DNA from: Bdellovibrio sp.
GTDB lineage: Bacteria > Bdellovibrionota > Bdellovibrionia > Bdellovibrionales > Bdellovibrionaceae
Direction of reading: 5' to 3'
NCBI GenBank assembly: GCA_036676395.1
Contig: JAKFCY010000002.1
Coordinates: 1,408,001-1,472,000 of the forward strand
Length of the DNA: 64,000 nucleotides
The notes under the pieces are model-generated. The model was given only the letters and a program-made list of their open reading frames with translations, made no database searches and was not told the DNA's origin. A program made the translations under genes and the position numbers. This document shows, one piece after another, positions 1 to 64,000 of the stretch (positions are counted from its first letter, which is position 1; every line of letters starts with the position of its first letter).

Positions 1-180
1 ACTGAAACTGAAGTAGCTAAAATGTTAGGTGCGGATCATTTATTTTATTTAACTGTTGAAGGTTTAAAGAAAAGTATCGGATCAGATAAACTTTGCATGG
101 CTTGTATTGATGGTAAATACCCGGTCGATACTTCGAATAAAGCTTTTAGCGAAATGCGCCAGGCGCACCGCGGGGGTTAA
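1..180 (+). CDS. purF: amidophosphoribosyltransferase, C-terminal fragment (5'-truncated by window edge)
   Basis: Frame 1 reads ...MLGADHLFYLTVEGL...LCMACIDGKYP...RGG*, the PurF C-terminal ADxLxYL/CxACxxGxYP pattern; directly upstream of purC. Confidence 0.9.
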   Translation, partial: TETEVAKMLGADHLFYLTVEGLKKSIGSDKLCMACIDGKYPVDTSNKAFSEMRQAHRGG

Positions 181-183
181 GAG

Positions 184-1224
184 ATGAATCAACTTCCTCC
201 TCTTTTATACCAAGGCTCAGTTAAGAATGTTCGTGGCCAAGATCTGGATGCTTCTTTAGTTTTTGAATACTCAGATCGTTATTCAGTTTTTGATTGGGGT
301 GAAATGCCAGATCAGATTTCTGGTAAAGGTGCTGCTCTTAATTTAATGGGTTATGCCTTTTTTCAATACTTAGAAAAACAAATTGGTTTAAAGCATCATA
401 TGTTAGGTCTAGTTGGAACGGGTGCTACGAATCTGTGCTCGGTTAAAAATGTAAAAGTTGTTCGTCCTAAAAAAGAGGGTGCGGCTTATAACTATCAACC
501 TTATCAAGATCGTTTAGTGAATGCATTGGTTCCGCTAGAAGTGATTTTTCGTTTAGGTTTGGCTGAAGGTAATTCATTATCAAAAAGATTTAAATCAAAT
601 CCAGAATTAGCAAAACAGTTCGGTTTAACTTCAGTTCCTAAAGAGGGTGAGCTGTTAGAAAAACCCTTAATTGATTTTTCAACAAAACTTGAAGCGGGTG
701 ATCGTTATGTCACTTACGCTGAAGCGCAATCAATCTCTGGAATGACTGCGACTGAGTTTCAAAAACTTATCGCTAAAACTACAGAAATTGCACTTTGTTT
801 GAAGGACTTTCATCAAAAGATGGGTCTAGAGCTTTGGGACGGTAAAGTTGAATTTGCCTTCGTTCAAGGCGATTCACAAGACCGTGATTTTATGTTGGTC
901 GATTCCATCGGGATCGATGAATTGCGTTTAATCTGTGAAGGTAAAAGTTTATCGAAAGAATTCTTGCGCGAGATCTATAAAAACTCGACTTGGTATCAAG
1001 CATTGAATGAAGCCAAAGAAGAGGCTTTGTTAAGTCAGGGTGATTTCAAAGATATTTGTAAGAATAAGTATCAGCAAAATCCTCCAAATCTCTCACCTTT
1101 AAATAAACAAAAAGCCGAAGACTTATATCAAAGTTACTGCAATTCAGTTTATGCCCAGATGAATTTACCACTTCCTTTTAATCCAGAACTGAACGTTAAA
1201 AATTACGTGGGTAAATATCTATGA
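184..1224 (+). CDS. purC: SAICAR synthetase (long form)
   Basis: GSVK, SDRYSVFD, GKG, PLEVIFR, FSTK, DGKVEF, DELR, LSKE motifs; pur operon context. Confidence 0.93.
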   Translation: MNQLPPLLYQGSVKNVRGQDLDASLVFEYSDRYSVFDWGEMPDQISGKGAALNLMGYAFFQYLEKQIGLKHHMLGLVGTGATNLCSVKNVKVVRPKKEGAAYNYQPYQDRLVNALVPLEVIFRLGLAEGNSLSKRFKSNPELAKQFGLTSVPKEGELLEKPLIDFSTKLEAGDRYVTYAEAQSISGMTATEFQKLIAKTTEIALCLKDFHQKMGLELWDGKVEFAFVQGDSQDRDFMLVDSIGIDELRLICEGKSLSKEFLREIYKNSTWYQALNEAKEEALLSQGDFKDICKNKYQQNPPNLSPLNKQKAEDLYQSYCNSVYAQMNLPLPFNPELNVKNYVGKYL

Positions 1225-2498
1225 GAATTTTAATCGTCGGAAGTGGCGGACGTGAACACGCCTTAGCTTGGAAAATCTTGCAGTCGCCAAAAGTGCGCCA
1301 AGTTTTTATCGCGCCAGGAAACCAAGGCATTACTCATAAACTGCCAAATCTGACAGCGGTAGATATTAAAGCTACTGATATTGAATCTTTATTGGTGTTC
1401 GCTCTTAAAGAAAAAATTGATTTAACTGTTGTAGGTCCCGAGAATTCTTTAGAAAAAGGAATTCTGGACCTATTCAAAGCAAACGGTTTAAAAGTTTTCG
1501 GACCATCAAAAGCGGCAAGCCAATTAGAGACTTCTAAAATTTTTGCTAAACAAGTTATGATCGCAGCGGGTATCCCGACGGCTGAGTATCAATCATTTAC
1601 TAGTTTTGAAGCAGCAACTCAATTCATCGAACAAACTTCTTGGACTCAAATGGTAGTTAAAGCCGATGGCTTAGCTGCAGGAAAAGGTGTCGTAGTTTGT
1701 AAGGATAAAGCAGAAGCTTTTTCAGCGGTAAAAAGTTTTATGGTCGATGATATATTAGGTTTTAAAGTTACAAATTTATTAATCGAAGAATTTTTAGTTG
1801 GACCAGAGGTTTCAGTATTCGCATTAAGTGATGGTAATAACGTCACTTTCTTAAGCACCGCCAGCGATCACAAAAGATTACGTGATGGTGATCTTGGGCC
1901 TAACACGGGTGGCATGGGGGTCATTTCTCCGTCGCCATTTTTCGAAGCCGCAGATCAAGAATTAGTAATGAATCAAATTTTCAAACCTGTAGTTCTTGAA
2001 ATGAAAAACCGCGGAACACCTTTTTCTGGAGTCCTATTTGCGGGATTAATGAAAACTTCTAAAGGTTATAAAACTCTAGAGTTTAACGTGCGCTTTGGTG
2101 ATCCTGAAACTCAAGCACTGATGATGTTAATTGATGAAGACATCGTTCCGTTATTTTTAGCCTGTGCCGAAGGTGTGTTACATAATACTTCAATTGCATT
2201 GAAATCTGAAAAAGCAATTCACGTTGTACTTGCGGCTTATGGGTATCCGGGCACCGAGGGAGTTCCGGTTCGCAGCGGTGATGAAATTTCATTACATCAT
2301 ACAATCCAAGGACAAATGTTTTTCGCAGGTGTTGCAAAACTTGACGGGAATTTTGTAACTGCGGGTGGTCGAGTTCTAGGAATCACTTCAATCGGTGAAA
2401 CATATTCTGAAGCACGTACTAAAGCTTATAGTTCAATCGCTACAGTTAAATTTGCCGGATCTCAGTGTAGAACCGATATTGGAGCAGGGCATGCCTAA
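1221..2498 (+). CDS. purD: phosphoribosylamine-glycine ligase
   Basis: GSGGREHA, KADGLAAGKGV, DHKR, GPNTGGMG, EFNVRFGDPE. Confidence 0.98.
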   Translation: MRILIVGSGGREHALAWKILQSPKVRQVFIAPGNQGITHKLPNLTAVDIKATDIESLLVFALKEKIDLTVVGPENSLEKGILDLFKANGLKVFGPSKAASQLETSKIFAKQVMIAAGIPTAEYQSFTSFEAATQFIEQTSWTQMVVKADGLAAGKGVVVCKDKAEAFSAVKSFMVDDILGFKVTNLLIEEFLVGPEVSVFALSDGNNVTFLSTASDHKRLRDGDLGPNTGGMGVISPSPFFEAADQELVMNQIFKPVVLEMKNRGTPFSGVLFAGLMKTSKGYKTLEFNVRFGDPETQALMMLIDEDIVPLFLACAEGVLHNTSIALKSEKAIHVVLAAYGYPGTEGVPVRSGDEISLHHTIQGQMFFAGVAKLDGNFVTAGGRVLGITSIGETYSEARTKAYSSIATVKFAGSQCRTDIGAGHA

Positions 2499-3081
2499 GA
2501 TTGTAGTGCTTGCGTCAGGAAGTGGATCAAACGCAGAAGCGATCATCCGCTTTGCCCAAGAACACAAATCTTTTGAAGTAGCGGCTGTGATCTCAGATAA
2601 AGCTAAAGCCTTAGTTTTACAACGTGCTGAAAATCTTAAAGTTGAAGCTCAGGCTATTGAAAAAAGTAAAACTGAAACTAAGGGTGCATTTGAGCAAAGG
2701 TTAGTTCACGAAATCAAAAAACATCAGCCTGATTGGGTGGTGTTAGCTGGTTTTATGAAATTGCTTTCGCCAGAATTTTTACAAAACTTTTACGATCCTA
2801 AAATTAAACATTATAAGGTCGTAAATATTCATCCCTCGTTATTGCCATTATTTCCGGGAAAAGATGCTTACGAACAATCTTATAAAGCTCAAATGAGCGA
2901 ATATGGCTGCACCATTCATTTTGTCGACGAAGGCATGGATACCGGAAAGATCATTTACCAAGAACGTTTAAAAGCTAACTTAGGCGAAGATTTTGAATCA
3001 TTCAAAGCCCGCGGCCTAGCAGCAGAAAATAAAATTTACCCAATTATCTTAGAAAAGTTATTTAAGGAGTATTCATTATGA
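2491..3081 (+). CDS. purN: phosphoribosylglycinamide formyltransferase
   Basis: ASGSGSN, LAGFM, NIHPSLLP, GCTIHFVDEGMDTG; start moved to ATG 2491, overlapping the purD stop. Confidence 0.96.
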   Translation: MPKIVVLASGSGSNAEAIIRFAQEHKSFEVAAVISDKAKALVLQRAENLKVEAQAIEKSKTETKGAFEQRLVHEIKKHQPDWVVLAGFMKLLSPEFLQNFYDPKIKHYKVVNIHPSLLPLFPGKDAYEQSYKAQMSEYGCTIHFVDEGMDTGKIIYQERLKANLGEDFESFKARGLAAENKIYPIILEKLFKEYSL

Positions 3082-6050
3082 AAACGACTTACCGATTTGA
3101 AATATACCCAAATCAACATCAATCAACTGACATGAGTTCGACAGAAAAGAAAACCACGGAATGGATTTCTAAGTACTGCAACCTAAAATTTGATAAGCTA
3201 TTTAAAGTTAATTACTTTCTATTAGAATCTAATGAGCCAATCGCAGGAATAGATGATTTTGCAAAAACGATTCTAACAGATTCAGTGACTGATGTTTTAT
3301 TCTCTTCTGAATCTAAAAATATGGACCTAGTTTCATACCTTGGTCAGCGTGGATTCACAGAGCCTGTATTATGCGATGTTAGCTTTAAACCAGGCGTGAC
3401 TGATAATTCAGCTCAGGCAGTACTTGAAGCCTTTAAATTAATTCCAGATCTTAAGAAATATGAATTAAACGTTGCCTCTGGCGAATGTTATTACTTACAA
3501 AGCACAGAAAGCTTAACAGATGAAGCTTTTGAAAAAGTAAGTTATGAAAAATTAGCTAATCAATTATTACATAAAGTTACTATTCAGCGTAAAGCTGCGA
3601 TTGCAGCAAATATTCGTATGCAAGCGCCAAAGATTATCGAAGTAGTTTCAACTTCTCATGAAGCTACAACAATTGATTTAAATTTAGATAATTCAACGCT
3701 ATTAAAATTAAACACAGATAATTGCTGGGCTTTAAGTCTAGACGAAATTCACTTTGTGCGTGATTACTTTAAAACTCTAGATCGCAATCCAACTGACGTT
3801 GAGATGGAAGTCATTGCTCAAAGTTGGTCAGAGCACTGTAAACATAAAATCTTTGCAAGTACTATTGAATACACCGAAGGCGAACTTCCTGCGCATATGA
3901 AAAAGCTTGGAGATTTTGAAGTAAACAGTTTATTCAAAACTTTTATTCGCGGGGCGACCGAGAAAATTAAAGCAGATCGTAATCTTCAATGGTTAATCTC
4001 AATCTTTCACGATAATGCAGGGATTGTTCGTTTTGATAAAAACGTCGATGTTTGTATTAAAGTTGAAACACATAATTCCCCTTCAGCATTAGATCCCTAC
4101 GGCGGAGCCTTAACTGGTATCTTAGGTGTAAACCGCGATATCTTAGGTTGTGGCCAAGGTGCAAAGCCTATCGCTAATACGAATGTGTTTTGCTTAGCTG
4201 AAGACTCTTTCTTTAAAGAAAATAATATCAAGCTGCATCCAAAACTTAAAAACCCAGACCGCATCGCAGAAGGTGTTCATTTGGGTGTGCAAGATGGCGG
4301 TAATAAATCAGGTGTTCCAACTGTAAACGGCGCATTCGTATTTGATAAAGACTATGTAGGTAAACCATTAGTGTTCTGCGGAACAATCGGTGTTTTACCA
4401 CAAGCAGAAAATAATTTATCTACAGCTGAAAAAAGACAACAACCCGGAGACTACATCGTGATGTCGGGTGGTAAGATCGGTAAAGACGGAATCCACGGGG
4501 CAACATTTAGCTCTATGGAATTAAACGAAAATGCTCCGGCTTCAGTGGTGCAAATTGGTGATCCAATCACCCAAAAACGTCTAGGTGATTTTTTAATCGA
4601 AGCTCGTCAAAAAAATCTTTTCTCAAGTGTCACAGATAACGGCGCTGGTGGCTTAAGCTCATCAGTCGGAGAAATGGCTGGTTTAACAAACGGAGCGATT
4701 GTTGATTTAGATCGCGCTCCTACGAAATATCCAGGTTTATCACCTTTTGAATTAATGGTGAGTGAATCGCAAGAACGCATGACTTTCTCGGTTCCAAAAG
4801 AAAAAGTTCATCAGTTTTTACAGCTTTCAGAAAAAAGAAATGTTTTATCAACAGTCATCGGTGAATTTACAAACCAAGGCCAGTTATTAGTTCGCTATAA
4901 CGGAAAAACCGTAGCTGATTTAAATTTACATTTCTTGCATGAATCACTTCGCCCGATGCAATTAAAAGCGCACATTGATCAAGCAAGTGTGGAGCAAGCA
5001 AAAGCGACCCACTGGTTAAATGGTAAAGTAAAAGAAGAAGTTAAGCCGACAGAAGCAAAAGCTCAGTTATTATCTTTAATGGCTTCAGCGAATGTTAGAT
5101 CACATGAACACTTAGTTCGTAGATATGATCACGAAGTAAAAGCTGCAACTTTAGTAAAGCCATTTACGGGCTCTGAAAAAATCGGTCGTCATGCACCCAC
5201 TGATGCCGGCGTTATTTGGTTATACCCGCATGGTGGCGAGCGTGATAACGCGATTTCTGTATCGTGCGGTATTGCTCCACAAATTTCACATCATGACGCT
5301 TATGAAATGGCTGTCTGGGCTTTAGATGAAGCTGTTAGAAACAGCGTCTGCGTTGGAGCTGATCCAACAGAGATGGTGTTGATTGACAACTACTGTTGGC
5401 CAGATCCAATCACGTCTGGCAAAAATCCAGATGGGGCTCATAAGCTTGCGCAATTAGTTCGTACTTCAAAAGCGATCTATGATCTAAGTGTTGATTACGG
5501 AATGCCATTTGTTAGCGGCAAAGATTCAATGAAAAATGACTTTATGGCTGATGACGTAAAAATTTCGGTTCAACCTACACTATTAGTTACAGCAATGGGT
5601 CGCGTTCGTAGTTTAAATCATATCACGACAAGCGAAGCAAAAAACGTTGGTGATTTAGTTTACCTCATCGGACCAAATCAATTAATTGATTTCAAAAAAC
5701 AGTTAGGTCTATATAAAACATTACACAAAGCGATTTTATTAGGATTCGTAAATAGTGCACACGATGTTTCAGAAGGTGGCTTAGCCGTCAGCTTAACTGA
5801 GAAGATCATGTCGACAACTTTAGGTTTAGAAATTGATACTAAATTAGATCTGTTCGTCGAGAGCGCTGGTCGTATCATTGTGACGATTGATCCTATTAAG
5901 CAAAAAGAATTCGCTCAGTTATTTACAAGCGATTGTATTTTATTAGGAACAGTCACAGGTGATGCGAAATTAACAATTAAAAACCAATTCAGCGTAAACA
6001 ATACTGAAACTTTAGCCGCATACCGCATTAAAGCAGCAGGAGCGATATAG
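3078..6050 (+). CDS. purL: FGAM synthase subunit PurL with N-terminal PurS-like extension (no glutaminase domain)
   Basis: QSWSEHCKHKIF, KVETHNSPS, DNGAGGL, SESQERM, YDHEV, GKDSM, HDVSEGG; N-terminal KPGVTDN motif. Confidence 0.95.
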   Translation: MKTTYRFEIYPNQHQSTDMSSTEKKTTEWISKYCNLKFDKLFKVNYFLLESNEPIAGIDDFAKTILTDSVTDVLFSSESKNMDLVSYLGQRGFTEPVLCDVSFKPGVTDNSAQAVLEAFKLIPDLKKYELNVASGECYYLQSTESLTDEAFEKVSYEKLANQLLHKVTIQRKAAIAANIRMQAPKIIEVVSTSHEATTIDLNLDNSTLLKLNTDNCWALSLDEIHFVRDYFKTLDRNPTDVEMEVIAQSWSEHCKHKIFASTIEYTEGELPAHMKKLGDFEVNSLFKTFIRGATEKIKADRNLQWLISIFHDNAGIVRFDKNVDVCIKVETHNSPSALDPYGGALTGILGVNRDILGCGQGAKPIANTNVFCLAEDSFFKENNIKLHPKLKNPDRIAEGVHLGVQDGGNKSGVPTVNGAFVFDKDYVGKPLVFCGTIGVLPQAENNLSTAEKRQQPGDYIVMSGGKIGKDGIHGATFSSMELNENAPASVVQIGDPITQKRLGDFLIEARQKNLFSSVTDNGAGGLSSSVGEMAGLTNGAIVDLDRAPTKYPGLSPFELMVSESQERMTFSVPKEKVHQFLQLSEKRNVLSTVIGEFTNQGQLLVRYNGKTVADLNLHFLHESLRPMQLKAHIDQASVEQAKATHWLNGKVKEEVKPTEAKAQLLSLMASANVRSHEHLVRRYDHEVKAATLVKPFTGSEKIGRHAPTDAGVIWLYPHGGERDNAISVSCGIAPQISHHDAYEMAVWALDEAVRNSVCVGADPTEMVLIDNYCWPDPITSGKNPDGAHKLAQLVRTSKAIYDLSVDYGMPFVSGKDSMKNDFMADDVKISVQPTLLVTAMGRVRSLNHITTSEAKNVGDLVYLIGPNQLIDFKKQLGLYKTLHKAILLGFVNSAHDVSEGGLAVSLTEKIMSTTLGLEIDTKLDLFVESAGRIIVTIDPIKQKEFAQLFTSDCILLGTVTGDAKLTIKNQFSVNNTETLAAYRIKAAGAI

Positions 6051-6817
6051 TGAAAAACAAAGTAAAAGCCTTAATATTAACGGGTGATGGTATTAACTGT
6101 GAAAATGAAACAGCGTTAGCTTTTTCAGAACATGGTTGTGAAACAAAAATCATGCACGTCCAAGATCTGATCGATCAGCCAGGATTATTAAGCCAATATC
6201 AAATCCTAGCATTACCAGGTGGATTTTCTTTCGGTGATGAAATCGGTTCAGGCCAAATTTTAGCTCTGAAATTAAAATACTCTTTAGGTGTAGCTTTGAC
6301 TGAATTCATTAATAATAAAAAATTGATCATCGGAATCTGTAACGGTTTTCAGGTGTTAGTGCGTTTAGGATTACTTCCTAAGCCATTTACAGAGCGCCAA
6401 ATGACATTAACCCATAATCGCCAAGGCCATTTCATTAATAAATGGGTGAACTTAACTGTGCCAAAATCAAATTGCATTTGGACAAAGTCATTACAAGGTA
6501 AAGAGATTGCACTTCCGATTAGACACGGCGAAGGTAAAATTACTTTCGCTGGAGATCAAGCCACGCAACATAATACTTTTTCTGCTTTGGTTTCCCAAGG
6601 TCAAATCGCGCTATCTTATACAGAAGACGTAAACGGTTCATACCAGCAGATCGCCGGTGTGACTGATCCTACAGGATGTATTTTAGGTTTAATGCCGCAT
6701 CCAGAAGCTGCAACCAGTAATTGGCTGTTGCCAGATGGCACAGCGAAAAAAACTGGCCAAGCGTTCGGACAACAATTTTTTATCAATGCTATCAAACACT
6801 GCGAAGAGAGGTTTTAA
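6050..6817 (+). CDS. purQ: FGAM synthase glutaminase subunit
   Basis: GINCE, PGGFSFGD, GICNGFQ, HGEG, GLMPHPE. Confidence 0.97.
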   Translation: MKNKVKALILTGDGINCENETALAFSEHGCETKIMHVQDLIDQPGLLSQYQILALPGGFSFGDEIGSGQILALKLKYSLGVALTEFINNKKLIIGICNGFQVLVRLGLLPKPFTERQMTLTHNRQGHFINKWVNLTVPKSNCIWTKSLQGKEIALPIRHGEGKITFAGDQATQHNTFSALVSQGQIALSYTEDVNGSYQQIAGVTDPTGCILGLMPHPEAATSNWLLPDGTAKKTGQAFGQQFFINAIKHCEERF

Positions 6818-8383
6818 ATGAAACAAGAAAATCTAGGAATCAAAAGAGCTTTAATCAGTGTTTCAGACAAAACCGGTATCGATAAAATCGCGAAGTTTTT
6901 ATTTGAATACAAAGTTGAATTAATCTCAACCGGCGGAACAAAAAAATACCTAGAAGAATTAGGACTACCAGTTACCAGTGTTGAATCATTAACTGGAAAC
7001 CCAGAAGCTTTCGGCGGACGCATGAAATCGATCAGCTTTCAGGTTTCATCGGGTCTATTATTTCGCAGATACCATGAGCAAGACCAAAAAGAATCAAAAG
7101 ATCTAAATATCTATCCAATTGATCTAGTCATTTGCAACCTGTATCCATTTGAAAAATACATGATCCAAAATTCAACTGAAGATGTATTAATTGAAAATAT
7201 CGACATCGGCGGGCCGTTAATGCTACGTGCAGCTGCTAAAAACTACGAATCAGTAACGGTTTTGTCAGGCGCTCATGAGTACATGAATTTCATGACTCAC
7301 TTTATGGAAAACAAAGGCCAAACAAATTTTGAATTCCGCCGCACGCAAGCAGTTAAAACTTTTGTACGCATTGCTGAATACGATCAAGCGATCGCGCAAG
7401 AGCTAACAAAAAATTACTTACCAGAAATGAATCAAACTCTACGTTACGGTGAAAACCCTCACCAAACAGCAAGTCTGCAAATTAAAAACAACACTGACTC
7501 TCAGATCACTTTAGCGAAAGCTCAGTTCATTCAAGGTAAAGAGTTATCTTACAATAACTGGATGGATGCAGACAGCGCTTGGCGCGTAATGAGTGACATC
7601 GCTCACGCGACTAAAGATAAATTTGTCACGGCCGTGATTAAGCACGCAAACCCTTGTGGCTTAGCTGCAACCGATGACAGCCTTAATTCTTTAACTGAAG
7701 CCTGGAATGGTGATAACATTTCTAGCTTTGGAGGAATCATTGCTTGTTCTTACGCTGTAGAAGCAAAACACGCTGAGTTCCTAACTCAAAACTTTATCGA
7801 AGTTTTAATTGCTCCAGATTTTACTCCAGAAGCATTAGAGGTTTTCACAAAAAAGAAAAACGTTCGTTTATTAAAAACTTCTTTACGTGAATATAAACAA
7901 AAAGAAACTATGATGCGCAGTATTTCAGGCGGAGTTTTAATTCAGGACGAAGATGAAAGATCTTTAAAACCAGAAGAAGCAAAAACGGTAACGCAAATTC
8001 CATTATCTGCACATCACCAATCATTAGTCGATTTCGGCGTGATCGCTTGTAAACATTTAAAAAGTAACGGCATTGCGCTTGTCGCAAAAACGCCGCAAGG
8101 TTTTTCATTAGTCGGAACGGGTATGGGACAGCCAAACCGACTCGATTCACTTCGTTTATTAGCAGTTCACCGCGCTAAAATGAAAAACATCCCGATGGAT
8201 CAAGTGTTAATGATTTCGGATGCTTTCTTTCCATTTGCGGATTCTGTCGACGTTTGTAACGAAGTGGGCATTAAAGCCATCGTGCAGCCGGGTGGAAGTA
8301 TTCGTGATCCAGAAGTCATCGCTGCGTGTGATAAATATGGTATTGCAATGATGATGACGGGCGTTCGTCACTTTAGACACTAG
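6818..8383 (+). CDS. purH: bifunctional AICAR transformylase/IMP cyclohydrolase
   Basis: ALISVSDKTG, NIDIGGP, LRYGENPHQ, KHANPCG, SDAFFPF, QPGGS, RHFRH. Confidence 0.98.
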   Translation: MKQENLGIKRALISVSDKTGIDKIAKFLFEYKVELISTGGTKKYLEELGLPVTSVESLTGNPEAFGGRMKSISFQVSSGLLFRRYHEQDQKESKDLNIYPIDLVICNLYPFEKYMIQNSTEDVLIENIDIGGPLMLRAAAKNYESVTVLSGAHEYMNFMTHFMENKGQTNFEFRRTQAVKTFVRIAEYDQAIAQELTKNYLPEMNQTLRYGENPHQTASLQIKNNTDSQITLAKAQFIQGKELSYNNWMDADSAWRVMSDIAHATKDKFVTAVIKHANPCGLAATDDSLNSLTEAWNGDNISSFGGIIACSYAVEAKHAEFLTQNFIEVLIAPDFTPEALEVFTKKKNVRLLKTSLREYKQKETMMRSISGGVLIQDEDERSLKPEEAKTVTQIPLSAHHQSLVDFGVIACKHLKSNGIALVAKTPQGFSLVGTGMGQPNRLDSLRLLAVHRAKMKNIPMDQVLMISDAFFPFADSVDVCNEVGIKAIVQPGGSIRDPEVIAACDKYGIAMMMTGVRHFRH

Positions 8384-8391
8384 GAGATTTT

Positions 8392-9405
8392 ATGGCTATT
8401 TCATACAAAGACAGTGGTGTAGATATTGATAAAGCTGACGTATTTGTGAATAAGATTTCACAAATGGTAAAGTCGACTTACAATCAGAATGTGGCGAGTG
8501 GGGTAGGGGGCTTTTGCGCTCTTTATAAAATGGATCAAGAAAGATTCTTAGCTTCAAGCACGGATGGGGTGGGGACTAAGCTTAAGCTTGCGATCGAGTT
8601 AAATAAACACGACACCATCGGCATAGATCTGGTAGCGATGTGCGTGAACGATTTAATTTGTTCAGGCGCAAAACCGTTATTTTTCTTAGACTATTTCGCA
8701 AGCTCGAAACTAAATCTAACTACATCTGAAAAAATCATCGAAGGTATTGTTGAAGGCTGTTTACAATCAAAAATGGTCTTAATCGGTGGTGAAACTGCCG
8801 AAATGCCAGGAATGTATCAAGATGGAGATTACGATCTAGCGGGGTTTTCGGTCGGCGAAGTGTACACGCATAATTTAGTCGACGGCACAAAATTAAAAGA
8901 TGGCGACTCCTTAGTTGCTATTCAAAGCTCAGGATTTCATTCGAATGGTTATTCATTAGTTAGAAAAATCATTACTGATGTGGCTACGAAGCAATTATTG
9001 GCAAGTGAATTAGAAACGCTAAAAAAAGACTGCCTAACTCCGACAAGAATTTACGTAAATAGTGTTTTGAATTTATTAACGAAATATAAAGATAACATCA
9101 AAGGTCTTGCGAACATTACAGGGTCTGGTTTTTTAAATATCCCGCGAATGAACGAAAAATTTGATTACCATTGCACGCAAACGGCAGCCTTGCCTGCATT
9201 TATGCAAACAGTCTGTCAGATGAGTGGTTTATCAGAACTAGAGCTGCATAAGACATTTAACATGGGTGTGGGCTTTGTGATCGCGACCGATAAGCCAGAA
9301 CAAGTTATACAGATGCTTCACGAACACGGCGAAAAGTCATTCGTATTAGGATCGGTAAAAGCAGGCATGGGACAGGTATTTTTAAAAGGCGAAGAAATTA
9401 TTTAA
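8392..9405 (+). CDS. purM: AIR synthetase
   Basis: SYKDSGVD, TDGVGTK, GIDLVAMCVND, GGETAEMPG, HSNGYSL, TFNMGVG. Confidence 0.98.
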   Translation: MAISYKDSGVDIDKADVFVNKISQMVKSTYNQNVASGVGGFCALYKMDQERFLASSTDGVGTKLKLAIELNKHDTIGIDLVAMCVNDLICSGAKPLFFLDYFASSKLNLTTSEKIIEGIVEGCLQSKMVLIGGETAEMPGMYQDGDYDLAGFSVGEVYTHNLVDGTKLKDGDSLVAIQSSGFHSNGYSLVRKIITDVATKQLLASELETLKKDCLTPTRIYVNSVLNLLTKYKDNIKGLANITGSGFLNIPRMNEKFDYHCTQTAALPAFMQTVCQMSGLSELELHKTFNMGVGFVIATDKPEQVIQMLHEHGEKSFVLGSVKAGMGQVFLKGEEII

Positions 9406-10178
9406 AGATAAAGGCGGGTAACTCGTTCAAGCGAGTTACAGTATTTTGAAAATGAGCCACGCTCTAATTCAAAAACACGGATTAAATCTAAATACCAAAG
9501 CGGAACACGGCTTTCGCATTTTAGTTCTAATATAGCTAAGCTTTCGGTGCTGTTGCCGTCATCAAAAATTGCAGACGAATCGTAGTTAATCATTTCACGG
9601 TCTTTTGGCCAAAGATTAAACGTATTTTCTTCTTTGCATCTTAGATCGACATCAAAAGTAATACGTACGTAGTCTTCACAGTTTGATAAAAAAGCACGGC
9701 GACGGTATTGAGTTAAGACCTGAGGCTGAACATTATAAAGCTGAGCATAACTTAAAAATTTTTCTAGGTTTTTCATCGACGATTTATCAACATCTTCTGG
9801 CCTATATGTTCCATGAAAAACTGATTCAATATCCGCCGTTTTAACCTTAGCGCGACTTTTCTTTACGAAATCAGCCGTCTTTTCTTTAACTTCGAAAAAA
9901 TAAGGTGGTTTTGGATCATCGCCGTAAGAACGAATGCGCATATTAAAGCGCTTGGGGTTAACACCATCACTGTTATGATAAAAAGACTGAACCGGAGAAT
10001 CGAAATAAAGCGAATTAATGGTATAAAAACTATCGGGTGATATTTGCGAATAATAATCCATGTCGCAATAGGCTTTTACATATTCTGAAATAGGGTCGAC
10101 AAGGCGGTACGGAATCAAGTACTTAATTTCGTACCGTTCAAACATGAGTGGCGAAACGCCGCCTTCGTTATTTGACAT
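9402..10178 (-). CDS. VTC-domain (CYTH-fold) polyphosphate polymerase-like protein
   Basis: RYEIKY, SLYFD, RIRSY, FFEVK, YRRRAF, VRITFD, ILELK, FSKY: the ordered motif set of bacterial VTC-domain proteins. Confidence 0.9.
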   Translation of the reverse strand: MSNNEGGVSPLMFERYEIKYLIPYRLVDPISEYVKAYCDMDYYSQISPDSFYTINSLYFDSPVQSFYHNSDGVNPKRFNMRIRSYGDDPKPPYFFEVKEKTADFVKKSRAKVKTADIESVFHGTYRPEDVDKSSMKNLEKFLSYAQLYNVQPQVLTQYRRRAFLSNCEDYVRITFDVDLRCKEENTFNLWPKDREMINYDSSAIFDDGNSTESLAILELKCESRVPLWYLDLIRVFELERGSFSKYCNSLERVTRLYL

Positions 10179-11289
10179 ACTTGCGTAATTCCATGAGCGT
10201 CAGCGGGCGTTCAGTTTCATACATCAGTGTTAAGATCTTATCTAAGATAGTTGTTTTTAAAGAAATAAGTTTCGCGTTCTTTTCGAATTTATTTTTTTGC
10301 ATTCCTTGAATCGTTTGCAGATCGATCACGCTATAGATGTTTTTCTTATTAGAAAGAAATTTATCTTCTTTAAAGCTGGATTTTTGCAAAGACTGCATAA
10401 GTTCGATATCGTCTTTAAGAGTTGCTTTGATATTTTTTAATTCATTTGTGCGGGTTTGTGTGTTTGTGCGCTCGGTTAAAAGCTTACGTTGCAAGTTGTA
10501 GCGATCAGAATAATACAGAGTTTTTTCTTCGCGTAAGAAGTTAATATTAAAAACAGCCTTCAATCCAAAAGCGCCTTCGCTATTTTCTTTTTCATAGTCT
10601 TTTTCATAAGTGACTTCAAAACCGTCAAAAACCGCAAAATCTTCGGCGCGTTTGTATTCATACTCGGCCATAGCAAGTCTTGCGTATAGATCATAAGCTT
10701 TGCCAGACTGTGATGATAAAGAGTCTGTATTTAAATTATCAATAAGGTTATGAATATTTTTAATATTCAATACAGCTTCTTCAGGAACTTGATCCCAGGT
10801 GATGCGCATTTGCCCTAAGAGCGGCATGAGCTCATTTTTTTGTTCATTAAGTTCTAGGCCTAACAGTTGTTTGTCTTCATCAGCAGCGATGATTTTAAAA
10901 ACCGTGCTGACGTCTGTATTTGAATTTTCGTATGTAGCTGTCAAAGAATCACGAAAGCGACTCATCCACTTGTTGTATTCAGTGTATTGCTTTTGTTTTT
11001 GTTTGATATCCAAAGCTTGAATAAAATTGCGGATATTATTCAAATCCACTTCTGAATTGATGAACTGGCTGTTGATCGATTTAAACTTACGGTCAATATC
11101 TTTTACTTTGCGCCATTTTTTAAACTCTTCGATACCGTAAAGTTTAAACTTTAATGAATATTCATACTTTTGACCTTCAAGATCGCTATTGCCAATACTG
11201 AGTTGCGCATCTTTAAAAGGAGACTGAAAGCCAAGGGCTTTTAATCCAACCAGGCATAAAATAGTTAAAAGTAAATTACTGTGCTTCAT
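10168..11289 (-). CDS. secreted helical protein, putative TolC/outer-membrane efflux family
   Basis: Signal-peptide-like start (MKHSNLLLTILCLVGLKALG, ATG 11289); long amphipathic helices flanking a beta-hairpin-like segment (GFEVTYEKDY...AFGLKAVFNINF); downstream of an HlyD-type gene. Confidence 0.55.
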   Translation of the reverse strand: MKHSNLLLTILCLVGLKALGFQSPFKDAQLSIGNSDLEGQKYEYSLKFKLYGIEEFKKWRKVKDIDRKFKSINSQFINSEVDLNNIRNFIQALDIKQKQKQYTEYNKWMSRFRDSLTATYENSNTDVSTVFKIIAADEDKQLLGLELNEQKNELMPLLGQMRITWDQVPEEAVLNIKNIHNLIDNLNTDSLSSQSGKAYDLYARLAMAEYEYKRAEDFAVFDGFEVTYEKDYEKENSEGAFGLKAVFNINFLREEKTLYYSDRYNLQRKLLTERTNTQTRTNELKNIKATLKDDIELMQSLQKSSFKEDKFLSNKKNIYSVIDLQTIQGMQKNKFEKNAKLISLKTTILDKILTLMYETERPLTLMELRKYVK

Positions 11290-13060
11290 TGATAAAGTAA
11301 TAAGGTTCGTTTTTACCTTCGTCAAAAACACCAAGGATTTCATTTTTCATACCTAAGGCAATACCCTCTAGTTGGTTTACCGGAAATGTTTTAAGCAGTT
11401 TTAAGTTGTCGCTGGTTAGTTTGTTAGTTTTCCATAAAGCACTGCAGTTCGCTTTTTTGCAAGTTGTAGAAATATAGTACGTGCCGTTTGAAAATACCAA
11501 ATCACTTAAACCCATTTTGTTATCATCTGCAGTTTCAGTTTTGCCTTCAAAACTAAGTTTTGCTTCAAGACTAACTTGTTGTGGGTGAAAGTACTTATTA
11601 GTGAAAATATATTCTTTGTTAATTAAACGCAAAATATAGCTTTCATTACTTTCAGCATGTGGAGCTTTTAAAGCTAACAAAATATCGTTTCCAACCAAAG
11701 TCATACCTTCGATGTCCAGGTCACCTTTTTTAACAGTGCTTGCCTGAATAGTTGTAGCCAATTTTTGCAGTTCCTTTTGTTCAGATTTTGCCATTGCAGC
11801 TAATAATAACGGGCGTAATTCAAAGCTAGAAATAGCAGTTAACTCTAAGCCAACGCGTTTTACTTTAACGATCAAGCTTCGGTTCTTTTTGATGTCACCG
11901 CTCGAATTACGAGATTGTGACGATAACAGATAAATAAAGTTATCATCTTGGGCAATCGATTCGATATCCATGATCTCGGTCAGGTTTTTAATTTTTAAAG
12001 TCTCATTATCCAGACTGCCATCACGATTCATTAGAAATAATAACGGCGAATGTGCTTCGTCAGTGTCATCGCTGATCACTAAGTACTTATTTAAATCGCT
12101 AAGCCAGATAGCTCCAGAGGGTTCAAATTTAGATTGCTCATAAGTAGCTGATGGGATCATCATTTTCTTTAAAGAAAATTGACTAGATGTTTCGAAAAGC
12201 CCAAGGTCGCTTTTCGACGCGTTCGCTAAGGCCATAAAACTTAAAAATGGTTTTGACGGGTCTACAGCAACTTTTTCACCAATTAACAATTGTGTGTGTT
12301 CGCTTAATTCTAAAGTTACTTCGCGGCCGTAGGCGATCATATTTTGAAATTTCAATAAACGAAGAGGCATTTCAACAGTTCTGCGGCCGACATTTTTAAC
12401 TACTGCCGTAGAGACGACATTCGCGCGAGTTGCCGAGCGTACCTTGACCACTTGGCCTTCAACTAAATTCACATCAAGGCTTTCGTTGATAAAACCAGTC
12501 ACGAAAGTAGGTGAGTTGTTTGATAATGTTAAAAGTGTTGCAAAACCATCAGCTTTTTCGCCGGTTTTAAAATTGATCGTTCCAACAACACCATCAGCCG
12601 GTGAAAAGACATAAAGGTCTCTTTTCTTTTTTTCTAAATAATCTTTTTCTTTAATAAGATCATTGAGCTCTGATTGCATCGGATCCATAAACTGGCCTGC
12701 GTTTTTAGCCATGTTTTTAGATTTAGGAATAATGCGGCCAATTTCTTTGCGTAAGGTAATTTCTGATTGAAGACGATTCATCCTAAAATCAACATCACGA
12801 ATTTTTGTATTTAGATCTGATTGTTCAAGTTCTAACAGCAGATCCCCTTTGCGAACATTTTGCCCCTGGATGACATGAATTCGTTTTACTTCGACAGGGT
12901 ATTCAAAATTAATCTGCAATTCTTTAGAATCAGCGATTCCTAAAAAACCGATGCGCTCAACGCGAATCGAATTATACAGGACACCACAGATAAAGATGGC
13001 TGCGATAAGTGAGACGTAGATGAGGCTGTGCGTTTTTGTCGATATTTTTGATTTTTTCAT
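11276..13060 (-). CDS. HlyD-family periplasmic adaptor fused to a C-terminal beta-propeller (DUF3616/phytase-like/SdiA-regulated type)
   Basis: N-terminal TM; lipoyl half-motifs VKRIHVIQGQNVRKGDLL and SPADGVV..TGE flanking a coiled coil; C-half blade repeats FEPSG, ISDD, DIESIA, DIEGMT, LEGIA. Confidence 0.8.
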   Translation of the reverse strand: MKKSKISTKTHSLIYVSLIAAIFICGVLYNSIRVERIGFLGIADSKELQINFEYPVEVKRIHVIQGQNVRKGDLLLELEQSDLNTKIRDVDFRMNRLQSEITLRKEIGRIIPKSKNMAKNAGQFMDPMQSELNDLIKEKDYLEKKKRDLYVFSPADGVVGTINFKTGEKADGFATLLTLSNNSPTFVTGFINESLDVNLVEGQVVKVRSATRANVVSTAVVKNVGRRTVEMPLRLLKFQNMIAYGREVTLELSEHTQLLIGEKVAVDPSKPFLSFMALANASKSDLGLFETSSQFSLKKMMIPSATYEQSKFEPSGAIWLSDLNKYLVISDDTDEAHSPLLFLMNRDGSLDNETLKIKNLTEIMDIESIAQDDNFIYLLSSQSRNSSGDIKKNRSLIVKVKRVGLELTAISSFELRPLLLAAMAKSEQKELQKLATTIQASTVKKGDLDIEGMTLVGNDILLALKAPHAESNESYILRLINKEYIFTNKYFHPQQVSLEAKLSFEGKTETADDNKMGLSDLVFSNGTYYISTTCKKANCSALWKTNKLTSDNLKLLKTFPVNQLEGIALGMKNEILGVFDEGKNEPYYFINEAQ

Positions 13061-13069
13061 ATTTCAACC

Positions 13070-13753
13070 TTATAAGTCCACGACAGTTTCTTGCATCATG
13101 ACGTTAACCGCTTTTGCTGTCGGAAGTTTTTGGGCTTCCAGAACCAGGTCATGTGAAGTTTTGCCTTTTTTAAATTTAATCTGGTAAGTGTAATCAACAC
13201 GATCGCCCTGCGCGACTTCGCGCACGTTTAATAAATAGAAATGCTGGCAATAGTTCGTTAAAATGCTTTCTAAACTACGGACATCTTGCCCCGATTTATC
13301 TAAATTCAGGCGAAATAAGCCATCAAAATAGGTCTCGTTGGCGAAGGGTGTTTTATGAAGAATTACAGCTACGGCGCCAAAAGCCATTGTTCCAAAAACC
13401 GCGATAACATAAGAATGTGCTCCAGCAGCTAAGCCAAGAGCCAGAGAGGCAAAGATAAAAAACATATCGCGTGGGTCTTTAATATTCGTTCGAAAGCGTA
13501 ATAATGAAACGGCGCCCATCATCCCGATACCACGGGCAACGTTATCGCCAATGGCTTGCATGGCAATGGCTGTAACAATCGGGCTTAAGATTAACGAGTG
13601 GATAAAGTTACGTGAATACGAAAGACCGCGAAAAGTTTTAATGTAGGTAAATGCGATCGTGCATCCCATGACAAACGATAAACAAAACGCAAAAAGAATC
13701 GAAAATTCGCTTAAGTGAGTTGTTGTCGAATTAAGTACGCTAAGATCGAACAT
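13070..13753 (-). CDS. DUF4956 family membrane protein
   Basis: About 5 hydrophobic segments; signature GMMGAVSLLRFRTNIKDPRDMFFIFASLALGLAAG; small soluble C-terminal domain. Confidence 0.9.
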   Translation of the reverse strand: MFDLSVLNSTTTHLSEFSILFAFCLSFVMGCTIAFTYIKTFRGLSYSRNFIHSLILSPIVTAIAMQAIGDNVARGIGMMGAVSLLRFRTNIKDPRDMFFIFASLALGLAAGAHSYVIAVFGTMAFGAVAVILHKTPFANETYFDGLFRLNLDKSGQDVRSLESILTNYCQHFYLLNVREVAQGDRVDYTYQIKFKKGKTSHDLVLEAQKLPTAKAVNVMMQETVVDL

Positions 13754-13767
13754 ATTTAAGCCCCAGA

Positions 13768-13785
13768 TACGTTAAGTTTACGTTA
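13768..13785 (-). promoter_or_regulatory. 11-bp-period direct repeat TAACGTA-N4-TAACGTA upstream of the DUF4956/VTC operon
   Basis: Two exact 7-mers with an 11-bp period, 15-32 nt upstream of the ATG; this geometry is typical of OmpR/PhoB-family boxes. Confidence 0.35.
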
Positions 13786-13899
13786 TTATTTTGACCTGGT
13801 ATGTTTTCTCAAATTTAGGGCGTTCTATAAATGGAAATATGCTTACAGAGCATATATTTCACATGGAGGCGTAAAATTGTTAGTCACTTTTTTCTTGAG

Positions 13900-14310
13900 C
13901 TAGAGCTCTAAACAAAGATTTTTAACAGCTTCTTTAGAGCACTCCCACTCTTGTGAATGGACTGGAAGGCCGCCTTGATCCAAATAGGTCACAGTGCCAG
14001 ACTGGGTAGGCGTTTCGCCTGATGATTGAAAGCTAAATATGAACTCTTCGCCAAAATCTGTTTTTGACGAAATCGCCAAATTGTTTTTGTCCTTACTGCA
14101 ATTAATTTTTGAAATCGTATATCCAAACGGACGTATACCGTAGGGAATATGGCGATCCATAATGATTAGAGATTCTTTAGTGTCGACATAAAGGTGAAGA
14201 TAAGTCTGAAAAACATCATAGGAATACCAGCGCCGACAAAGATCGTATTTTTCAGCATGAGCAATTGAGTTTAGGTAAGTGAAAGTTAAAAATAGAATAA
14301 TATTTTTCAA
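13900..14310 (-). CDS. hypothetical secreted protein
   Basis: TTG start, signal peptide ending AHA, 4 Cys; no family recognised. Confidence 0.7.
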   Translation of the reverse strand: MKNIILFLTFTYLNSIAHAEKYDLCRRWYSYDVFQTYLHLYVDTKESLIIMDRHIPYGIRPFGYTISKINCSKDKNNLAISSKTDFGEEFIFSFQSSGETPTQSGTVTYLDQGGLPVHSQEWECSKEAVKNLCLEL

Positions 14311-14394
14311 AATGTGAGGCCTTTCGGTGATGGAGTCCGAAGACCTTATGCAATATTTATTCTAAGCCAGATCGGGGTATGTAGCCCCGTTTGA

Positions 14395-16050
14395 TTAACG
14401 GCTTTTTTCTCTGTGGTTATCGCGGTGATTGGATCTTCCGCCATCATGCCCTTGACGAGATTCAGAGACGACCGTCTCACGAACTACAACCACTTTAATT
14501 TGCCCGGGGTACTGCATTTCTTCTTCGATGGTTTTTGCGATTTTTTCAGCGATTTGCAAGGCCCCTAAATCGTCAACCTGGCGCGAGTTCACTAAAACCC
14601 TGCATTCACGGCCACCATTAAGCACAAACACGTCAGTGACGCCTTGGAAGCGTTTAGAGATCTCTTGAAGGCCAGTTACTTTTTGCGTGTAAGTTTCCAT
14701 GGTTGATCTGCGTGCACCTGGGCGGCCGCCTGAAATCGCATCGGCTGCGATCACTAAAAAGTCCATGTCGGCTTCTGGCTGCACATCATAGTGATGGGCA
14801 CGAACGGCATGAACAACTTCAGGGTCTTCACCGCGAGCTTCAATAAAATCTGCACCAATGACCGCATGTGACCCATCGAATTGGTGATCCAGGGCTTTAC
14901 CCAAGTCATGAAGTAACCCTGCGCGTTTTGATTTTTTAATATCGGCGCGAATTTCTGCAGCTAAAAGTGAAGCAAACCAGCCCACTTCAGCACAGTGAAA
15001 GTATTGATTTTGAGTGTATGAATAACGGTAGCGCAGCGAGCCCATCACTTGGCGAATTTCAGGATGGATATTCTGCATGGCAAGCTCTTTAGCTTGAAGA
15101 TCGCCATCTTTTTTAATCTGTCGCAATAATTCGGCTTTTAAGTTTTCGCCGGTTTTACGGATGTGTTCAGCAGGTAGGGGCTTATTTTGTTTTTCGATAT
15201 CTTTAAATAGTTTTTCAAAAAGACGGCGAGTCAGTTCACGGCGAACCGGATCGTAGCCAATAACCTGAATATTCAACATTCTTTCAGGATCTGGCGTTTC
15301 GTCGATATAAATATCACAACCTGTGACTTCTTCAACGGCTGCCACATTGTCTTTTAAAGCATGGCAAAAGTGACCGCGAACTCTTTCGTCCGGAAAATAA
15401 GTTGAAGAGATATTTCTTTCGGTGCTCATTTCTTTAGTGAAGCGATCAATGCATAAGCCTAAAATGCGTTTTGCTTTGGCTTCAGCAAAAGCTTTATGCT
15501 CTTCTTCTGCAAAATTAATATAATTTTCGTAATCTTGGTTAGCTTCGGTAATTAATTGCGTTGTGATATCCTGAATCACTTCTTCTTTTTTTAACTGAGT
15601 TTTCGTGTGTAATTGATTTTGGTAATTTTCATTAAACTGATTTAATTGATCAACGAAAACCTGAAAAGCTTTTTGTTGGTCTGTTAAACGCATTGATAAT
15701 TCGCGAAGCTCGGTTTCCATTTTAAATAAACCACCACGATTTGTTTTATCTGTTTCTTCGTGTGATTTTTTTCGTTCTGCAATTTGTTGTTCTAAATCAG
15801 TGCAGCGGCCTTCCATTAATAAATGAGCTTCTTCGACTTTGCCCCATGCGGTTAATTCAATTTCTTGAATCACTTCGTTGCGTTCATCTTCTTCTAATTG
15901 AAATTGATCTTGGGCCTCTTTTAAAAGCTCATTAGCTTCAATGTGAGCTTCTTTAAGGACCATACGTTCGACGGCTTTTTTGATGGCGAAAATCACAACG
16001 CCGCCTAATAAAAATCCGATCACAAAATTCATAACTGTTATTAAACTCAT
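14395..16050 (-). CDS. rny: ribonuclease Y (divergent KH domain)
   Basis: N-terminal TM and coiled coil; LRYRYSYTQN, GLLHDLGKA, AHH, AADAISGGRPGAR, GRECRV, YPGQIKVVVVRE. Confidence 0.93.
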   Translation of the reverse strand: MSLITVMNFVIGFLLGGVVIFAIKKAVERMVLKEAHIEANELLKEAQDQFQLEEDERNEVIQEIELTAWGKVEEAHLLMEGRCTDLEQQIAERKKSHEETDKTNRGGLFKMETELRELSMRLTDQQKAFQVFVDQLNQFNENYQNQLHTKTQLKKEEVIQDITTQLITEANQDYENYINFAEEEHKAFAEAKAKRILGLCIDRFTKEMSTERNISSTYFPDERVRGHFCHALKDNVAAVEEVTGCDIYIDETPDPERMLNIQVIGYDPVRRELTRRLFEKLFKDIEKQNKPLPAEHIRKTGENLKAELLRQIKKDGDLQAKELAMQNIHPEIRQVMGSLRYRYSYTQNQYFHCAEVGWFASLLAAEIRADIKKSKRAGLLHDLGKALDHQFDGSHAVIGADFIEARGEDPEVVHAVRAHHYDVQPEADMDFLVIAADAISGGRPGARRSTMETYTQKVTGLQEISKRFQGVTDVFVLNGGRECRVLVNSRQVDDLGALQIAEKIAKTIEEEMQYPGQIKVVVVRETVVSESRQGHDGGRSNHRDNHREKSR

Positions 16051-16064
16051 AATTAAATCTATCC

Positions 16065-17336
16065 TTAAATTTGACCCTGAACTTCGGCTTCAACCATCGC
16101 TTCTTGATCGGTGGCCGTCGGGTGGTCTAAATATTTCAATTTTTGTAAAATCACTAAAGTAAATAAACCCACACCGATCGCCATGTAACCAACGGCGGGG
16201 TAATTTAATAAACGTCCATCTTTAGGGTCAATCATAACAATCATTCCCGCAATGTAAGAGCCTGCAGCCATAGCGAGTGACTGTAAACAACTTAAAAGGC
16301 TCATGAAGGCTCCGCGCTGTTGTGCTGAGACTGCGCCAGACACAAGCGCCTGTGCAGGAATCATTCGTGATCCTGCCGATATAAAAAATAAACTGGCCAC
16401 AATTAGCACAATCCAGAGACTGTCTTTTCCTTGATGGGTCACCAAAAATATCGGAATGATCGAAAATAAAATCGAGTACATATAGATCTTAGCTTTGCCG
16501 TAGCGATCCGAAAGTCTTCCGACCAGAGGGGCACTAAAAAAGGAACAAATTCCACCTATTAAGTAAATCAAGGTCAGTTCTCTTTCGCTAAGGCCGGCAT
16601 TCACAACCTGAGAAGTGGCAATAAACGGAATAATGCTAAAATGCGAGAACATCACAAAAAACATAAAAATTAAAGACATGCGCTGAACCGGTGATTGCAG
16701 AACTGAAACGACGGGTTGCCAGAATGTGATTTTAGGCACTTTGTGCATTTCGGGAATGTCAGGCTGAAGATGTTTATTAATTTTCGGAACGTAGCGATAA
16801 ATTCCAACTAAGATAATTAAACATAAGGCAGCTAAGAAAATAAAAGGCGAATACCAAGTTAATGATTGTGAAAGAAAAATAGAAAATGGCACGCCAAAAA
16901 TTGAGGCTGCTGAAAATGCCGTAGCCAAAAAGCCCATGGCCATGCCGCGACGTTTGTAATCAATCAGATCGCTTGCGATTGAAAGAATTATCGAATTCAT
17001 CACGCCGCCAAAAAAACCGGTCATCGAGCGAGCGATAAGTAAGGTGTGGTAGTCGCGAGCTATGCCGCAAAATATCGTGGCTAAAGTAAACCCGGCAAAT
17101 AAAATAATCAGACTTTTTTTGCGATCAAAACGATCCATGTAAAACGAAGCTAAAAATCCTGAAATACCCGCAAAAAAAGTGTAACTTGAAACTAATAAAC
17201 TAAATTGCTGGGCTTCGATCGAAAAAAGACGCATCAATTGGGTTCCCATCGGCATGATAATCATGAAATCCACGATGTGATTAAATTGAACGAAAGCTAA
17301 GATGGTTAATATTTTTTTCTCTAAAGATGTAAACAC
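16065..17336 (-). CDS. MFS transporter
   Basis: About 12 TM segments; motif A copies DRFDRKK and GRLSDRYGK. Confidence 0.93.
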   Translation of the reverse strand: MFTSLEKKILTILAFVQFNHIVDFMIIMPMGTQLMRLFSIEAQQFSLLVSSYTFFAGISGFLASFYMDRFDRKKSLIILFAGFTLATIFCGIARDYHTLLIARSMTGFFGGVMNSIILSIASDLIDYKRRGMAMGFLATAFSAASIFGVPFSIFLSQSLTWYSPFIFLAALCLIILVGIYRYVPKINKHLQPDIPEMHKVPKITFWQPVVSVLQSPVQRMSLIFMFFVMFSHFSIIPFIATSQVVNAGLSERELTLIYLIGGICSFFSAPLVGRLSDRYGKAKIYMYSILFSIIPIFLVTHQGKDSLWIVLIVASLFFISAGSRMIPAQALVSGAVSAQQRGAFMSLLSCLQSLAMAAGSYIAGMIVMIDPKDGRLLNYPAVGYMAIGVGLFTLVILQKLKYLDHPTATDQEAMVEAEVQGQI

Positions 17337-17419
17337 AATCTTTAGAGTCTATCTTTTGGTATAGTTCTCTTAAAGGTTTTCTTTTGTGAACGTCCTGCGT
17401 TATGTGGTATAAAATTAAT

Positions 17420-17866
17420 ATGTGGATAAAAATACTTTCAGTAACTAAAACAGCGTTCATAACTTTTGCAATTTTCTTCGTTTTATTTTGGATTTTTATC
17501 TGGAATTTTTCTTTTGTTTTTAAACAAAAAGTCATAGGTGAAGTGCAAAAAATTGAGCATGTTAGTCCGCAGGCTATAATCACGAATAATATGCCGATGA
17601 ATCCTCAAGTTTTTTCGTATTCAGTCGCCATTAAAGATCTGCGCACGAATGAAATTCATATGGCTTCCAGTGAAGATCGTAAATGGGGGGCTGTTCAGCC
17701 CGGAAACTGCGTGGTCGCTGCGTTTTTTCCTTACGAACCATGGAGGCTATCTAAAGGGATGACCGATAGAAATGCTCGTCTTTTGCAAAATTTTACGAAT
17801 TGTGCTGATGTTCCAGACAATGGTGGTTTCATCAGTTGGTTGAAGTTCTTTTTCTTAATTTATTAG
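17420..17866 (+). CDS. hypothetical membrane-anchored protein
   Basis: N-terminal TM, soluble beta-rich domain; ATG 17420 preferred (ORF is open from 17402). Confidence 0.75.
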   Translation: MWIKILSVTKTAFITFAIFFVLFWIFIWNFSFVFKQKVIGEVQKIEHVSPQAIITNNMPMNPQVFSYSVAIKDLRTNEIHMASSEDRKWGAVQPGNCVVAAFFPYEPWRLSKGMTDRNARLLQNFTNCADVPDNGGFISWLKFFFLIY

Positions 17867-18006
17867 CGAAAAATTGAAGTCACAAGAGCTTGTGCACGCA
17901 ATGGGTATGAGCTTCTTTGCTGATTTGATTTTTGGTAAATCATGTATGTCAGAGTCAACATCATGAATACGATAAACCAATTTCTCATTTGCATGTAATG
18001 AAGCAT
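17863..18006 (-). CDS. putative 47-aa small membrane protein (not in ORF track)
   Basis: MLHYMQMRNWFIVFMMLTLTYMIYQKSNQQRSSYPLRAQALVTSIFR*; AAAGG upstream; fills the gap after pgsA. Confidence 0.45.
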   Translation of the reverse strand: MLHYMQMRNWFIVFMMLTLTYMIYQKSNQQRSSYPLRAQALVTSIFR

Positions 18007-18018
18007 ATAAAACCTTTT

Positions 18019-18570
18019 TTAAGACTTCTTTTCGTCTAAATAGAGTTTGAAGTAATCCCAACCACTGATCAGGCTTAATAAAACACTGAACCAAAGAAGT
18101 CCATATCCGATTTTTAAGTTAGGAAAGTAGGGGTGTATTTCGTTCACCATCATGAAAGGAACGGATATCATTTGTAAAGCCGCCTTCCATTTGCCCGTCG
18201 TTTGAGCAGGAATAATTAAGCCATCGGCTGAAGCTGCAGCCCTAATTCCGCCCACCAAAGTGTCGCGGGTTAGAAATAACATCACCATCCAAGGATCAAT
18301 TTTTTGCTGATGTAATAGGATCACTAAGATAGCCATCACCAAGATTTTATCGGCAACCGGATCTAAGAATTTACCCAAATTTGTAACGGCATTATATTTA
18401 CGTGCAAAGTAGCCATCGTAATAATCAGTGATTGAAGCTGCATAAAAAAGAAGAACAGCCATCCAATCTAAATAATATCCTTCAAAGTTTTTGCTATAAA
18501 GTAACAAGACTGCCACAGGAATCGTAGCAAAGATGCGGGCCACCGTAAGTATAAGAGGTAGTTTCTTCAT
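18019..18570 (-). CDS. pgsA: CDP-diacylglycerol-glycerol-3-phosphate 3-phosphatidyltransferase
   Basis: TDYYDGYFARKY...GKFLDPVADK CDP-alcohol phosphotransferase motif; GKWKA. Confidence 0.93.
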   Translation of the reverse strand: MKKLPLILTVARIFATIPVAVLLLYSKNFEGYYLDWMAVLLFYAASITDYYDGYFARKYNAVTNLGKFLDPVADKILVMAILVILLHQQKIDPWMVMLFLTRDTLVGGIRAAASADGLIIPAQTTGKWKAALQMISVPFMMVNEIHPYFPNLKIGYGLLWFSVLLSLISGWDYFKLYLDEKKS

Positions 18571-18578
18571 TCGCTTTG

Positions 18579-18611
18579 ATCTTGAGTTCAAAGGCTAGCT
18601 TATGTCAAGAT
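18579..18611. promoter_or_regulatory. palindromic overlapping divergent sigma70-like promoters
   Basis: Minus strand TTGACA-N18-CAAGAT; plus strand TTGAGT-N18-CAAGAT; inverted repeat ATCTTGA...TCAAGAT. Confidence 0.45.
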
Positions 18612-18617
18612 ATGTCG

Positions 18618-19034
18618 ATGTTTACATTTACACGCAATATTCACGTTTACGAGACAGATTTGATGGGAATAGTTCACCATTCGAATTATCTGCGTTTCTG
18701 CGAAGAGGCCCGCGTTGCATGGTGTAAGGCCTTTGTTGCCCATGAAAAAAGCGATTTTGAACATCAAAATATTTTCGATCTGACTGTGGTTGAAACACAC
18801 GTAAAACACAAAGCGCCAATTAAGTATCGCGACAATGTTCGAATCGAAGTGCAGGCGCAAACCACCGGAGTACTATTACGCTTTCAATATAAACTTTTAA
18901 ATGACACAAATATTTGTGCCATTGCTGAAACTAGTCACTGTAGTGTAAATGAGAAATTAAAACCAAAGCGTCTGGCGCAGAAATATATCGACGCAGCTAA
19001 AAAGGATACCCCATGGACAGAAACCTGGCTTTAG
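18618..19034 (+). CDS. YbgC/4HBT-family acyl-CoA thioesterase
   Basis: ETDLMGIVHHSNYLRFCEEAR hot-dog fold motif. Confidence 0.9.
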   Translation: MFTFTRNIHVYETDLMGIVHHSNYLRFCEEARVAWCKAFVAHEKSDFEHQNIFDLTVVETHVKHKAPIKYRDNVRIEVQAQTTGVLLRFQYKLLNDTNICAIAETSHCSVNEKLKPKRLAQKYIDAAKKDTPWTETWL

Positions 19035-19978
19035 AATTTGTACGTATTACCGAAGCAGCAGCAATAGCCTCAGCAAAATGGATCGGCTCAGGCCAAGAAA
19101 AAGCCGCTGACCAAGCGGCTGTAGATGCCATGAGAAAAGCCTTTGATTCTGTTCGTATGGACGGAACCGTAGTGATTGGCGAAGGCGAGCGCGATGAAGC
19201 TCCGATGTTATATATCGGCGAAAAAGTGGGTAATAAATCTGACGATGCTCCTCAAATTGATATCGCACTAGATCCTTTAGAAGGAACAACAATCTGTGCC
19301 ACTGGCGGAGTCGGTTCAATCTCTGTAATGGCGATGGCTGAACGTGGCGGTTTTTTACATGCGCCAGACACTTACATGGATAAAATTGCTGTAGGTCCTG
19401 AAGCAAAGGGTTGTATTGATATTGATAAATCTGCTACAGAAAATTTAAATCGCATTTCTGAAATGTTAAAAAAACCAGTCAATGAAATCACAGCGGTTAT
19501 TTTAGATCGTCCTCGTCATAAAGAATTAATTGCCGAAGTTCGTAAAGCCGGTGCACGCATTCACTTAATCGGTGATGGCGATGTTTCGGCAGCTGTTGCG
19601 GCTGCGTGGCCAGATTCGGGCGTCGATGTGTTGTTCGGTATTGGTGGTGCGCCTGAAGGCGTAATTTCTGCCGCAGCTATGCGTTGTTTAGGTGGAGACT
19701 TTCAAGGTCGTCTAAAATTCAGAAATGAAGAAGAAAAAGAACGCGCATTGCGTATGGGCGTGAAAGATTTAAATAAAAAATACTCATTAAATGAATTAGC
19801 GTCAGGGCATGTGATGTTCTGTGCAACTGGCGTGACTGACGGACCTTTTTTAAAAGGTGTTAAAGTTTACCCAGGTCGCAAAGCGCGCACGCACTCAGTG
19901 GTCATGCGTTCACAAACCGGAACAATCAGAAACGTAGAAACGTATCATGATTTTTCGGTAAAATCGGGTTTACTCTAG
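19013..19978 (+). CDS. glpX: class II fructose-1,6-bisphosphatase
   Basis: GEGERDEAPMLYIGE, DPLEGT, LDRPRH, GGAPEGV, ATGVTDG. Confidence 0.98.
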   Translation: MDRNLALEFVRITEAAAIASAKWIGSGQEKAADQAAVDAMRKAFDSVRMDGTVVIGEGERDEAPMLYIGEKVGNKSDDAPQIDIALDPLEGTTICATGGVGSISVMAMAERGGFLHAPDTYMDKIAVGPEAKGCIDIDKSATENLNRISEMLKKPVNEITAVILDRPRHKELIAEVRKAGARIHLIGDGDVSAAVAAAWPDSGVDVLFGIGGAPEGVISAAAMRCLGGDFQGRLKFRNEEEKERALRMGVKDLNKKYSLNELASGHVMFCATGVTDGPFLKGVKVYPGRKARTHSVVMRSQTGTIRNVETYHDFSVKSGLL

Positions 19979-19982
19979 TTTA

Positions 19983-20264
19983 ATGGAATTGATTTGTTTT
20001 CGTTGTCAGAAAGGCAATAAAATCGATGGCAAGATCGGGTACCGTGAAGAATGTTTTCACTGTAAAGCCGATCTTCATGCCTGCAAGAATTGCCATTTTT
20101 ACGATGTCAAAGCTTACAACGAATGCCGCGAACCATCTGCAGAAGTGGTGCGTGATAAAGAAAAATTTAATTTCTGTGATTTTTTTCAACCCGGTGGTCG
20201 CGGGCCGGCTCAAGATGAGAAGGCTAAACTAAAAGCAGCTGCCGACGCATTATTTAAAAAATAA
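19983..20264 (+). CDS. Cys-rich putative zinc-ribbon protein
   Basis: Three CxxC pairs plus further Cys; NFCDFF motif. Confidence 0.8.
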   Translation: MELICFRCQKGNKIDGKIGYREECFHCKADLHACKNCHFYDVKAYNECREPSAEVVRDKEKFNFCDFFQPGGRGPAQDEKAKLKAAADALFKK

Positions 20265-20284
20265 TTAAAAGGAGATAACGGATT

Positions 20285-20719
20285 ATGGCAACAGCACAAA
20301 CAACGGAAGTTTTTAACTGCACTCCAGAAGAGTTTTTCAAAGTCGTAGCCGATTTTGAAAAATACCCTGAATTTTTACCAGAAGTAAAATCTGTAAAAAT
20401 CACGAAAAACGAAGGCACCACTAAAGAAATGGAATACAGCGTTTCATTAGTTAAAACTTTTAAATATAAATTAAAGGCCACAGAGGTTGCTCCTTCAAAA
20501 GTGGATTTTCACTTTGTGGAAGGTGATGTTTTTAAAACCATGAAAGGCAGCTGGAATATTGCCCCAGAAGGATCTGACAAATGTAAAGTCAACTACACGG
20601 TTGAAGCTACTTTTGGAATGTTTGTGCCTGGCCCCATGGCTAACACGCTGGTCAGTGTGAATTTGCCGATTATGATTAATAATTTTAAAAACAGAATCAA
20701 AAAAGTGTACGGGAAGTAA
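20285..20719 (+). CDS. SRPBCC/polyketide cyclase (RatA/Coq10-like) protein
   Basis: VVADFEKYPEFLP, FKTMKGSW; SD AAGGAG. Confidence 0.9.
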   Translation: MATAQTTEVFNCTPEEFFKVVADFEKYPEFLPEVKSVKITKNEGTTKEMEYSVSLVKTFKYKLKATEVAPSKVDFHFVEGDVFKTMKGSWNIAPEGSDKCKVNYTVEATFGMFVPGPMANTLVSVNLPIMINNFKNRIKKVYGK

Positions 20720-20722
20720 TCA

Positions 20723-21025
20723 GTGAGTAATAACGAGAGCGAAAAAGACCCTAAAAGTAAAGATCCAAAAATCACCGACGCTATTAAAAAGATTCTGACG
20801 GCGGGTAGCCCAACTGATATTTCTAAAGAGCTTTTAACAACAGTGGTTGCTCAGGTCTTAAAAACTAAAGATGACATCACTTTAAAAGCGACCAATGAAA
20901 TGGTTGCGATGATTCAAAAAATTGATTTTGTAAAAGAATTTTCGAAATTTGCTGAAAATCACAAATTTAAGGTGTCAGCAGAAATTGAAATTCTAAAAAA
21001 AGAGGACCCAAAGCCTCAAGGTTAG
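20723..21025 (+). CDS. hypothetical protein
   Basis: Helical 100-aa ORF tightly packed in the operon. Confidence 0.7.
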   Translation: MSNNESEKDPKSKDPKITDAIKKILTAGSPTDISKELLTTVVAQVLKTKDDITLKATNEMVAMIQKIDFVKEFSKFAENHKFKVSAEIEILKKEDPKPQG

Positions 21026-21032
21026 GTCTCGT

Positions 21033-22457
21033 ATGGCTAGTTTTAAAACTTTTAATCCCACTTCAGGAGCGTTCTTAGAAGAGTACCCGTTTGCGACAGC
21101 AGCGGATATTTCGCGCAGTCTTGAAGGTTTACAGATGGGTTTTCAGCGTTGGAAAGAATTAAGCTTTTCTGAACGTCAAAAAACTCTGCGTCCAGCTGTA
21201 GGTTTGTTTAACCAGCACAAAGAAGAGTTGGCAAAATCAATCACTGAAGAAATGGGGAAGCCCTATTTTCAATCTTTAGCCGAAATCGATAAAGCGCTGC
21301 AGTCTTTAGAATACATGTGTTCTACTCCGTGCCCAGAACTCGATGTGAAAGCTGTTAAAACTTTCAGTGATAGTGAAAAAACAAGCCATCAAATTTATCA
21401 CAAACCAAAAGGTATTATTTTAGGCGTAATGCCGTGGAATTTTCCGTTTTGGCAATCGGTGCGCATGATTTTTCCGGCGCTTTTGGCCGGCAATACTGTA
21501 CTTTTAAAACATTCTGAAAATACGCCGACTACCGGAAATTTTATTAAAAAAATTCTTTCTCGGGTAGACGTTAAAAATATTTTTGATCATTTGATTTTTG
21601 ATCATAGCTTAACTGAATCAGTTATTGCCGATCATCGCGTTCATGGCGTAAGTCTTACCGGTTCTGTAAAGGCTGGCTATTTACTATCTGAATATGCCGG
21701 AAAACACATGAAGCGCGGGGTGTTTGAATTAGGTGGCAGCGATGCGCATTTAGTTTTAAATGATGCAGACATCGTAAAAACTGCCGCTAACATTGCAAAA
21801 TCCCGCCTACAAAACACAGGGCAAAGCTGTATCGCTGCAAAACGGGTGATTGTTAATCGCCAGATTTCTAATGAACTTATCGACCAGTTAGTTGTAAATT
21901 TTGATAAGCAAGTCTATGGCAACGTTTTTGACCGTAAAACCACGCTTGGGCCTTTGGCGCATCATCGGTTTAAGCCTGAAGATGAAGCCCGTTTTAGCTA
22001 TGTAAAGCCGTTCTGCGAAGTGATTTACGAACGTTACCCCGATCAGGCCATTATCAAATCTTTAGCCGAAGAGTCATCAAGACAAGCTTTTGTGCCGCTG
22101 CGAATTTTAAAAGTTAAAAAAGCCACCGATGAATTTATGAAGTACATGAAAACTAATGAATTCTTTTCGCCGACGTTGATTGTTTTTGAATATAACAACG
22201 TCGAAGATGGTTTAGCTCTCGTAAATCATACGCAATTTGGTCTTGGCGGCTCGGTTTATTCTGAAGATATTTTTCGGGCTCATGAGGTGGCGCGAAAATT
22301 TGAATCGGGTATGGTTTCAATTAATGATGCCGTTGCCTCTAATGTGATGTTGCCGTTTGGCGGTGTAAAGTCATCTGGTATTGGGCGCGAAATGGGAATG
22401 CAGGGTTACACCGAATTTACTGACATTCAGGTCTTAACAACGAACCGATTAAATTAA
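21033..22457 (+). CDS. NAD(P)-dependent aldehyde dehydrogenase (succinate-semialdehyde dehydrogenase-like)
   Basis: MPWNFP, LTGS, ELGGSD, GQSC, EFFSP, PFGGVKSSG. Confidence 0.93.
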   Translation: MASFKTFNPTSGAFLEEYPFATAADISRSLEGLQMGFQRWKELSFSERQKTLRPAVGLFNQHKEELAKSITEEMGKPYFQSLAEIDKALQSLEYMCSTPCPELDVKAVKTFSDSEKTSHQIYHKPKGIILGVMPWNFPFWQSVRMIFPALLAGNTVLLKHSENTPTTGNFIKKILSRVDVKNIFDHLIFDHSLTESVIADHRVHGVSLTGSVKAGYLLSEYAGKHMKRGVFELGGSDAHLVLNDADIVKTAANIAKSRLQNTGQSCIAAKRVIVNRQISNELIDQLVVNFDKQVYGNVFDRKTTLGPLAHHRFKPEDEARFSYVKPFCEVIYERYPDQAIIKSLAEESSRQAFVPLRILKVKKATDEFMKYMKTNEFFSPTLIVFEYNNVEDGLALVNHTQFGLGGSVYSEDIFRAHEVARKFESGMVSINDAVASNVMLPFGGVKSSGIGREMGMQGYTEFTDIQVLTTNRLN

Positions 22458-22462
22458 AACAT

Positions 22463-23416
22463 ATGTCATGGAATGATTTTGAGCACTCAATTTGGAAACA
22501 GTTAAAAAGCGAAAGTCTGCATGAGCGTTCTGAATTTATTTTAGCGATTTCAGGTGGTTTAGATTCGATGGTACTGCTTCAAGCCATGCAGAAATTAAAA
22601 CCCCAGGCTCAGCTAGTCGTGGCGCATTTTCATCACGGCGAAAGTGATGATCCCGAAATTAAAACGTACCGTGAACAAGCGATGCAAATGGTAAAATCAT
22701 ACTGTGACACCCATAAGCTCAAGTTTTTTTCGGGTAAATCTTTAGATAAATTATCCAGCGAAGACGAATTTCGTCAAAAGCGCCTTCATTTTTTTGCACA
22801 AGTAAAAGCAGATTTTCCGCAAAGTGTTTTTGTAACTGCTCATCATAAGGATGATCTTTTAGAAACCTGGCTATTAAAAATGATTCGCGGAAGCGGGCCA
22901 GAAGGTTTAGAAAATTTCAAATTTTGGAACCAGCAGACTTTAAGGCCATTATTATCATTCACAAAAGCTGAAATTCTATACTACGCCCAAACTGAAGGAT
23001 TAACTTGGTTAGATGACCCGTCTAATCAGGCAAACGACTATCTGCGCAATTGGTTGCGTAACGAATGGTTGAAGATATTGGCTGATAAAGTTCCGGGTTC
23101 AATTGCAAATCTGACGAATTCTTTTCAGCGTTTAATTGATGAAATAAAAGATGATGATCAGACGATAGTTATTAATTATCAGAACAGCTCGACCAAAGCC
23201 TTATTTGATCGCACAGAATTTCTACAATTGAGTCACTCAGATCAATTTAAAACACTGGCGAAAGCCCTAAAAGGCATCGGTCAACGTGACTTTTCTCAAG
23301 GTCAACTAGAAGAAATAATTAAGCGCCTCGACAAAAATCAAAAAGACCTCATATTTTCTATAGCGGGCGTTAATTGGTTTATTAACGCAGAGCAAGTTAT
23401 GCTACAATTTACGTAA
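22463..23416 (+). CDS. tilS: tRNA(Ile)-lysidine synthase (short form)
   Basis: PP-loop SGGLDS, TAHHKDD, RPLL, DDPSN, RNWLR; upstream of ftsH. Confidence 0.92.
   Translation: MSWNDFEHSIWKQLKSESLHERSEFILAISGGLDSMVLLQAMQKLKPQAQLVVAHFHHGESDDPEIKTYREQAMQMVKSYCDTHKLKFFSGKSLDKLSSEDEFRQKRLHFFAQVKADFPQSVFVTAHHKDDLLETWLLKMIRGSGPEGLENFKFWNQQTLRPLLSFTKAEILYYAQTEGLTWLDDPSNQANDYLRNWLRNEWLKILADKVPGSIANLTNSFQRLIDEIKDDDQTIVINYQNSSTKALFDRTEFLQLSHSDQFKTLAKALKGIGQRDFSQGQLEEIIKRLDKNQKDLIFSIAGVNWFINAEQVMLQFT
23400..23408 (+). promoter_or_regulatory. extended -10 element (TGcTACAAT), candidate ftsH promoter inside the tilS 3' end
   Basis: TGnTAcAAT 36 nt upstream of the ftsH ATG; SD AAAGGA between them. Confidence 0.35.
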
Positions 23417-23444
23417 CTTGTAGATTCATAAAAAGGAATTTTAG

Positions 23445-25400
23445 ATGAAGACAAATCAGAAAACACTGGCCCTTTGGTTTTTTATCCTAATCATGTCGAT
23501 TTTCGTTTTCCAGGCCTGGGAAATTAAACGACAAAAAACAATTGCAGATTTTGATTATCCAAAATTCTTAAAAGCTGTTGAGCTTAAAGAAGTTAAAGAT
23601 GACACGATCATTTTTATGCCGGATGCAAAAGTGATCCGTGGTGAAATTAAACCAGAATTTGAAAAACGCTATGCTGGGCACCGCTTTGAATTTTCGGGCG
23701 ATACTGACAAGGCTTACGAAGAGATCAAAAAATTTGGCTACATTCCAAAATATGAAAATGCACAAAGTGACAGTTTCTTATCTTCATTTTTTATAAACTG
23801 GTTACCGTTACTTTTAATCGTCGGTATGTTTATTTTTATCATGCGCCAAATTCAATCCGGTGGCGGCAAAGCGATGTCATTTGGTAAGTCACGTGCAAAG
23901 CTTGTCGAAAATAAGAATCGCGTGATGTTTAAAGACGTTGCTGGTGTAGATGAAGCCAAAGATGATTTACAGGAAATCGTTCATTTTTTAAAAGACCCGA
24001 AAAAATTCACTAAACTTGGTGGTCGTATTCCAAAAGGGGTTTTACTAGTTGGTCCTCCGGGAACAGGTAAAACATTATTAGCTCGTGCGGTAGCCGGTGA
24101 AGCCGGTGCGCCTTTCTTTACAATCTCTGGCTCTGACTTTGTTGAAATGTTCGTGGGCGTGGGCGCAAGTCGCGTGCGTGATCTATTTGAGCAGGGTAAG
24201 AAAAACGCTCCATGCCTTATCTTCATCGATGAGATCGATGCCGTAGGACGCCATCGTGGCGCCGGTATGGGTGGTGGTCATGATGAACGTGAACAAACAC
24301 TTAATCAATTATTAGTTGAGATGGATGGTTTTGAATCTACTGAGGGCGTAATTTTAATTGCTGCCACAAATAGACCAGACGTATTAGATCCAGCATTACT
24401 TCGCCCAGGTCGTTTCGATCGTCGCGTTGTTGTTGGTAAGCCAGATCTTAAAGGTCGTGAACATATCTTAACTGTGCACATGAAAAAAACTCCACTTGGG
24501 CCTGATGTTGATGTGACTAAGATTGCTCGTGGAACACCTGGATTTTCTGGAGCTGATTTAGAAAATTTAGTGAATGAAGCAGCTCTTGTGGCAGCTCGTA
24601 ATGATAAAAAATATCTTGAGATGGAAGACTTTGAACGAGCAAAAGACAAAGTCATCATGGGTGCAGAGCGTAAATCAATGGTGATGTCTGAAGAAGACCG
24701 TAAAAATACGGCCTACCATGAAGCAGGACATACACTTGTAGGGGTTGTGCTTCCGGGTTTAGATCCAATTCACAAAGTGACTATTATTCCTCGTGGTATG
24801 GCATTAGGTCTTACGCAAACTCTTCCAGAAAAAGATCAAGTTTCGTTTTCTAAACGTCAGGCCGAAAACTGGATCGCTTTTGCTTTCGGCGGTCGTGCTG
24901 CTGAAGAATTAATTTTTACCGATTACACAACAGGTGCTGCAAATGATATCGAGCGCGCAACGAATATGGCTCGTAAAATGGTCACTGAATGGGGTATGTC
25001 TCCATTAGGACCAATTGGGTATGAATCAAATACCGGCCCTGTATTTTTAGGAATGGGACACGGAAACCAGCAAAAAAATTACTCTGAAGCCAAAGCTCAG
25101 GAGATCGATGCTCAGATTTCAAGTATCATCAACACAGGGTATGCAACAGCTGTTAAAATTTTAAAAGATCACCGCGAAGCTTTAGAAAAAATCACGCAAG
25201 CTTTATTAGAGTTTGAAACGATTGATGGCGCTGAAGTAGATATGCTTGTTAAAGGTGCGGCAGTTTCAGAAATCCATAAAGTACGTGCGAATAAAAAAGA
25301 ATCAAGCTCATCTGGTGGTGGCGGGCATCACGGCGTGATTATTGATCCAGATAACACATCTCCAATTCCTACAGGTAAAAAACCTGTACCAGTTTCGTAA
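23445..25400 (+). CDS. ftsH: ATP-dependent zinc metalloprotease FtsH
   Basis: Two TMs, [26 protein letters not shown]. Confidence 0.99.
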
Positions 25401-25408
25401 AGTAATTA

Positions 25409-26227
25409 TTGATGAATTACTTTCAAACATTCTGGGAAAACTTAATCTTTATCAGTTCACACCTGAGAGCGCAGGATGTCTTTGACATCTTGCTGGTGTG
25501 GTTAGTTATTTATCGCGTTCTGATGATTATTCGTCGTACTGGCACGGTGCAAATCCTGTCAGGCTTAGGGATTTTAGCGATCACTTATATCATGACGATA
25601 TGGTTTGAGTTTTTCACGATGAATTGGCTTTTAGAGAAATTCTTTTCAAATTTGTTTGTTATTATCGTCGTGCTTTTCCAAGCCGAGATTCGCAGAGCTT
25701 TAGCACAAATCGGAAGTCATCCGCTATTTTCAGATGTGTCTGCCGTGATGGAAACTCACATGGTCGAAGAGATCGCAAAAGGTGTAATTACCGCAGCAGA
25801 AAAAGGCTACGGCGCACTTTTAGTGATTGAAAAAGACATTATGGTTGATTACCACATCGAAATCGGAACCGAAATGGATTCGCGCGTTTCAGTAGAATTA
25901 ATTCAGTCAATTTTTCACCCGCAAGCACCTATGCATGACGGAGCAGTTCTAATTCGTTCAGGTAAAATTGCTTATGCCGGTTGTTTTTTGCCGTTAAGTA
26001 AAAATCCGGCTTTAGATAAGAATTTAGGAACCCGCCATAGAGCCGCGATTGGTTTAACTGAAGAAACTGATGCCGTAGTGTTGGTGGTTTCAGAAGAAAC
26101 TAAATCGATCAGTATCGTGACCGGCGGGCATATGCGCCCGAATGTAGAATTGATTGATGTACGTATGGCTCTATACGAGGCTTTTGGTTTAAAATATAAA
26201 GTTCATCATCACGAAGGTGTTTCATAA
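25409..26227 (+). CDS. cdaA: membrane diadenylate cyclase CdaA/DacA
   Basis: Three TMs, FQAEIRRAL, catalytic HDGA and GTRHRAA motifs. Confidence 0.95.
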   Translation: MMNYFQTFWENLIFISSHLRAQDVFDILLVWLVIYRVLMIIRRTGTVQILSGLGILAITYIMTIWFEFFTMNWLLEKFFSNLFVIIVVLFQAEIRRALAQIGSHPLFSDVSAVMETHMVEEIAKGVITAAEKGYGALLVIEKDIMVDYHIEIGTEMDSRVSVELIQSIFHPQAPMHDGAVLIRSGKIAYAGCFLPLSKNPALDKNLGTRHRAAIGLTEETDAVVLVVSEETKSISIVTGGHMRPNVELIDVRMALYEAFGLKYKVHHHEGVS

Positions 26228-26637
26228 TGCCGCAACATCATGTCGATAAATTTCGCCTTTTTAGATCATTTTTCTCTGATAACTTAAGTTATAAAGTGGT
26301 CTCGTTATTTGTGGCCTTAATTCTTTGGATTTCCATTCTTGGCCGTCGTGACTTTGTCACGACTAAGGAGATGGAAGTGACTTTTAGGCTTCCGCCGGGA
26401 TATATGGTCGCATCTCAAAGCCATGATAAACTTCGGGTGAAGATTTCAGGCTCGCAACCAGTGCTTAAAAAGTACAAAGATAGTTTTAAAAAAGTCGCAT
26501 TTGATCTGGCTGATAGCGGTGAAGGCTTAGTTGAGATTGATGTTCCGAATAATCGCATTGATGTCCCGGATGGGGTTAAGGTTTTAAACGTGAAGCCTAA
26601 CGTGATTCGAGTTGAAATCGTTCGAATTAAAAACTAG
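26227..26637 (+). CDS. cdaR: CdaR/YbbR-like protein (single repeat)
   Basis: N-terminal KVVSLFVALILW anchor, one beta-rich YbbR-like domain; lies between cdaA and glmM. Confidence 0.8.
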   Translation: MPQHHVDKFRLFRSFFSDNLSYKVVSLFVALILWISILGRRDFVTTKEMEVTFRLPPGYMVASQSHDKLRVKISGSQPVLKKYKDSFKKVAFDLADSGEGLVEIDVPNNRIDVPDGVKVLNVKPNVIRVEIVRIKN

Positions 26638-26648
26638 AATCTGACTCT

Positions 26649-28046
26649 ATGTCAGACACTAAAAAAATCGTCGATAAGAAAATTGTAAAACTATTTGGTA
26701 CAGATGGTATCCGCGGAACCGCTAATCAGTTTCCGATGGTTCCGGATGTGGTTGTTAAAATCGGGCAAGCGATCGGCTATTTGATCCGTACAGGCCGAAT
26801 CACTTCGACTTCAAAAAGTAAAAAAGTTGTTATCGGTAAAGACACGCGTCTTTCTGGGTATATGATCGAACAAGCTCTTGCCAGTGGTTTAAACTCAATG
26901 GGTATTTATGTGCAACTTGTGGGTCCGTTGCCAACGCCTGCGATCGGTTATTTGACTAAAACCATGCGCGCTGTGGCAGGTATTGTGATTTCAGCTTCGC
27001 ATAATGCTTATCAGGATAACGGGATTAAAATTTTTGGGCCCGATGGTTTTAAATTAGATGATTCATTAGAAAAAGAAATTGAACGTTTGGTAAGCGAAGA
27101 TAACTTATCAAGTTTACTTCCAAAATCAAACGAAGTTGGTCGCACTCGCCGTATTGAAGATGCCCAAGGTCGATATATCGTGCATGCCAAAAGCACATTC
27201 CCTTTAGAATATACACTGGAAGGCATGCGTATTGTTTTAGACACCGCTCATGGCGCTGCCTATCGCGTAAGTCCTGCGATTTTTGAAGAGTTGGGTGCTG
27301 AAGTCATTCATTTGGGTTCGCAGCCTAATGGCACTAACATCAACGATAAATCAGGCGCCCTTCATCCTTCGCAAATTGCCAACGCCGTTATTCAGTATCG
27401 TGCAGATGTTGGTATTGGCCTGGACGGTGATGCTGATCGTGTGGTGATGGTGGATGATGAAGGTAAAATCATGAATGGCGATAAAGTTATCGCGATTTGT
27501 GCGCTTCACATGAAACAAAAAAACATGTTAAAGAACAACACGATTGTTGTGACTCAAATGTCTAATTTTGCTTTAGAAAAAAAGATGAAAGATTTAGGTA
27601 TTAAGACGATCAAAACAAATGTGGGTGATAAACACGTTGTCGATGAAATGCGTAAAAATAACTACAATCTTGGCGGTGAACAATCTGGTCACATTATCTT
27701 TTTAGATCACACCACGACTGGTGATGGAACTGTTGCGGCATTAAATGTTTTATCGGTGATGAAAGAATCCGGAAAAAAATTAAGTGAACTGGCAACGATT
27801 TTTGAAGATATGCCACAAGTCTTGATCAACTGCCGTGTTCGCCACAGAAAAGCTTTAGATGAAATTAAGGGTTATAATGAATTGATCACAGCTAAAGAAA
27901 AAGAATTAAATAACGAAGGTCGTTTATTTATTCGTTTTTCTGGAACAGAGCCATTGATCCGTATTTTAGCTGAAGGCCCAAGTAAAGAAAAAATTTCTGC
28001 GATTGCAGAAGAGATCGCTTCATTTTTAGAGAAAGAATTAAGTTAA
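26649..28046 (+). CDS. glmM: phosphoglucosamine mutase
   Basis: FGTDGIRG, ISASHN, DGDADR, GGEQSGH, RFSGTEP. Confidence 0.98.
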   Translation: MSDTKKIVDKKIVKLFGTDGIRGTANQFPMVPDVVVKIGQAIGYLIRTGRITSTSKSKKVVIGKDTRLSGYMIEQALASGLNSMGIYVQLVGPLPTPAIGYLTKTMRAVAGIVISASHNAYQDNGIKIFGPDGFKLDDSLEKEIERLVSEDNLSSLLPKSNEVGRTRRIEDAQGRYIVHAKSTFPLEYTLEGMRIVLDTAHGAAYRVSPAIFEELGAEVIHLGSQPNGTNINDKSGALHPSQIANAVIQYRADVGIGLDGDADRVVMVDDEGKIMNGDKVIAICALHMKQKNMLKNNTIVVTQMSNFALEKKMKDLGIKTIKTNVGDKHVVDEMRKNNYNLGGEQSGHIIFLDHTTTGDGTVAALNVLSVMKESGKKLSELATIFEDMPQVLINCRVRHRKALDEIKGYNELITAKEKELNNEGRLFIRFSGTEPLIRILAEGPSKEKISAIAEEIASFLEKELS

Positions 28047-28768
28047 TGGCAAAAGTAAGACTTGGCGTAAATATTGATCATGCGGCCACTTTAAGACAAG
28101 TTCGCGCAGCAACCACCAGCTATCCGAACATGTTAGAGATGGTGAAGCTTGCAAAAGCAGGTGGTGCAAAGCAGATCACGATTCATTTGCGTGAAGACCG
28201 CAGACATATTCAAGATCATGATGTGATTAGTTTATGTAAAAAATCACCTTTAGAAATCAATTTAGAGATGGGTGCTTCTAACGAAATGCTAAAAATTGCT
28301 TTAAAGAATAAACCTGCTTGGGTGTGCCTAGTTCCAGAAAAAAGAGCCGAGCTTACAACTGAAGGTGGATTAAATATCGTTAAAGGTTTTAAAAATCTAG
28401 AGACGATGACTCATAAATTGTCTGATGCAAAAATCAAAGTTTCATTTTTTATTGAGCCAACTCTAGACCAAGTTGAAGCTTCAGCATTGGCGGGCGCACA
28501 TGCTGTTGAATTTCATACAGGCCGTTGGGTGCTGTTAACAGGTGCTAAGAAAAAAGCTGAATACAATAAGCTTGTGATTGCAGCTCTTGAGGCGCACCGT
28601 TTGGGCTTACGCGTGCATGTAGGTCATGGTTTAGATTACACCCATGCCAAGCTTATTAAAAAATTACCTCATTTAGTTGAAGCCAACATTGGTCATAGTT
28701 TGATTTGCTATTCTTTAACTGATGGGTTGAAAGCTTCAGTTAAAAAAATGGTGAAAGCTTTGAACTAG
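28046..28768 (+). CDS. pdxJ: pyridoxine 5'-phosphate synthase
   Basis: LGVNIDH, HLREDRRHI, LTTEGG, GHGL, NIGH. Confidence 0.97.
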   Translation: MAKVRLGVNIDHAATLRQVRAATTSYPNMLEMVKLAKAGGAKQITIHLREDRRHIQDHDVISLCKKSPLEINLEMGASNEMLKIALKNKPAWVCLVPEKRAELTTEGGLNIVKGFKNLETMTHKLSDAKIKVSFFIEPTLDQVEASALAGAHAVEFHTGRWVLLTGAKKKAEYNKLVIAALEAHRLGLRVHVGHGLDYTHAKLIKKLPHLVEANIGHSLICYSLTDGLKASVKKMVKALN

Positions 28769-28769
28769 A

Positions 28770-29192
28770 ATGTCGCGCGAACTTTTCTTTGTTCATTCTC
28801 TGTCAGACTGGGATAAAGTCGTCGCTTTTATAAAGCCAAAACTTAAAGGTAAGAATTTGTTTTTGCTGGCGGGTGATCTAGGTGCTGGTAAAACCACCCT
28901 TGTTAGTTTGATCGCAAAAACAATGAACATTCATCTGGTAAGTTCACCTACGTTTTCACTTATTTCGCAGCATAAAAACTTAACCCACGTTGATCTGTAC
29001 CGACTAGAAAGTATGGAAGAAATCGATGCCACTGGTTTTTGGGAAATCTTCGAAGAAGAAGACAATGTCGTTTTTGTCGAATGGGCGCAAAAGATCTCTG
29101 ATGATTTATGGCCGCTAGATTGGGATATAACTAGAATTGCAATTAACAAAAAATCTGAAAACTTACGCGAAGTTTTGATTATTGAAAGCTAA
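28770..29192 (+). CDS. tsaE: t6A biosynthesis ATPase
   Basis: GDLGAGKT, SPTF, HVDLYRL, VEW. Confidence 0.96.
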   Translation: MSRELFFVHSLSDWDKVVAFIKPKLKGKNLFLLAGDLGAGKTTLVSLIAKTMNIHLVSSPTFSLISQHKNLTHVDLYRLESMEEIDATGFWEIFEEEDNVVFVEWAQKISDDLWPLDWDITRIAINKKSENLREVLIIES

Positions 29193-29193
29193 C

Positions 29194-30087
29194 CTAGACT
29201 GCTTTTTCTGAAATTGATTCTAATGTCGTAATGTCGTCTTGTGATAGGTGAGTGGTTTTAAAGCCCACCAAAAAGCCAACAACTTTTGGTCCAAGTTTGA
29301 TTGCAGAGATACAAGCATATTTAAAATCTAATATTTTTAAACCTAATTGATTGATATTAAAAGTTTCAGTGAAATGATTTTTATAAACATTAGTGAATGG
29401 GTTTTCTGCAGTTAAATCATAAGAAAAAATAGCCGTATCTAATTCTTCTTTTTCTAAGTCTTCATCCATTTTATAAAGCTCGGTCATATTTTTTCCTGTC
29501 ACGCGTAAAACGACATAAGCGTCAAATTTTTTACGGGCGATTTCAGAAAAATTACCATGATTTGTCTCTAGATTTTGCCAGACATGATTGTTCGTCATGC
29601 CATTTTCAGCAGGAAGCGGTTGAAGCACCACTGGCTGTACTTCTTCAACTACCGGTTCAAGCACTTTGCGAATTGGCGTGTTTGAAATAAAAGCTAGATT
29701 TTCAGGAGAGCATAAAACAAAAACAGCATTCGGTAGTGAGAGAACTTTATCTGAAAATTCAAGCCCCGCGATCAGTAGTTGTCCATCCCAAGTTTGTAAC
29801 GGAATTAATTCAGAATTAAAAGAAGGATATTGTGAATAGCCTTCAACACAGTCTAAGTGCTGTTTGCGTAATTTCAGAATTGAAGTCTGATCTAATTTTT
29901 CTAACACAGGCACACCGTAAAAAGCACTTGCCCAGGTTTTATAATCAGTCCAATTTAAAAATTGATTTTCTAATGCAATTTTAATTTTTGATTTTTGCAA
30001 TAGCGCAGGATCGCCAGAATTTAATAATTCTTCGACCGATAAAATCGCATCAGGAAAAAAATGCTCCCAGTTTTGCTCTTGCGCCAT
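29194..30087 (-). CDS. hypothetical protein (possible T2SSE_N-like N-domain and GAF-like C-domain)
   Basis: YGVPVL...LIPLQTWDGQLLIA resembles GspE N-domain; C-terminal ACISAIKLGPKVVGFLVG resembles GAF strands. Confidence 0.65.
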   Translation of the reverse strand: MAQEQNWEHFFPDAILSVEELLNSGDPALLQKSKIKIALENQFLNWTDYKTWASAFYGVPVLEKLDQTSILKLRKQHLDCVEGYSQYPSFNSELIPLQTWDGQLLIAGLEFSDKVLSLPNAVFVLCSPENLAFISNTPIRKVLEPVVEEVQPVVLQPLPAENGMTNNHVWQNLETNHGNFSEIARKKFDAYVVLRVTGKNMTELYKMDEDLEKEELDTAIFSYDLTAENPFTNVYKNHFTETFNINQLGLKILDFKYACISAIKLGPKVVGFLVGFKTTHLSQDDITTLESISEKAV

Positions 30088-30094
30088 GTCTTTT

Positions 30095-30122
30095 ATATCG
30101 GACTATGGCCTTGCGATATTTA
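30095..30122 (-). promoter_or_regulatory. sigma28 (FliA)-like promoter
   Basis: TAAA-N16-TCCGATAT on the minus strand, 7 nt before the ATG at 30087. Confidence 0.5.
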
Positions 30123-30247
30123 GCCCGAAGCGCGAAAAGTTGCAGATTAGTCGCCGGTAATTTCTACAAAAATGTCGATATTGTGGACGATCTAACTAAC
30201 CCTGGTCTGGATATGGGGTGTCTAATGAGTAGTTTCAGGAGGAGACT

Positions 30248-30448
30248 ATGACAACAACTCTTATCCAGTGGTTCTCGGTTGCAGGCTTTATCGGTTTAAT
30301 GGCTTTTATTATGGTGTCGAACCGTGAAGTCCAATATAACGAATATAAAGCTCCAGTTGTTGAGGATAAGCCTTCGAAGTCTGAACCAAGACCTGTTTAC
30401 CCTCCGCTTAAGAAAAAGCCTTATACTCGCTCAACGCGAATGGCTTAA
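30248..30448 (+). CDS. small membrane-anchored hypothetical protein
   Basis: Strong SD AGGAGGAG, N-terminal TM, Pro/Lys-rich tail. Confidence 0.75.
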   Translation: MTTTLIQWFSVAGFIGLMAFIMVSNREVQYNEYKAPVVEDKPSKSEPRPVYPPLKKKPYTRSTRMA

Positions 30449-30559
30449 AGGCTAATCTCACGATTTTTGATCTAACTGGTTAATTTTACATAGATAATCT
30501 TTATTGAAACAGCTCTAATCCTTTTCAAAATTTTCATTCTCGTGTAGAAGTCATTAGCC

Positions 30560-31744
30560 ATGCTAAAGATTCCAATTTACCTAGACTTTAATGCGACGGC
30601 TCCGCTATCGCAAAAAGTGATTACCTCCATGCCACAGTTGCTACAACTGTGGGGTAATCCTTCGTCAATTCATTTAGCATCTCGTGGCCCAAAAACTATC
30701 TTACGTGAAACCAAAAAGAAATTAGCTGATTACTTAAAAGTTTCATCATTAGAAATTATTTTTAATTCTGGAGCTTCTGAAGGTAACAACACAGTTTTAA
30801 AATCAGTGTGGAATACTTTCCGTCCAGGAAATCATTTTAATCATTCCGTAAAAAATGAATTTTTAATTTCTGCCGTTGAACATCCAAGTATCACAAAGAC
30901 CGCTCAGTTTTTAGAAACCGAAGGAGCGATTGTTCATTGGATTCCAGTATCGCTTAATGGTGATATTGATTTGAACTTCATCAAAGAAAAATTAAATGAA
31001 CGTACGGCTCTTGTAAGTGTGATGTTTGCTAATAACGAAACAGGTACAGTGTTTCCGATCAAAGACATCGTGGCTTTGGCAAAAGCAAAAAATGTTTTAG
31101 TGCATTCAGATTGCGTACAGGCTTTTGGAAAAACTGATTTCAACCTTCAGGATCTTGGTGTTGATTACGCAACTATCTCAGCTCATAAGTTTTATGCGCT
31201 TAAAGGCTGCGGAGTTTTATTTGCACGAAAGAATGCGCCCTACATCAATTTAGTTCACGGTGGCGGGCAAGAGCGTTCTCGTCGTGGCGGTACCGAAAAT
31301 ATTCTTGGTATTGCTTCATTAGGCGTTATGGTTGATGAATTATCTCAGGTAAGCCATAATGAAACTGAAATCAGAATTCTTCGCGATTATTTTGAAACAG
31401 AAATTAAAGCGCAAATTCCTGCCGTAAGTGTGACTTGCGAAAAATCAATTCGTTTAGCAAACACATCAAGTCTAGTTATCACAGGCGTTGATGGCGAAAC
31501 ACTTCTGGTCAGTCTTGATCTTAAAGGTTTTGCCGTAAGCACAGGCGCAGCCTGCTCAAGCGGAAATCCAGAACCAAGCCCTGTTTTATTGGCGCTAGGT
31601 TTGACTCGTCAGGAAGCGCAAAACTCTTTACGCGTAAGTCTTGGCTGGACAACAACTAAAGAACATATCGATTTATTTATTCATCAGCTAGTTGAAGTTG
31701 TAGAACATCTTCGCGCAATTAATGAGGCACAAACAAATGTCTGA
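30560..31744 (+). CDS. iscS: cysteine desulfurase (IscS/NifS group I)
   Basis: YLDFNAT, GNPSSIH, NNETG, SAHK (PLP Lys), STGAACSSG. Confidence 0.93.
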   Translation: MLKIPIYLDFNATAPLSQKVITSMPQLLQLWGNPSSIHLASRGPKTILRETKKKLADYLKVSSLEIIFNSGASEGNNTVLKSVWNTFRPGNHFNHSVKNEFLISAVEHPSITKTAQFLETEGAIVHWIPVSLNGDIDLNFIKEKLNERTALVSVMFANNETGTVFPIKDIVALAKAKNVLVHSDCVQAFGKTDFNLQDLGVDYATISAHKFYALKGCGVLFARKNAPYINLVHGGGQERSRRGGTENILGIASLGVMVDELSQVSHNETEIRILRDYFETEIKAQIPAVSVTCEKSIRLANTSSLVITGVDGETLLVSLDLKGFAVSTGAACSSGNPEPSPVLLALGLTRQEAQNSLRVSLGWTTTKEHIDLFIHQLVEVVEHLRAINEAQTNV

Positions 31745-32846
31745 TACCGTAAACGTACCAGTTAAAAAGAAAAAAGTATTAGTGGCAATGAGCGGTGGGG
31801 TTGACTCTTCTGTAGCCGCTGCGCTTTTAAAAGAGCAAGGCTACGATGTTGTCGGAGCCACGATGCAGGTTTGGGATTACACCAACTGCGATATCACTGA
31901 AGGTAACGGCACTTGCTGTTCGTCTTTAGACGTTGATGACGCTAGATCTGTGGCTGATAAGTTAGATATTCCGTTTTATGTTTTAAACTGCGAAGCAAAA
32001 TTTAAAGCTTCAGTTATTGATCCATTTATTAATGCTTACCTTCAGGGGCAAACTCCGCTTCCGTGTGTAAACTGCAATACGTATCTAAAATTTGACCATT
32101 TAGTTAAAAAAATGAAAGAGCTAGAGTGCGATTACTTAGCGACTGGTCATTACGCACAGATCATTCAAAGTGCTAGCGGTGAATACCAAATCAAAACTTC
32201 TGAAGATGACTGGAAAGATCAAACATACTTCTTATTCACAATTGATCCAGCGATTGTGCCAAAATTATTATTTCCCATAGGTCATCTTAAAAAGCCTGAA
32301 GTGAGAAAATTAGCTGAAAGCCAAGGGCTAGTTGTTGCAAAGAAAAAAGATTCTCAAGGAATCTGTTTTGTTGGCAATATGGGCTACGATAATTTTATCA
32401 AAGGCCAAGTTTCTGAAATCATTCTAAAATCAAAACGCGGTGTTCTTAAACGTTACCCAACTAATGAAGTTATGGCTCAACATGATGGTATTCACCATTA
32501 CACGATCGGGCAAAGTAAAGGCTTAGGCATGACATATCATGAAAAGCTTTTTGTTATTAAAATTGATGCTACTGATAACACAGTTTGGGTTGGCGAAGAA
32601 AAATACTTATTTCATGATGAAGTTGATGTGATTGAACCGCACATTATTAGTCAATTTACAGATGGCGAAGAACTGTCTGTGAAGATCCGTTATCAGCATA
32701 AAGGCTCAATTGCAAAAGTTGTAAAATCTGAAACTGGTTTTAAATTAAAATTCAAAGAACCACAGCGCGCCATCACTCCAGGACAAGCGGCTGTGTTCTA
32801 TTCTCAAGAAAAAGTATTGCTCGGAGGCGGATGGATCAAGTTGTAA
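31737..32846 (+). CDS. mnmA: tRNA 2-thiouridylase
   Basis: AMSGGVDS, PCVNCN, ATGHY, KDQTYFL, DSQGICF, YTIGQ, TPGQ; start ATG 31737 preferred. Confidence 0.98.
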   Translation: MSDTVNVPVKKKKVLVAMSGGVDSSVAAALLKEQGYDVVGATMQVWDYTNCDITEGNGTCCSSLDVDDARSVADKLDIPFYVLNCEAKFKASVIDPFINAYLQGQTPLPCVNCNTYLKFDHLVKKMKELECDYLATGHYAQIIQSASGEYQIKTSEDDWKDQTYFLFTIDPAIVPKLLFPIGHLKKPEVRKLAESQGLVVAKKKDSQGICFVGNMGYDNFIKGQVSEIILKSKRGVLKRYPTNEVMAQHDGIHHYTIGQSKGLGMTYHEKLFVIKIDATDNTVWVGEEKYLFHDEVDVIEPHIISQFTDGEELSVKIRYQHKGSIAKVVKSETGFKLKFKEPQRAITPGQAAVFYSQEKVLLGGGWIKL

Positions 32847-34186
32847 TGCCGTCAATGGCTTCAGATCAATTCGTGGTGCACACGTTCGGTTGTAAGGTAA
32901 ACACTTACGACGGTGGTCTTATTCAAAAGAATATGACCACCCATGGGTTTAAATTAAACTCAGGCCGTTTAAGTATCGAGACTTTAGATAAAACTAAAGC
33001 TCAGATTCATATTTTAAACACCTGCGCTGTAACAGCAGAAGCCACTAAAGAAGCCGTTAAAATAATTCGTAAGATCAAAGCACAACAGCCTTTTTCTACA
33101 ATCATTGTAACAGGCTGTGCGGCACAAGTTGATACGGGAGCTTTTGAGAATCTTCCTGGCGCAGATTTAGTGATCGCTAACTCACACAAAGGTTTGCTTC
33201 CAGACCTTTTGAAAAAGCATTTTCGTGGCGAACTTCAACAAAAGACCTTCAAATCAAATATTTTTAAAAAAGAAGAGTTAGAAGCTGATGGTGGCGAAGA
33301 AGCAGCTCATACTAGAACATTCTTAAAAATTCAAGATGGCTGTAATTCGTTTTGTTCATTCTGTATTATTCCGTATGCTCGTGGTAAGAGCCGTTCTATT
33401 TCAATTTCCCATATCGTTGATAAAATTAATCAAATAGTTAGTGAAGGCAAAAAAGAAGTTGTTCTGACTGGCGTTCATATCGGCGACTATGAAGACAACG
33501 GTAAGAACATGGATGATTTAGTTGAAGCAGTTTTAGCGCGCACAACGATTTCGCGTGTACGCCTATCATCACTTGAACCTATTGAAATCTCAGATCGCTT
33601 ATTAGCAATGTACGAAAATCCAAGATTATGCGCTCACTTTCACATGAGTATTCAATCGGCAGATTCGGAAACGTTAAAAGAAATGAAGCGTAAATATTCA
33701 CAAGAACAAGTTGCATCTGCGTTACATAACATTTCAAAGGTGAAAGATGTGTTTGTCGGCATGGATGTGATCGCAGGATTTCCATCAGAAACCGAAGAGC
33801 AATTTGAAAATACCTACAAATGTTTAGCTGAAACTCCTTGGACACGTTTGCATGTGTTTCCGTACAGTGAACGCAGCGGTACTCGTGCTGCGATTATGGA
33901 TCAAGTGCCACACCATGTTCGTAAAGAACGTGCTGCGCGCTTACGTGAATTAAGTTTACATCGTTTTCAGACTGAGGCTTTGAAACAAGTTGGTAACATT
34001 CACCAAACATTGATTTTAAATAAAGCTTCTAAAAAAGCTGAAGGCTTAACTCGTAATTACTGGCCAGTCAGACTTAATTTATCTGAAGATAAATTAAAAG
34101 AATTAGCTGGGTTGGAAGTACAAGTAAAAATCACGGCAGTTAATTTTGAAACGGGCGAAGGCCAGCTTGAAGGGGTTATTGTATGA
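32831..34186 (+). CDS. mtaB: tRNA t6A methylthiotransferase
   Basis: TFGCKVN, NTCAVT, VTGC, KIQDGCNSFCSFC radical SAM motif, HVFPYSER.GT. Confidence 0.93.
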   Translation: MDQVVMPSMASDQFVVHTFGCKVNTYDGGLIQKNMTTHGFKLNSGRLSIETLDKTKAQIHILNTCAVTAEATKEAVKIIRKIKAQQPFSTIIVTGCAAQVDTGAFENLPGADLVIANSHKGLLPDLLKKHFRGELQQKTFKSNIFKKEELEADGGEEAAHTRTFLKIQDGCNSFCSFCIIPYARGKSRSISISHIVDKINQIVSEGKKEVVLTGVHIGDYEDNGKNMDDLVEAVLARTTISRVRLSSLEPIEISDRLLAMYENPRLCAHFHMSIQSADSETLKEMKRKYSQEQVASALHNISKVKDVFVGMDVIAGFPSETEEQFENTYKCLAETPWTRLHVFPYSERSGTRAAIMDQVPHHVRKERAARLRELSLHRFQTEALKQVGNIHQTLILNKASKKAEGLTRNYWPVRLNLSEDKLKELAGLEVQVKITAVNFETGEGQLEGVIV

Positions 34187-34902
34187 TTCCTCAAAGTTTA
34201 GAACAAAACATCAATTACAAATTTAAAGACCGCGATCTATTGTTAGAAGCCTTAACTCATAAAAGTTACTGCATTAATGAAAAGAAAAAACTTTCTCATA
34301 ACGAACGTTTAGAATACTTAGGCGATGCGATCTTAGGGTTTGTCTTGGCTGAACAGCTTATGCAGCTTTTTCCACAGGATAACGAAGGGCTTTTATCTAA
34401 AAAGCGCGCAAGTCTTGTTAATCAAGACGTGTTGTCGCAAAAAGCATTAAACCTTAAATTAGACACCTTGTTAATTTTAGGTCCTGGCGAAAAAGAGCAA
34501 GAATCACATTTAAAACCTAGAATTTTATGTTCAGCTTATGAAGCTATGTTAGGCGCAATTTATTTAGATTCTGATTTTTTAAATATCAGAAGCTGGATTC
34601 AAAAAGAATTTAAACCGGACATCCAACAGATCAAGCCAGATCTGGAATTTGAACGTGATTACAAAACAAGACTGCAAGAGCTTACGCAAAAAATTAAATT
34701 AGGTATGCCAGAATATCAACTGATCGGCACTGAAGGGCCATCACATAACCCAGAATTTTTAGTTGGAATTTTTCTGACTGAAGATGGCAAAGCGGTCGAA
34801 AAGTTTCGTGCGACCGGTAAAAGCAAAAAAGCAGCCGAACAAGCGGCAGCTCAACAATTAATGAATTATTTAGAAACAGATCATAAAAGGAAAAGCACAT
34901 AG
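34183..34902 (+). CDS. rnc: ribonuclease III
   Basis: ALTHKS, NERLEYLGDA, EAMLGAIYLD, dsRBD (KTRLQE, SKKAAEQ). Confidence 0.97.
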   Translation: MIPQSLEQNINYKFKDRDLLLEALTHKSYCINEKKKLSHNERLEYLGDAILGFVLAEQLMQLFPQDNEGLLSKKRASLVNQDVLSQKALNLKLDTLLILGPGEKEQESHLKPRILCSAYEAMLGAIYLDSDFLNIRSWIQKEFKPDIQQIKPDLEFERDYKTRLQELTQKIKLGMPEYQLIGTEGPSHNPEFLVGIFLTEDGKAVEKFRATGKSKKAAEQAAAQQLMNYLETDHKRKST

Positions 34903-35822
34903 TGGAAACTACAGAAAAAAAATCATTTAAAGCAGGGTTCTTAGGCTTAATCGGTCAACCCAACGCTGGTAAGAGCTCTTTATTAAACTTTTTAGTTAAA
35001 GAAAAAGTATCTATCGTTACTAATAAGCCACAAACAACTCGTCGTCGCATCACTGGACTTCATACTTCTGAAGCTGGCCAGATTGTATTTATCGATGCTC
35101 CGGGTTTAGTAAAATCAACTTCAGGCTTAAATACTTTTTTAGAAAAAGAAGCTCATGACGTGATTAGAAGCTCTGATGCTTTAGTTGCTGTACTTTCTGT
35201 TGATGAAGATTCAGCTGAACGCAATGAAGAGATCTTAGAGCTAATCACTAAATCTAAAAAGCCTTGGCTTGCGGTCATCACTAAAGTTGATTTAAAAGAA
35301 ACTCAGCATCGTGTGATGATTTTAAAAGGTATCGTTGAAAAGTTCGGCGGAAAAGCCCTTACTGTTTCAAATACAAAATTTAAAGATGAGGATCGCAATG
35401 AAATCTTAGCGAAATTGGTTCAAATTCTACCTGAGTCAGATCGTCATCTTTATGATCCAGAAATGTTCACGACTGAAAATGTGCGTGGCTTAGTTGAAGA
35501 AATCATCCGTGAAAAATGTTTTCAAGTTTTACATCACGAAATTCCTTACCAATTAGCTGTTCAAATCAGAAAATTTGATGAAGACGCCAAACCTTGTCCT
35601 AAGATCTACGCTGACATCATGGTTGGCCAAGATTCACATAAGCCAATCGTGGTTGGTAAAGGTGCAGCAGTTATTAAAGAGATCGGCCAGCTTTCTCGTA
35701 AAGAGATCGAAAGCTTAATGGGCGAAAAAGTTTACTTAGAATTAAATGTAACAGTTAAAGCAAATTGGTTTGAAAACAAACAAACCCTGAAAGAGTTGAA
35801 GTATGTCGTTGATTCCGAATAG
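34902..35822 (+). CDS. era: GTPase Era
   Basis: GQPNAGKS, QTTR, EIPY, C-terminal KH domain. Confidence 0.97.
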   Translation: METTEKKSFKAGFLGLIGQPNAGKSSLLNFLVKEKVSIVTNKPQTTRRRITGLHTSEAGQIVFIDAPGLVKSTSGLNTFLEKEAHDVIRSSDALVAVLSVDEDSAERNEEILELITKSKKPWLAVITKVDLKETQHRVMILKGIVEKFGGKALTVSNTKFKDEDRNEILAKLVQILPESDRHLYDPEMFTTENVRGLVEEIIREKCFQVLHHEIPYQLAVQIRKFDEDAKPCPKIYADIMVGQDSHKPIVVGKGAAVIKEIGQLSRKEIESLMGEKVYLELNVTVKANWFENKQTLKELKYVVDSE

Positions 35823-37164
35823 TTCTGAGGGTTTTGTTGATTCGCCAAAGGTTGCCATTATCGGCCGACCAAACGTTGGTAAATCTACGTTATTTAATAT
35901 TTTAACTGATTCACGTAAAGCTGTTGTAAAAAATCAACCTGGTGTTACTCGTGATATTCTTATTGAACCAGTAGATATCTGGGGTAAAAAATTTGATCTT
36001 ATCGATACGGGTGGTGTGACTGAGGCTACTGATTTATTCTCAAAATTAATCAAAGAACAAGTCACTGAATTTTTATTCACCGTTGATTTTATCGTTGCCG
36101 TAATGGATGGTCGTGCAGGATTACTTCCTGAAGATCGCGATATTATTAAAATCGCAAAACAAACGGGTAAACCGATTCTTTTAGTGGTTAATAAAGTTGA
36201 TAGCCCGCACGAAGATGATCTGTTAAAGGCTGATTTCCATGAATTCGGTTTGGATGTTATGGGCTGCAGTTTTGAGCAGCGCCGTGGTGTTGGTGATGTT
36301 TTACAGTGGATTGTAAGTATGGTTCCTGAAATTCCAAAAGAAATCGGAAAATCACTTCGTATCGCTATGGTGGGTAAACCCAACGTTGGTAAAAGCTCTT
36401 TATGTAATTGTCTTCTAAAGCAAAATCGTATGTTAGTGAGTGAGATCGCCGGAACAACTATTGATTCAGTCGATGCGCCGTTTAGATTTAATGACCGTGA
36501 TTATATGTTAGTTGATACTGCAGGTTTGAGACGGCAATCAAAACGTGATGAAGGCTTAGAGATGATCTCAGCGTTTAAATCACAAGAATCAATTCGTAGA
36601 GCCGATGTCGTGTTATTAGTTATCGATGGCGTTTTAGGGCCGTCAGAACAAGATGCTAAGATCCTGCAAGCTATTTTAGATGACCATAAAGGTGTTGTTT
36701 GCGTAGCTAACAAGTCTGACTTAGGTCAGGAAGAAATCGAAAAATACCGTGAAACATTCCGCGCACAAGTTGCACGAGTGTTCCATTTTTTTGTCGACAT
36801 TCCATTAGTGTTTACGTCGGCTTTAAAATCTCAGGGAATCAAAGACCTTTTTGATGAAATCGAGCGCGTTGCAGATAAACGCAGTCTACAAATCAAGACT
36901 TCAGAGTTAAATGATTTCTTCTTTGAAACAATTCGTAAAGCTCCAGCTCCGGTTTGGGGTCAAACGAATGTTAAGTTTTACTACTTAACTCAGACTTACC
37001 AAAAACCACCGGCATTTATCGCATTTTGTAATCACCCAGAAGGTGTTCATAATTCGTACCGTCGATTCTTGATTAAGAACATGAAAGAGAAATTTGATCT
37101 TCATGGTATTCCTATCAGAATTTACTGTATGAAATCTCGTCGTGGCGGAGAAAGTAATCTGTAA
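35803..37164 (+). CDS. der: ribosome biogenesis GTPase Der
   Basis: Two tandem G domains (GRPNVGKS, GKPNVGKS). Confidence 0.98.
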   Translation: MSLIPNSSEGFVDSPKVAIIGRPNVGKSTLFNILTDSRKAVVKNQPGVTRDILIEPVDIWGKKFDLIDTGGVTEATDLFSKLIKEQVTEFLFTVDFIVAVMDGRAGLLPEDRDIIKIAKQTGKPILLVVNKVDSPHEDDLLKADFHEFGLDVMGCSFEQRRGVGDVLQWIVSMVPEIPKEIGKSLRIAMVGKPNVGKSSLCNCLLKQNRMLVSEIAGTTIDSVDAPFRFNDRDYMLVDTAGLRRQSKRDEGLEMISAFKSQESIRRADVVLLVIDGVLGPSEQDAKILQAILDDHKGVVCVANKSDLGQEEIEKYRETFRAQVARVFHFFVDIPLVFTSALKSQGIKDLFDEIERVADKRSLQIKTSELNDFFFETIRKAPAPVWGQTNVKFYYLTQTYQKPPAFIAFCNHPEGVHNSYRRFLIKNMKEKFDLHGIPIRIYCMKSRRGGESNL

Positions 37165-38549
37165 TGCCGACTAATAAGTTCACCGGAAAAATTCTATGGC
37201 GTAATCGTTTTGCGTTTTATCTTTTGGCCGTGGGTTCTGCCTGCGGTCTGGGTAATATTTGGCGATTCCCGTACGTAGCCGGTGAAAATGGAGGAGGAGC
37301 TTTTATCCTTCTGTATTTATTATTAGCTTTTACTATTGGTGTTTCGATTTTAATTGCCGAGCTGATGTTAGGTAAAAAATCAGAGGCCAGTCTTTTAAAA
37401 ATTACTCAACGTGTTTCGACGACCCATAAAAAACCATTTTTCTGGATTTCGCGGTTAACTTTAACAATTACGGTGGTTATTTTATCGTATTACTCGGTGA
37501 TCAGCGGCTGGGTTTTGCATTATATCACGCAGTTTATAGTTGGCTTTTTTCGTGGTGATACGCTTGCGTATATTTCATCGTTGAATATGAAAGTCTTAAC
37601 GGATAACGGCTGGTTGCAGTTTGCTTTAGCTTCGGTGCATTTAATCGTAGCGGGACTTATCGTAGGACAAAGAATCACCAATCGTTTTGAGAAAATCTTA
37701 ACGACATTTATTATTCCGGTGTTTATATTTTTATTTGCGATGTTACTTGTGCGCTCACTGTCGTTAGACTCGGCTCCTGAAGTGTTGCGTTTTATCTTTT
37801 ACCCTGACTTTTCTAAATTAAACTTGCGCTCTTTAGGGCATGCCATTGGCCACGTTTTCTTCACGTTATCAATCGGGGTAGGGGCATTAGTTACGTTTGG
37901 CTCATACTTTAAAGATGAGGATCATCTGCCTAAAGTCGGCTTTCGCGTGATGATGGTAGATATCATGATTTCGCTATTTTCGGTGTTATTGGTTTTTCCA
38001 ATTGCATTTACGATTGGCGAAAAACCACTGACTGACCCAAGTTTGTTATTTGAATCACTGCCACGTCTATTTATGAAGATTCAATTTGGCCCGCTATTTG
38101 GTCTGGCATTTTTTATCTGTCTCTGGGCAGCAGCTCTTAACGCCAGTGTGGGTTTGCTAGAAACACTGGCTTCAAACTACTCAGAAAGATATTTAAAATC
38201 AGATCGTAAGTCTTCGATTTGGTTGATTGTTCTGATTACTTTAGGTTTTACGGTGATTCCGGCCTTTTCTGGGTCTGGACTTAAAAATGTGAAGCTATTT
38301 GATCAGACGTTATTAGAAAATATCGATTCATTTCTGATTAATTACCTTTTGCCAATTTCAGGATTAGGCATGATCTTTTTATTTTTCAAAGCTTTGCCTA
38401 TGGCCGATCAAAAAGACTTATTCTTAGATGAAAAAACTGAATCCAGTTATGCCTTAATCAATTACTGGCAAGTGATGCTAAAATACATTGCTCCGGTATT
38501 GATCGCGCTGGGTATTATTCTACAGATTGTGGCGTTATTTAAAAATTAG
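37164..38549 (+). CDS. sodium-dependent transporter (NSS family)
   Basis: GSACGLGNIWRFPYVAGENGGGAF; many TM segments. Confidence 0.95.
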   Translation: MPTNKFTGKILWRNRFAFYLLAVGSACGLGNIWRFPYVAGENGGGAFILLYLLLAFTIGVSILIAELMLGKKSEASLLKITQRVSTTHKKPFFWISRLTLTITVVILSYYSVISGWVLHYITQFIVGFFRGDTLAYISSLNMKVLTDNGWLQFALASVHLIVAGLIVGQRITNRFEKILTTFIIPVFIFLFAMLLVRSLSLDSAPEVLRFIFYPDFSKLNLRSLGHAIGHVFFTLSIGVGALVTFGSYFKDEDHLPKVGFRVMMVDIMISLFSVLLVFPIAFTIGEKPLTDPSLLFESLPRLFMKIQFGPLFGLAFFICLWAAALNASVGLLETLASNYSERYLKSDRKSSIWLIVLITLGFTVIPAFSGSGLKNVKLFDQTLLENIDSFLINYLLPISGLGMIFLFFKALPMADQKDLFLDEKTESSYALINYWQVMLKYIAPVLIALGIILQIVALFKN

Positions 38550-39324
38550 TTCCTAAAATAAAATTTATTTCGTAAATATCGCCATCTAAGTGGGGTTGGA
38601 TAGCTTGCAGGTTAGGTGTTCCTGTGCCGCCTTCGTCGATGAAAAAATTATTCTCATCCGGAAATTGCACAAAGTTATAAATCGCCTGGGCGCCGAAGTA
38701 AAAGCGGCGCTGAACCAGTGGAATCTCAATGCCCGTACCTAAGCGAAACCCAGCTACTTTATCAGGCTCGTTCGCAAAACTTTCATTTAAGTTATAAGTT
38801 CTGACAAACATGCCGGCTCCGATTAACATGTAAGGGTTCAGGTCTGCCAAGCCCTTGGTGACGTTATCGGTGTTGACGTAATATTTCATGTGCAGATCAA
38901 AAATTTGAATATTCACCGTGCCGGTGTAGGTGTTATTCGCGCTTGAAAAAGCCACACCATGATCGCCCGTTGTGTAACTTAAGGCTGTGGCTAAATTCAA
39001 ATCAAAGAAGTAACTAAATTGAACCCCATAATCTAGTGCGCCTTCGTATCCTTCGGCAAAGCCTTTTGTGAAATCACGATACCCCAGTAAAAGCCCCAGA
39101 GTTAAATAACGGCCATTGCGCAAAAAATGGATATCAGCTTCTTCGTCGGTTTCTTGGTCGAACTCATTGTAATCCGAGAACGGATCAAATGAATCATCAG
39201 CTTCTGGAGTTGTTGTTTGAGCATAACTTGGAAGCGCCGTAAAAGTCAGAATGATAGCCGGGATGCTGACTAAAACGAATGCAAAAGTAAGTCTATAGAT
39301 GTGGCGCAAAAGCTGTTTTTTCAT
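38539..39324 (-). CDS. outer-membrane beta-barrel protein
   Basis: Signal peptide, acidic linker, alternating beta-strands, C-terminal Phe. Confidence 0.8.
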   Translation of the reverse strand: MKKQLLRHIYRLTFAFVLVSIPAIILTFTALPSYAQTTTPEADDSFDPFSDYNEFDQETDEEADIHFLRNGRYLTLGLLLGYRDFTKGFAEGYEGALDYGVQFSYFFDLNLATALSYTTGDHGVAFSSANNTYTGTVNIQIFDLHMKYYVNTDNVTKGLADLNPYMLIGAGMFVRTYNLNESFANEPDKVAGFRLGTGIEIPLVQRRFYFGAQAIYNFVQFPDENNFFIDEGGTGTPNLQAIQPHLDGDIYEINFILGTNF

Positions 39325-39397
39325 GATCAGGCTTTAAGTATGCACAAAGTGGTTTGTAAGGTTAAGTCTGGAGGCGTTAGAGATTTGAATCTTTCCA

Positions 39398-40387
39398 TTG
39401 AGCTTGCGAGTGATGGCTGGTTTAATTTTTACTATGCTCAGCTCATTGGTAATTTCATCTAGCTCAAATGCTGTAAAATATAGCTCGCTTTTTAGATCCC
39501 TTGGTGTGGATGTGTCTTTTCTTATTCTCGATCATAGCAAAAATCCTAATTTTAGTCCCTTTGAGCAACACCGTTTTTTTAATCAGGGCATCGTTCATTA
39601 CTTAAACCCTGCAGACAACACGATCTTAGCTCATAAAGAAAATTATCAGCAGACTGAAGTTTTTTGTCAGCAACTCAAAGAATATTTTTTAAGAGACTTA
39701 AATTTCAAAAAAAATCAAACGACCAATCTTATGGTTGATAGTTCAACTGAGCCGATCCAGTTTTTTGATAAAGCAGATGTTGTCGATTTAAAATATAATA
39801 AAAACCTAAACAATATCCAGCTCGAGATTCAAAACAAAGGACTAGTCAGTTTTGATCATTTGTTTATCGAGCAAACTGACTCGTGCTTAGAGTTTGTAAA
39901 ATCAAAGTCAGCAAGCTTAGTAAAGCCCGTGCTAAAATCAGACTTAATCTGGTGTTCGTATAATTATAAATTATCAGCACCGCTGGCCAATGAAGATTTT
40001 TGGTTTTTAGAGAATAAAAATTACCAATCTGTTTTCGACAATTGTTTTTACTTACAACCTAAAAACAATGAGCTTGCGGTATGGGCTTTAATTCCAGATC
40101 ATCAGTACTTAAATCAGCAATTTCATAACGATTTTCAGGATCGATTGCGTCATAAAATTGAAGCTACATTCAGCTTTTTAAGTCTTTCGTTTGTAAATGT
40201 GTCTGAGCCTACTTTGCATTTGATGAATAGCCAAAAAGAGACTGTGGCTGAAAATACCAGAGTTTCTGGTTTTCCATGTTTTAGTTTTTATTCAAATGAA
40301 AATGTTTATGACTGGTTTAATCATTTTCTAAAAGTTTTCAATAAAAAACATAAAGTTAAAAATCCCCTTAAAGAGGCCTCATTATGA
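39398..40387 (+). CDS. hypothetical protein, possibly a degenerate FAD-oxidoreductase fold
   Basis: Long ORF with ATGA overlap to purB; N-terminal beta-alpha-beta-like pattern lacking GxGxxG; start uncertain. Confidence 0.65.
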   Translation: MSLRVMAGLIFTMLSSLVISSSSNAVKYSSLFRSLGVDVSFLILDHSKNPNFSPFEQHRFFNQGIVHYLNPADNTILAHKENYQQTEVFCQQLKEYFLRDLNFKKNQTTNLMVDSSTEPIQFFDKADVVDLKYNKNLNNIQLEIQNKGLVSFDHLFIEQTDSCLEFVKSKSASLVKPVLKSDLIWCSYNYKLSAPLANEDFWFLENKNYQSVFDNCFYLQPKNNELAVWALIPDHQYLNQQFHNDFQDRLRHKIEATFSFLSLSFVNVSEPTLHLMNSQKETVAENTRVSGFPCFSFYSNENVYDWFNHFLKVFNKKHKVKNPLKEASL

Positions 40388-41685
40388 TTAGTCGTTATCA
40401 AACAGAAGAAATGAAAAGTGTTTTCTTAGAAGAAAATAGATTTCATTTCATGTTGCAAGTTGAAACTGTTGTAGCCGAAGTTCAAAGCCAAAAAGGCCTG
40501 ATCCCGGTAAAGGCTTATCAAGACATTAAGAAAAAAAGTCGTATTAACTTAAGTCGCATATTGGAAATTGAAAAAACAACGAAACACGATGTTATTGCTT
40601 TCGTTAGCCAGGTTGCTGAAACAGTTGGTCCTAGTGGACGGTTTATTCATTTCGGTTTAACAAGTTCTGACGTATTAGATACAGCCCTTAGTTTGCAAAT
40701 GTCTGAAGCTTTTAAAGTTTTAGAGGCTGAAGTTAAACTTTTAAAAGGCACTTTAAAAAAATTAATTAAAAAACATGATAAAACAGTATGCCCAGGCCGC
40801 ACCCACGGGATATTTGCCGAAATCACAACTTTTGGTTTTAAGCTTGCCGGCTATTATTCAGAAATCGCCCGCGCTGAAGAGCGTATCAAAAAAGCCCATG
40901 CGCAATTTAAAATCTGTAAACTTTCTGGTGCGGTGGGAACATCAGCATCGTTTGATATGGATATCGAATCACTTGTGGCGAAAAAATTGGGCTTAACAGT
41001 AGAGCCATTTGCTACACAAGTTATTCCGCGCGATCGCCATGCCGAAGTATTTATGTCGTTAGCTTATATGGCCGCAGCCCTTGAGCGCTTGGCGATTGAA
41101 TTGCGTCATTTACAGCGCAGTGAAGTTTCAGAAGTTATCGAAGGTTTTACGCCTGGTCAAAAAGGCTCTTCGGCGATGCCGCATAAAAAAAATCCAATCA
41201 GCGCAGAAAACATCACAGGGCTTGCGCGTTTAATTAAAGGCTATGCGTGGACAGCTTTTGAAAATATTCCGTTATGGCACGAGCGTGATATTTCGCACTC
41301 TTCGAATGAGCGTGTGATTTTTGCCGATAGCTTTACGGCTTGTCATTACATCGTTCGCCGCATGAATTCGCTACTTTCTGGTTTATATGTAAATACCGAT
41401 AAGATGTTACAGAATTCGCATTTGCTGGGCGGAGTTTTATATAGTTCACATTTATTGCTGCATTTAGTTGAGAAACATAATTTTTCTCGTGAAGAGGCTT
41501 ATGCCGTTATTCAAAAGCTGGCTCACGGTTTAAAAGACGGTGATCATCTCAAACAAGCTATTGCTAAAGATAAGTCAGTTAAAAAGTATTTCACTGACAA
41601 GGATTTAAAAACGTTATTTTCTGGCGATCGCTATACCGAGGCCATTCAGCAAAGATTAAAGAAATATGAAAAAGTTATCACGTAA
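40384..41685 (+). CDS. purB: adenylosuccinate lyase
   Basis: MISRY, KHDV, HFGLTSSD, GRTHG, GSSAMPHKKNP, WHERDISHS. Confidence 0.98.
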   Translation: MISRYQTEEMKSVFLEENRFHFMLQVETVVAEVQSQKGLIPVKAYQDIKKKSRINLSRILEIEKTTKHDVIAFVSQVAETVGPSGRFIHFGLTSSDVLDTALSLQMSEAFKVLEAEVKLLKGTLKKLIKKHDKTVCPGRTHGIFAEITTFGFKLAGYYSEIARAEERIKKAHAQFKICKLSGAVGTSASFDMDIESLVAKKLGLTVEPFATQVIPRDRHAEVFMSLAYMAAALERLAIELRHLQRSEVSEVIEGFTPGQKGSSAMPHKKNPISAENITGLARLIKGYAWTAFENIPLWHERDISHSSNERVIFADSFTACHYIVRRMNSLLSGLYVNTDKMLQNSHLLGGVLYSSHLLLHLVEKHNFSREEAYAVIQKLAHGLKDGDHLKQAIAKDKSVKKYFTDKDLKTLFSGDRYTEAIQQRLKKYEKVIT

Positions 41686-42628
41686 GCTATCTAAATCAGA
41701 CGCTTTTTATTTAAAACCAGGAGACATCGTAGATGTTGTAGCTCCCGCATCGGCATGTTCAGAAGAGCATCTTAAATTGGGTCTTAAGTGGATCGAAAGG
41801 CTTGGCTTCAAGCCAAGATGCAGTCCACATGTCTTGCAACCTGATTTATATCTTTCAAATTCAGATGAGTTTAGATTTCAAGATTTTAAAAAAGCACTTT
41901 ATGCGAAAGATTCAAAAGCGATTTGGTGTTTGCGTGGCGGGTACGGCAGTTTCAGATTGTGGCCAGAAATGCTAAAGTTAACAAAAAAAGCTGCGCCTAA
42001 ACTTTTTATTGGTTTAAGTGATGTGACAAGTATGCATCAGTTTCTGAATCAAAAATGGCAATGGCCGACATTGCATGCCTCACTTTTGGATCGCGTGGGT
42101 CAGAATAAATTGCCTGCAGGAAACGAAAAAGAGCTCGTTGATGTGATCACGGGCCAGATTGATGCCGTTGAATATATGAATTTAACACCGATGAATGAAT
42201 TGGCTGCAAAAAAGAAAGTCATCAAAGGCACGGTGCGCGGCGGAAATTTATGCACGTTTATGGTCTCGGTCGGGACGAAGTTACAGCCTAAATATCAGAA
42301 GAAAGACAAAGTGATTTTATTTTTTGAAGATATTGGCGAACGCGGCTACAAAGTTGACCGCTTTTTGCAGCACTTAAGCCAAGCGGGTGTATTTACTCAT
42401 GTAGCTGCCATTGTTTTTGGAGATTTTGTCGATGGTTTAGAGGCCAGTGGACAAAGTTTGGTTCATGAAACACTGGCTCGTTTTGCTAAGCAATGTAAGA
42501 TTCCAGTTTTTTCCGGCGTCGAGACGGGGCACGGAGTTATTCAGCGTCCGTTATTTTTTAATACCCTCGCAGTGCTAACTTGTGACAAAAACCCTAACAT
42601 GATAGTCTATAAAGCGTATGCGCCATAA
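41666..42628 (+). CDS. ldcA: LD-carboxypeptidase (peptidase S66)
   Basis: RGGYG, GLSD (catalytic Ser), GGNL, FEDIGE, GH. Confidence 0.93.
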   Translation: MKKLSRKLSKSDAFYLKPGDIVDVVAPASACSEEHLKLGLKWIERLGFKPRCSPHVLQPDLYLSNSDEFRFQDFKKALYAKDSKAIWCLRGGYGSFRLWPEMLKLTKKAAPKLFIGLSDVTSMHQFLNQKWQWPTLHASLLDRVGQNKLPAGNEKELVDVITGQIDAVEYMNLTPMNELAAKKKVIKGTVRGGNLCTFMVSVGTKLQPKYQKKDKVILFFEDIGERGYKVDRFLQHLSQAGVFTHVAAIVFGDFVDGLEASGQSLVHETLARFAKQCKIPVFSGVETGHGVIQRPLFFNTLAVLTCDKNPNMIVYKAYAP

Positions 42629-43676
42629 TAGTATTGAACGAGCCTTAATTGAAAAGCTACAAGTTGCCATTCAGGATGTAACTCCTGGCGTGGTTGTCCG
42701 CGCCTATCACCACGGAAGAATGATTTGCGATATTCAGGTTGGACAAACTTATCCAATTTATGATTTAGCGTCATTGACGAAGGTGATCTTTACCCAGCAA
42801 AGCATCATGCGTGCCTACGATCAGGGGCATTGGAATTTAGAAACCAAAGTTAAAGATTTAATTCCTGATTTTCAATTTTCGGATATTAAAATTACAGAAC
42901 TGCTAACTCACACTTCAGGTCTTGAGTGGTGGAAGCCGTTTTATAAAGACATTAAATTAGACGACACTTGGCAAAATAAACGCCTTTGGCTTTTTAAAGA
43001 AATAAATCAGTCTGAACTTAAACAAACCGGCAAATCTGTCTATTCAGATTTGGGGTTTATGACTTTAGGATTTGTTTTAGAAGCGATTTATAAAAAAGAT
43101 TTATTACAGGTTTGGCAAGATGCTAAAGATGATTTTTATCCAACGACATCATTAGATTTTCATGTGAACAACGTGCCATTGAACGATGTCAGTCAGTATG
43201 CACCAACTGAAGAGTGTTCATTTCGTAAAAAAGTGATGCGCGGTGAAGTGCATGATGAAAACACATGGGCTTTGGGCGGAGTTTCATCGCATGCCGGTCT
43301 TTTTGGTTCAATTGATGATGTAGCAGCCTTTGGTTTAAATTTACGTTCTCAGCTTCATGGCATCGCTAGATATAAGATCAAACAAAAAACAGCACAGCTT
43401 TTTGCAGCCCGCGCCATTGATCAAGATGTCGGTGATTGGGCTTTAGGTTATATGATGCCATCGATTGAAAATGCGAGCTGTGGCCCTCATTTTTCAATTC
43501 ACTCGATTGGGCACACAGGTTTTACCGGTACTTCATTCTGGTATGATCCACGTCAGGATTTATTAGTGTTAGCATTAAGTAATCGAGTTAATTACGGCCG
43601 TGAAAACAGAAGGTATGTAAGTCTTCGTCCGCAAATTCATTCTTGGATTTATGAGGCCATTAAAAGGACAATATAG
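42618..43676 (+). CDS. serine hydrolase, beta-lactamase/AmiE-like family
   Basis: SxxK (ASLTK), LLTHTSG, YSD, GEVHDEN, HAGLF, GHTGFTG; no signal peptide. Confidence 0.9.
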   Translation: MRHNSIERALIEKLQVAIQDVTPGVVVRAYHHGRMICDIQVGQTYPIYDLASLTKVIFTQQSIMRAYDQGHWNLETKVKDLIPDFQFSDIKITELLTHTSGLEWWKPFYKDIKLDDTWQNKRLWLFKEINQSELKQTGKSVYSDLGFMTLGFVLEAIYKKDLLQVWQDAKDDFYPTTSLDFHVNNVPLNDVSQYAPTEECSFRKKVMRGEVHDENTWALGGVSSHAGLFGSIDDVAAFGLNLRSQLHGIARYKIKQKTAQLFAARAIDQDVGDWALGYMMPSIENASCGPHFSIHSIGHTGFTGTSFWYDPRQDLLVLALSNRVNYGRENRRYVSLRPQIHSWIYEAIKRTI

Positions 43677-43677
43677 T

Positions 43678-45105
43678 ATGTCTCAACACAGTTTAAAAAA
43701 TATCAAACCTGGGTCTCATGTTCATTTGATGGGGATCTGCGGAACCGCAATGGCCTCACTGGCAGGGTTATTAAAAGATAAAGGTTATAAAGTAACGGGC
43801 AGTGATTCAAATCCTTACCCGCCTATGTCGACCCAGCTTGAAAGCTTGGGCATTCAGATTCAAAAACCTTATAGCAAAAACAATCTTAATCCAAAACCTG
43901 ATTTTATTATCGTGGGTAATGTGATTTCTGCAAGCAATGAAGAAGCACAAGAGATGGTGCGACTACTGATTCCGTACTGTTCATTGCCGCAAGCGATGGG
44001 TGAATTTATTATTGATGATCGCATATCGTACGTAGTCTCGGGAACTCACGGCAAAACAACAACGACATCTTTGATGTCTTGGGTTTTAGATCAAGCTGGC
44101 TTTGAACCTGGTTTTTTAATTGGTGGAATTGCCAAAAATTTCGCGCAAAGTTTTAGAAATCCGAAGCAAAATGTATTTGTTATCGAAGGTGACGAATACG
44201 ACACAGCCTATTTCGATAAAGTTCCTAAGTTTATTCACTACAGACCAAAGAATGTGATTTTAACTTCAGTTGAGTTTGACCATGCCGATATTTACGCAGA
44301 CTTTGCTGCGGTTAAAGCTGCTTTTGTTCGTTTAATGAAAATGATTCCTGAAGACGGAAATTTCGTATTCTGGGGTGATGATTCAAATGTTTGTGAAGTG
44401 GCTGAATATTGCAAAATTAAAAATAAATTCTCTTATGGTTTTGATGCAAAAAATGATTTCACTTGTAAGATCGTTGAAGAAACTGAAGGTTATACAAAGT
44501 TTTCAGTTACGCATAAAGGTGAAAAATTAGCTGATTTCGTAACTACAATGACTGGTCGTTATAACATTCTAAATGCTACAGCTGTTGTTGCGCAGGCTTT
44601 TGCGAATCAACTTCCGCTAGATGGCGTGATGAAGGGTTTGTCAACTTTTGCAGGTGTTAAACGCAGGCAAGATATCTTAGGCGAGCCGGGCGGAATATTA
44701 GTGATCGAAGATTTCGCGCATCATCCGACAGCTGTAAAAGAAACAGTTTTGGCTATTCAAAATAAATATAAAAGTCGTAAAGTGTTTTCTGTATTTGAGC
44801 CTCGCTCTGCAACTTCACGTCGTAGAGTGTTTCAACAAGATTACGTCGATGCTTTCAGTGAGGGCCATGAAGTCATTATTGCAGAGGCTTTTGATCAGGG
44901 TAAGATTTCTGAAGAGGATCGTTTTTCTTCAAGTGAATTAGTTGCAGATCTTAAAAAGAAAAATAAAACAGCTCATGTGATGGCTAGTAGCGATGAAATC
45001 GTTAAGTACTTAAAACAAAATGCAAAACCAAAAGATGTAATTCTAATTATGTCGAATGGTGGCTTTGATGGTATTTATCAAAAACTTTTCACGGCGTTAG
45101 GGTAA
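43678..45105 (+). CDS. mpl: murein peptide ligase
   Basis: GICGTAM, GTHGKTTT, EGDEYD, EFDHAD, DFAHHP, MSNGGF; start ATG 43678 with SD AAAGGA. Confidence 0.95.
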   Translation: MSQHSLKNIKPGSHVHLMGICGTAMASLAGLLKDKGYKVTGSDSNPYPPMSTQLESLGIQIQKPYSKNNLNPKPDFIIVGNVISASNEEAQEMVRLLIPYCSLPQAMGEFIIDDRISYVVSGTHGKTTTTSLMSWVLDQAGFEPGFLIGGIAKNFAQSFRNPKQNVFVIEGDEYDTAYFDKVPKFIHYRPKNVILTSVEFDHADIYADFAAVKAAFVRLMKMIPEDGNFVFWGDDSNVCEVAEYCKIKNKFSYGFDAKNDFTCKIVEETEGYTKFSVTHKGEKLADFVTTMTGRYNILNATAVVAQAFANQLPLDGVMKGLSTFAGVKRRQDILGEPGGILVIEDFAHHPTAVKETVLAIQNKYKSRKVFSVFEPRSATSRRRVFQQDYVDAFSEGHEVIIAEAFDQGKISEEDRFSSSELVADLKKKNKTAHVMASSDEIVKYLKQNAKPKDVILIMSNGGFDGIYQKLFTALG

Positions 45106-45111
45106 TCAGTT

Positions 45112-45573
45112 ATGGCGATCATCTACACGCCATTAAATATCAATGATGAAACAGAACTTCGTTCTGCCGGTTATATTCATGAATCAACACCGCAGAATTG
45201 GGATCCAGCTTATAAAGTCACAGATGAACGCGTGCTTTTTTGGGTCGACTATTTAAAAGATTTACTCACTAAAGAAAAAAGTTATGCTGTCGTTGCAAAA
45301 GATGGATTGGCGATTGTCGGCCTTCATTGGTTAAAGCTTCATGATAAATTCGGTAAACCTAGTGCCTATATTGAATCACTTTGGGTGCACGAAGATTACC
45401 GAAAAAAAGGTGTTGGCCAAGAGCTAAAGCGCCTAGGCGAGGGTTGGGCAAAAGCTTCGGGTGCTACAGTCATCACCACAAGTGTTCATTATGCGAACAA
45501 AAGCATGATCGATTTTAATCTGAAATTGGGCTTCGAAGCCTTGCAGGTTGAAATGATCAAATCGCTTAAATAA
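45112..45573 (+). CDS. GNAT family N-acetyltransferase
   Basis: LWVHEDYRKKGVG acetyl-CoA motif; N..M..FN.KLGF. Confidence 0.9.
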   Translation: MAIIYTPLNINDETELRSAGYIHESTPQNWDPAYKVTDERVLFWVDYLKDLLTKEKSYAVVAKDGLAIVGLHWLKLHDKFGKPSAYIESLWVHEDYRKKGVGQELKRLGEGWAKASGATVITTSVHYANKSMIDFNLKLGFEALQVEMIKSLK

Positions 45574-45635
45574 TGCGCAGCAAAAAAAGCGCTTTAAAAT
45601 TGATACTCTAGGGCCTATTTTCTACACCTATCTGT

Positions 45636-48146
45636 ATGGCTAAAAAAGACGGCGAACTGACTCCATTGATGAAGCAATTTTGGGATATTAAATCACTCCA
45701 CCTGGATAAGATTTTACTTTTCAGGATGGGCGATTTTTTTGAAATGTTTTATGACGACGCCACTAAGGCCGCTCCCATTCTTGGAATCACTTTAACTCAA
45801 AGAAATAAAAAGTCTGAAGATCAAACGCCAATGTGTGGCGTGCCTCATCATTCAATTGGCGGACAGATCAATAAACTTTTAGCCGCAGGATTAAAAATTG
45901 CGATCTGTGATCAGGTTGAAGATCCTAAATTAGCGAAAGGATTAGTTAAGCGCGCGGTGACACGTATTCTAACACCTGGAATGGTATATGATTCTGATAC
46001 GCTTGAATCAACACAAAGCCATTTTATCACTGGTCTTGATAAGGCTTCTGTAAGTTTTATTGATACAACAACGGGTGAATCATTTTATTTTTTAGTCGAT
46101 GATTTAGCCGCGCAATTAAAATTGATTTCAATTCTACCTGTAGCTGAGCTTGTTCTAGATGAAGCAACATGGGCACCTGAGCAATTAGAAATTATTAAAA
46201 AATCCCTGTCACTAGTAACTAATTACAAAGCTGAAAAAATAAAATTAGCAGATGTTCCTGTTTCAGCTGATTTATTACAGCAATATGTCTTTAGTCTTGC
46301 TGATGATAATATCCAAAAAATTTTACAACCCTTTGTTCAGCGTGAAACTGAGCATAGATTAAATCTTTCTACGCAAACTCTTCGCCACTTAGAAATCTTT
46401 GCAACTTACAAAGGTGACGAGCAGGGGTCTTTATTTCAGGCGATTAACAGAACTAAAACTTCTTCAGGTGCGCGTTTACTGCGTCAGTGGATTTTGTTTC
46501 CACTACGCAATAAACAAAGCATCGAAAAACGTTTTGATCTGATTCATTTCTTTCGTGAAGATATGTACTTACTTAAAAAGCTTCGCGAGATCTTATCTGG
46601 TATGGGCGATATTGAGCGCCGTATGTCTAAGATTGCGCAACCGCAATGTAATGCGCGCGATTTAACTAGTCTTGCGACTTCGGTAAGTTATGCGCTAGAT
46701 GCTTTTGATAAATCGAAAAATATTTTAAAATCACGAATCAACACCGATGTCTTAAACTCATTAGTTCACGAAATTAAGACGACGGTTTTAGAAGATGCGC
46801 CACTTAGTTTAAAACAGGGCTTTATCATTCAAAAAGGTGTTTCTACTGAGCTTGATGAATTAATTGATCTTTCGACGAATGCGCATGCACTTGTTGAAAA
46901 AATGGAAGCTAAAGAAAAAGAAGCTACTGGAATTAATTCTTTAAAAATTCGTTATAACAACGTTTTTGGCTATTATATCGAAATCACGCATCTGCATAAA
47001 GATAAAGTGCCAAGCCGTTATCAACGTAAACAGACTTTAGCTAACGCAGAACGTTTTTGTACGGATGAATTAATTGAGCTCGAGAAAAAAGTATTATCAG
47101 CGCAAACTAAACGTAATGATTTAGAATTTGCAATTTTTGATGAATTAAGAAATCGCGTTTTAAATACGGCGAGTGAATTGTTGAAATTAGCAAGTTACTG
47201 TTCTGAACTTGATGTACTTAGTGGTCTTGCCTGGTTATCGCTAGAAGAAAGTTACTGTCGTCCCGTATTCTCAACAGGCGAATTAAAAATCACTCAATCG
47301 CGCCATCCAGTGGTCGAGCAATTTCAGCGTGGGAAATTCGTTGCCAACAATATTCAATTAGACAAAAACGATTGTTATTTGATTACCGGTCCAAATATGG
47401 CCGGTAAGTCTACGTTAATGCGTCAGGTGGCATTAACGGCGCTACTTGCGCAATTGGGCTCATACGTTCCGGCGACTGAAGCCATTCTTCCGTTATACGA
47501 TTCAATCTTTACTCGTATTGGCGCAAGTGATCAGTTAAGCGAAGGTCTATCAACTTTCATGGTTGAGATGACTGAAACAGCGACGATGTTAAAACAAGCG
47601 ACAGCGAATTCATTATTAATCTTAGATGAAGTCGGGCGCGGTACAGCTACGTTTGATGGTCTGTGTTTAGCGCAAAGCATTTTAGAACATATTCTAAATG
47701 ATGTGAAAGCTCAGGTGTTCTTCGCGACTCATTACCATGAGTTAACTTCAATGGACCAAGTTTTTAGCGAAGTTAAAAACGTGCATATGAAAATCCACGA
47801 CAACGGTGGCCAGATTGAATTTTTACATATTCTACATTACGGACCAGCAGGGCAAAGCTACGGGGTTCAGGTCGCAGAACTTGCAGGCCTTCCGAAATCA
47901 ATCACCGAGCGTGCGAAGTTATTGCTTCATGATTTAGAAAATAAGAAATCTGTAAAAGTGGTCGAGAAGGTTGTTGAAAAGACTCCTACAGTTAAAGCTA
48001 CGAATCAGTTGTCGCTGTTTGATAAGCCTGCCATTGATCGCAAAGCAGAAGCCTTGATGGAAGAGCTTAAAAAGCTTTCGATTACTAATACGTCGCCATT
48101 ACAAGCGTTGAATCAAATCGCTAAATGGCAAGAGTTGTTGAATTAG
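45636..48146 (+). CDS. mutS: DNA mismatch repair protein MutS
   Basis: TPLMKQ, FRMGDFFEMF, GPNMAGKS, STFMVEM, DEVGRG, ATHYHEL. Confidence 0.99.
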   Translation: MAKKDGELTPLMKQFWDIKSLHLDKILLFRMGDFFEMFYDDATKAAPILGITLTQRNKKSEDQTPMCGVPHHSIGGQINKLLAAGLKIAICDQVEDPKLAKGLVKRAVTRILTPGMVYDSDTLESTQSHFITGLDKASVSFIDTTTGESFYFLVDDLAAQLKLISILPVAELVLDEATWAPEQLEIIKKSLSLVTNYKAEKIKLADVPVSADLLQQYVFSLADDNIQKILQPFVQRETEHRLNLSTQTLRHLEIFATYKGDEQGSLFQAINRTKTSSGARLLRQWILFPLRNKQSIEKRFDLIHFFREDMYLLKKLREILSGMGDIERRMSKIAQPQCNARDLTSLATSVSYALDAFDKSKNILKSRINTDVLNSLVHEIKTTVLEDAPLSLKQGFIIQKGVSTELDELIDLSTNAHALVEKMEAKEKEATGINSLKIRYNNVFGYYIEITHLHKDKVPSRYQRKQTLANAERFCTDELIELEKKVLSAQTKRNDLEFAIFDELRNRVLNTASELLKLASYCSELDVLSGLAWLSLEESYCRPVFSTGELKITQSRHPVVEQFQRGKFVANNIQLDKNDCYLITGPNMAGKSTLMRQVALTALLAQLGSYVPATEAILPLYDSIFTRIGASDQLSEGLSTFMVEMTETATMLKQATANSLLILDEVGRGTATFDGLCLAQSILEHILNDVKAQVFFATHYHELTSMDQVFSEVKNVHMKIHDNGGQIEFLHILHYGPAGQSYGVQVAELAGLPKSITERAKLLLHDLENKKSVKVVEKVVEKTPTVKATNQLSLFDKPAIDRKAEALMEELKKLSITNTSPLQALNQIAKWQELLN

Positions 48147-48218
48147 GAAATTAGGTAGGCCGTCCCTTTTTCGGGAGCGGCGTGCCGACGGTCAACTTCC
48201 GGCTGAAGAGTCACAAAT

Positions 48219-48256
48219 AAAAAAAAGAGCGGCTTTTAGGGCTGCTCTTTTAGTTT
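48219..48256. terminator. bidirectional intrinsic terminator
   Basis: A-tract, AAAAGAGCGGC/GCTGCTCTTTT stem, T-tract, between convergent genes. Confidence 0.8.
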
Positions 48257-48272
48257 TAATTAAAAATTTAAA

Positions 48273-48482
48273 TTACTTAGTTGGCTTTTGGTTTTGACCG
48301 TTTGGTCCGCCGGCTTTAGTTCCAACGTGCGTGCGCCAGTTGTACTCGTCGCCTTTGATGTAACGGTTAGCCCAGTCATCCCATTTACGTTTTGGAAGTT
48401 TGTGTACTACGTTGCCTTTGTCGTCGAAAATTTCAGGATCTTTACCGAATAATACATCGCCGATTGTTTTTAAAATTCCCAT
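48273..48482 (-). CDS. small hypothetical protein
   Basis: SD AGGAG, 69 aa, ends before the terminator. Confidence 0.75.
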   Translation of the reverse strand: MGILKTIGDVLFGKDPEIFDDKGNVVHKLPKRKWDDWANRYIKGDEYNWRTHVGTKAGGPNGQNQKPTK

Positions 48483-48533
48483 GTTGTCTCCTGGCGTGTC
48501 TGCGACACGACATCTCCAATAGGGATATCCTAA

Positions 48534-48788
48534 CTACATTTTTGGATTAGCGCAAATATCAATATAATCTAGACCCTTTTCTTCGCCTGGGTATTCACCA
48601 TTTGTCAGCTTTTGAAAGCAGGCTTTTGACGCAACTTTAAAGGCTTCTTGTTTAGATTCTGCCTGCAATGTAAGCGTGAATGAGTCTTTAGCTTTAGGCT
48701 TGTATGTGAAAGTCCAATCTTTTGAAGCTGCCATTACTGTCGAGCCTAGGATTGTAACTAGTGCGAAAGATAATAATGATGTTTTCAT
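48534..48788 (-). CDS. small secreted hypothetical protein
   Basis: SD AAGGAG, signal peptide, two Cys. Confidence 0.8.
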   Translation of the reverse strand: MKTSLLSFALVTILGSTVMAASKDWTFTYKPKAKDSFTLTLQAESKQEAFKVASKACFQKLTNGEYPGEEKGLDYIDICANPKM

Positions 48789-48961
48789 AAGGGACTCCTT
48801 TTTGTTTAAAGCCTTGATACTCTAGATACATTACACAACCTGTGCCAACCAACTGGGTCAGGTTGATCCAGTTTAGGCGAATAGGGTGGATTTGACCTGC
48901 GTGGGGGTGTTAGTTTAATAACAGCTGTAGGAGTGAGGCTAACACCCGTCTCAAAATAAGA

Positions 48962-49759
48962 ATGGCGTTTAAGGCAGTTTTACCTAAGGTCTATCAAAAT
49001 TTTTTAGACCGAAAAATTCTAAATTTAGATATCAGTGAAACAAAAGCCACTTGTGATAATTGCTTACGCGCGCGCGATAAACGTTTTCCTTATACCTATG
49101 AAGCTAATTTAAAATGCTGCACTTTTGTTCCGTTTATTCCTAATTTTTCAGTGGGAGGAATCCTTTCACAAAAATTAGAGGGTTATAAAATCATCGAAGA
49201 AATGATTGCTGATCGCAGGTTTGCTTTACCGTTAGGGATTTTTCCAGACTTTGAATATCAGTATAAATTCTCAAATAAAAAACAAAAAGATTTCGGTAAT
49301 CGTGAAGATTTATTATGTCATTATTACGACCGCGATAAAAATCAATGCAGCATCTGGGAGTTTCGCGGCGTAGTTTGCACCACATTTTTTTGTCGCAGTG
49401 ATTACGGAAAATCTGGCCAAGATCTTTGGACTGAAGTGAATAATTATTTAAGTTATGTTGAAATGTCTTTAGCTGAAGACTGTCTGGTGATGAAAGATTT
49501 TTCTCCTCGCGATATCTCGGATCAGCTCGTGTTTTTAAATAAAAAAGACTTCACTAAAGCTGAAAAAACGATGAAAAACCTAACACCGTCTGAGTTAAAG
49601 CCTTACTGGAATGGCTATAAAGATCCAGCTGAATTCTATTTATCTTGCTATGAGCTTGTTCAAAAGCTGAACCGCACAACGTTTAAAGAAATAATCGGCG
49701 AACAAGGGTTGAAATTAGAAAAAAGAGTGTTACAAGGATACGCATGTCTATCGAAGTAA
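48962..49759 (+). CDS. Cys-cluster protein (YkgJ/CxxCxxCC-like, putative Zn or Fe-S binding)
   Basis: CDNC, KCC, LCHYY, CSIWEFR.VVCTTFFC. Confidence 0.75.
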   Translation: MAFKAVLPKVYQNFLDRKILNLDISETKATCDNCLRARDKRFPYTYEANLKCCTFVPFIPNFSVGGILSQKLEGYKIIEEMIADRRFALPLGIFPDFEYQYKFSNKKQKDFGNREDLLCHYYDRDKNQCSIWEFRGVVCTTFFCRSDYGKSGQDLWTEVNNYLSYVEMSLAEDCLVMKDFSPRDISDQLVFLNKKDFTKAEKTMKNLTPSELKPYWNGYKDPAEFYLSCYELVQKLNRTTFKEIIGEQGLKLEKRVLQGYACLSK

Positions 49760-50172
49760 AAGCCCAAGAGATGGTCGCGCAATTTTCTAATATTAATGAT
49801 TGGGAACGGAAATACGAAAAAATTATTGAGCTTGGCAAAGCTTGGCCGGGGCTTCCCGAAGAATTAAAAACAGAAGATTTAAAAGTTAAAGGCTGCCAAT
49901 CACAAGTTTGGATAAAAGCTGAGTTAAAAGATGGAAAAGTTTTTTTTCAAGGTGATAGTGACGCGATTATTGTGCGTGGATTAGTGGCTCTAGTTTTGAC
50001 AGTGTATTCTGGGCAAACCCCCTCTGATATCATGAAATATGATGCCAACTTTTTAAAAGAGATCGGTCTGGACTCAGGACTGTCTCCAAGTCGTACAAAT
50101 GGCTTATATTCGATGTTAAAACAAATTAAGTATTATGCCACTGCTTTTGCCTATTTACTTTCAAAACAATAA
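49744..50172 (+). CDS. sufE: SufE/CsdE family sulfur acceptor
   Basis: VKGCQSQVW, DSDAIIVRGL, LSPSRTNGL. Confidence 0.95.
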   Translation: MSIEVKAQEMVAQFSNINDWERKYEKIIELGKAWPGLPEELKTEDLKVKGCQSQVWIKAELKDGKVFFQGDSDAIIVRGLVALVLTVYSGQTPSDIMKYDANFLKEIGLDSGLSPSRTNGLYSMLKQIKYYATAFAYLLSKQ

Positions 50173-50188
50173 CCCCTAACATTAAGTA

Positions 50189-50686
50189 ATGAAGTCTAAT
50201 TTATTGCTTAGGATAGCGATTTTATTCACTATTGTTTTTTCAACAATGGCCGCAGAAGCGGGTCGTATTCGAATGCGTAAAGTCAAAGATGCTCCGAAAG
50301 TTTGTGCGACGATGAACGAAGACAAATTTCTTTCTCGTGGTAATAAGCGCATTTTCGGAACCTTAAGAAACAGTGTAATTATTGAACAAGACATCTCGCT
50401 GGTTAATGATTTAGGTAAAAAAATCTGCCAATGGCCCACAAACCGCTGGGAAGCTTTAGGTGATCTTTCTAAATATAACTTTTATATCGATGAGCAAAGA
50501 AATGCGCTTTATCCCTACATGAAAGCTGAAAACCAATATCAGTTTGTTAAAATCAGTTTAGATGATTGCTCTTTAAGTGAAGTGCAAACCACAGATAAGT
50601 TAGAACTGCCAAAATGCGAAGCTAAAAAGAAAGCCCGCTCCAAGTCTAAGCGCAAAGTTGCCAGCAATAATCGCTCAAGAGCTTAA
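50189..50686 (+). CDS. secreted hypothetical protein
   Basis: Signal peptide (AEA), 4 Cys, basic tail. Confidence 0.75.
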   Translation: MKSNLLLRIAILFTIVFSTMAAEAGRIRMRKVKDAPKVCATMNEDKFLSRGNKRIFGTLRNSVIIEQDISLVNDLGKKICQWPTNRWEALGDLSKYNFYIDEQRNALYPYMKAENQYQFVKISLDDCSLSEVQTTDKLELPKCEAKKKARSKSKRKVASNNRSRA

Positions 50687-50692
50687 TTTAGT

Positions 50693-51514
50693 TTAAAATT
50701 TATAAGTCACCACAAAATAGTGTCCCACTCCCGAAGTGTCTCCTCCGAATCCGCCATCTTTTAGCAGGCCCATGTCTTTATAGACCTTCATGCCATAGCC
50801 GGCAGAATAACGCTCTGAATGCCAATAGAAGCCGTTGTACCAGGCGATTGAGCTGCTCGTGCGATTTATGTCGTCTGAAATTTTATTGGCGGCAAAAGTG
50901 TAATCAAAGAAGCCTTGATAAGTTATATAACTCTTATCTGCGGCAACGTAAAAAGGTTTAAACCAGCTTGTCGATAGTAAATATCCGTCAAATTTTCCTT
51001 CATTGGCCGCGCCGAAATTTTCTCGAACATAGCGGGCCATTATTTTAGGGGTAAGTTTTCCGAACCATGGTGCTTGTACATCGGCTCCAAGGCCAATGAA
51101 GTGTTCAAATAAGGATCTGTCGCCTATATTTGTTTGCGTTGCGATATACCACTCTGTAATTGGCCCTATCGAAAGATCATGTCCGGTCATCGCATCGAGA
51201 GAGAGTTTGGGAGCAAACTTAAAAAAAAGATTATCTTTGTTGTGAAGATCACTTTTTGAAGAATCAAAAATATCCAGAACATCCAAAAAGCCATAAACTT
51301 CGAAAAATCGAGAACGCCCGCCAAACTCCAATTCAAAAAACGTATCATTTTTGCTATTGAAAGGAAGCTTGTTGTTCACGCTCTGTAAGAGGCTAAACTG
51401 AAACCATTTGTTATCGTTTTTATGAATGTTGTCAGAATAGTCAGCGCAAAAGCTTCTATTGCAGTAAAAAAAACTAAGAGTCAGGGTCAGTAGCGATAAG
51501 TATTTTTTAAACAT
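50693..51514 (-). CDS. tsx: nucleoside-specific outer-membrane channel (Tsx/OmpK family)
   Basis: Signal peptide; DTFFELEFGGR, YGFLD, FFKFAPKLSLD, WFKPF, C-terminal YKF. Confidence 0.85.
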   Translation of the reverse strand: MFKKYLSLLTLTLSFFYCNRSFCADYSDNIHKNDNKWFQFSLLQSVNNKLPFNSKNDTFFELEFGGRSRFFEVYGFLDVLDIFDSSKSDLHNKDNLFFKFAPKLSLDAMTGHDLSIGPITEWYIATQTNIGDRSLFEHFIGLGADVQAPWFGKLTPKIMARYVRENFGAANEGKFDGYLLSTSWFKPFYVAADKSYITYQGFFDYTFAANKISDDINRTSSSIAWYNGFYWHSERYSAGYGMKVYKDMGLLKDGGFGGDTSGVGHYFVVTYKF

Positions 51515-51546
51515 GTGTGAACCTCAATTGAATTTAAAATTCATAG

Positions 51547-52932
51547 TTAGTGGGGCAAAAAAACTTTTTGAAGTCGACCGGATTTTTTTGACTTTATAAC
51601 TGCAGCGTTGATGTCATTAATTTTCAAATCAGATTTTTTGGATGAGGCACATTTTACGTTAATCGGGTCAATTTCAAACGGAGCTTCCTGTAAGTTCGAA
51701 TGTTTTTTTCTATAATAATTATATTCCAAATTATTCAAGACAATATATTGAACGCGCTCAGAAAGAAGTTTTGCTATATTATCTGCTCCAGAAATCGCAT
51801 CTTCACGCTTAATGCGACCATCTTTAAAATATGGACTCAGTGCCGGGTAGACGAAACCAAGAGCCGTGCCGAGCGTTCTTCCTTTTAAATCTTTCAAAGA
51901 TTTCAATTGAGGATTCGCCATAGTTTTTTTAAGGCCAACGATAAGATTAGATTGTTTGAAAATCGGAATACTCCAATTGTAATCTTTAGCATAACTTCCG
52001 GCCCAGGCTTCTGTGTTGTAGCAGACAAGTTCGATTACGCCCTCGGCTAGTTCAGAGTCTAGCCTTTTTCGGGGGGATAACATAAAACGAATAGGTCGCT
52101 TAAGTTTTCTTCCGATCTCAAGGCCTAAATCAAAAAAAAGCCCACCCTGAATGATCGGCGTTTCAGTGTTATTATCAAACTGTAAAAATGGCGGAGAATT
52201 ATTGTCATTCATCCCGTATGTAATCGGTCGGGGTATCGTTTTTGAATTTAAGTACCGGGCATATATTTTTTGAAATTCTTTTTTGCTTTTAAGATTGGCG
52301 ATCGCTTTATTTAATTTCTTTAACGACACCGATGATTTTTTAGAAAGCGAACACTGGACTTCGCTTTTATCAAGAGTAACTGAACTTTTTTGTAACTGGG
52401 GGTAAGTTATCTTATGAAAATTAAATTCTATTTCACTCATGACAATGTGATCAAGGCGATCGTCGAGAAGTTTTTTAAGGCCTTCTGTGACTGAAGCAGA
52501 ATCGTCTCTTTGTAAAACCTTATTCTTAAATTTTTCTTCTAACTCTGGATAAAAAACTTTTTTACCAACTAAGACATCTGAGTAAGTATAAAGAGGGTTG
52601 CTCCATAAAAATTCATCTTTAGAGGCGGGATCCCATTCAGGACTGTTGTGGCAAACAAGATCAAGATTACCCTCTTTTAAATCCTGAATCATTTTTGATC
52701 TCGGTAAAGGCAAAACCGAGTAATCTTGATTTAAATCTTCGGCGATTGCCACGGTGACTTCGTAAATAAATCCACCAGTTGCCAATGGAAAATTAGGATC
52801 ATCAAATTGGTATAAAAGCGGCGCCGTATTGCTTGCATCAATCCCAAATTTAATATGAGCAGCGCAGGCTTCTGAGGTTAAGTGTGAGACAAGAACGTAG
52901 ATTGAGATATAGAAAAATAAGAACTTTTTCAC
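51547..52932 (-). CDS. tandem family-3-like solute-binding protein (two domains)
   Basis: GTG start, signal peptide, two homologous SBP repeats (PRxK/R...L.EG...LVC; YP.L...F; KLL..R). Confidence 0.85.
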   Translation of the reverse strand: MKKFLFFYISIYVLVSHLTSEACAAHIKFGIDASNTAPLLYQFDDPNFPLATGGFIYEVTVAIAEDLNQDYSVLPLPRSKMIQDLKEGNLDLVCHNSPEWDPASKDEFLWSNPLYTYSDVLVGKKVFYPELEEKFKNKVLQRDDSASVTEGLKKLLDDRLDHIVMSEIEFNFHKITYPQLQKSSVTLDKSEVQCSLSKKSSVSLKKLNKAIANLKSKKEFQKIYARYLNSKTIPRPITYGMNDNNSPPFLQFDNNTETPIIQGGLFFDLGLEIGRKLKRPIRFMLSPRKRLDSELAEGVIELVCYNTEAWAGSYAKDYNWSIPIFKQSNLIVGLKKTMANPQLKSLKDLKGRTLGTALGFVYPALSPYFKDGRIKREDAISGADNIAKLLSERVQYIVLNNLEYNYYRKKHSNLQEAPFEIDPINVKCASSKKSDLKINDINAAVIKSKKSGRLQKVFLPH

Positions 52933-53164
52933 ATTACAAATATAAAATATTCTACTCTGATTAGCTATTTTAAACTTAATTCGTAACGAGTGCTGGCAAG
53001 TCGTGGGGCGAGTTACCTCGTTAATTTTTTTTGTTCATGCGAAAACTATGTCTTAAGCCCCATCAATTTCACAGACTTTTAACATGAGCCTTCGAGTAGG
53101 ATTTTTGAAAATTATTTTTTTAACATTGATTCGAAGCAGTTTTGTGACATAAAGTCATGTCTGG

Positions 53165-53548
53165 GTGATAACTATGATGTCAAAAGCTTCAGGAAAAATT
53201 TTAATCATAGAAGACGATAAAGATATCGCTTTTGTTTTAAAAACAATTATCGAGCTTGATGGTTATACCGCGTTGATTGCAGAAAACGGCAAAATTGCTC
53301 TTGATTTAATCAAGAGTGATGGTCCTTTTCAATTGATATTTCTCGATATGCAGATGCCTGTCATGAATGGCTGGCTCTTTGCTGAAAATTTTTATAGCTT
53401 ATATGGTCATGCTTCACCAATCGTTGTTATGACAGCAGCGGCAGACAGTAAGCAAAGAGCAAAAGAAGTTAATGCCAATGACTGTCTGGCCAAGCCCTTT
53501 GAGGTCACAGACTTTCAGGCCATGGTTCAGAAATATCTTCCCCATTGA
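53165..53548 (+). CDS. single-domain response regulator (CheY-like)
   Basis: IIEDD, LDMQMPVMNG, MTA, AKPF. Confidence 0.93.
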   Translation: MITMMSKASGKILIIEDDKDIAFVLKTIIELDGYTALIAENGKIALDLIKSDGPFQLIFLDMQMPVMNGWLFAENFYSLYGHASPIVVMTAAADSKQRAKEVNANDCLAKPFEVTDFQAMVQKYLPH

Positions 53549-53558
53549 ATGAGCGTAT

Positions 53559-54968
53559 ATGAAATTGCCGGTAGTAAGATCAATTGTATTTTACGTTAGT
53601 ATACTGCTGGTCGTGACAGTGACGCTGGCTCTTGGCATGTATGGTTTTCTGAATTATTCAGAGATCAAAAATAGTCGCATCAGTAATTTAAAATCAAATC
53701 TTTCAATCCAAACCAGCCAGCTATCAATTGCTCTGGCGCTACCTGGCTGGAATCTTGACAACTTCGGGGTAGACAGAATTATTGATAGCTTTTTGTTAGA
53801 TCGCAACATCAGTGCCGTCGTTGTAGATGTGGGCGATGAAGAAAAAAGTATTCGAATTCGAGATTCTGACTGGCAGATCGTAACAAGTAAAACGGTGCCA
53901 ATATTAACTGAAGAATTTAAAGAAGAAAAAGAGATTGTTTTTAAAAATGAAGTTATTGGTTCTGTGCAAGTCTATGTTACACCAAAATTTATACAACAAG
54001 AACTCATTGGAATAGTTATTAGAATCGTATTCTTTACGGTCGTGCTTGATTTGGTGCTTGTCCTGCTTCTGTATTTTCTTTTAAGCCGTAATGTGCTTAA
54101 GCCATTAACCGAAATTGAGCGTTATGCGCTGGCTGTGAGCTCTACGGGGGCTGTTCCTAATTTACAAATGGGTCGGTATTTTTTAACTGAATTTCGAAGC
54201 CTTACAGTCTCTATCGAAGATATGGTGACCCAATTGATTAAAGCTAAATCAGATGCAGAACTGATCGGTAATATCAAAAGCCAATTTCTGGATATTGCGG
54301 CTCATGAGCTGAAAACTCCGGTTACTGCACTTGGCTTATTGGTCGATATGGCAAATGTTTACGTAAGCAAAGGCATGCCACTTGGTCTGTCTGATCTAGA
54401 AAGAATTAAAAAACAGACTCATCGTCTTAAAACTCTTCTGGAAGATCTTTTAGATGTGTCGCGAATGGAAAGAGGATTTCTAGTTATGCGGCCGGTTCAC
54501 GCGGATATAGTGGCCTTAGTCAGTGAGAGTGTGGATGATTACAGAAATCAAGTGCCTTCTCGCAATTTTATTTTTACGAAACCAGACGCTGCAATTATTC
54601 TTGATATTGATCCTGAAAGAATTAACCAGGTTCTTGGAAATCTTTTAAATAATGCTATTCACTACTCACCTGAGGGTAGTCCGATAGAAGTGTCAATTAG
54701 TGCTTCAGAAAAAGTTATCAGAGTGTCTATTAAAGATTACGGTCCCGGGATTTCAGAAAAGCTTCAGGCAAAATTATTTACCAGATTTTTTAGAGTTATC
54801 TCAAATGAGTCGGCTATTCATCCGGGGCTTGGTTTGGGCCTGTATATCAGTCGTTCGATAATTGAAATGCATGGCGGAGTCATAGGCGTAAACAGCGAAG
54901 AGGGGCATGGAAGCACCTTTTATTTTGACTTACCACGCGTGCATAGCGGAACTCCTGAATTTAATTAG
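53559..54968 (+). CDS. membrane sensor histidine kinase
   Basis: Two TMs, periplasmic domain, HAMP-like region; AHELKTP, NLLNNA, DYGPGI, GLGLGL. Confidence 0.95.
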   Translation: MKLPVVRSIVFYVSILLVVTVTLALGMYGFLNYSEIKNSRISNLKSNLSIQTSQLSIALALPGWNLDNFGVDRIIDSFLLDRNISAVVVDVGDEEKSIRIRDSDWQIVTSKTVPILTEEFKEEKEIVFKNEVIGSVQVYVTPKFIQQELIGIVIRIVFFTVVLDLVLVLLLYFLLSRNVLKPLTEIERYALAVSSTGAVPNLQMGRYFLTEFRSLTVSIEDMVTQLIKAKSDAELIGNIKSQFLDIAAHELKTPVTALGLLVDMANVYVSKGMPLGLSDLERIKKQTHRLKTLLEDLLDVSRMERGFLVMRPVHADIVALVSESVDDYRNQVPSRNFIFTKPDAAIILDIDPERINQVLGNLLNNAIHYSPEGSPIEVSISASEKVIRVSIKDYGPGISEKLQAKLFTRFFRVISNESAIHPGLGLGLYISRSIIEMHGGVIGVNSEEGHGSTFYFDLPRVHSGTPEFN

Positions 54969-55749
54969 GGCGTAATGTGGTCGCGATCTTCCATAGCTTA
55001 AATTGCTCGGATTGCTTAAATTTGCTGAGTAAAGCATTAATCTCTTGCACCGAAGGCCGAATATTTTTTCTTACAATCACCGTGTGTAAATAATGTTGAT
55101 CAACCTTGTTTGAAATCAAAATCTTGGCACGAGCTTCTGGGTGGGTAATAAAATACCAACTCAAAAATGCATCTGATACGATGGCGATATCCCCACGATC
55201 GCGAAGGATCATTTTAACGCTTCCTTCGTTGCTGGTCGATGCTTGCATATTGTATTTTTCACGCAAGTAACTGACATCTGCATTGAAGTTCGCAAAGCCA
55301 TAGTGATAACCCAGCATTCCAACCATGGACTTGCCTGTGAAGTCGGCGAAGTATTTTTCGTCACGGCCAGGCTTCATTTTGGCGATGTAGATTTCTTTTC
55401 CACGCATGTAAACCATCGATGCGTCCACGTCGGCTTTATCCCAACCCCATTTGATATTATCAAAAAAGCTTAGATCATATGAGCCATTTTTGAAGTCGCG
55501 GATTTTTCGCATGGCCGATGTTTGAACGGGCACGAATTTGTAGGTGCTCTGAACAGAGTTCATGTAATCCAGCATCTCCATGATCATGCCGCCTGTTTTG
55601 CCATTGGCTTCAACTTCAATGTAGGGCGGAAAATGAACCACGCCAACTTTTACAATCAACGGTTTTTTATGAGCAGAAGTGTCGGCCCAAGCATCGCTTG
55701 GACTCATGAAAGAAAATAAACAAAAGATAGCGACAATCAGTAATTTCAC
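54961..55749 (-). CDS. family-3-like solute-binding protein
   Basis: GTG 55749 start gives signal peptide KLLIVAIFCLFSF...AWA; FPPY, GYHYG, RGD motifs. Confidence 0.85.
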   Translation of the reverse strand: MKLLIVAIFCLFSFMSPSDAWADTSAHKKPLIVKVGVVHFPPYIEVEANGKTGGMIMEMLDYMNSVQSTYKFVPVQTSAMRKIRDFKNGSYDLSFFDNIKWGWDKADVDASMVYMRGKEIYIAKMKPGRDEKYFADFTGKSMVGMLGYHYGFANFNADVSYLREKYNMQASTSNEGSVKMILRDRGDIAIVSDAFLSWYFITHPEARAKILISNKVDQHYLHTVIVRKNIRPSVQEINALLSKFKQSEQFKLWKIATTLRPN

Positions 55750-55753
55750 GTCA

Positions 55754-56455
55754 TTATAAAGTTGCGTAAACTTTATGAGTGTCATCAAGATCATCTACGG
55801 CCTGTAGAAATTCTTGAACTTCTTTAACCTGTGCTTCGCTTAATGTCGCATGATCTTTGGCTTTGTAACCTAAGTAGGCTGACGTTACTGTCCAGCCACG
55901 GGCCTTAAGCGCATCGTTCACAGACATCAGACCATCTGCTGGCGTGATAAATTCATAAGAGCCATCATCGTTTTTTGATGCGTCATCAGCGCCGGCTTCG
56001 ATAGCTTCTTCGTCGATATCAAAACTTCCTGGTTTTGTAGCTTCAATAAATCCACAACGTAAAAACATCCAAGCAACAGATCCCGTTTCGCCAAGATTGC
56101 CGTCGTGTTTTTTAAATACTGAACGCATTTCTGGAGCCGTTCTATGTTTGTTATCCGTTTGGCATTCAACGATCACGCCTACGCCGTGCGGAGCATAACC
56201 TTCGTAAGTTAATTCTTCGATGATTTTTCCGTCATCTAATAAACCCGCACCTTTTTTAATCGCACGGTCAATTGTATCATTCGGGCAAGAAATCTTTTTT
56301 GCCACATCGATAGCTAAGCGAAGACGGGCATTCATGTCAGGATTAGGGCCTCCTGCTTTTGCTGCTACCGAGATCTCTCGCGCAGCTTTTGTGAACAATT
56401 GCCCTTTTTTCTGAGCGTTCTCTGATTTGCCGGCGGCTTTCCAACCTTTTCCCAT
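55754..56455 (-). CDS. yebC: YebC/PmpR family protein
   Basis: GGPNPDMNARL, YEGY, TDNKHRT, GSVAWMF. Confidence 0.96.
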   Translation of the reverse strand: MGKGWKAAGKSENAQKKGQLFTKAAREISVAAKAGGPNPDMNARLRLAIDVAKKISCPNDTIDRAIKKGAGLLDDGKIIEELTYEGYAPHGVGVIVECQTDNKHRTAPEMRSVFKKHDGNLGETGSVAWMFLRCGFIEATKPGSFDIDEEAIEAGADDASKNDDGSYEFITPADGLMSVNDALKARGWTVTSAYLGYKAKDHATLSEAQVKEVQEFLQAVDDLDDTHKVYATL

Positions 56456-56561
56456 TCAATAAACTCCTAATTAAAAGAGACCATGTTAAAACCTCACTTA
56501 AGGGTTTGTCTAGGGATGAGCTTGCGCACGAGGCGATTTTGGACTATTTCATTACTAGATT

Positions 56562-57365
56562 ATGTGGGCATTTGCTGAAAAAAACATCTTTAAGAAAATC
56601 GAAATGGTTAAGAATATGACCACTTTAGATAATATTGTTGGTCTGTCTACGAAAGACCTAGTCCCAGCCCGTGATATCGCCGTTATGCCGCTTCGTTTTC
56701 ATCCTGATAAAAAAGGTCTATCAACGAACGAAGGCCAAGCCCGTATGCTGCATGACTTGGCCAATATTGAGCTTCAAGCCATGGAGTTAGGTCTACGCAC
56801 CCTTTGTGATTTTAAAGGGGCGCCCGAGGCTTTTAAAGAAGAATTGTATGCAGTTACAAAATCTGAAGCTGATCATTTAGAAATGTGTTTAATTGAAATT
56901 GAAAAATTAGGTTTTAAATGGGGAGACTGGCCAGCTCACACGGCTTTATGGGATTGCACGGCGGCTTCTGATTCTTTGTTAGATCGAATTTTAATTGTGC
57001 ATCGTTATCTTGAAGGTTCTGGCCTTGATGCCGGCGACACTTTAATTCGTCGTTTAAAAGGCGTTGATGCAAAATCTGTTTTAATGGCGGTTGAAAGAAT
57101 TAACCGCGAAGAAGTCGGGCATGTCCTGTTTGGCTCTGAATGGTATGTTAATATTTGTAATTTAGAAAAACTTGATCCTGAAACAGATTATCCACAGCGT
57201 ATGCGTGATTTGCGGTGGTCACTGCCAAAACGTATGGAACCGATCAATGTCGATATCCGTAAAAAAGCTGGATTTACAGACTTAGAGATTAAATATCTAC
57301 AAGATCTTCGTGAGTCTTTTTTAGAAAAACACGCTTCATCTCGCAACACTTCAGACAGAGGTTGA
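56562..57365 (+). CDS. DUF455 ferritin-like protein
   Basis: LHDLANIE, EADH, LEGSGLD, EEVGHVLFG di-iron-type motifs. Confidence 0.85.
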   Translation: MWAFAEKNIFKKIEMVKNMTTLDNIVGLSTKDLVPARDIAVMPLRFHPDKKGLSTNEGQARMLHDLANIELQAMELGLRTLCDFKGAPEAFKEELYAVTKSEADHLEMCLIEIEKLGFKWGDWPAHTALWDCTAASDSLLDRILIVHRYLEGSGLDAGDTLIRRLKGVDAKSVLMAVERINREEVGHVLFGSEWYVNICNLEKLDPETDYPQRMRDLRWSLPKRMEPINVDIRKKAGFTDLEIKYLQDLRESFLEKHASSRNTSDRG

Positions 57366-57375
57366 GCAATCTAAA

Positions 57376-58128
57376 TTAAATCTCTTCCTTATCAGTCACA
57401 AAGCGCCACTGACCTTCAGGTAAGTCACCTAACTTTAAATTGCCAGTACGAACGCGTTTTAGTCCATTCACTTTAAGGCCAACAAGCTCACACATTCTTC
57501 TGATTTGACGTTTTTTTCCCTCTTTCAGAACAAAACGTAATTGATCTTCGTTGATCCATTCAACTTTAGCTGGCTTTAATTTTTCGCCATCTAACTCAAG
57601 ACCAAAATTTAAAAGTTTAAGTTTAGACTGAGGTAGTGTGTTTTCAGGGCCCAAGTATTTAACACGCACTAGATATTCTTTTTCGATATCTGAATTTTCG
57701 CCAATAACTTTTTTTGCAAGTCTACCGTCTTGAGTAAAAATTAAAATACCTTGTGAATCGATATCTAAACGACCAATAACTGCGATGTTTTTTAAATCAC
57801 CCATTTTAAGCCGTTGTCGGTAAGTTGGGTGATCTTTGAATTGGTTTTCATCAGTGATTAATCTGATGGCTGGTTCGTAACCAGGTTCAGGTTGTGATGA
57901 AACATATCCGATCGGTTTGTTTAACATAATAGTTATTAGGTTTTTCTGCTGAGTCATGGCTTCTGCAGAAAGAGTAATTTTCACATCAGGTAAAACTTTG
58001 CTTCCAAGCTCGCTGACAACTTGTCCGTTAACAGAGACATAACCTTTAGCGATGTATTCATCAGCTTCTCTGCGTGAGCAGATTCCGCGTTCTGACATTA
58101 ATTTAGAAAGTCTTATTGGATCAGCCAT
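57376..58128 (-). CDS. rRNA pseudouridine synthase (RsuA/RluB/RluF family)
   Basis: S4 domain (CSRREAD), NKP.G, GRLD catalytic Asp, [10 protein letters not shown]. Confidence 0.94.
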
Positions 58129-58880
58129 TATTTAATATTTATCCCGCCGTCGATATTGTGAACAGCGCCTGTTGTCCAAGTTGATTGTTCTGAACCAAAA
58201 AAGAAAATGCTTTCAGCGATGTATTCAGGTCGGCCGATTTTTTTCAATAATTGCATATCTGTAATGCCAGCATGAATTTTATCTTTTGCCGATGCCGGAG
58301 CATTGTAGAAATCATGAATTGGTGTTTCGACAATCCCTGGGCAAATGCTATTTGCGCGAATATTAAATTCTCCGCCTTCTTGAGCTAAAGAAATAGTCCA
58401 GTTCACCATGGCAGCCTTTGATGCTGAGTACGCGGAAGTGTTTGGCGCGGGTTTGATACCTAAAGTCGAAGCAACATTCACGATTGAACCTTTTTTGTTC
58501 GCTTTAAATACGGGCCATAAGCTTTGCGTAATTTTAACTGAGCCGAAAAGATTTACTTCAAACATGTCTTTCCAGACATCTAATGAAGTATCGTCAGGTT
58601 TATTTTGTGTATAAATGCCGGCATTATTAACTAAAATCGTCGGCTTAGAAAGATTTGAAAGTTTGGCGTGAAGTTTAGTCGCGTCGAAATCTTTCAAATC
58701 CATCGAAAGTGTTTCAATTTTGATATTGATATTTCTGGCTTGCGCTTGGGTTTTAACTTTTTCTAATTTTTCAGAAGATCTTCCGATTAAAAGCAAATCA
58801 AAACCTTCGCTGGCAAATTTGTAAGCTGCAGCTTCGCCGATTCCGCTACTTGCGCCAGTGATGACTACAGCTTCTTGCAT
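58128..58880 (-). CDS. short-chain dehydrogenase/reductase
   Basis: [17 protein letters not shown]. Confidence 0.95.
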
Positions 58881-60043
58881 TAGGCTTTATCCATTTCAAT
58901 TTTTGCAATTGTTTGTAATTGCATATTTGAAGTGCCTTCATAAATCTGACCGATTTTAGCATCGCGCCAGAATTTTTCTACAGGGTATTCTTTAGTAAAT
59001 CCGTTACCACCGAATAAATCGATCGCCATAGAAGTTACTTTTTCAGCCACTTTTGAAGAATAATATTTAGCCATTGCTGCTGATTCGATAAAATCTTGGC
59101 CAGCATCTTTTAAGCGTGCCGCATTGTAAACCATCAAGCGTGAAGCTTCTAATTCAATACGCATTTGCGCTAATTGAAATTGCACACCTTGAAATTGACC
59201 AATAGCTTTGCCGAATTGTTCACGGCCTTTGATGTAATTTAAAGTGGCGTCATAGGCGCCTTGAGCGATACCCACCATTTGTGCGCCGATACCGATACGG
59301 CCTTCATTTAAAGTTTCGATGGCAATTTTATAACCTTTGCCAACTTCGCCTAAAACGTTTTCTTCGGGCACTTCGCAGTTTTCAAAAACTAATTCGCAAG
59401 TAGAAGAGGCGCGGATTCCAAGCTTGTCTTCTTTTTTACCAACTGTAAAACCTTTAAAGCCTTTTTCAACGATGAAAGCTGTGATGCCTTTGTAACCTTT
59501 TGCTGGGTCCATGTTAGCAAAAACGATAAAAAACGAAGCTTCTTTGCCATTCGTGATCCAAAGTTTGTGGCCGTTTAAAATCCATTTACCATCTTTTTTC
59601 TCGGCGCGACATTTTAAGGCGAAGGCATCAGAACCAGATGATGATTCTGATAAGCAATAAGCGCCAACCCATTCACGGGCTAACTTTGGTAAATATTTTT
59701 CTTTTAATCCAGCAGTCCCGTAACGAATAACTGCGTTAGTCACTAATGTATTTTGCACGTCACATAAAACTGAAACTGAACCATCGATGCGGCCTAGTTC
59801 TTCAATCGCGATACAAGCCATAGTGATTGATGAACCTGCACCACCGTATTGTTCGGGAGATTCAATGCCCATTAAGCCCATTTCAAAAAGTTTAGAAACG
59901 ATTTCTGGTTTCATTTGAGCTTGTTCATCCATGTGAGTGACATGAGGTTTAATTTCTGTTTCAGCAAAAGATCTTACGGCTTCACGGAAAGCCACTTCAT
60001 CTTCAGACCACATAGTTAGAGCTGGGCGTGCATTTTCAATCAT
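58880..60043 (-). CDS. acyl-CoA dehydrogenase (short/branched-chain type)
   Basis: CLSE..SGSD, KLWITNG, KLGIRAS, GRIGI, REQFG, IYEGTS. Confidence 0.96.
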   Translation of the reverse strand: MIENARPALTMWSEDEVAFREAVRSFAETEIKPHVTHMDEQAQMKPEIVSKLFEMGLMGIESPEQYGGAGSSITMACIAIEELGRIDGSVSVLCDVQNTLVTNAVIRYGTAGLKEKYLPKLAREWVGAYCLSESSSGSDAFALKCRAEKKDGKWILNGHKLWITNGKEASFFIVFANMDPAKGYKGITAFIVEKGFKGFTVGKKEDKLGIRASSTCELVFENCEVPEENVLGEVGKGYKIAIETLNEGRIGIGAQMVGIAQGAYDATLNYIKGREQFGKAIGQFQGVQFQLAQMRIELEASRLMVYNAARLKDAGQDFIESAAMAKYYSSKVAEKVTSMAIDLFGGNGFTKEYPVEKFWRDAKIGQIYEGTSNMQLQTIAKIEMDKA

Positions 60044-60166
60044 TGATGTCTCCTTACGATTAACTTTTGTTTTTCGCTCACTAAATTAATGTCTATGTGG
60101 CACAGATGCAAGTAACACTTTGTGTCAGATGGTGTTTTTTAATCAGGTACAGCAGACGATAGATTT

Positions 60167-60823
60167 ATGGATTCCAACCTTGTTCAAAAACTAGTTATTT
60201 TTTTTGGTCCTTTATTATTTGCTCTTTGTTTTCATGAGTACGCGCATGGCCTCGTGGCCAAGTGGCGCGGAGACAATACCGCTGAGCGCATGGGGCGTTT
60301 AACCTTAAACCCACTAGCTCATGCTGATATGATGGGAACTGTTATTTTTCCGATCATGTCGATTGTTTTGGGAAGTCCGTTTATTTTCGGCTGGGCAAAG
60401 CCAGTTCCCGTCGAAGCCAGAAATCTAAAAAATGTTCGTACAGATATGTTCTGGATCGCTCTTGCAGGGCCACTTTCAAATATACTGCTCGCTTTGGTGA
60501 CCACTATTCTTTGGGCGTTGTTTGTGAAGTTTCAGCTTTTAGCGGCATACTCTGAAGGCATTAATACATTTGCGCAAACTTTCATCGGTATTAATATTTT
60601 GTTAGCTGTATTTAATATGGTTCCGCTTCATCCGCTTGATGGCGGCAAGGTTTTAGCTCGTTTTTTACCAGCTTCTATCAATTACAAATTAGAACAGCAT
60701 GAACAAATTTCTGGAATCGTTCTTATGGCGTTGTTGTTTTTAGGATTTCTTATGCCGATATTGGTTATTCCAATGCAATTCATATATCGCGTGATGGTTT
60801 CTTCTATTATGGGGCTTTTATAA
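60167..60823 (+). CDS. site-2 protease (M50 family)
   Basis: HEYAH, AGP, FNMVPLHPLDGG. Confidence 0.95.
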   Translation: MDSNLVQKLVIFFGPLLFALCFHEYAHGLVAKWRGDNTAERMGRLTLNPLAHADMMGTVIFPIMSIVLGSPFIFGWAKPVPVEARNLKNVRTDMFWIALAGPLSNILLALVTTILWALFVKFQLLAAYSEGINTFAQTFIGINILLAVFNMVPLHPLDGGKVLARFLPASINYKLEQHEQISGIVLMALLFLGFLMPILVIPMQFIYRVMVSSIMGLL

Positions 60824-60976
60824 GCATCAGTAAAAGACACTATTCTTTCAGCAAACCTTAAGAAAGTTGTTGAATAACCCAAAAACGCTTGCTTCAATTA
60901 TCAGTGCTGGATGCGTAAGTAGTTCGTAGGATGCGAACGACAAGGTTTTAAAACTTAATATAAGGTTATAAACAGC

Positions 60977-62314
60977 ATGAGTATACGCGTTCAGCTTCAA
61001 CAGTTTGAAGGACCACTAGATTTATTATTATATCTTATTCGCAAAGACGAAATGGATATTTTCAATATCAACGTCACTGAAATCACCAAACAATATTTAG
61101 AATTCATCAAAATGATGAAAGAATTCGATATCGAAGTTGCCGGTGATTTTATTGCCATGGCTTCAACGTTAATTCAAATCAAATCGCGTATGTTATTGCC
61201 TCAATACGATGAAAATGGCGAAATCGTTGAAACTGAAGACCCTCGTAAAGAATTAGTTCAAAAATTATTAGAGTACGAAAAATTCAAAGAAGCAGCTAAA
61301 GCGCTTTATGAGCGTCCATTATTAAATCGCGATCAGTGGGCACGTGGCTTACGCGAAAAAATGGATGTAGCTGATGATGAAATCGAGTTAGAAGATAATG
61401 CGTTATTTTCTTTAATCGGCTCTTACCGCAAAATGATCAAGGCTTCATTAAAGCGCATTCATAAAGTGACAGTTAAGCTTCAATCTATAGGTCACCGCAT
61501 TTTAGAAATGAAAGACTTATTGGTGGTTGGCAAACAAATCACTATGCAAGAACTTTATAATCATTCAATTACCGAAGTAAAAGAGCGCTCACGTAATGTG
61601 TTAATCACGTTCTTATCTTTATTAGAGCTTGGTAAAATGGGTTACGTTTCTTTATATCAAACTGAAAATTACGGTGATGTTTACGTAAATCCAAATAAGC
61701 CAGTTGAAGGCGACGTCTTATCGCGAGTTGAAGAGTACGGCAATATCAACGCTGATCAGGTGGCTGAAAACCTATTTCATAAATCAAATATATTAACTGA
61801 AGAAGAAATCGAAAATATCGACGCAGAACCAGTTAATTTTGAACTTCAAGATGGCGGCGTTAACGCGCAAACTGAGCAATTATCTTTTGAGCAAACTTTT
61901 GCGGCAAATTTAATTGATGGCGACAATCTTTCATTGTCAGAAGACATTGCCTCTGATGATGAGATTTTAGCTGCTGAAATGGAAATCGATTCAGTAGACA
62001 TTAAGTTAGACCTAGGTGTGATCAAAGATTTCAATGAAGACATCACTGAAGCTCCAGAAACCGTTGAAACAGTTCTAGAGCCAACGACACCTGACTTAGA
62101 AGCTAAAGAAGAATTAACTCCTGAAGAGTCTGTCGCGGCAGTTGAAGAAATTATCGAAGTTCAAGAAGTAGCTCCGCAAGAGTTAGTTCTTGAAGAATAT
62201 CCAATTCACCATGTAGTTGATCAATCAGTAGAAGATGCAATCGAAGCCGCAGTTAAAGCGGCAAATGCATTTAATGACGGCGAAAGTAATGCTGAACCAG
62301 AGGGGCAAGTTTAA
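60977..62314 (+). CDS. scpA: segregation/condensation protein A with long acidic C-tail
   Basis: FEGPLDLLLYLI, KSRMLLP, TFLSLLEL. Confidence 0.95.
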   Translation: MSIRVQLQQFEGPLDLLLYLIRKDEMDIFNINVTEITKQYLEFIKMMKEFDIEVAGDFIAMASTLIQIKSRMLLPQYDENGEIVETEDPRKELVQKLLEYEKFKEAAKALYERPLLNRDQWARGLREKMDVADDEIELEDNALFSLIGSYRKMIKASLKRIHKVTVKLQSIGHRILEMKDLLVVGKQITMQELYNHSITEVKERSRNVLITFLSLLELGKMGYVSLYQTENYGDVYVNPNKPVEGDVLSRVEEYGNINADQVAENLFHKSNILTEEEIENIDAEPVNFELQDGGVNAQTEQLSFEQTFAANLIDGDNLSLSEDIASDDEILAAEMEIDSVDIKLDLGVIKDFNEDITEAPETVETVLEPTTPDLEAKEELTPEESVAAVEEIIEVQEVAPQELVLEEYPIHHVVDQSVEDAIEAAVKAANAFNDGESNAEPEGQV

Positions 62315-62316
62315 AT

Positions 62317-63663
62317 ATGGCAAAAAAATCAAAAAAATCTACAAAAGCTAAAGAAGTACAATCAGAAGAGCTATTAATCTCTGAAGATCTAGCAGCTGAA
62401 ATTGATGCTGAACTTGGCGGGGATCTTGAGGTTTCTGCTGATTTATTTCAATCTGAAGAAGCTGAAAGTATCGGTTTTTTACCAGATGTTTCAGACGATG
62501 ACGAAGTTGAAGAATTATTAGCTGTGAATGCTGATGTTGATCTTGAAGGTTCTGAGCTTGATGGTTTTGAATCTGCTCAAATTGACGAAGTCGAGTTCGT
62601 TGAAGACGAACATGCTGAAAGCATCGTTGAAAGTATTTTATTTGCCTCAGACCGTCCAGTAAGTCTTGCTTCAATCAAAGAAGTTTTTAAGGGCACTAAC
62701 GTGCGTAAAGATAAAATCAAACGCATCTTAGACAATTTAGCTGTTGAGTACGCTAGTGGTCGTCGTGGTGTAACTTTAGAAGAAATCACTGGTGGTTACC
62801 AATTACGTACTAAAATCGATAATATGAACTTTATTAAACGCACAGTGAAAACTCGTGCCTTTAAATTATCGGGTCCGGCTTTAGAAACATTATCGATAGT
62901 CGCGTACAAACAGCCTGTTGTTAAAAATGAAATCGACCAGATCCGTGGCGTTGAATCAGGTCACTTATTGCGCGCTTTAATGGAAAAAGGTTTATGTAAT
63001 TTCGAAGGAAAAGCAGAAAACTTACCCGGCCGCCCTATGCAGTACGGAACAACTCGTCGTTTTCTAGAAATTTTTGGTCTTCGTAACTTAAAAGAATTGC
63101 CAACTTTATCACAAATCGATGAATTATTGCCTGAAGGCATTGGTGATGAAGAAGAACAAAAGCCAACTCTTTCTAGCGTTACAGATGCTATGTCTGCCGA
63201 AGTTAAAGAAGTCAGCTATTCACAAGGTGAAGAAGAATTAGGTGCTATTGAAGATGAACTTCAAACAATCACAACATCTTCAGATTTCTTTGAACAAGAA
63301 AAAGTTCGTCAAAAACAAAAACGCGATGCTGAAAAAGCGCAAGACATTCGCGATGCGATGACAATGGGCGAGACTGTTCCTCGTCGTGATCAAAACTGGT
63401 TAAAAAAATACGACGAAAGTTTAGTTATGGCAGAAGCTGGCGTAACCGTGCCTGTAAACTTTGTTGAAGATGCGCAAGGCTCTGAAGACTTGCAAGCTTC
63501 TGAGAATAAAATCACGCAAATCGAAGCTGGTGATGAAGCCGACGAAGATTCTGATGAATTACATTTTTTTGAAGATGCTGAAGGCAATAAAAACCATGAA
63601 AATGGCAGTGAAATTTACGCTGACGAAGATGATGAATCTCCAGTAGATGGAGAGCTTTCATAA
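62317..63663 (+). CDS. scpB: segregation/condensation protein B with acidic N- and C-extensions
   Basis: ESILFAS, LETLSIVAYKQP, IRGV, GRPMQYGTT..FL..FGL..L.ELP. Confidence 0.95.
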   Translation: MAKKSKKSTKAKEVQSEELLISEDLAAEIDAELGGDLEVSADLFQSEEAESIGFLPDVSDDDEVEELLAVNADVDLEGSELDGFESAQIDEVEFVEDEHAESIVESILFASDRPVSLASIKEVFKGTNVRKDKIKRILDNLAVEYASGRRGVTLEEITGGYQLRTKIDNMNFIKRTVKTRAFKLSGPALETLSIVAYKQPVVKNEIDQIRGVESGHLLRALMEKGLCNFEGKAENLPGRPMQYGTTRRFLEIFGLRNLKELPTLSQIDELLPEGIGDEEEQKPTLSSVTDAMSAEVKEVSYSQGEEELGAIEDELQTITTSSDFFEQEKVRQKQKRDAEKAQDIRDAMTMGETVPRRDQNWLKKYDESLVMAEAGVTVPVNFVEDAQGSEDLQASENKITQIEAGDEADEDSDELHFFEDAEGNKNHENGSEIYADEDDESPVDGELS

Positions 63664-64000
63664 GTCGTATAATCCTGACTTCGATTTTTGTTTATTTTGT
63701 TTCCATGATGATTGTCATGGGTAACGGTTCATCATTTCTGGGGCGTTATTTAGGTCAGTATTATTTTGCGGTGGCAAATACTGTAGGCGTAAATACGACT
63801 TGGAATTTCTTTAGTCCAGACCCAGCTCATATTATGTATATCCATTACATCATTCATTTTGAAGATGAATATGGCAACCCTACACAAGAATCTAAAGAGT
63901 ACTTTTATCCTGAACAAAAAGATGGCTCAGACTTTTCAATTAATGTGCGCCGACATAATTACATGATGCGCTTTGTGGCCATCGATCCAAGTCGGGTAGC
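63660..64000 (+). CDS. membrane-anchored hypothetical protein, 3'-truncated by window edge (WxFFxPxP motif as in DUF5819/SdpA-like proteins)
   Basis: Open frame SRIILTSIFVYFVSMMIVMG...TTWNFFSPDPAH... runs to the window end; start is either ATA 63660 or ATG 63705. Confidence 0.65.
   Translation, partial: MSRIILTSIFVYFVSMMIVMGNGSSFLGRYLGQYYFAVANTVGVNTTWNFFSPDPAHIMYIHYIIHFEDEYGNPTQESKEYFYPEQKDGSDFSINVRRHNYMMRFVAIDPSRV

Follow-up and report, generated by a model that had tools for sequence, protein, structure and literature searches.

Four open reading frames, all on the minus strand, form one tight cluster at 9402..13753 of the window (the whole 64-kb stretch of DNA that was analysed) and encode, in order, a DUF4956 protein, an adaptor, a TolC-like protein and a VTC protein (Table 1). 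The DUF4956 and adaptor genes are separated by a gap of 9 nt, the adaptor and TolC-like genes overlap by 14 nt, and the TolC-like and VTC genes overlap by 11 nt. These coordinates confirmed the initial annotation, which had read the four co-oriented genes as probably one operon, and the gene map bore out their placement between purM, which is convergent with the operon and overlaps it by 4 nt, and an upstream region holding a 136-aa orphan and rny. The four-gene operon is real. An MFS gene also lies upstream; it and the orphan were considered as parts of the operon and ruled out, because neither is conserved. Promoter and terminator scans of the operon gave chance-level results, no conserved upstream motif was found, and none of the four proteins matched an SPX domain. 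No pump gene lies within the operon, and no conserved pump family was found near the cassettes among the 161 of 247 neighbour-cluster representatives scanned. Our literature search found no description of the four-gene unit.

Table 1. Features of the four-gene operon, with positions in the window.
Feature	Position	Strand	Basis or context
DUF4956 inner-membrane protein, 227 aa	13070..13753	-	PF16316 E 4.7e-12
Periplasmic adaptor (HlyD/EmrA/MacA type) with N-terminal membrane anchor and C-terminal probable beta-propeller, 594 aa	11276..13060	-	profile matches
Short hydrophobic stretch ending A-x-A, adaptor residues 271-281	12218..12250	-	between adaptor and propeller
Divergent TolC-like outer-membrane factor, 373 aa	10168..11289	-	predicted structure
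Soluble VTC-domain (triphosphate-tunnel) protein, 258 aa, no membrane segment	9402..10178	-	PF09359 E 8.3e-47

The model of the DUF4956 protein (pLDDT 80.7), read together with hydropathy, showed five N-terminal helices, with hydrophobic peaks at four, followed by a C-terminal ACT-like domain. Structure matches of the latter included the C-terminal domain of MgtC (2lqj, Z 8.8), and the MgtC Pfam profile matched the protein at E 3.5e-4 (21.3 bits, under the curated cut-off of 31.4); the modelled architecture is nevertheless MgtC/SapB-like. Fold searches with the model were dominated by the ACT domain (residues 139-224), and the membrane domain, barely probed in searches filled in this way, gave no clear fold match. 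G80, R86 and R88, which are invariant in DUF4956 alignments, lie on the glycine-rich third helix. When VTC was paired with a single DUF4956 chain in a complex prediction, the score was 0.00, a value that carries no weight either way. In DUF4956 trees (quick and FastTree versions), the adaptor-linked proteins made up one side of a branch (36/36, SH-aLRT 100). Run against the 401 genomes, the profile of this subfamily gave matches of 312 bits or more in 46, every one of which has the cassette, and the next match reached 155 bits. The presence of the adaptor coincides exactly with that of a single DUF4956 subfamily.

The adaptor matched TIGR01730 (RND_mfp) at E 4e-12 over profile positions 25-210 of 322, under the curated cut-off, as well as MacA (4dk0, E 7e-14), EmrA (4tko, E 3e-11) and, within this range of E-values, MexJ. 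RND partners use the membrane-proximal domain of an adaptor, and the end of the match at position 210 is consistent with the lack of such a domain. The C-terminal part is probably a beta-propeller, a region present at 33 of the 39 adaptor-type loci. Pfam matches of this region were weak (Phytase-like 3e-6 and DUF6910 5e-6 in homologues, and also DUF3616), so that, of the HlyD-propeller fusion first proposed, the adaptor stands by profile while the propeller leans on weak matches in homologues. The A-x-A of the linker occurred in 46 of 49 propeller-bearing homologues compared with 50 of 487 equal-length propeller windows; it resembles a signal-peptidase I site, at which the protein may be cleaved.

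For the TolC-like protein we used the ATG that gives an N-terminal signal-like helix; a longer start at 11343 would give 391 aa. The 373-aa protein had no Pfam/NCBIfam match. Its AlphaFold2 model (pLDDT 84.8, pTM 0.74) comprised the signal-like helix, four beta-strands and two long helical hairpins, without the first N-terminal helices of TolC, and matched TolC, CusC and OprM. Foldseek aligned it with TolC at E 2.4e-11 and VIA-align with CusC at Z 18.7 (rmsd 3.9, 336 aligned), the next unrelated row standing at Z 8.7; the protein carries the outer-membrane efflux fold assumed for it in the initial annotation. The median net charge of the family was +0.3 per 100 aa, which is not net positive. 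Recognition of this protein came only from folding, as sequence and profile searches alone failed.

The VTC domain spans residues 14-251 and matched Vtc4 (3g3q) by profile at E 3e-12. The catalytic set K19, R81, R83, K98, Y158, R160, E218, S244 and K245 supplies counterparts of all of the Vtc4 residues K200, R264, R266, K281, Y359, R361, E426, S457 and K458, eight of which were aligned directly to 3g3q (offset 185 from 8i6v), with K200 assigned by motif. In the accessible part of the source, these nine Vtc4 residues are described as needed for polyphosphate (polyP) synthesis or metal binding, and K458 as lost in the non-catalytic Vtc2/Vtc3 (10.1101/2023.01.27.525886). The catalytic residues were invariant in 34 aligned sequences and kept in 42-43 of 43 adaptor-type rows; judged from sequence, the active site is intact. 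Bacterial VTC proteins also keep an R-x-E-x-K motif, whose invariant Glu (E17) is Thr in Vtc4 and which we take to be a metal ligand in hydrolytic tunnel enzymes. Because ppk1 is present in the source genome, VTC would be dispensable for ordinary cytoplasmic polyP.

Among the 401 Bdellovibrionota genomes, the cassette was found in 47 of the 77 that bear VTC. Profiles detected all four genes at 34 of 39 adaptor-type loci, counts that include kin and are not independent, and the expected co-occurrence of the four genes in other genomes was borne out. The order DUF4956-adaptor-TolC-VTC was kept with near-zero gaps in five families. TolC was absent at loci L058, L128 and L138. The DUF4956-adaptor-TolC trio also occurred on a 310-kb Chondrinema plasmid, where a search covering the plasmid found no VTC, and at metagenome locus L137 with no VTC nearby.

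Secreted kinase-like genes lay within 8 kb at 22 of the 39 adaptor-type loci (16 Fam20C-like, 5 of a large unnamed family termed kinase-like after visual inspection of its motifs, and 1 CotH), placed in six or more different arrangements, one of them within the operon itself, and flanked 23 of 41 other VTC loci. The contrast initially drawn with CotH-bearing loci was therefore misleading. The accompanying statement that pump and CotH are missing held for the operon, CotH and the Fam20C-like family being absent from the 64-kb window as well, but the source genome does carry two CotH and three Fam20C-like genes, all away from the operon. The Fam20C-like family was present in 39 of 47 cassette genomes compared with 26 of 354 others, and was enriched in each of the five families. 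Its D-R-x-G-N and D-N-D motifs are invariant, its atlas features gave 0.91 to a Fam20C cluster, and its TM scores were 0.52/0.66 to a cluster with 36% Fam20C. It had no Pfam, PDB or PF06702 match, PF06702 being silent everywhere including controls, and did not match the CotH profile; the large unnamed family matched nothing in Pfam, PDB or the Fam20C-like and CotH profiles. Within the genus, 8 of the 10 genomes that have no cassette keep a Fam20C-like gene, and CotH is present in genomes without VTC, so the kinases are not strictly dependent on the cassette.

Our preferred reading, to which we give about an even chance, is that VTC makes polyP at a DUF4956 pore and that an adaptor/TolC duct exports it, possibly as a donor for secreted kinases. 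It rests on the linkage, the TolC-like and ACT folds, the adaptor profile match, the active site, the DUF4956-adaptor pairing and the kinase-like neighbours. We infer polymerase activity for a cytoplasmic VTC, which would use ATP to build polyP, or else short oligophosphates, at the entrance to an inner-membrane pore that the arginine-lined third helix of a DUF4956 oligomer would form. In the assembly envisaged, the membrane-anchored adaptor would link this pore to the TolC-like channel, so that the polymer would skip the periplasm and travel in the outward direction, with polymerisation in place of a proton- or ATP-driven pump. The exported polymer would likely serve as phosphoryl donor for the secreted kinases flanking the loci. 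The fuller proposal, held only tentatively, is a polymerisation-driven tripartite exporter, with the Vtc4-type enzyme and MgtC-like pore in place of a pump, that secretes polyP across both membranes as donor for Fam20C-like, CotH and other atypical kinases; phosphorylation outside the cell would therefore be possible without ATP there. Against the preferred reading stand the trios on the Chondrinema plasmid and at L137, the three loci without TolC, the Glu at E17, the TolC-like family that is not net positive, and the presence of Fam20C-like genes in cassette-less congeners and of CotH in genomes without VTC.

In an unlikely but serious alternative, DUF4956, adaptor and TolC would make up a tripartite channel of a new type, gated through the ACT domain, whose small-solute cargo would be Pi, PPi, triphosphate, a nucleotide or a cation, with VTC as triphosphatase, energiser or regulator and not as polymerase. 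The trios without adjacent VTC, the invariant E17 and the MgtC-like architecture would fit such a channel, as would the tie of MgtC to phosphate uptake in the available text of PMC6658541; ATP export would also account for the kinase neighbours, because Fam20-type kinases are described as ATP-using in the accessible part of PMC7948968. However, the adaptor-linked DUF4956 subfamily was never found without VTC among the 401 Bdellovibrionota genomes (46/46 with VTC), the counterparts of the Vtc4-specific K458, S457 and Y359 are invariant, and the adaptor-type VTC proteins fall into one group with support 99, made up of 40 of them and one more whose locus has no detected adaptor. Secreted metallophosphoesterases beside 7 of the 39 adaptor-type loci, the weak phytase-like propeller matches and a genome in which no PPK2 was found would suit an inward duct, in which outside or prey-derived polyP or phosphate would enter through TolC and DUF4956, a reversed or hydrolytic VTC would recover ATP or Pi, and the propeller and neighbouring phosphoesterases would prepare the substrate. 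TolC-type ducts are established as exit channels, a Pho-box-like repeat was not conserved in the upstream regions, of which 1 of 37 had it with 2 or fewer mismatches, and import leaves the kinase neighbours unexplained, which makes this reading improbable. Least probable of all is that DUF4956-VTC works independently while the adaptor and TolC belong to a pump whose gene lies at another site: the operon adaptor (P0003) is the sole convincing RND_mfp match in the genome, whose four full RND genes each adjoin an outer-membrane factor but no adaptor gene, and the upstream MFS gene, at a distance of 2.3 kb, has the same orientation, but four cassette-less congeners also have RND genes far from any adaptor gene, the MFS neighbour is confined to Pseudobdellovibrio loci, the adaptor match stops where a membrane-proximal domain may be missing, and adaptor presence follows the DUF4956 subfamily.

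If export driven by polyP synthesis is true, TolC-dependent export would gain a new energy source as well as an inner-membrane component of a new class, two widespread families (bacterial VTC and DUF4956) would gain a function, and bacteria would have a route for polyP secretion. The phosphoryl donor source of secreted CotH-like and Fam20C-like bacterial kinases becomes directly testable, and as the four genes are small and their Bdellovibrionaceae hosts culturable, expression, purification and deletion are feasible.

The operon shares with the eukaryotic VTC complex (yeast Vtc4/Vtc3/Vtc1; 3g3q, 7ytj, 8i6v, 9umg) a Vtc4-type tunnel domain with the full catalytic set and, as proposed here, polyP synthesis coupled to membrane passage. 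However, its enzyme is a soluble domain standing free of any SPX or membrane part, the membrane partner is an MgtC-like DUF4956 protein and not a recognised subunit of the Vtc1 type, which forms a pentameric polyP channel of three-helix subunits, and the operon further includes an adaptor and an outer-membrane channel. Tripartite efflux and secretion systems (EmrAB-TolC, MacAB-TolC, AcrAB-TolC, type I secretion) likewise combine an anchored periplasmic adaptor with a TolC-fold factor in one operon, whereas this unit has no RND, ABC or MFS transporter, DUF4956 occupying that gene position, its adaptor carries a probable propeller, and its outer-membrane factor is shortened N-terminally and diverges too far to match Pfam OEP. 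In the available portions of the reports on Gram-positive pel loci (10.1101/768473) and on C. perfringens NELoc-2 (PMC2879425), cotH, polyphosphate polymerase and DUF4956 occur as accessory genes, and so these loci share the VTC and DUF4956 pair with an extracytoplasmic kinase-like gene nearby. In contrast, the loci described here wire a distinct DUF4956 subfamily to an adaptor and TolC, mostly replace CotH with Fam20C-like or large unnamed kinase-like genes (CotH adjacent at 1 of 39) and have no polysaccharide synthase. MgtC/SapB proteins have in common with DUF4956 a helical membrane domain and a C-terminal ACT-like domain, with the Pfam score of DUF4956 under the MgtC cut-off; we know of no MgtC paired with adaptors or VTC. 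Synthase-dependent exopolysaccharide secretion (cellulose, alginate, Pel) couples polymerisation to envelope passage with no separate pump, as proposed for this operon, but it uses glycosyltransferases, TPR scaffolds and beta-barrel porins, all of which are absent from the unit.

The four open reading frames, their flanks and their spacing (a 9-nt gap, then 14- and 11-nt overlaps) proved to be as the initial annotation claimed. The nearest named loci, in Pseudobdellovibrio and an unclassified Bdellovibrionota genome, share 77-90% identity and have identical neighbours, and the GC content of the cassette is similar to that of its flanks. Promoter and terminator scans of the locus gave chance-level results only. 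Family searches returned no match for the 136-aa orphan beside the cassette, which is kept in the compared loci L002-L004 and absent in L001.

VTC was detected in 77 of 401 Bdellovibrionota genomes. We surveyed about 8 kb on either side of 80 VTC loci, which came from 69 of the 76 VTC genomes besides this one, and the adaptor was present in 39 loci (adaptor-type) and absent from 41. All four genes were recovered by profile in 34/39 adaptor-type loci, so the proposed co-occurrence in other genomes held; two of the remainder were cut by contig ends, two had a weakly matched or unmatched frame in the TolC slot, and one lacked TolC. Seven genomes outside the survey showed the TolC-like gene and the adaptor end in shorter loci, and the cassette total was 47/77 VTC genomes, own genome included. 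Intergenic gaps remained near zero across loci. Among metagenomes, 27/33 loci carried the adaptor, the other six being short or ending at the DUF4956 gene. The cassette is real and conserved. It is apparently undescribed so far: the full-text matches listed, drawn from a collection with most subscription journals outside its coverage, contained no description of a VTC-DUF4956-adaptor-TolC unit. The available part of PMC10657179 treats VTC as eukaryotic, and that of 10.1101/768473 places cotH, polyphosphate (polyP) polymerase and DUF4956 genes beside pel loci.

A VTC domain (PF09359, E = 8e-47) was recognised in the 258-aa protein, which is soluble and shows no hydrophobic peak in its hydropathy plot, and a profile built from 34 VTC homologues matched yeast Vtc4 (E = 3e-12). 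The accessible text of 10.1101/2023.01.27.525886 gives the Vtc4 active site as K200, R264, R266, K281, Y359, R361, E426, S457 and K458, the last missing from Vtc2/Vtc3; eight residues align directly (R81, R83, K98, Y158, R160, E218, S244, K245), and K19 was assigned by motif as the counterpart of K200. All nine are invariant in adaptor-type VTC sequences, one truncated row excepted. Judged from these residues, polymerase activity is likely, and is put no higher because E17 (Thr in Vtc4), a residue of the metal-binding motif in hydrolytic tunnel enzymes, is also retained. The own genome carries ppk1, and a search of it for PPK2 found none.

The DUF4956 protein is predicted to have five helices and an ACT-like domain in an MgtC-like architecture. 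R86 and R88, both invariant, terminate a glycine-rich helix and are candidates for basic rings by analogy with the VTC channel vestibule (10.1101/2023.01.27.525886, accessible text). Adaptor-linked sequences fell on one side of a branch (36/36; SH-aLRT 100 in a quick tree, 99 in FastTree), and a search with this subfamily matched 46/401 genomes at >=312 bits, every one cassette-bearing (next match, 155 bits). A membrane anchor and matches to MacA (E = 7e-14) and EmrA (E = 3e-11) mark the 594-aa protein as an adaptor; it is fused to a probable C-terminal propeller, which is found in 33/39 loci and is therefore accessory. Between these two parts, the linker contains a brief hydrophobic run, and A-x-A is seen there in 46/49 homologues versus 50/487 control windows; the arrangement looks like a signal-peptidase site, and cleavage may free the propeller. 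The 373-aa protein had no match in family searches. Folded from a 41-row alignment (pLDDT 84.8), it resembled TolC, CusC, OprM, VceC and MtrE (Foldseek E = 2e-11 to 1e-7; VIA Z 17.6-18.7 to outer-membrane factors, first unrelated row Z 8.7), and this predicted structure bears out the suggested efflux fold; the first helices of TolC/CusC-type proteins are missing from the model.

The lack of a dedicated pump was also confirmed: RND, MFS, MATE and ABC genes were only sporadic near cassettes among the 161/247 neighbour-cluster representatives scanned (L049 has one for an ABC ATPase immediately after VTC). The cassette adaptor is the only convincing match to the adaptor profile RND_mfp in its genome, which has four RND genes without a neighbouring adaptor, and this leaves some room for use of the adaptor in trans; however, cassette-less congeners likewise have RND genes distant from adaptor genes.

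Polymerisation-driven polyP export through DUF4956, the adaptor and the TolC-like channel is the favoured reading and has, in our estimate, an even chance of being correct. Two sets of loci count against it. On a plasmid of Chondrinema litorale (Bacteroidota) there are genes for a member of the adaptor-linked DUF4956 subfamily (E = 2e-52), an adaptor (E = 3e-64) and a TolC-like protein (E = 6e-23), a search covering the plasmid found no VTC, and the same trio in metagenome locus L137 has no adjacent VTC; in L058, L128 and L138, adaptor and VTC are directly joined without TolC. A channel for ATP or a small solute, in which VTC would hydrolyse or regulate, is somewhat unlikely, import through the same duct is improbable, and two unrelated modules are very improbable.

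Secreted kinase-like genes were frequent neighbours. The most common (16/39 adaptor-type loci) belongs to an unannotated, signal-peptide-like, cysteine-rich family of 450-550 aa with invariant D-R-x-G-N and D-N-D motifs, which Atlas placed near the secretory kinases Fam20C, FJX1 and FAM198 (features 0.91; TM 0.52/0.66); Atlas also has structurally similar clusters from Pseudomonadota and Verrucomicrobiota. Sequence searches of Pfam and PDB gave no placement near these kinases. Fam20 kinases are treated in PMC7948968 (part available). Five further loci carry a large secreted family with putative kinase-like motifs, judged by eye, and no Pfam or PDB match, and one carries CotH, giving 22/39 in at least six arrangements. 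The kinase-like gene abuts DUF4956 upstream in four loci and lies within the operon in L060; L052, L054, L126 and L129 each have two large-family copies, arranged head to head, immediately upstream of the cassette. Adaptor-less VTC loci had a kinase-like neighbour in 23/41, CotH for most, and the accessible part of PMC2879425 describes a C. perfringens locus with VTC and CotH.

No kinase-like gene adjoins the cassette in its own genome. The description of an operon without CotH thus stands for adjacent genes, but two CotH genes lie elsewhere, with three Fam20C-like and one to three large-family genes; the chance of eight genes in 3.4 Mb landing in a 16.7-kb window is ~4%. The Fam20C-like family occurs in 65/401 Bdellovibrionota genomes, in 39/47 with the cassette versus 26/354 others, and is enriched in each of five families, whose kin are not independent. 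One genus was fully concordant (21 with both, 5 with neither), and 6/8 cassette genomes without the family carry the large family (two of them fed its profile); 8/10 cassette-less genomes of the own genus retain the Fam20C-like kinase. That exported polyP supplies these kinases, the boldest extension of the export reading, is a tentative possibility. Secreted metallophosphoesterase and PPDK_N protein genes also recurred, in 7/39 and 5/39 adaptor-type loci, respectively.

Coordinates of features in the window and in compared loci (L-numbers); G000:C2 is a contig of the own genome
Feature	Position	Remarks
Imperfect inverted repeat	window 13827-13860	upstream of DUF4956; partly retained in congeners; possible terminator or regulatory site
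136-aa signal-peptide-like orphan	window 13900-14310 (-)	between rny and cassette
MFS transporter gene	window 16065-17336 (-)	upstream of rny, cassette strand; conservation limited to Pseudobdellovibrio-type loci
Diadenylate cyclase (DAC domain) gene	window 25409-26227 (+)	between ftsH and a phosphoglucomutase/phosphomannomutase-family gene
Four full-length RND genes	G000:C2 near 8.8 kb, 1.684 Mb, 2.009 Mb, 2.371 Mb	each with outer-membrane factor
Chondrinema DUF4956-adaptor-TolC-like trio	L152:8001-10941	downstream of sensor kinase/response regulator pair
VTC preceded by arylsulfotransferase (ASST) gene	L089:8654-10360, L090:6339-8009	DUF4956 divergent; third neighbourhood type
Fam20C-like paralogues, own genome outside window	L115:7671-9107, L116:8033-9463, L117:7937-9415	
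Large family, 500 or 1100-1230 aa	L118:7253-10951, L059:8966-12295, L057:721-4320, L110:11687-13207	
PPDK_N ATP-grasp protein with 457-aa and 593-aa unknowns	L060:2939-7718, L063:13017-16700, L049, L065, L068	conserved signal-peptide-bearing trio near cassette; not present in own genome
Secreted 220-270 aa protein, H-C-x-x-G-x-H-A-S	L116:7297-8010, L060:10365-11024, L113:10313-11113	adjoins Fam20C-like gene in nine loci and own genome; motif resembles, by eye, a tyrosine/dual-specificity phosphatase loop; no Pfam match

Compared with known systems, the cassette resembles both the VTC complex and the classical tripartite pumps, yet it is a member of neither.
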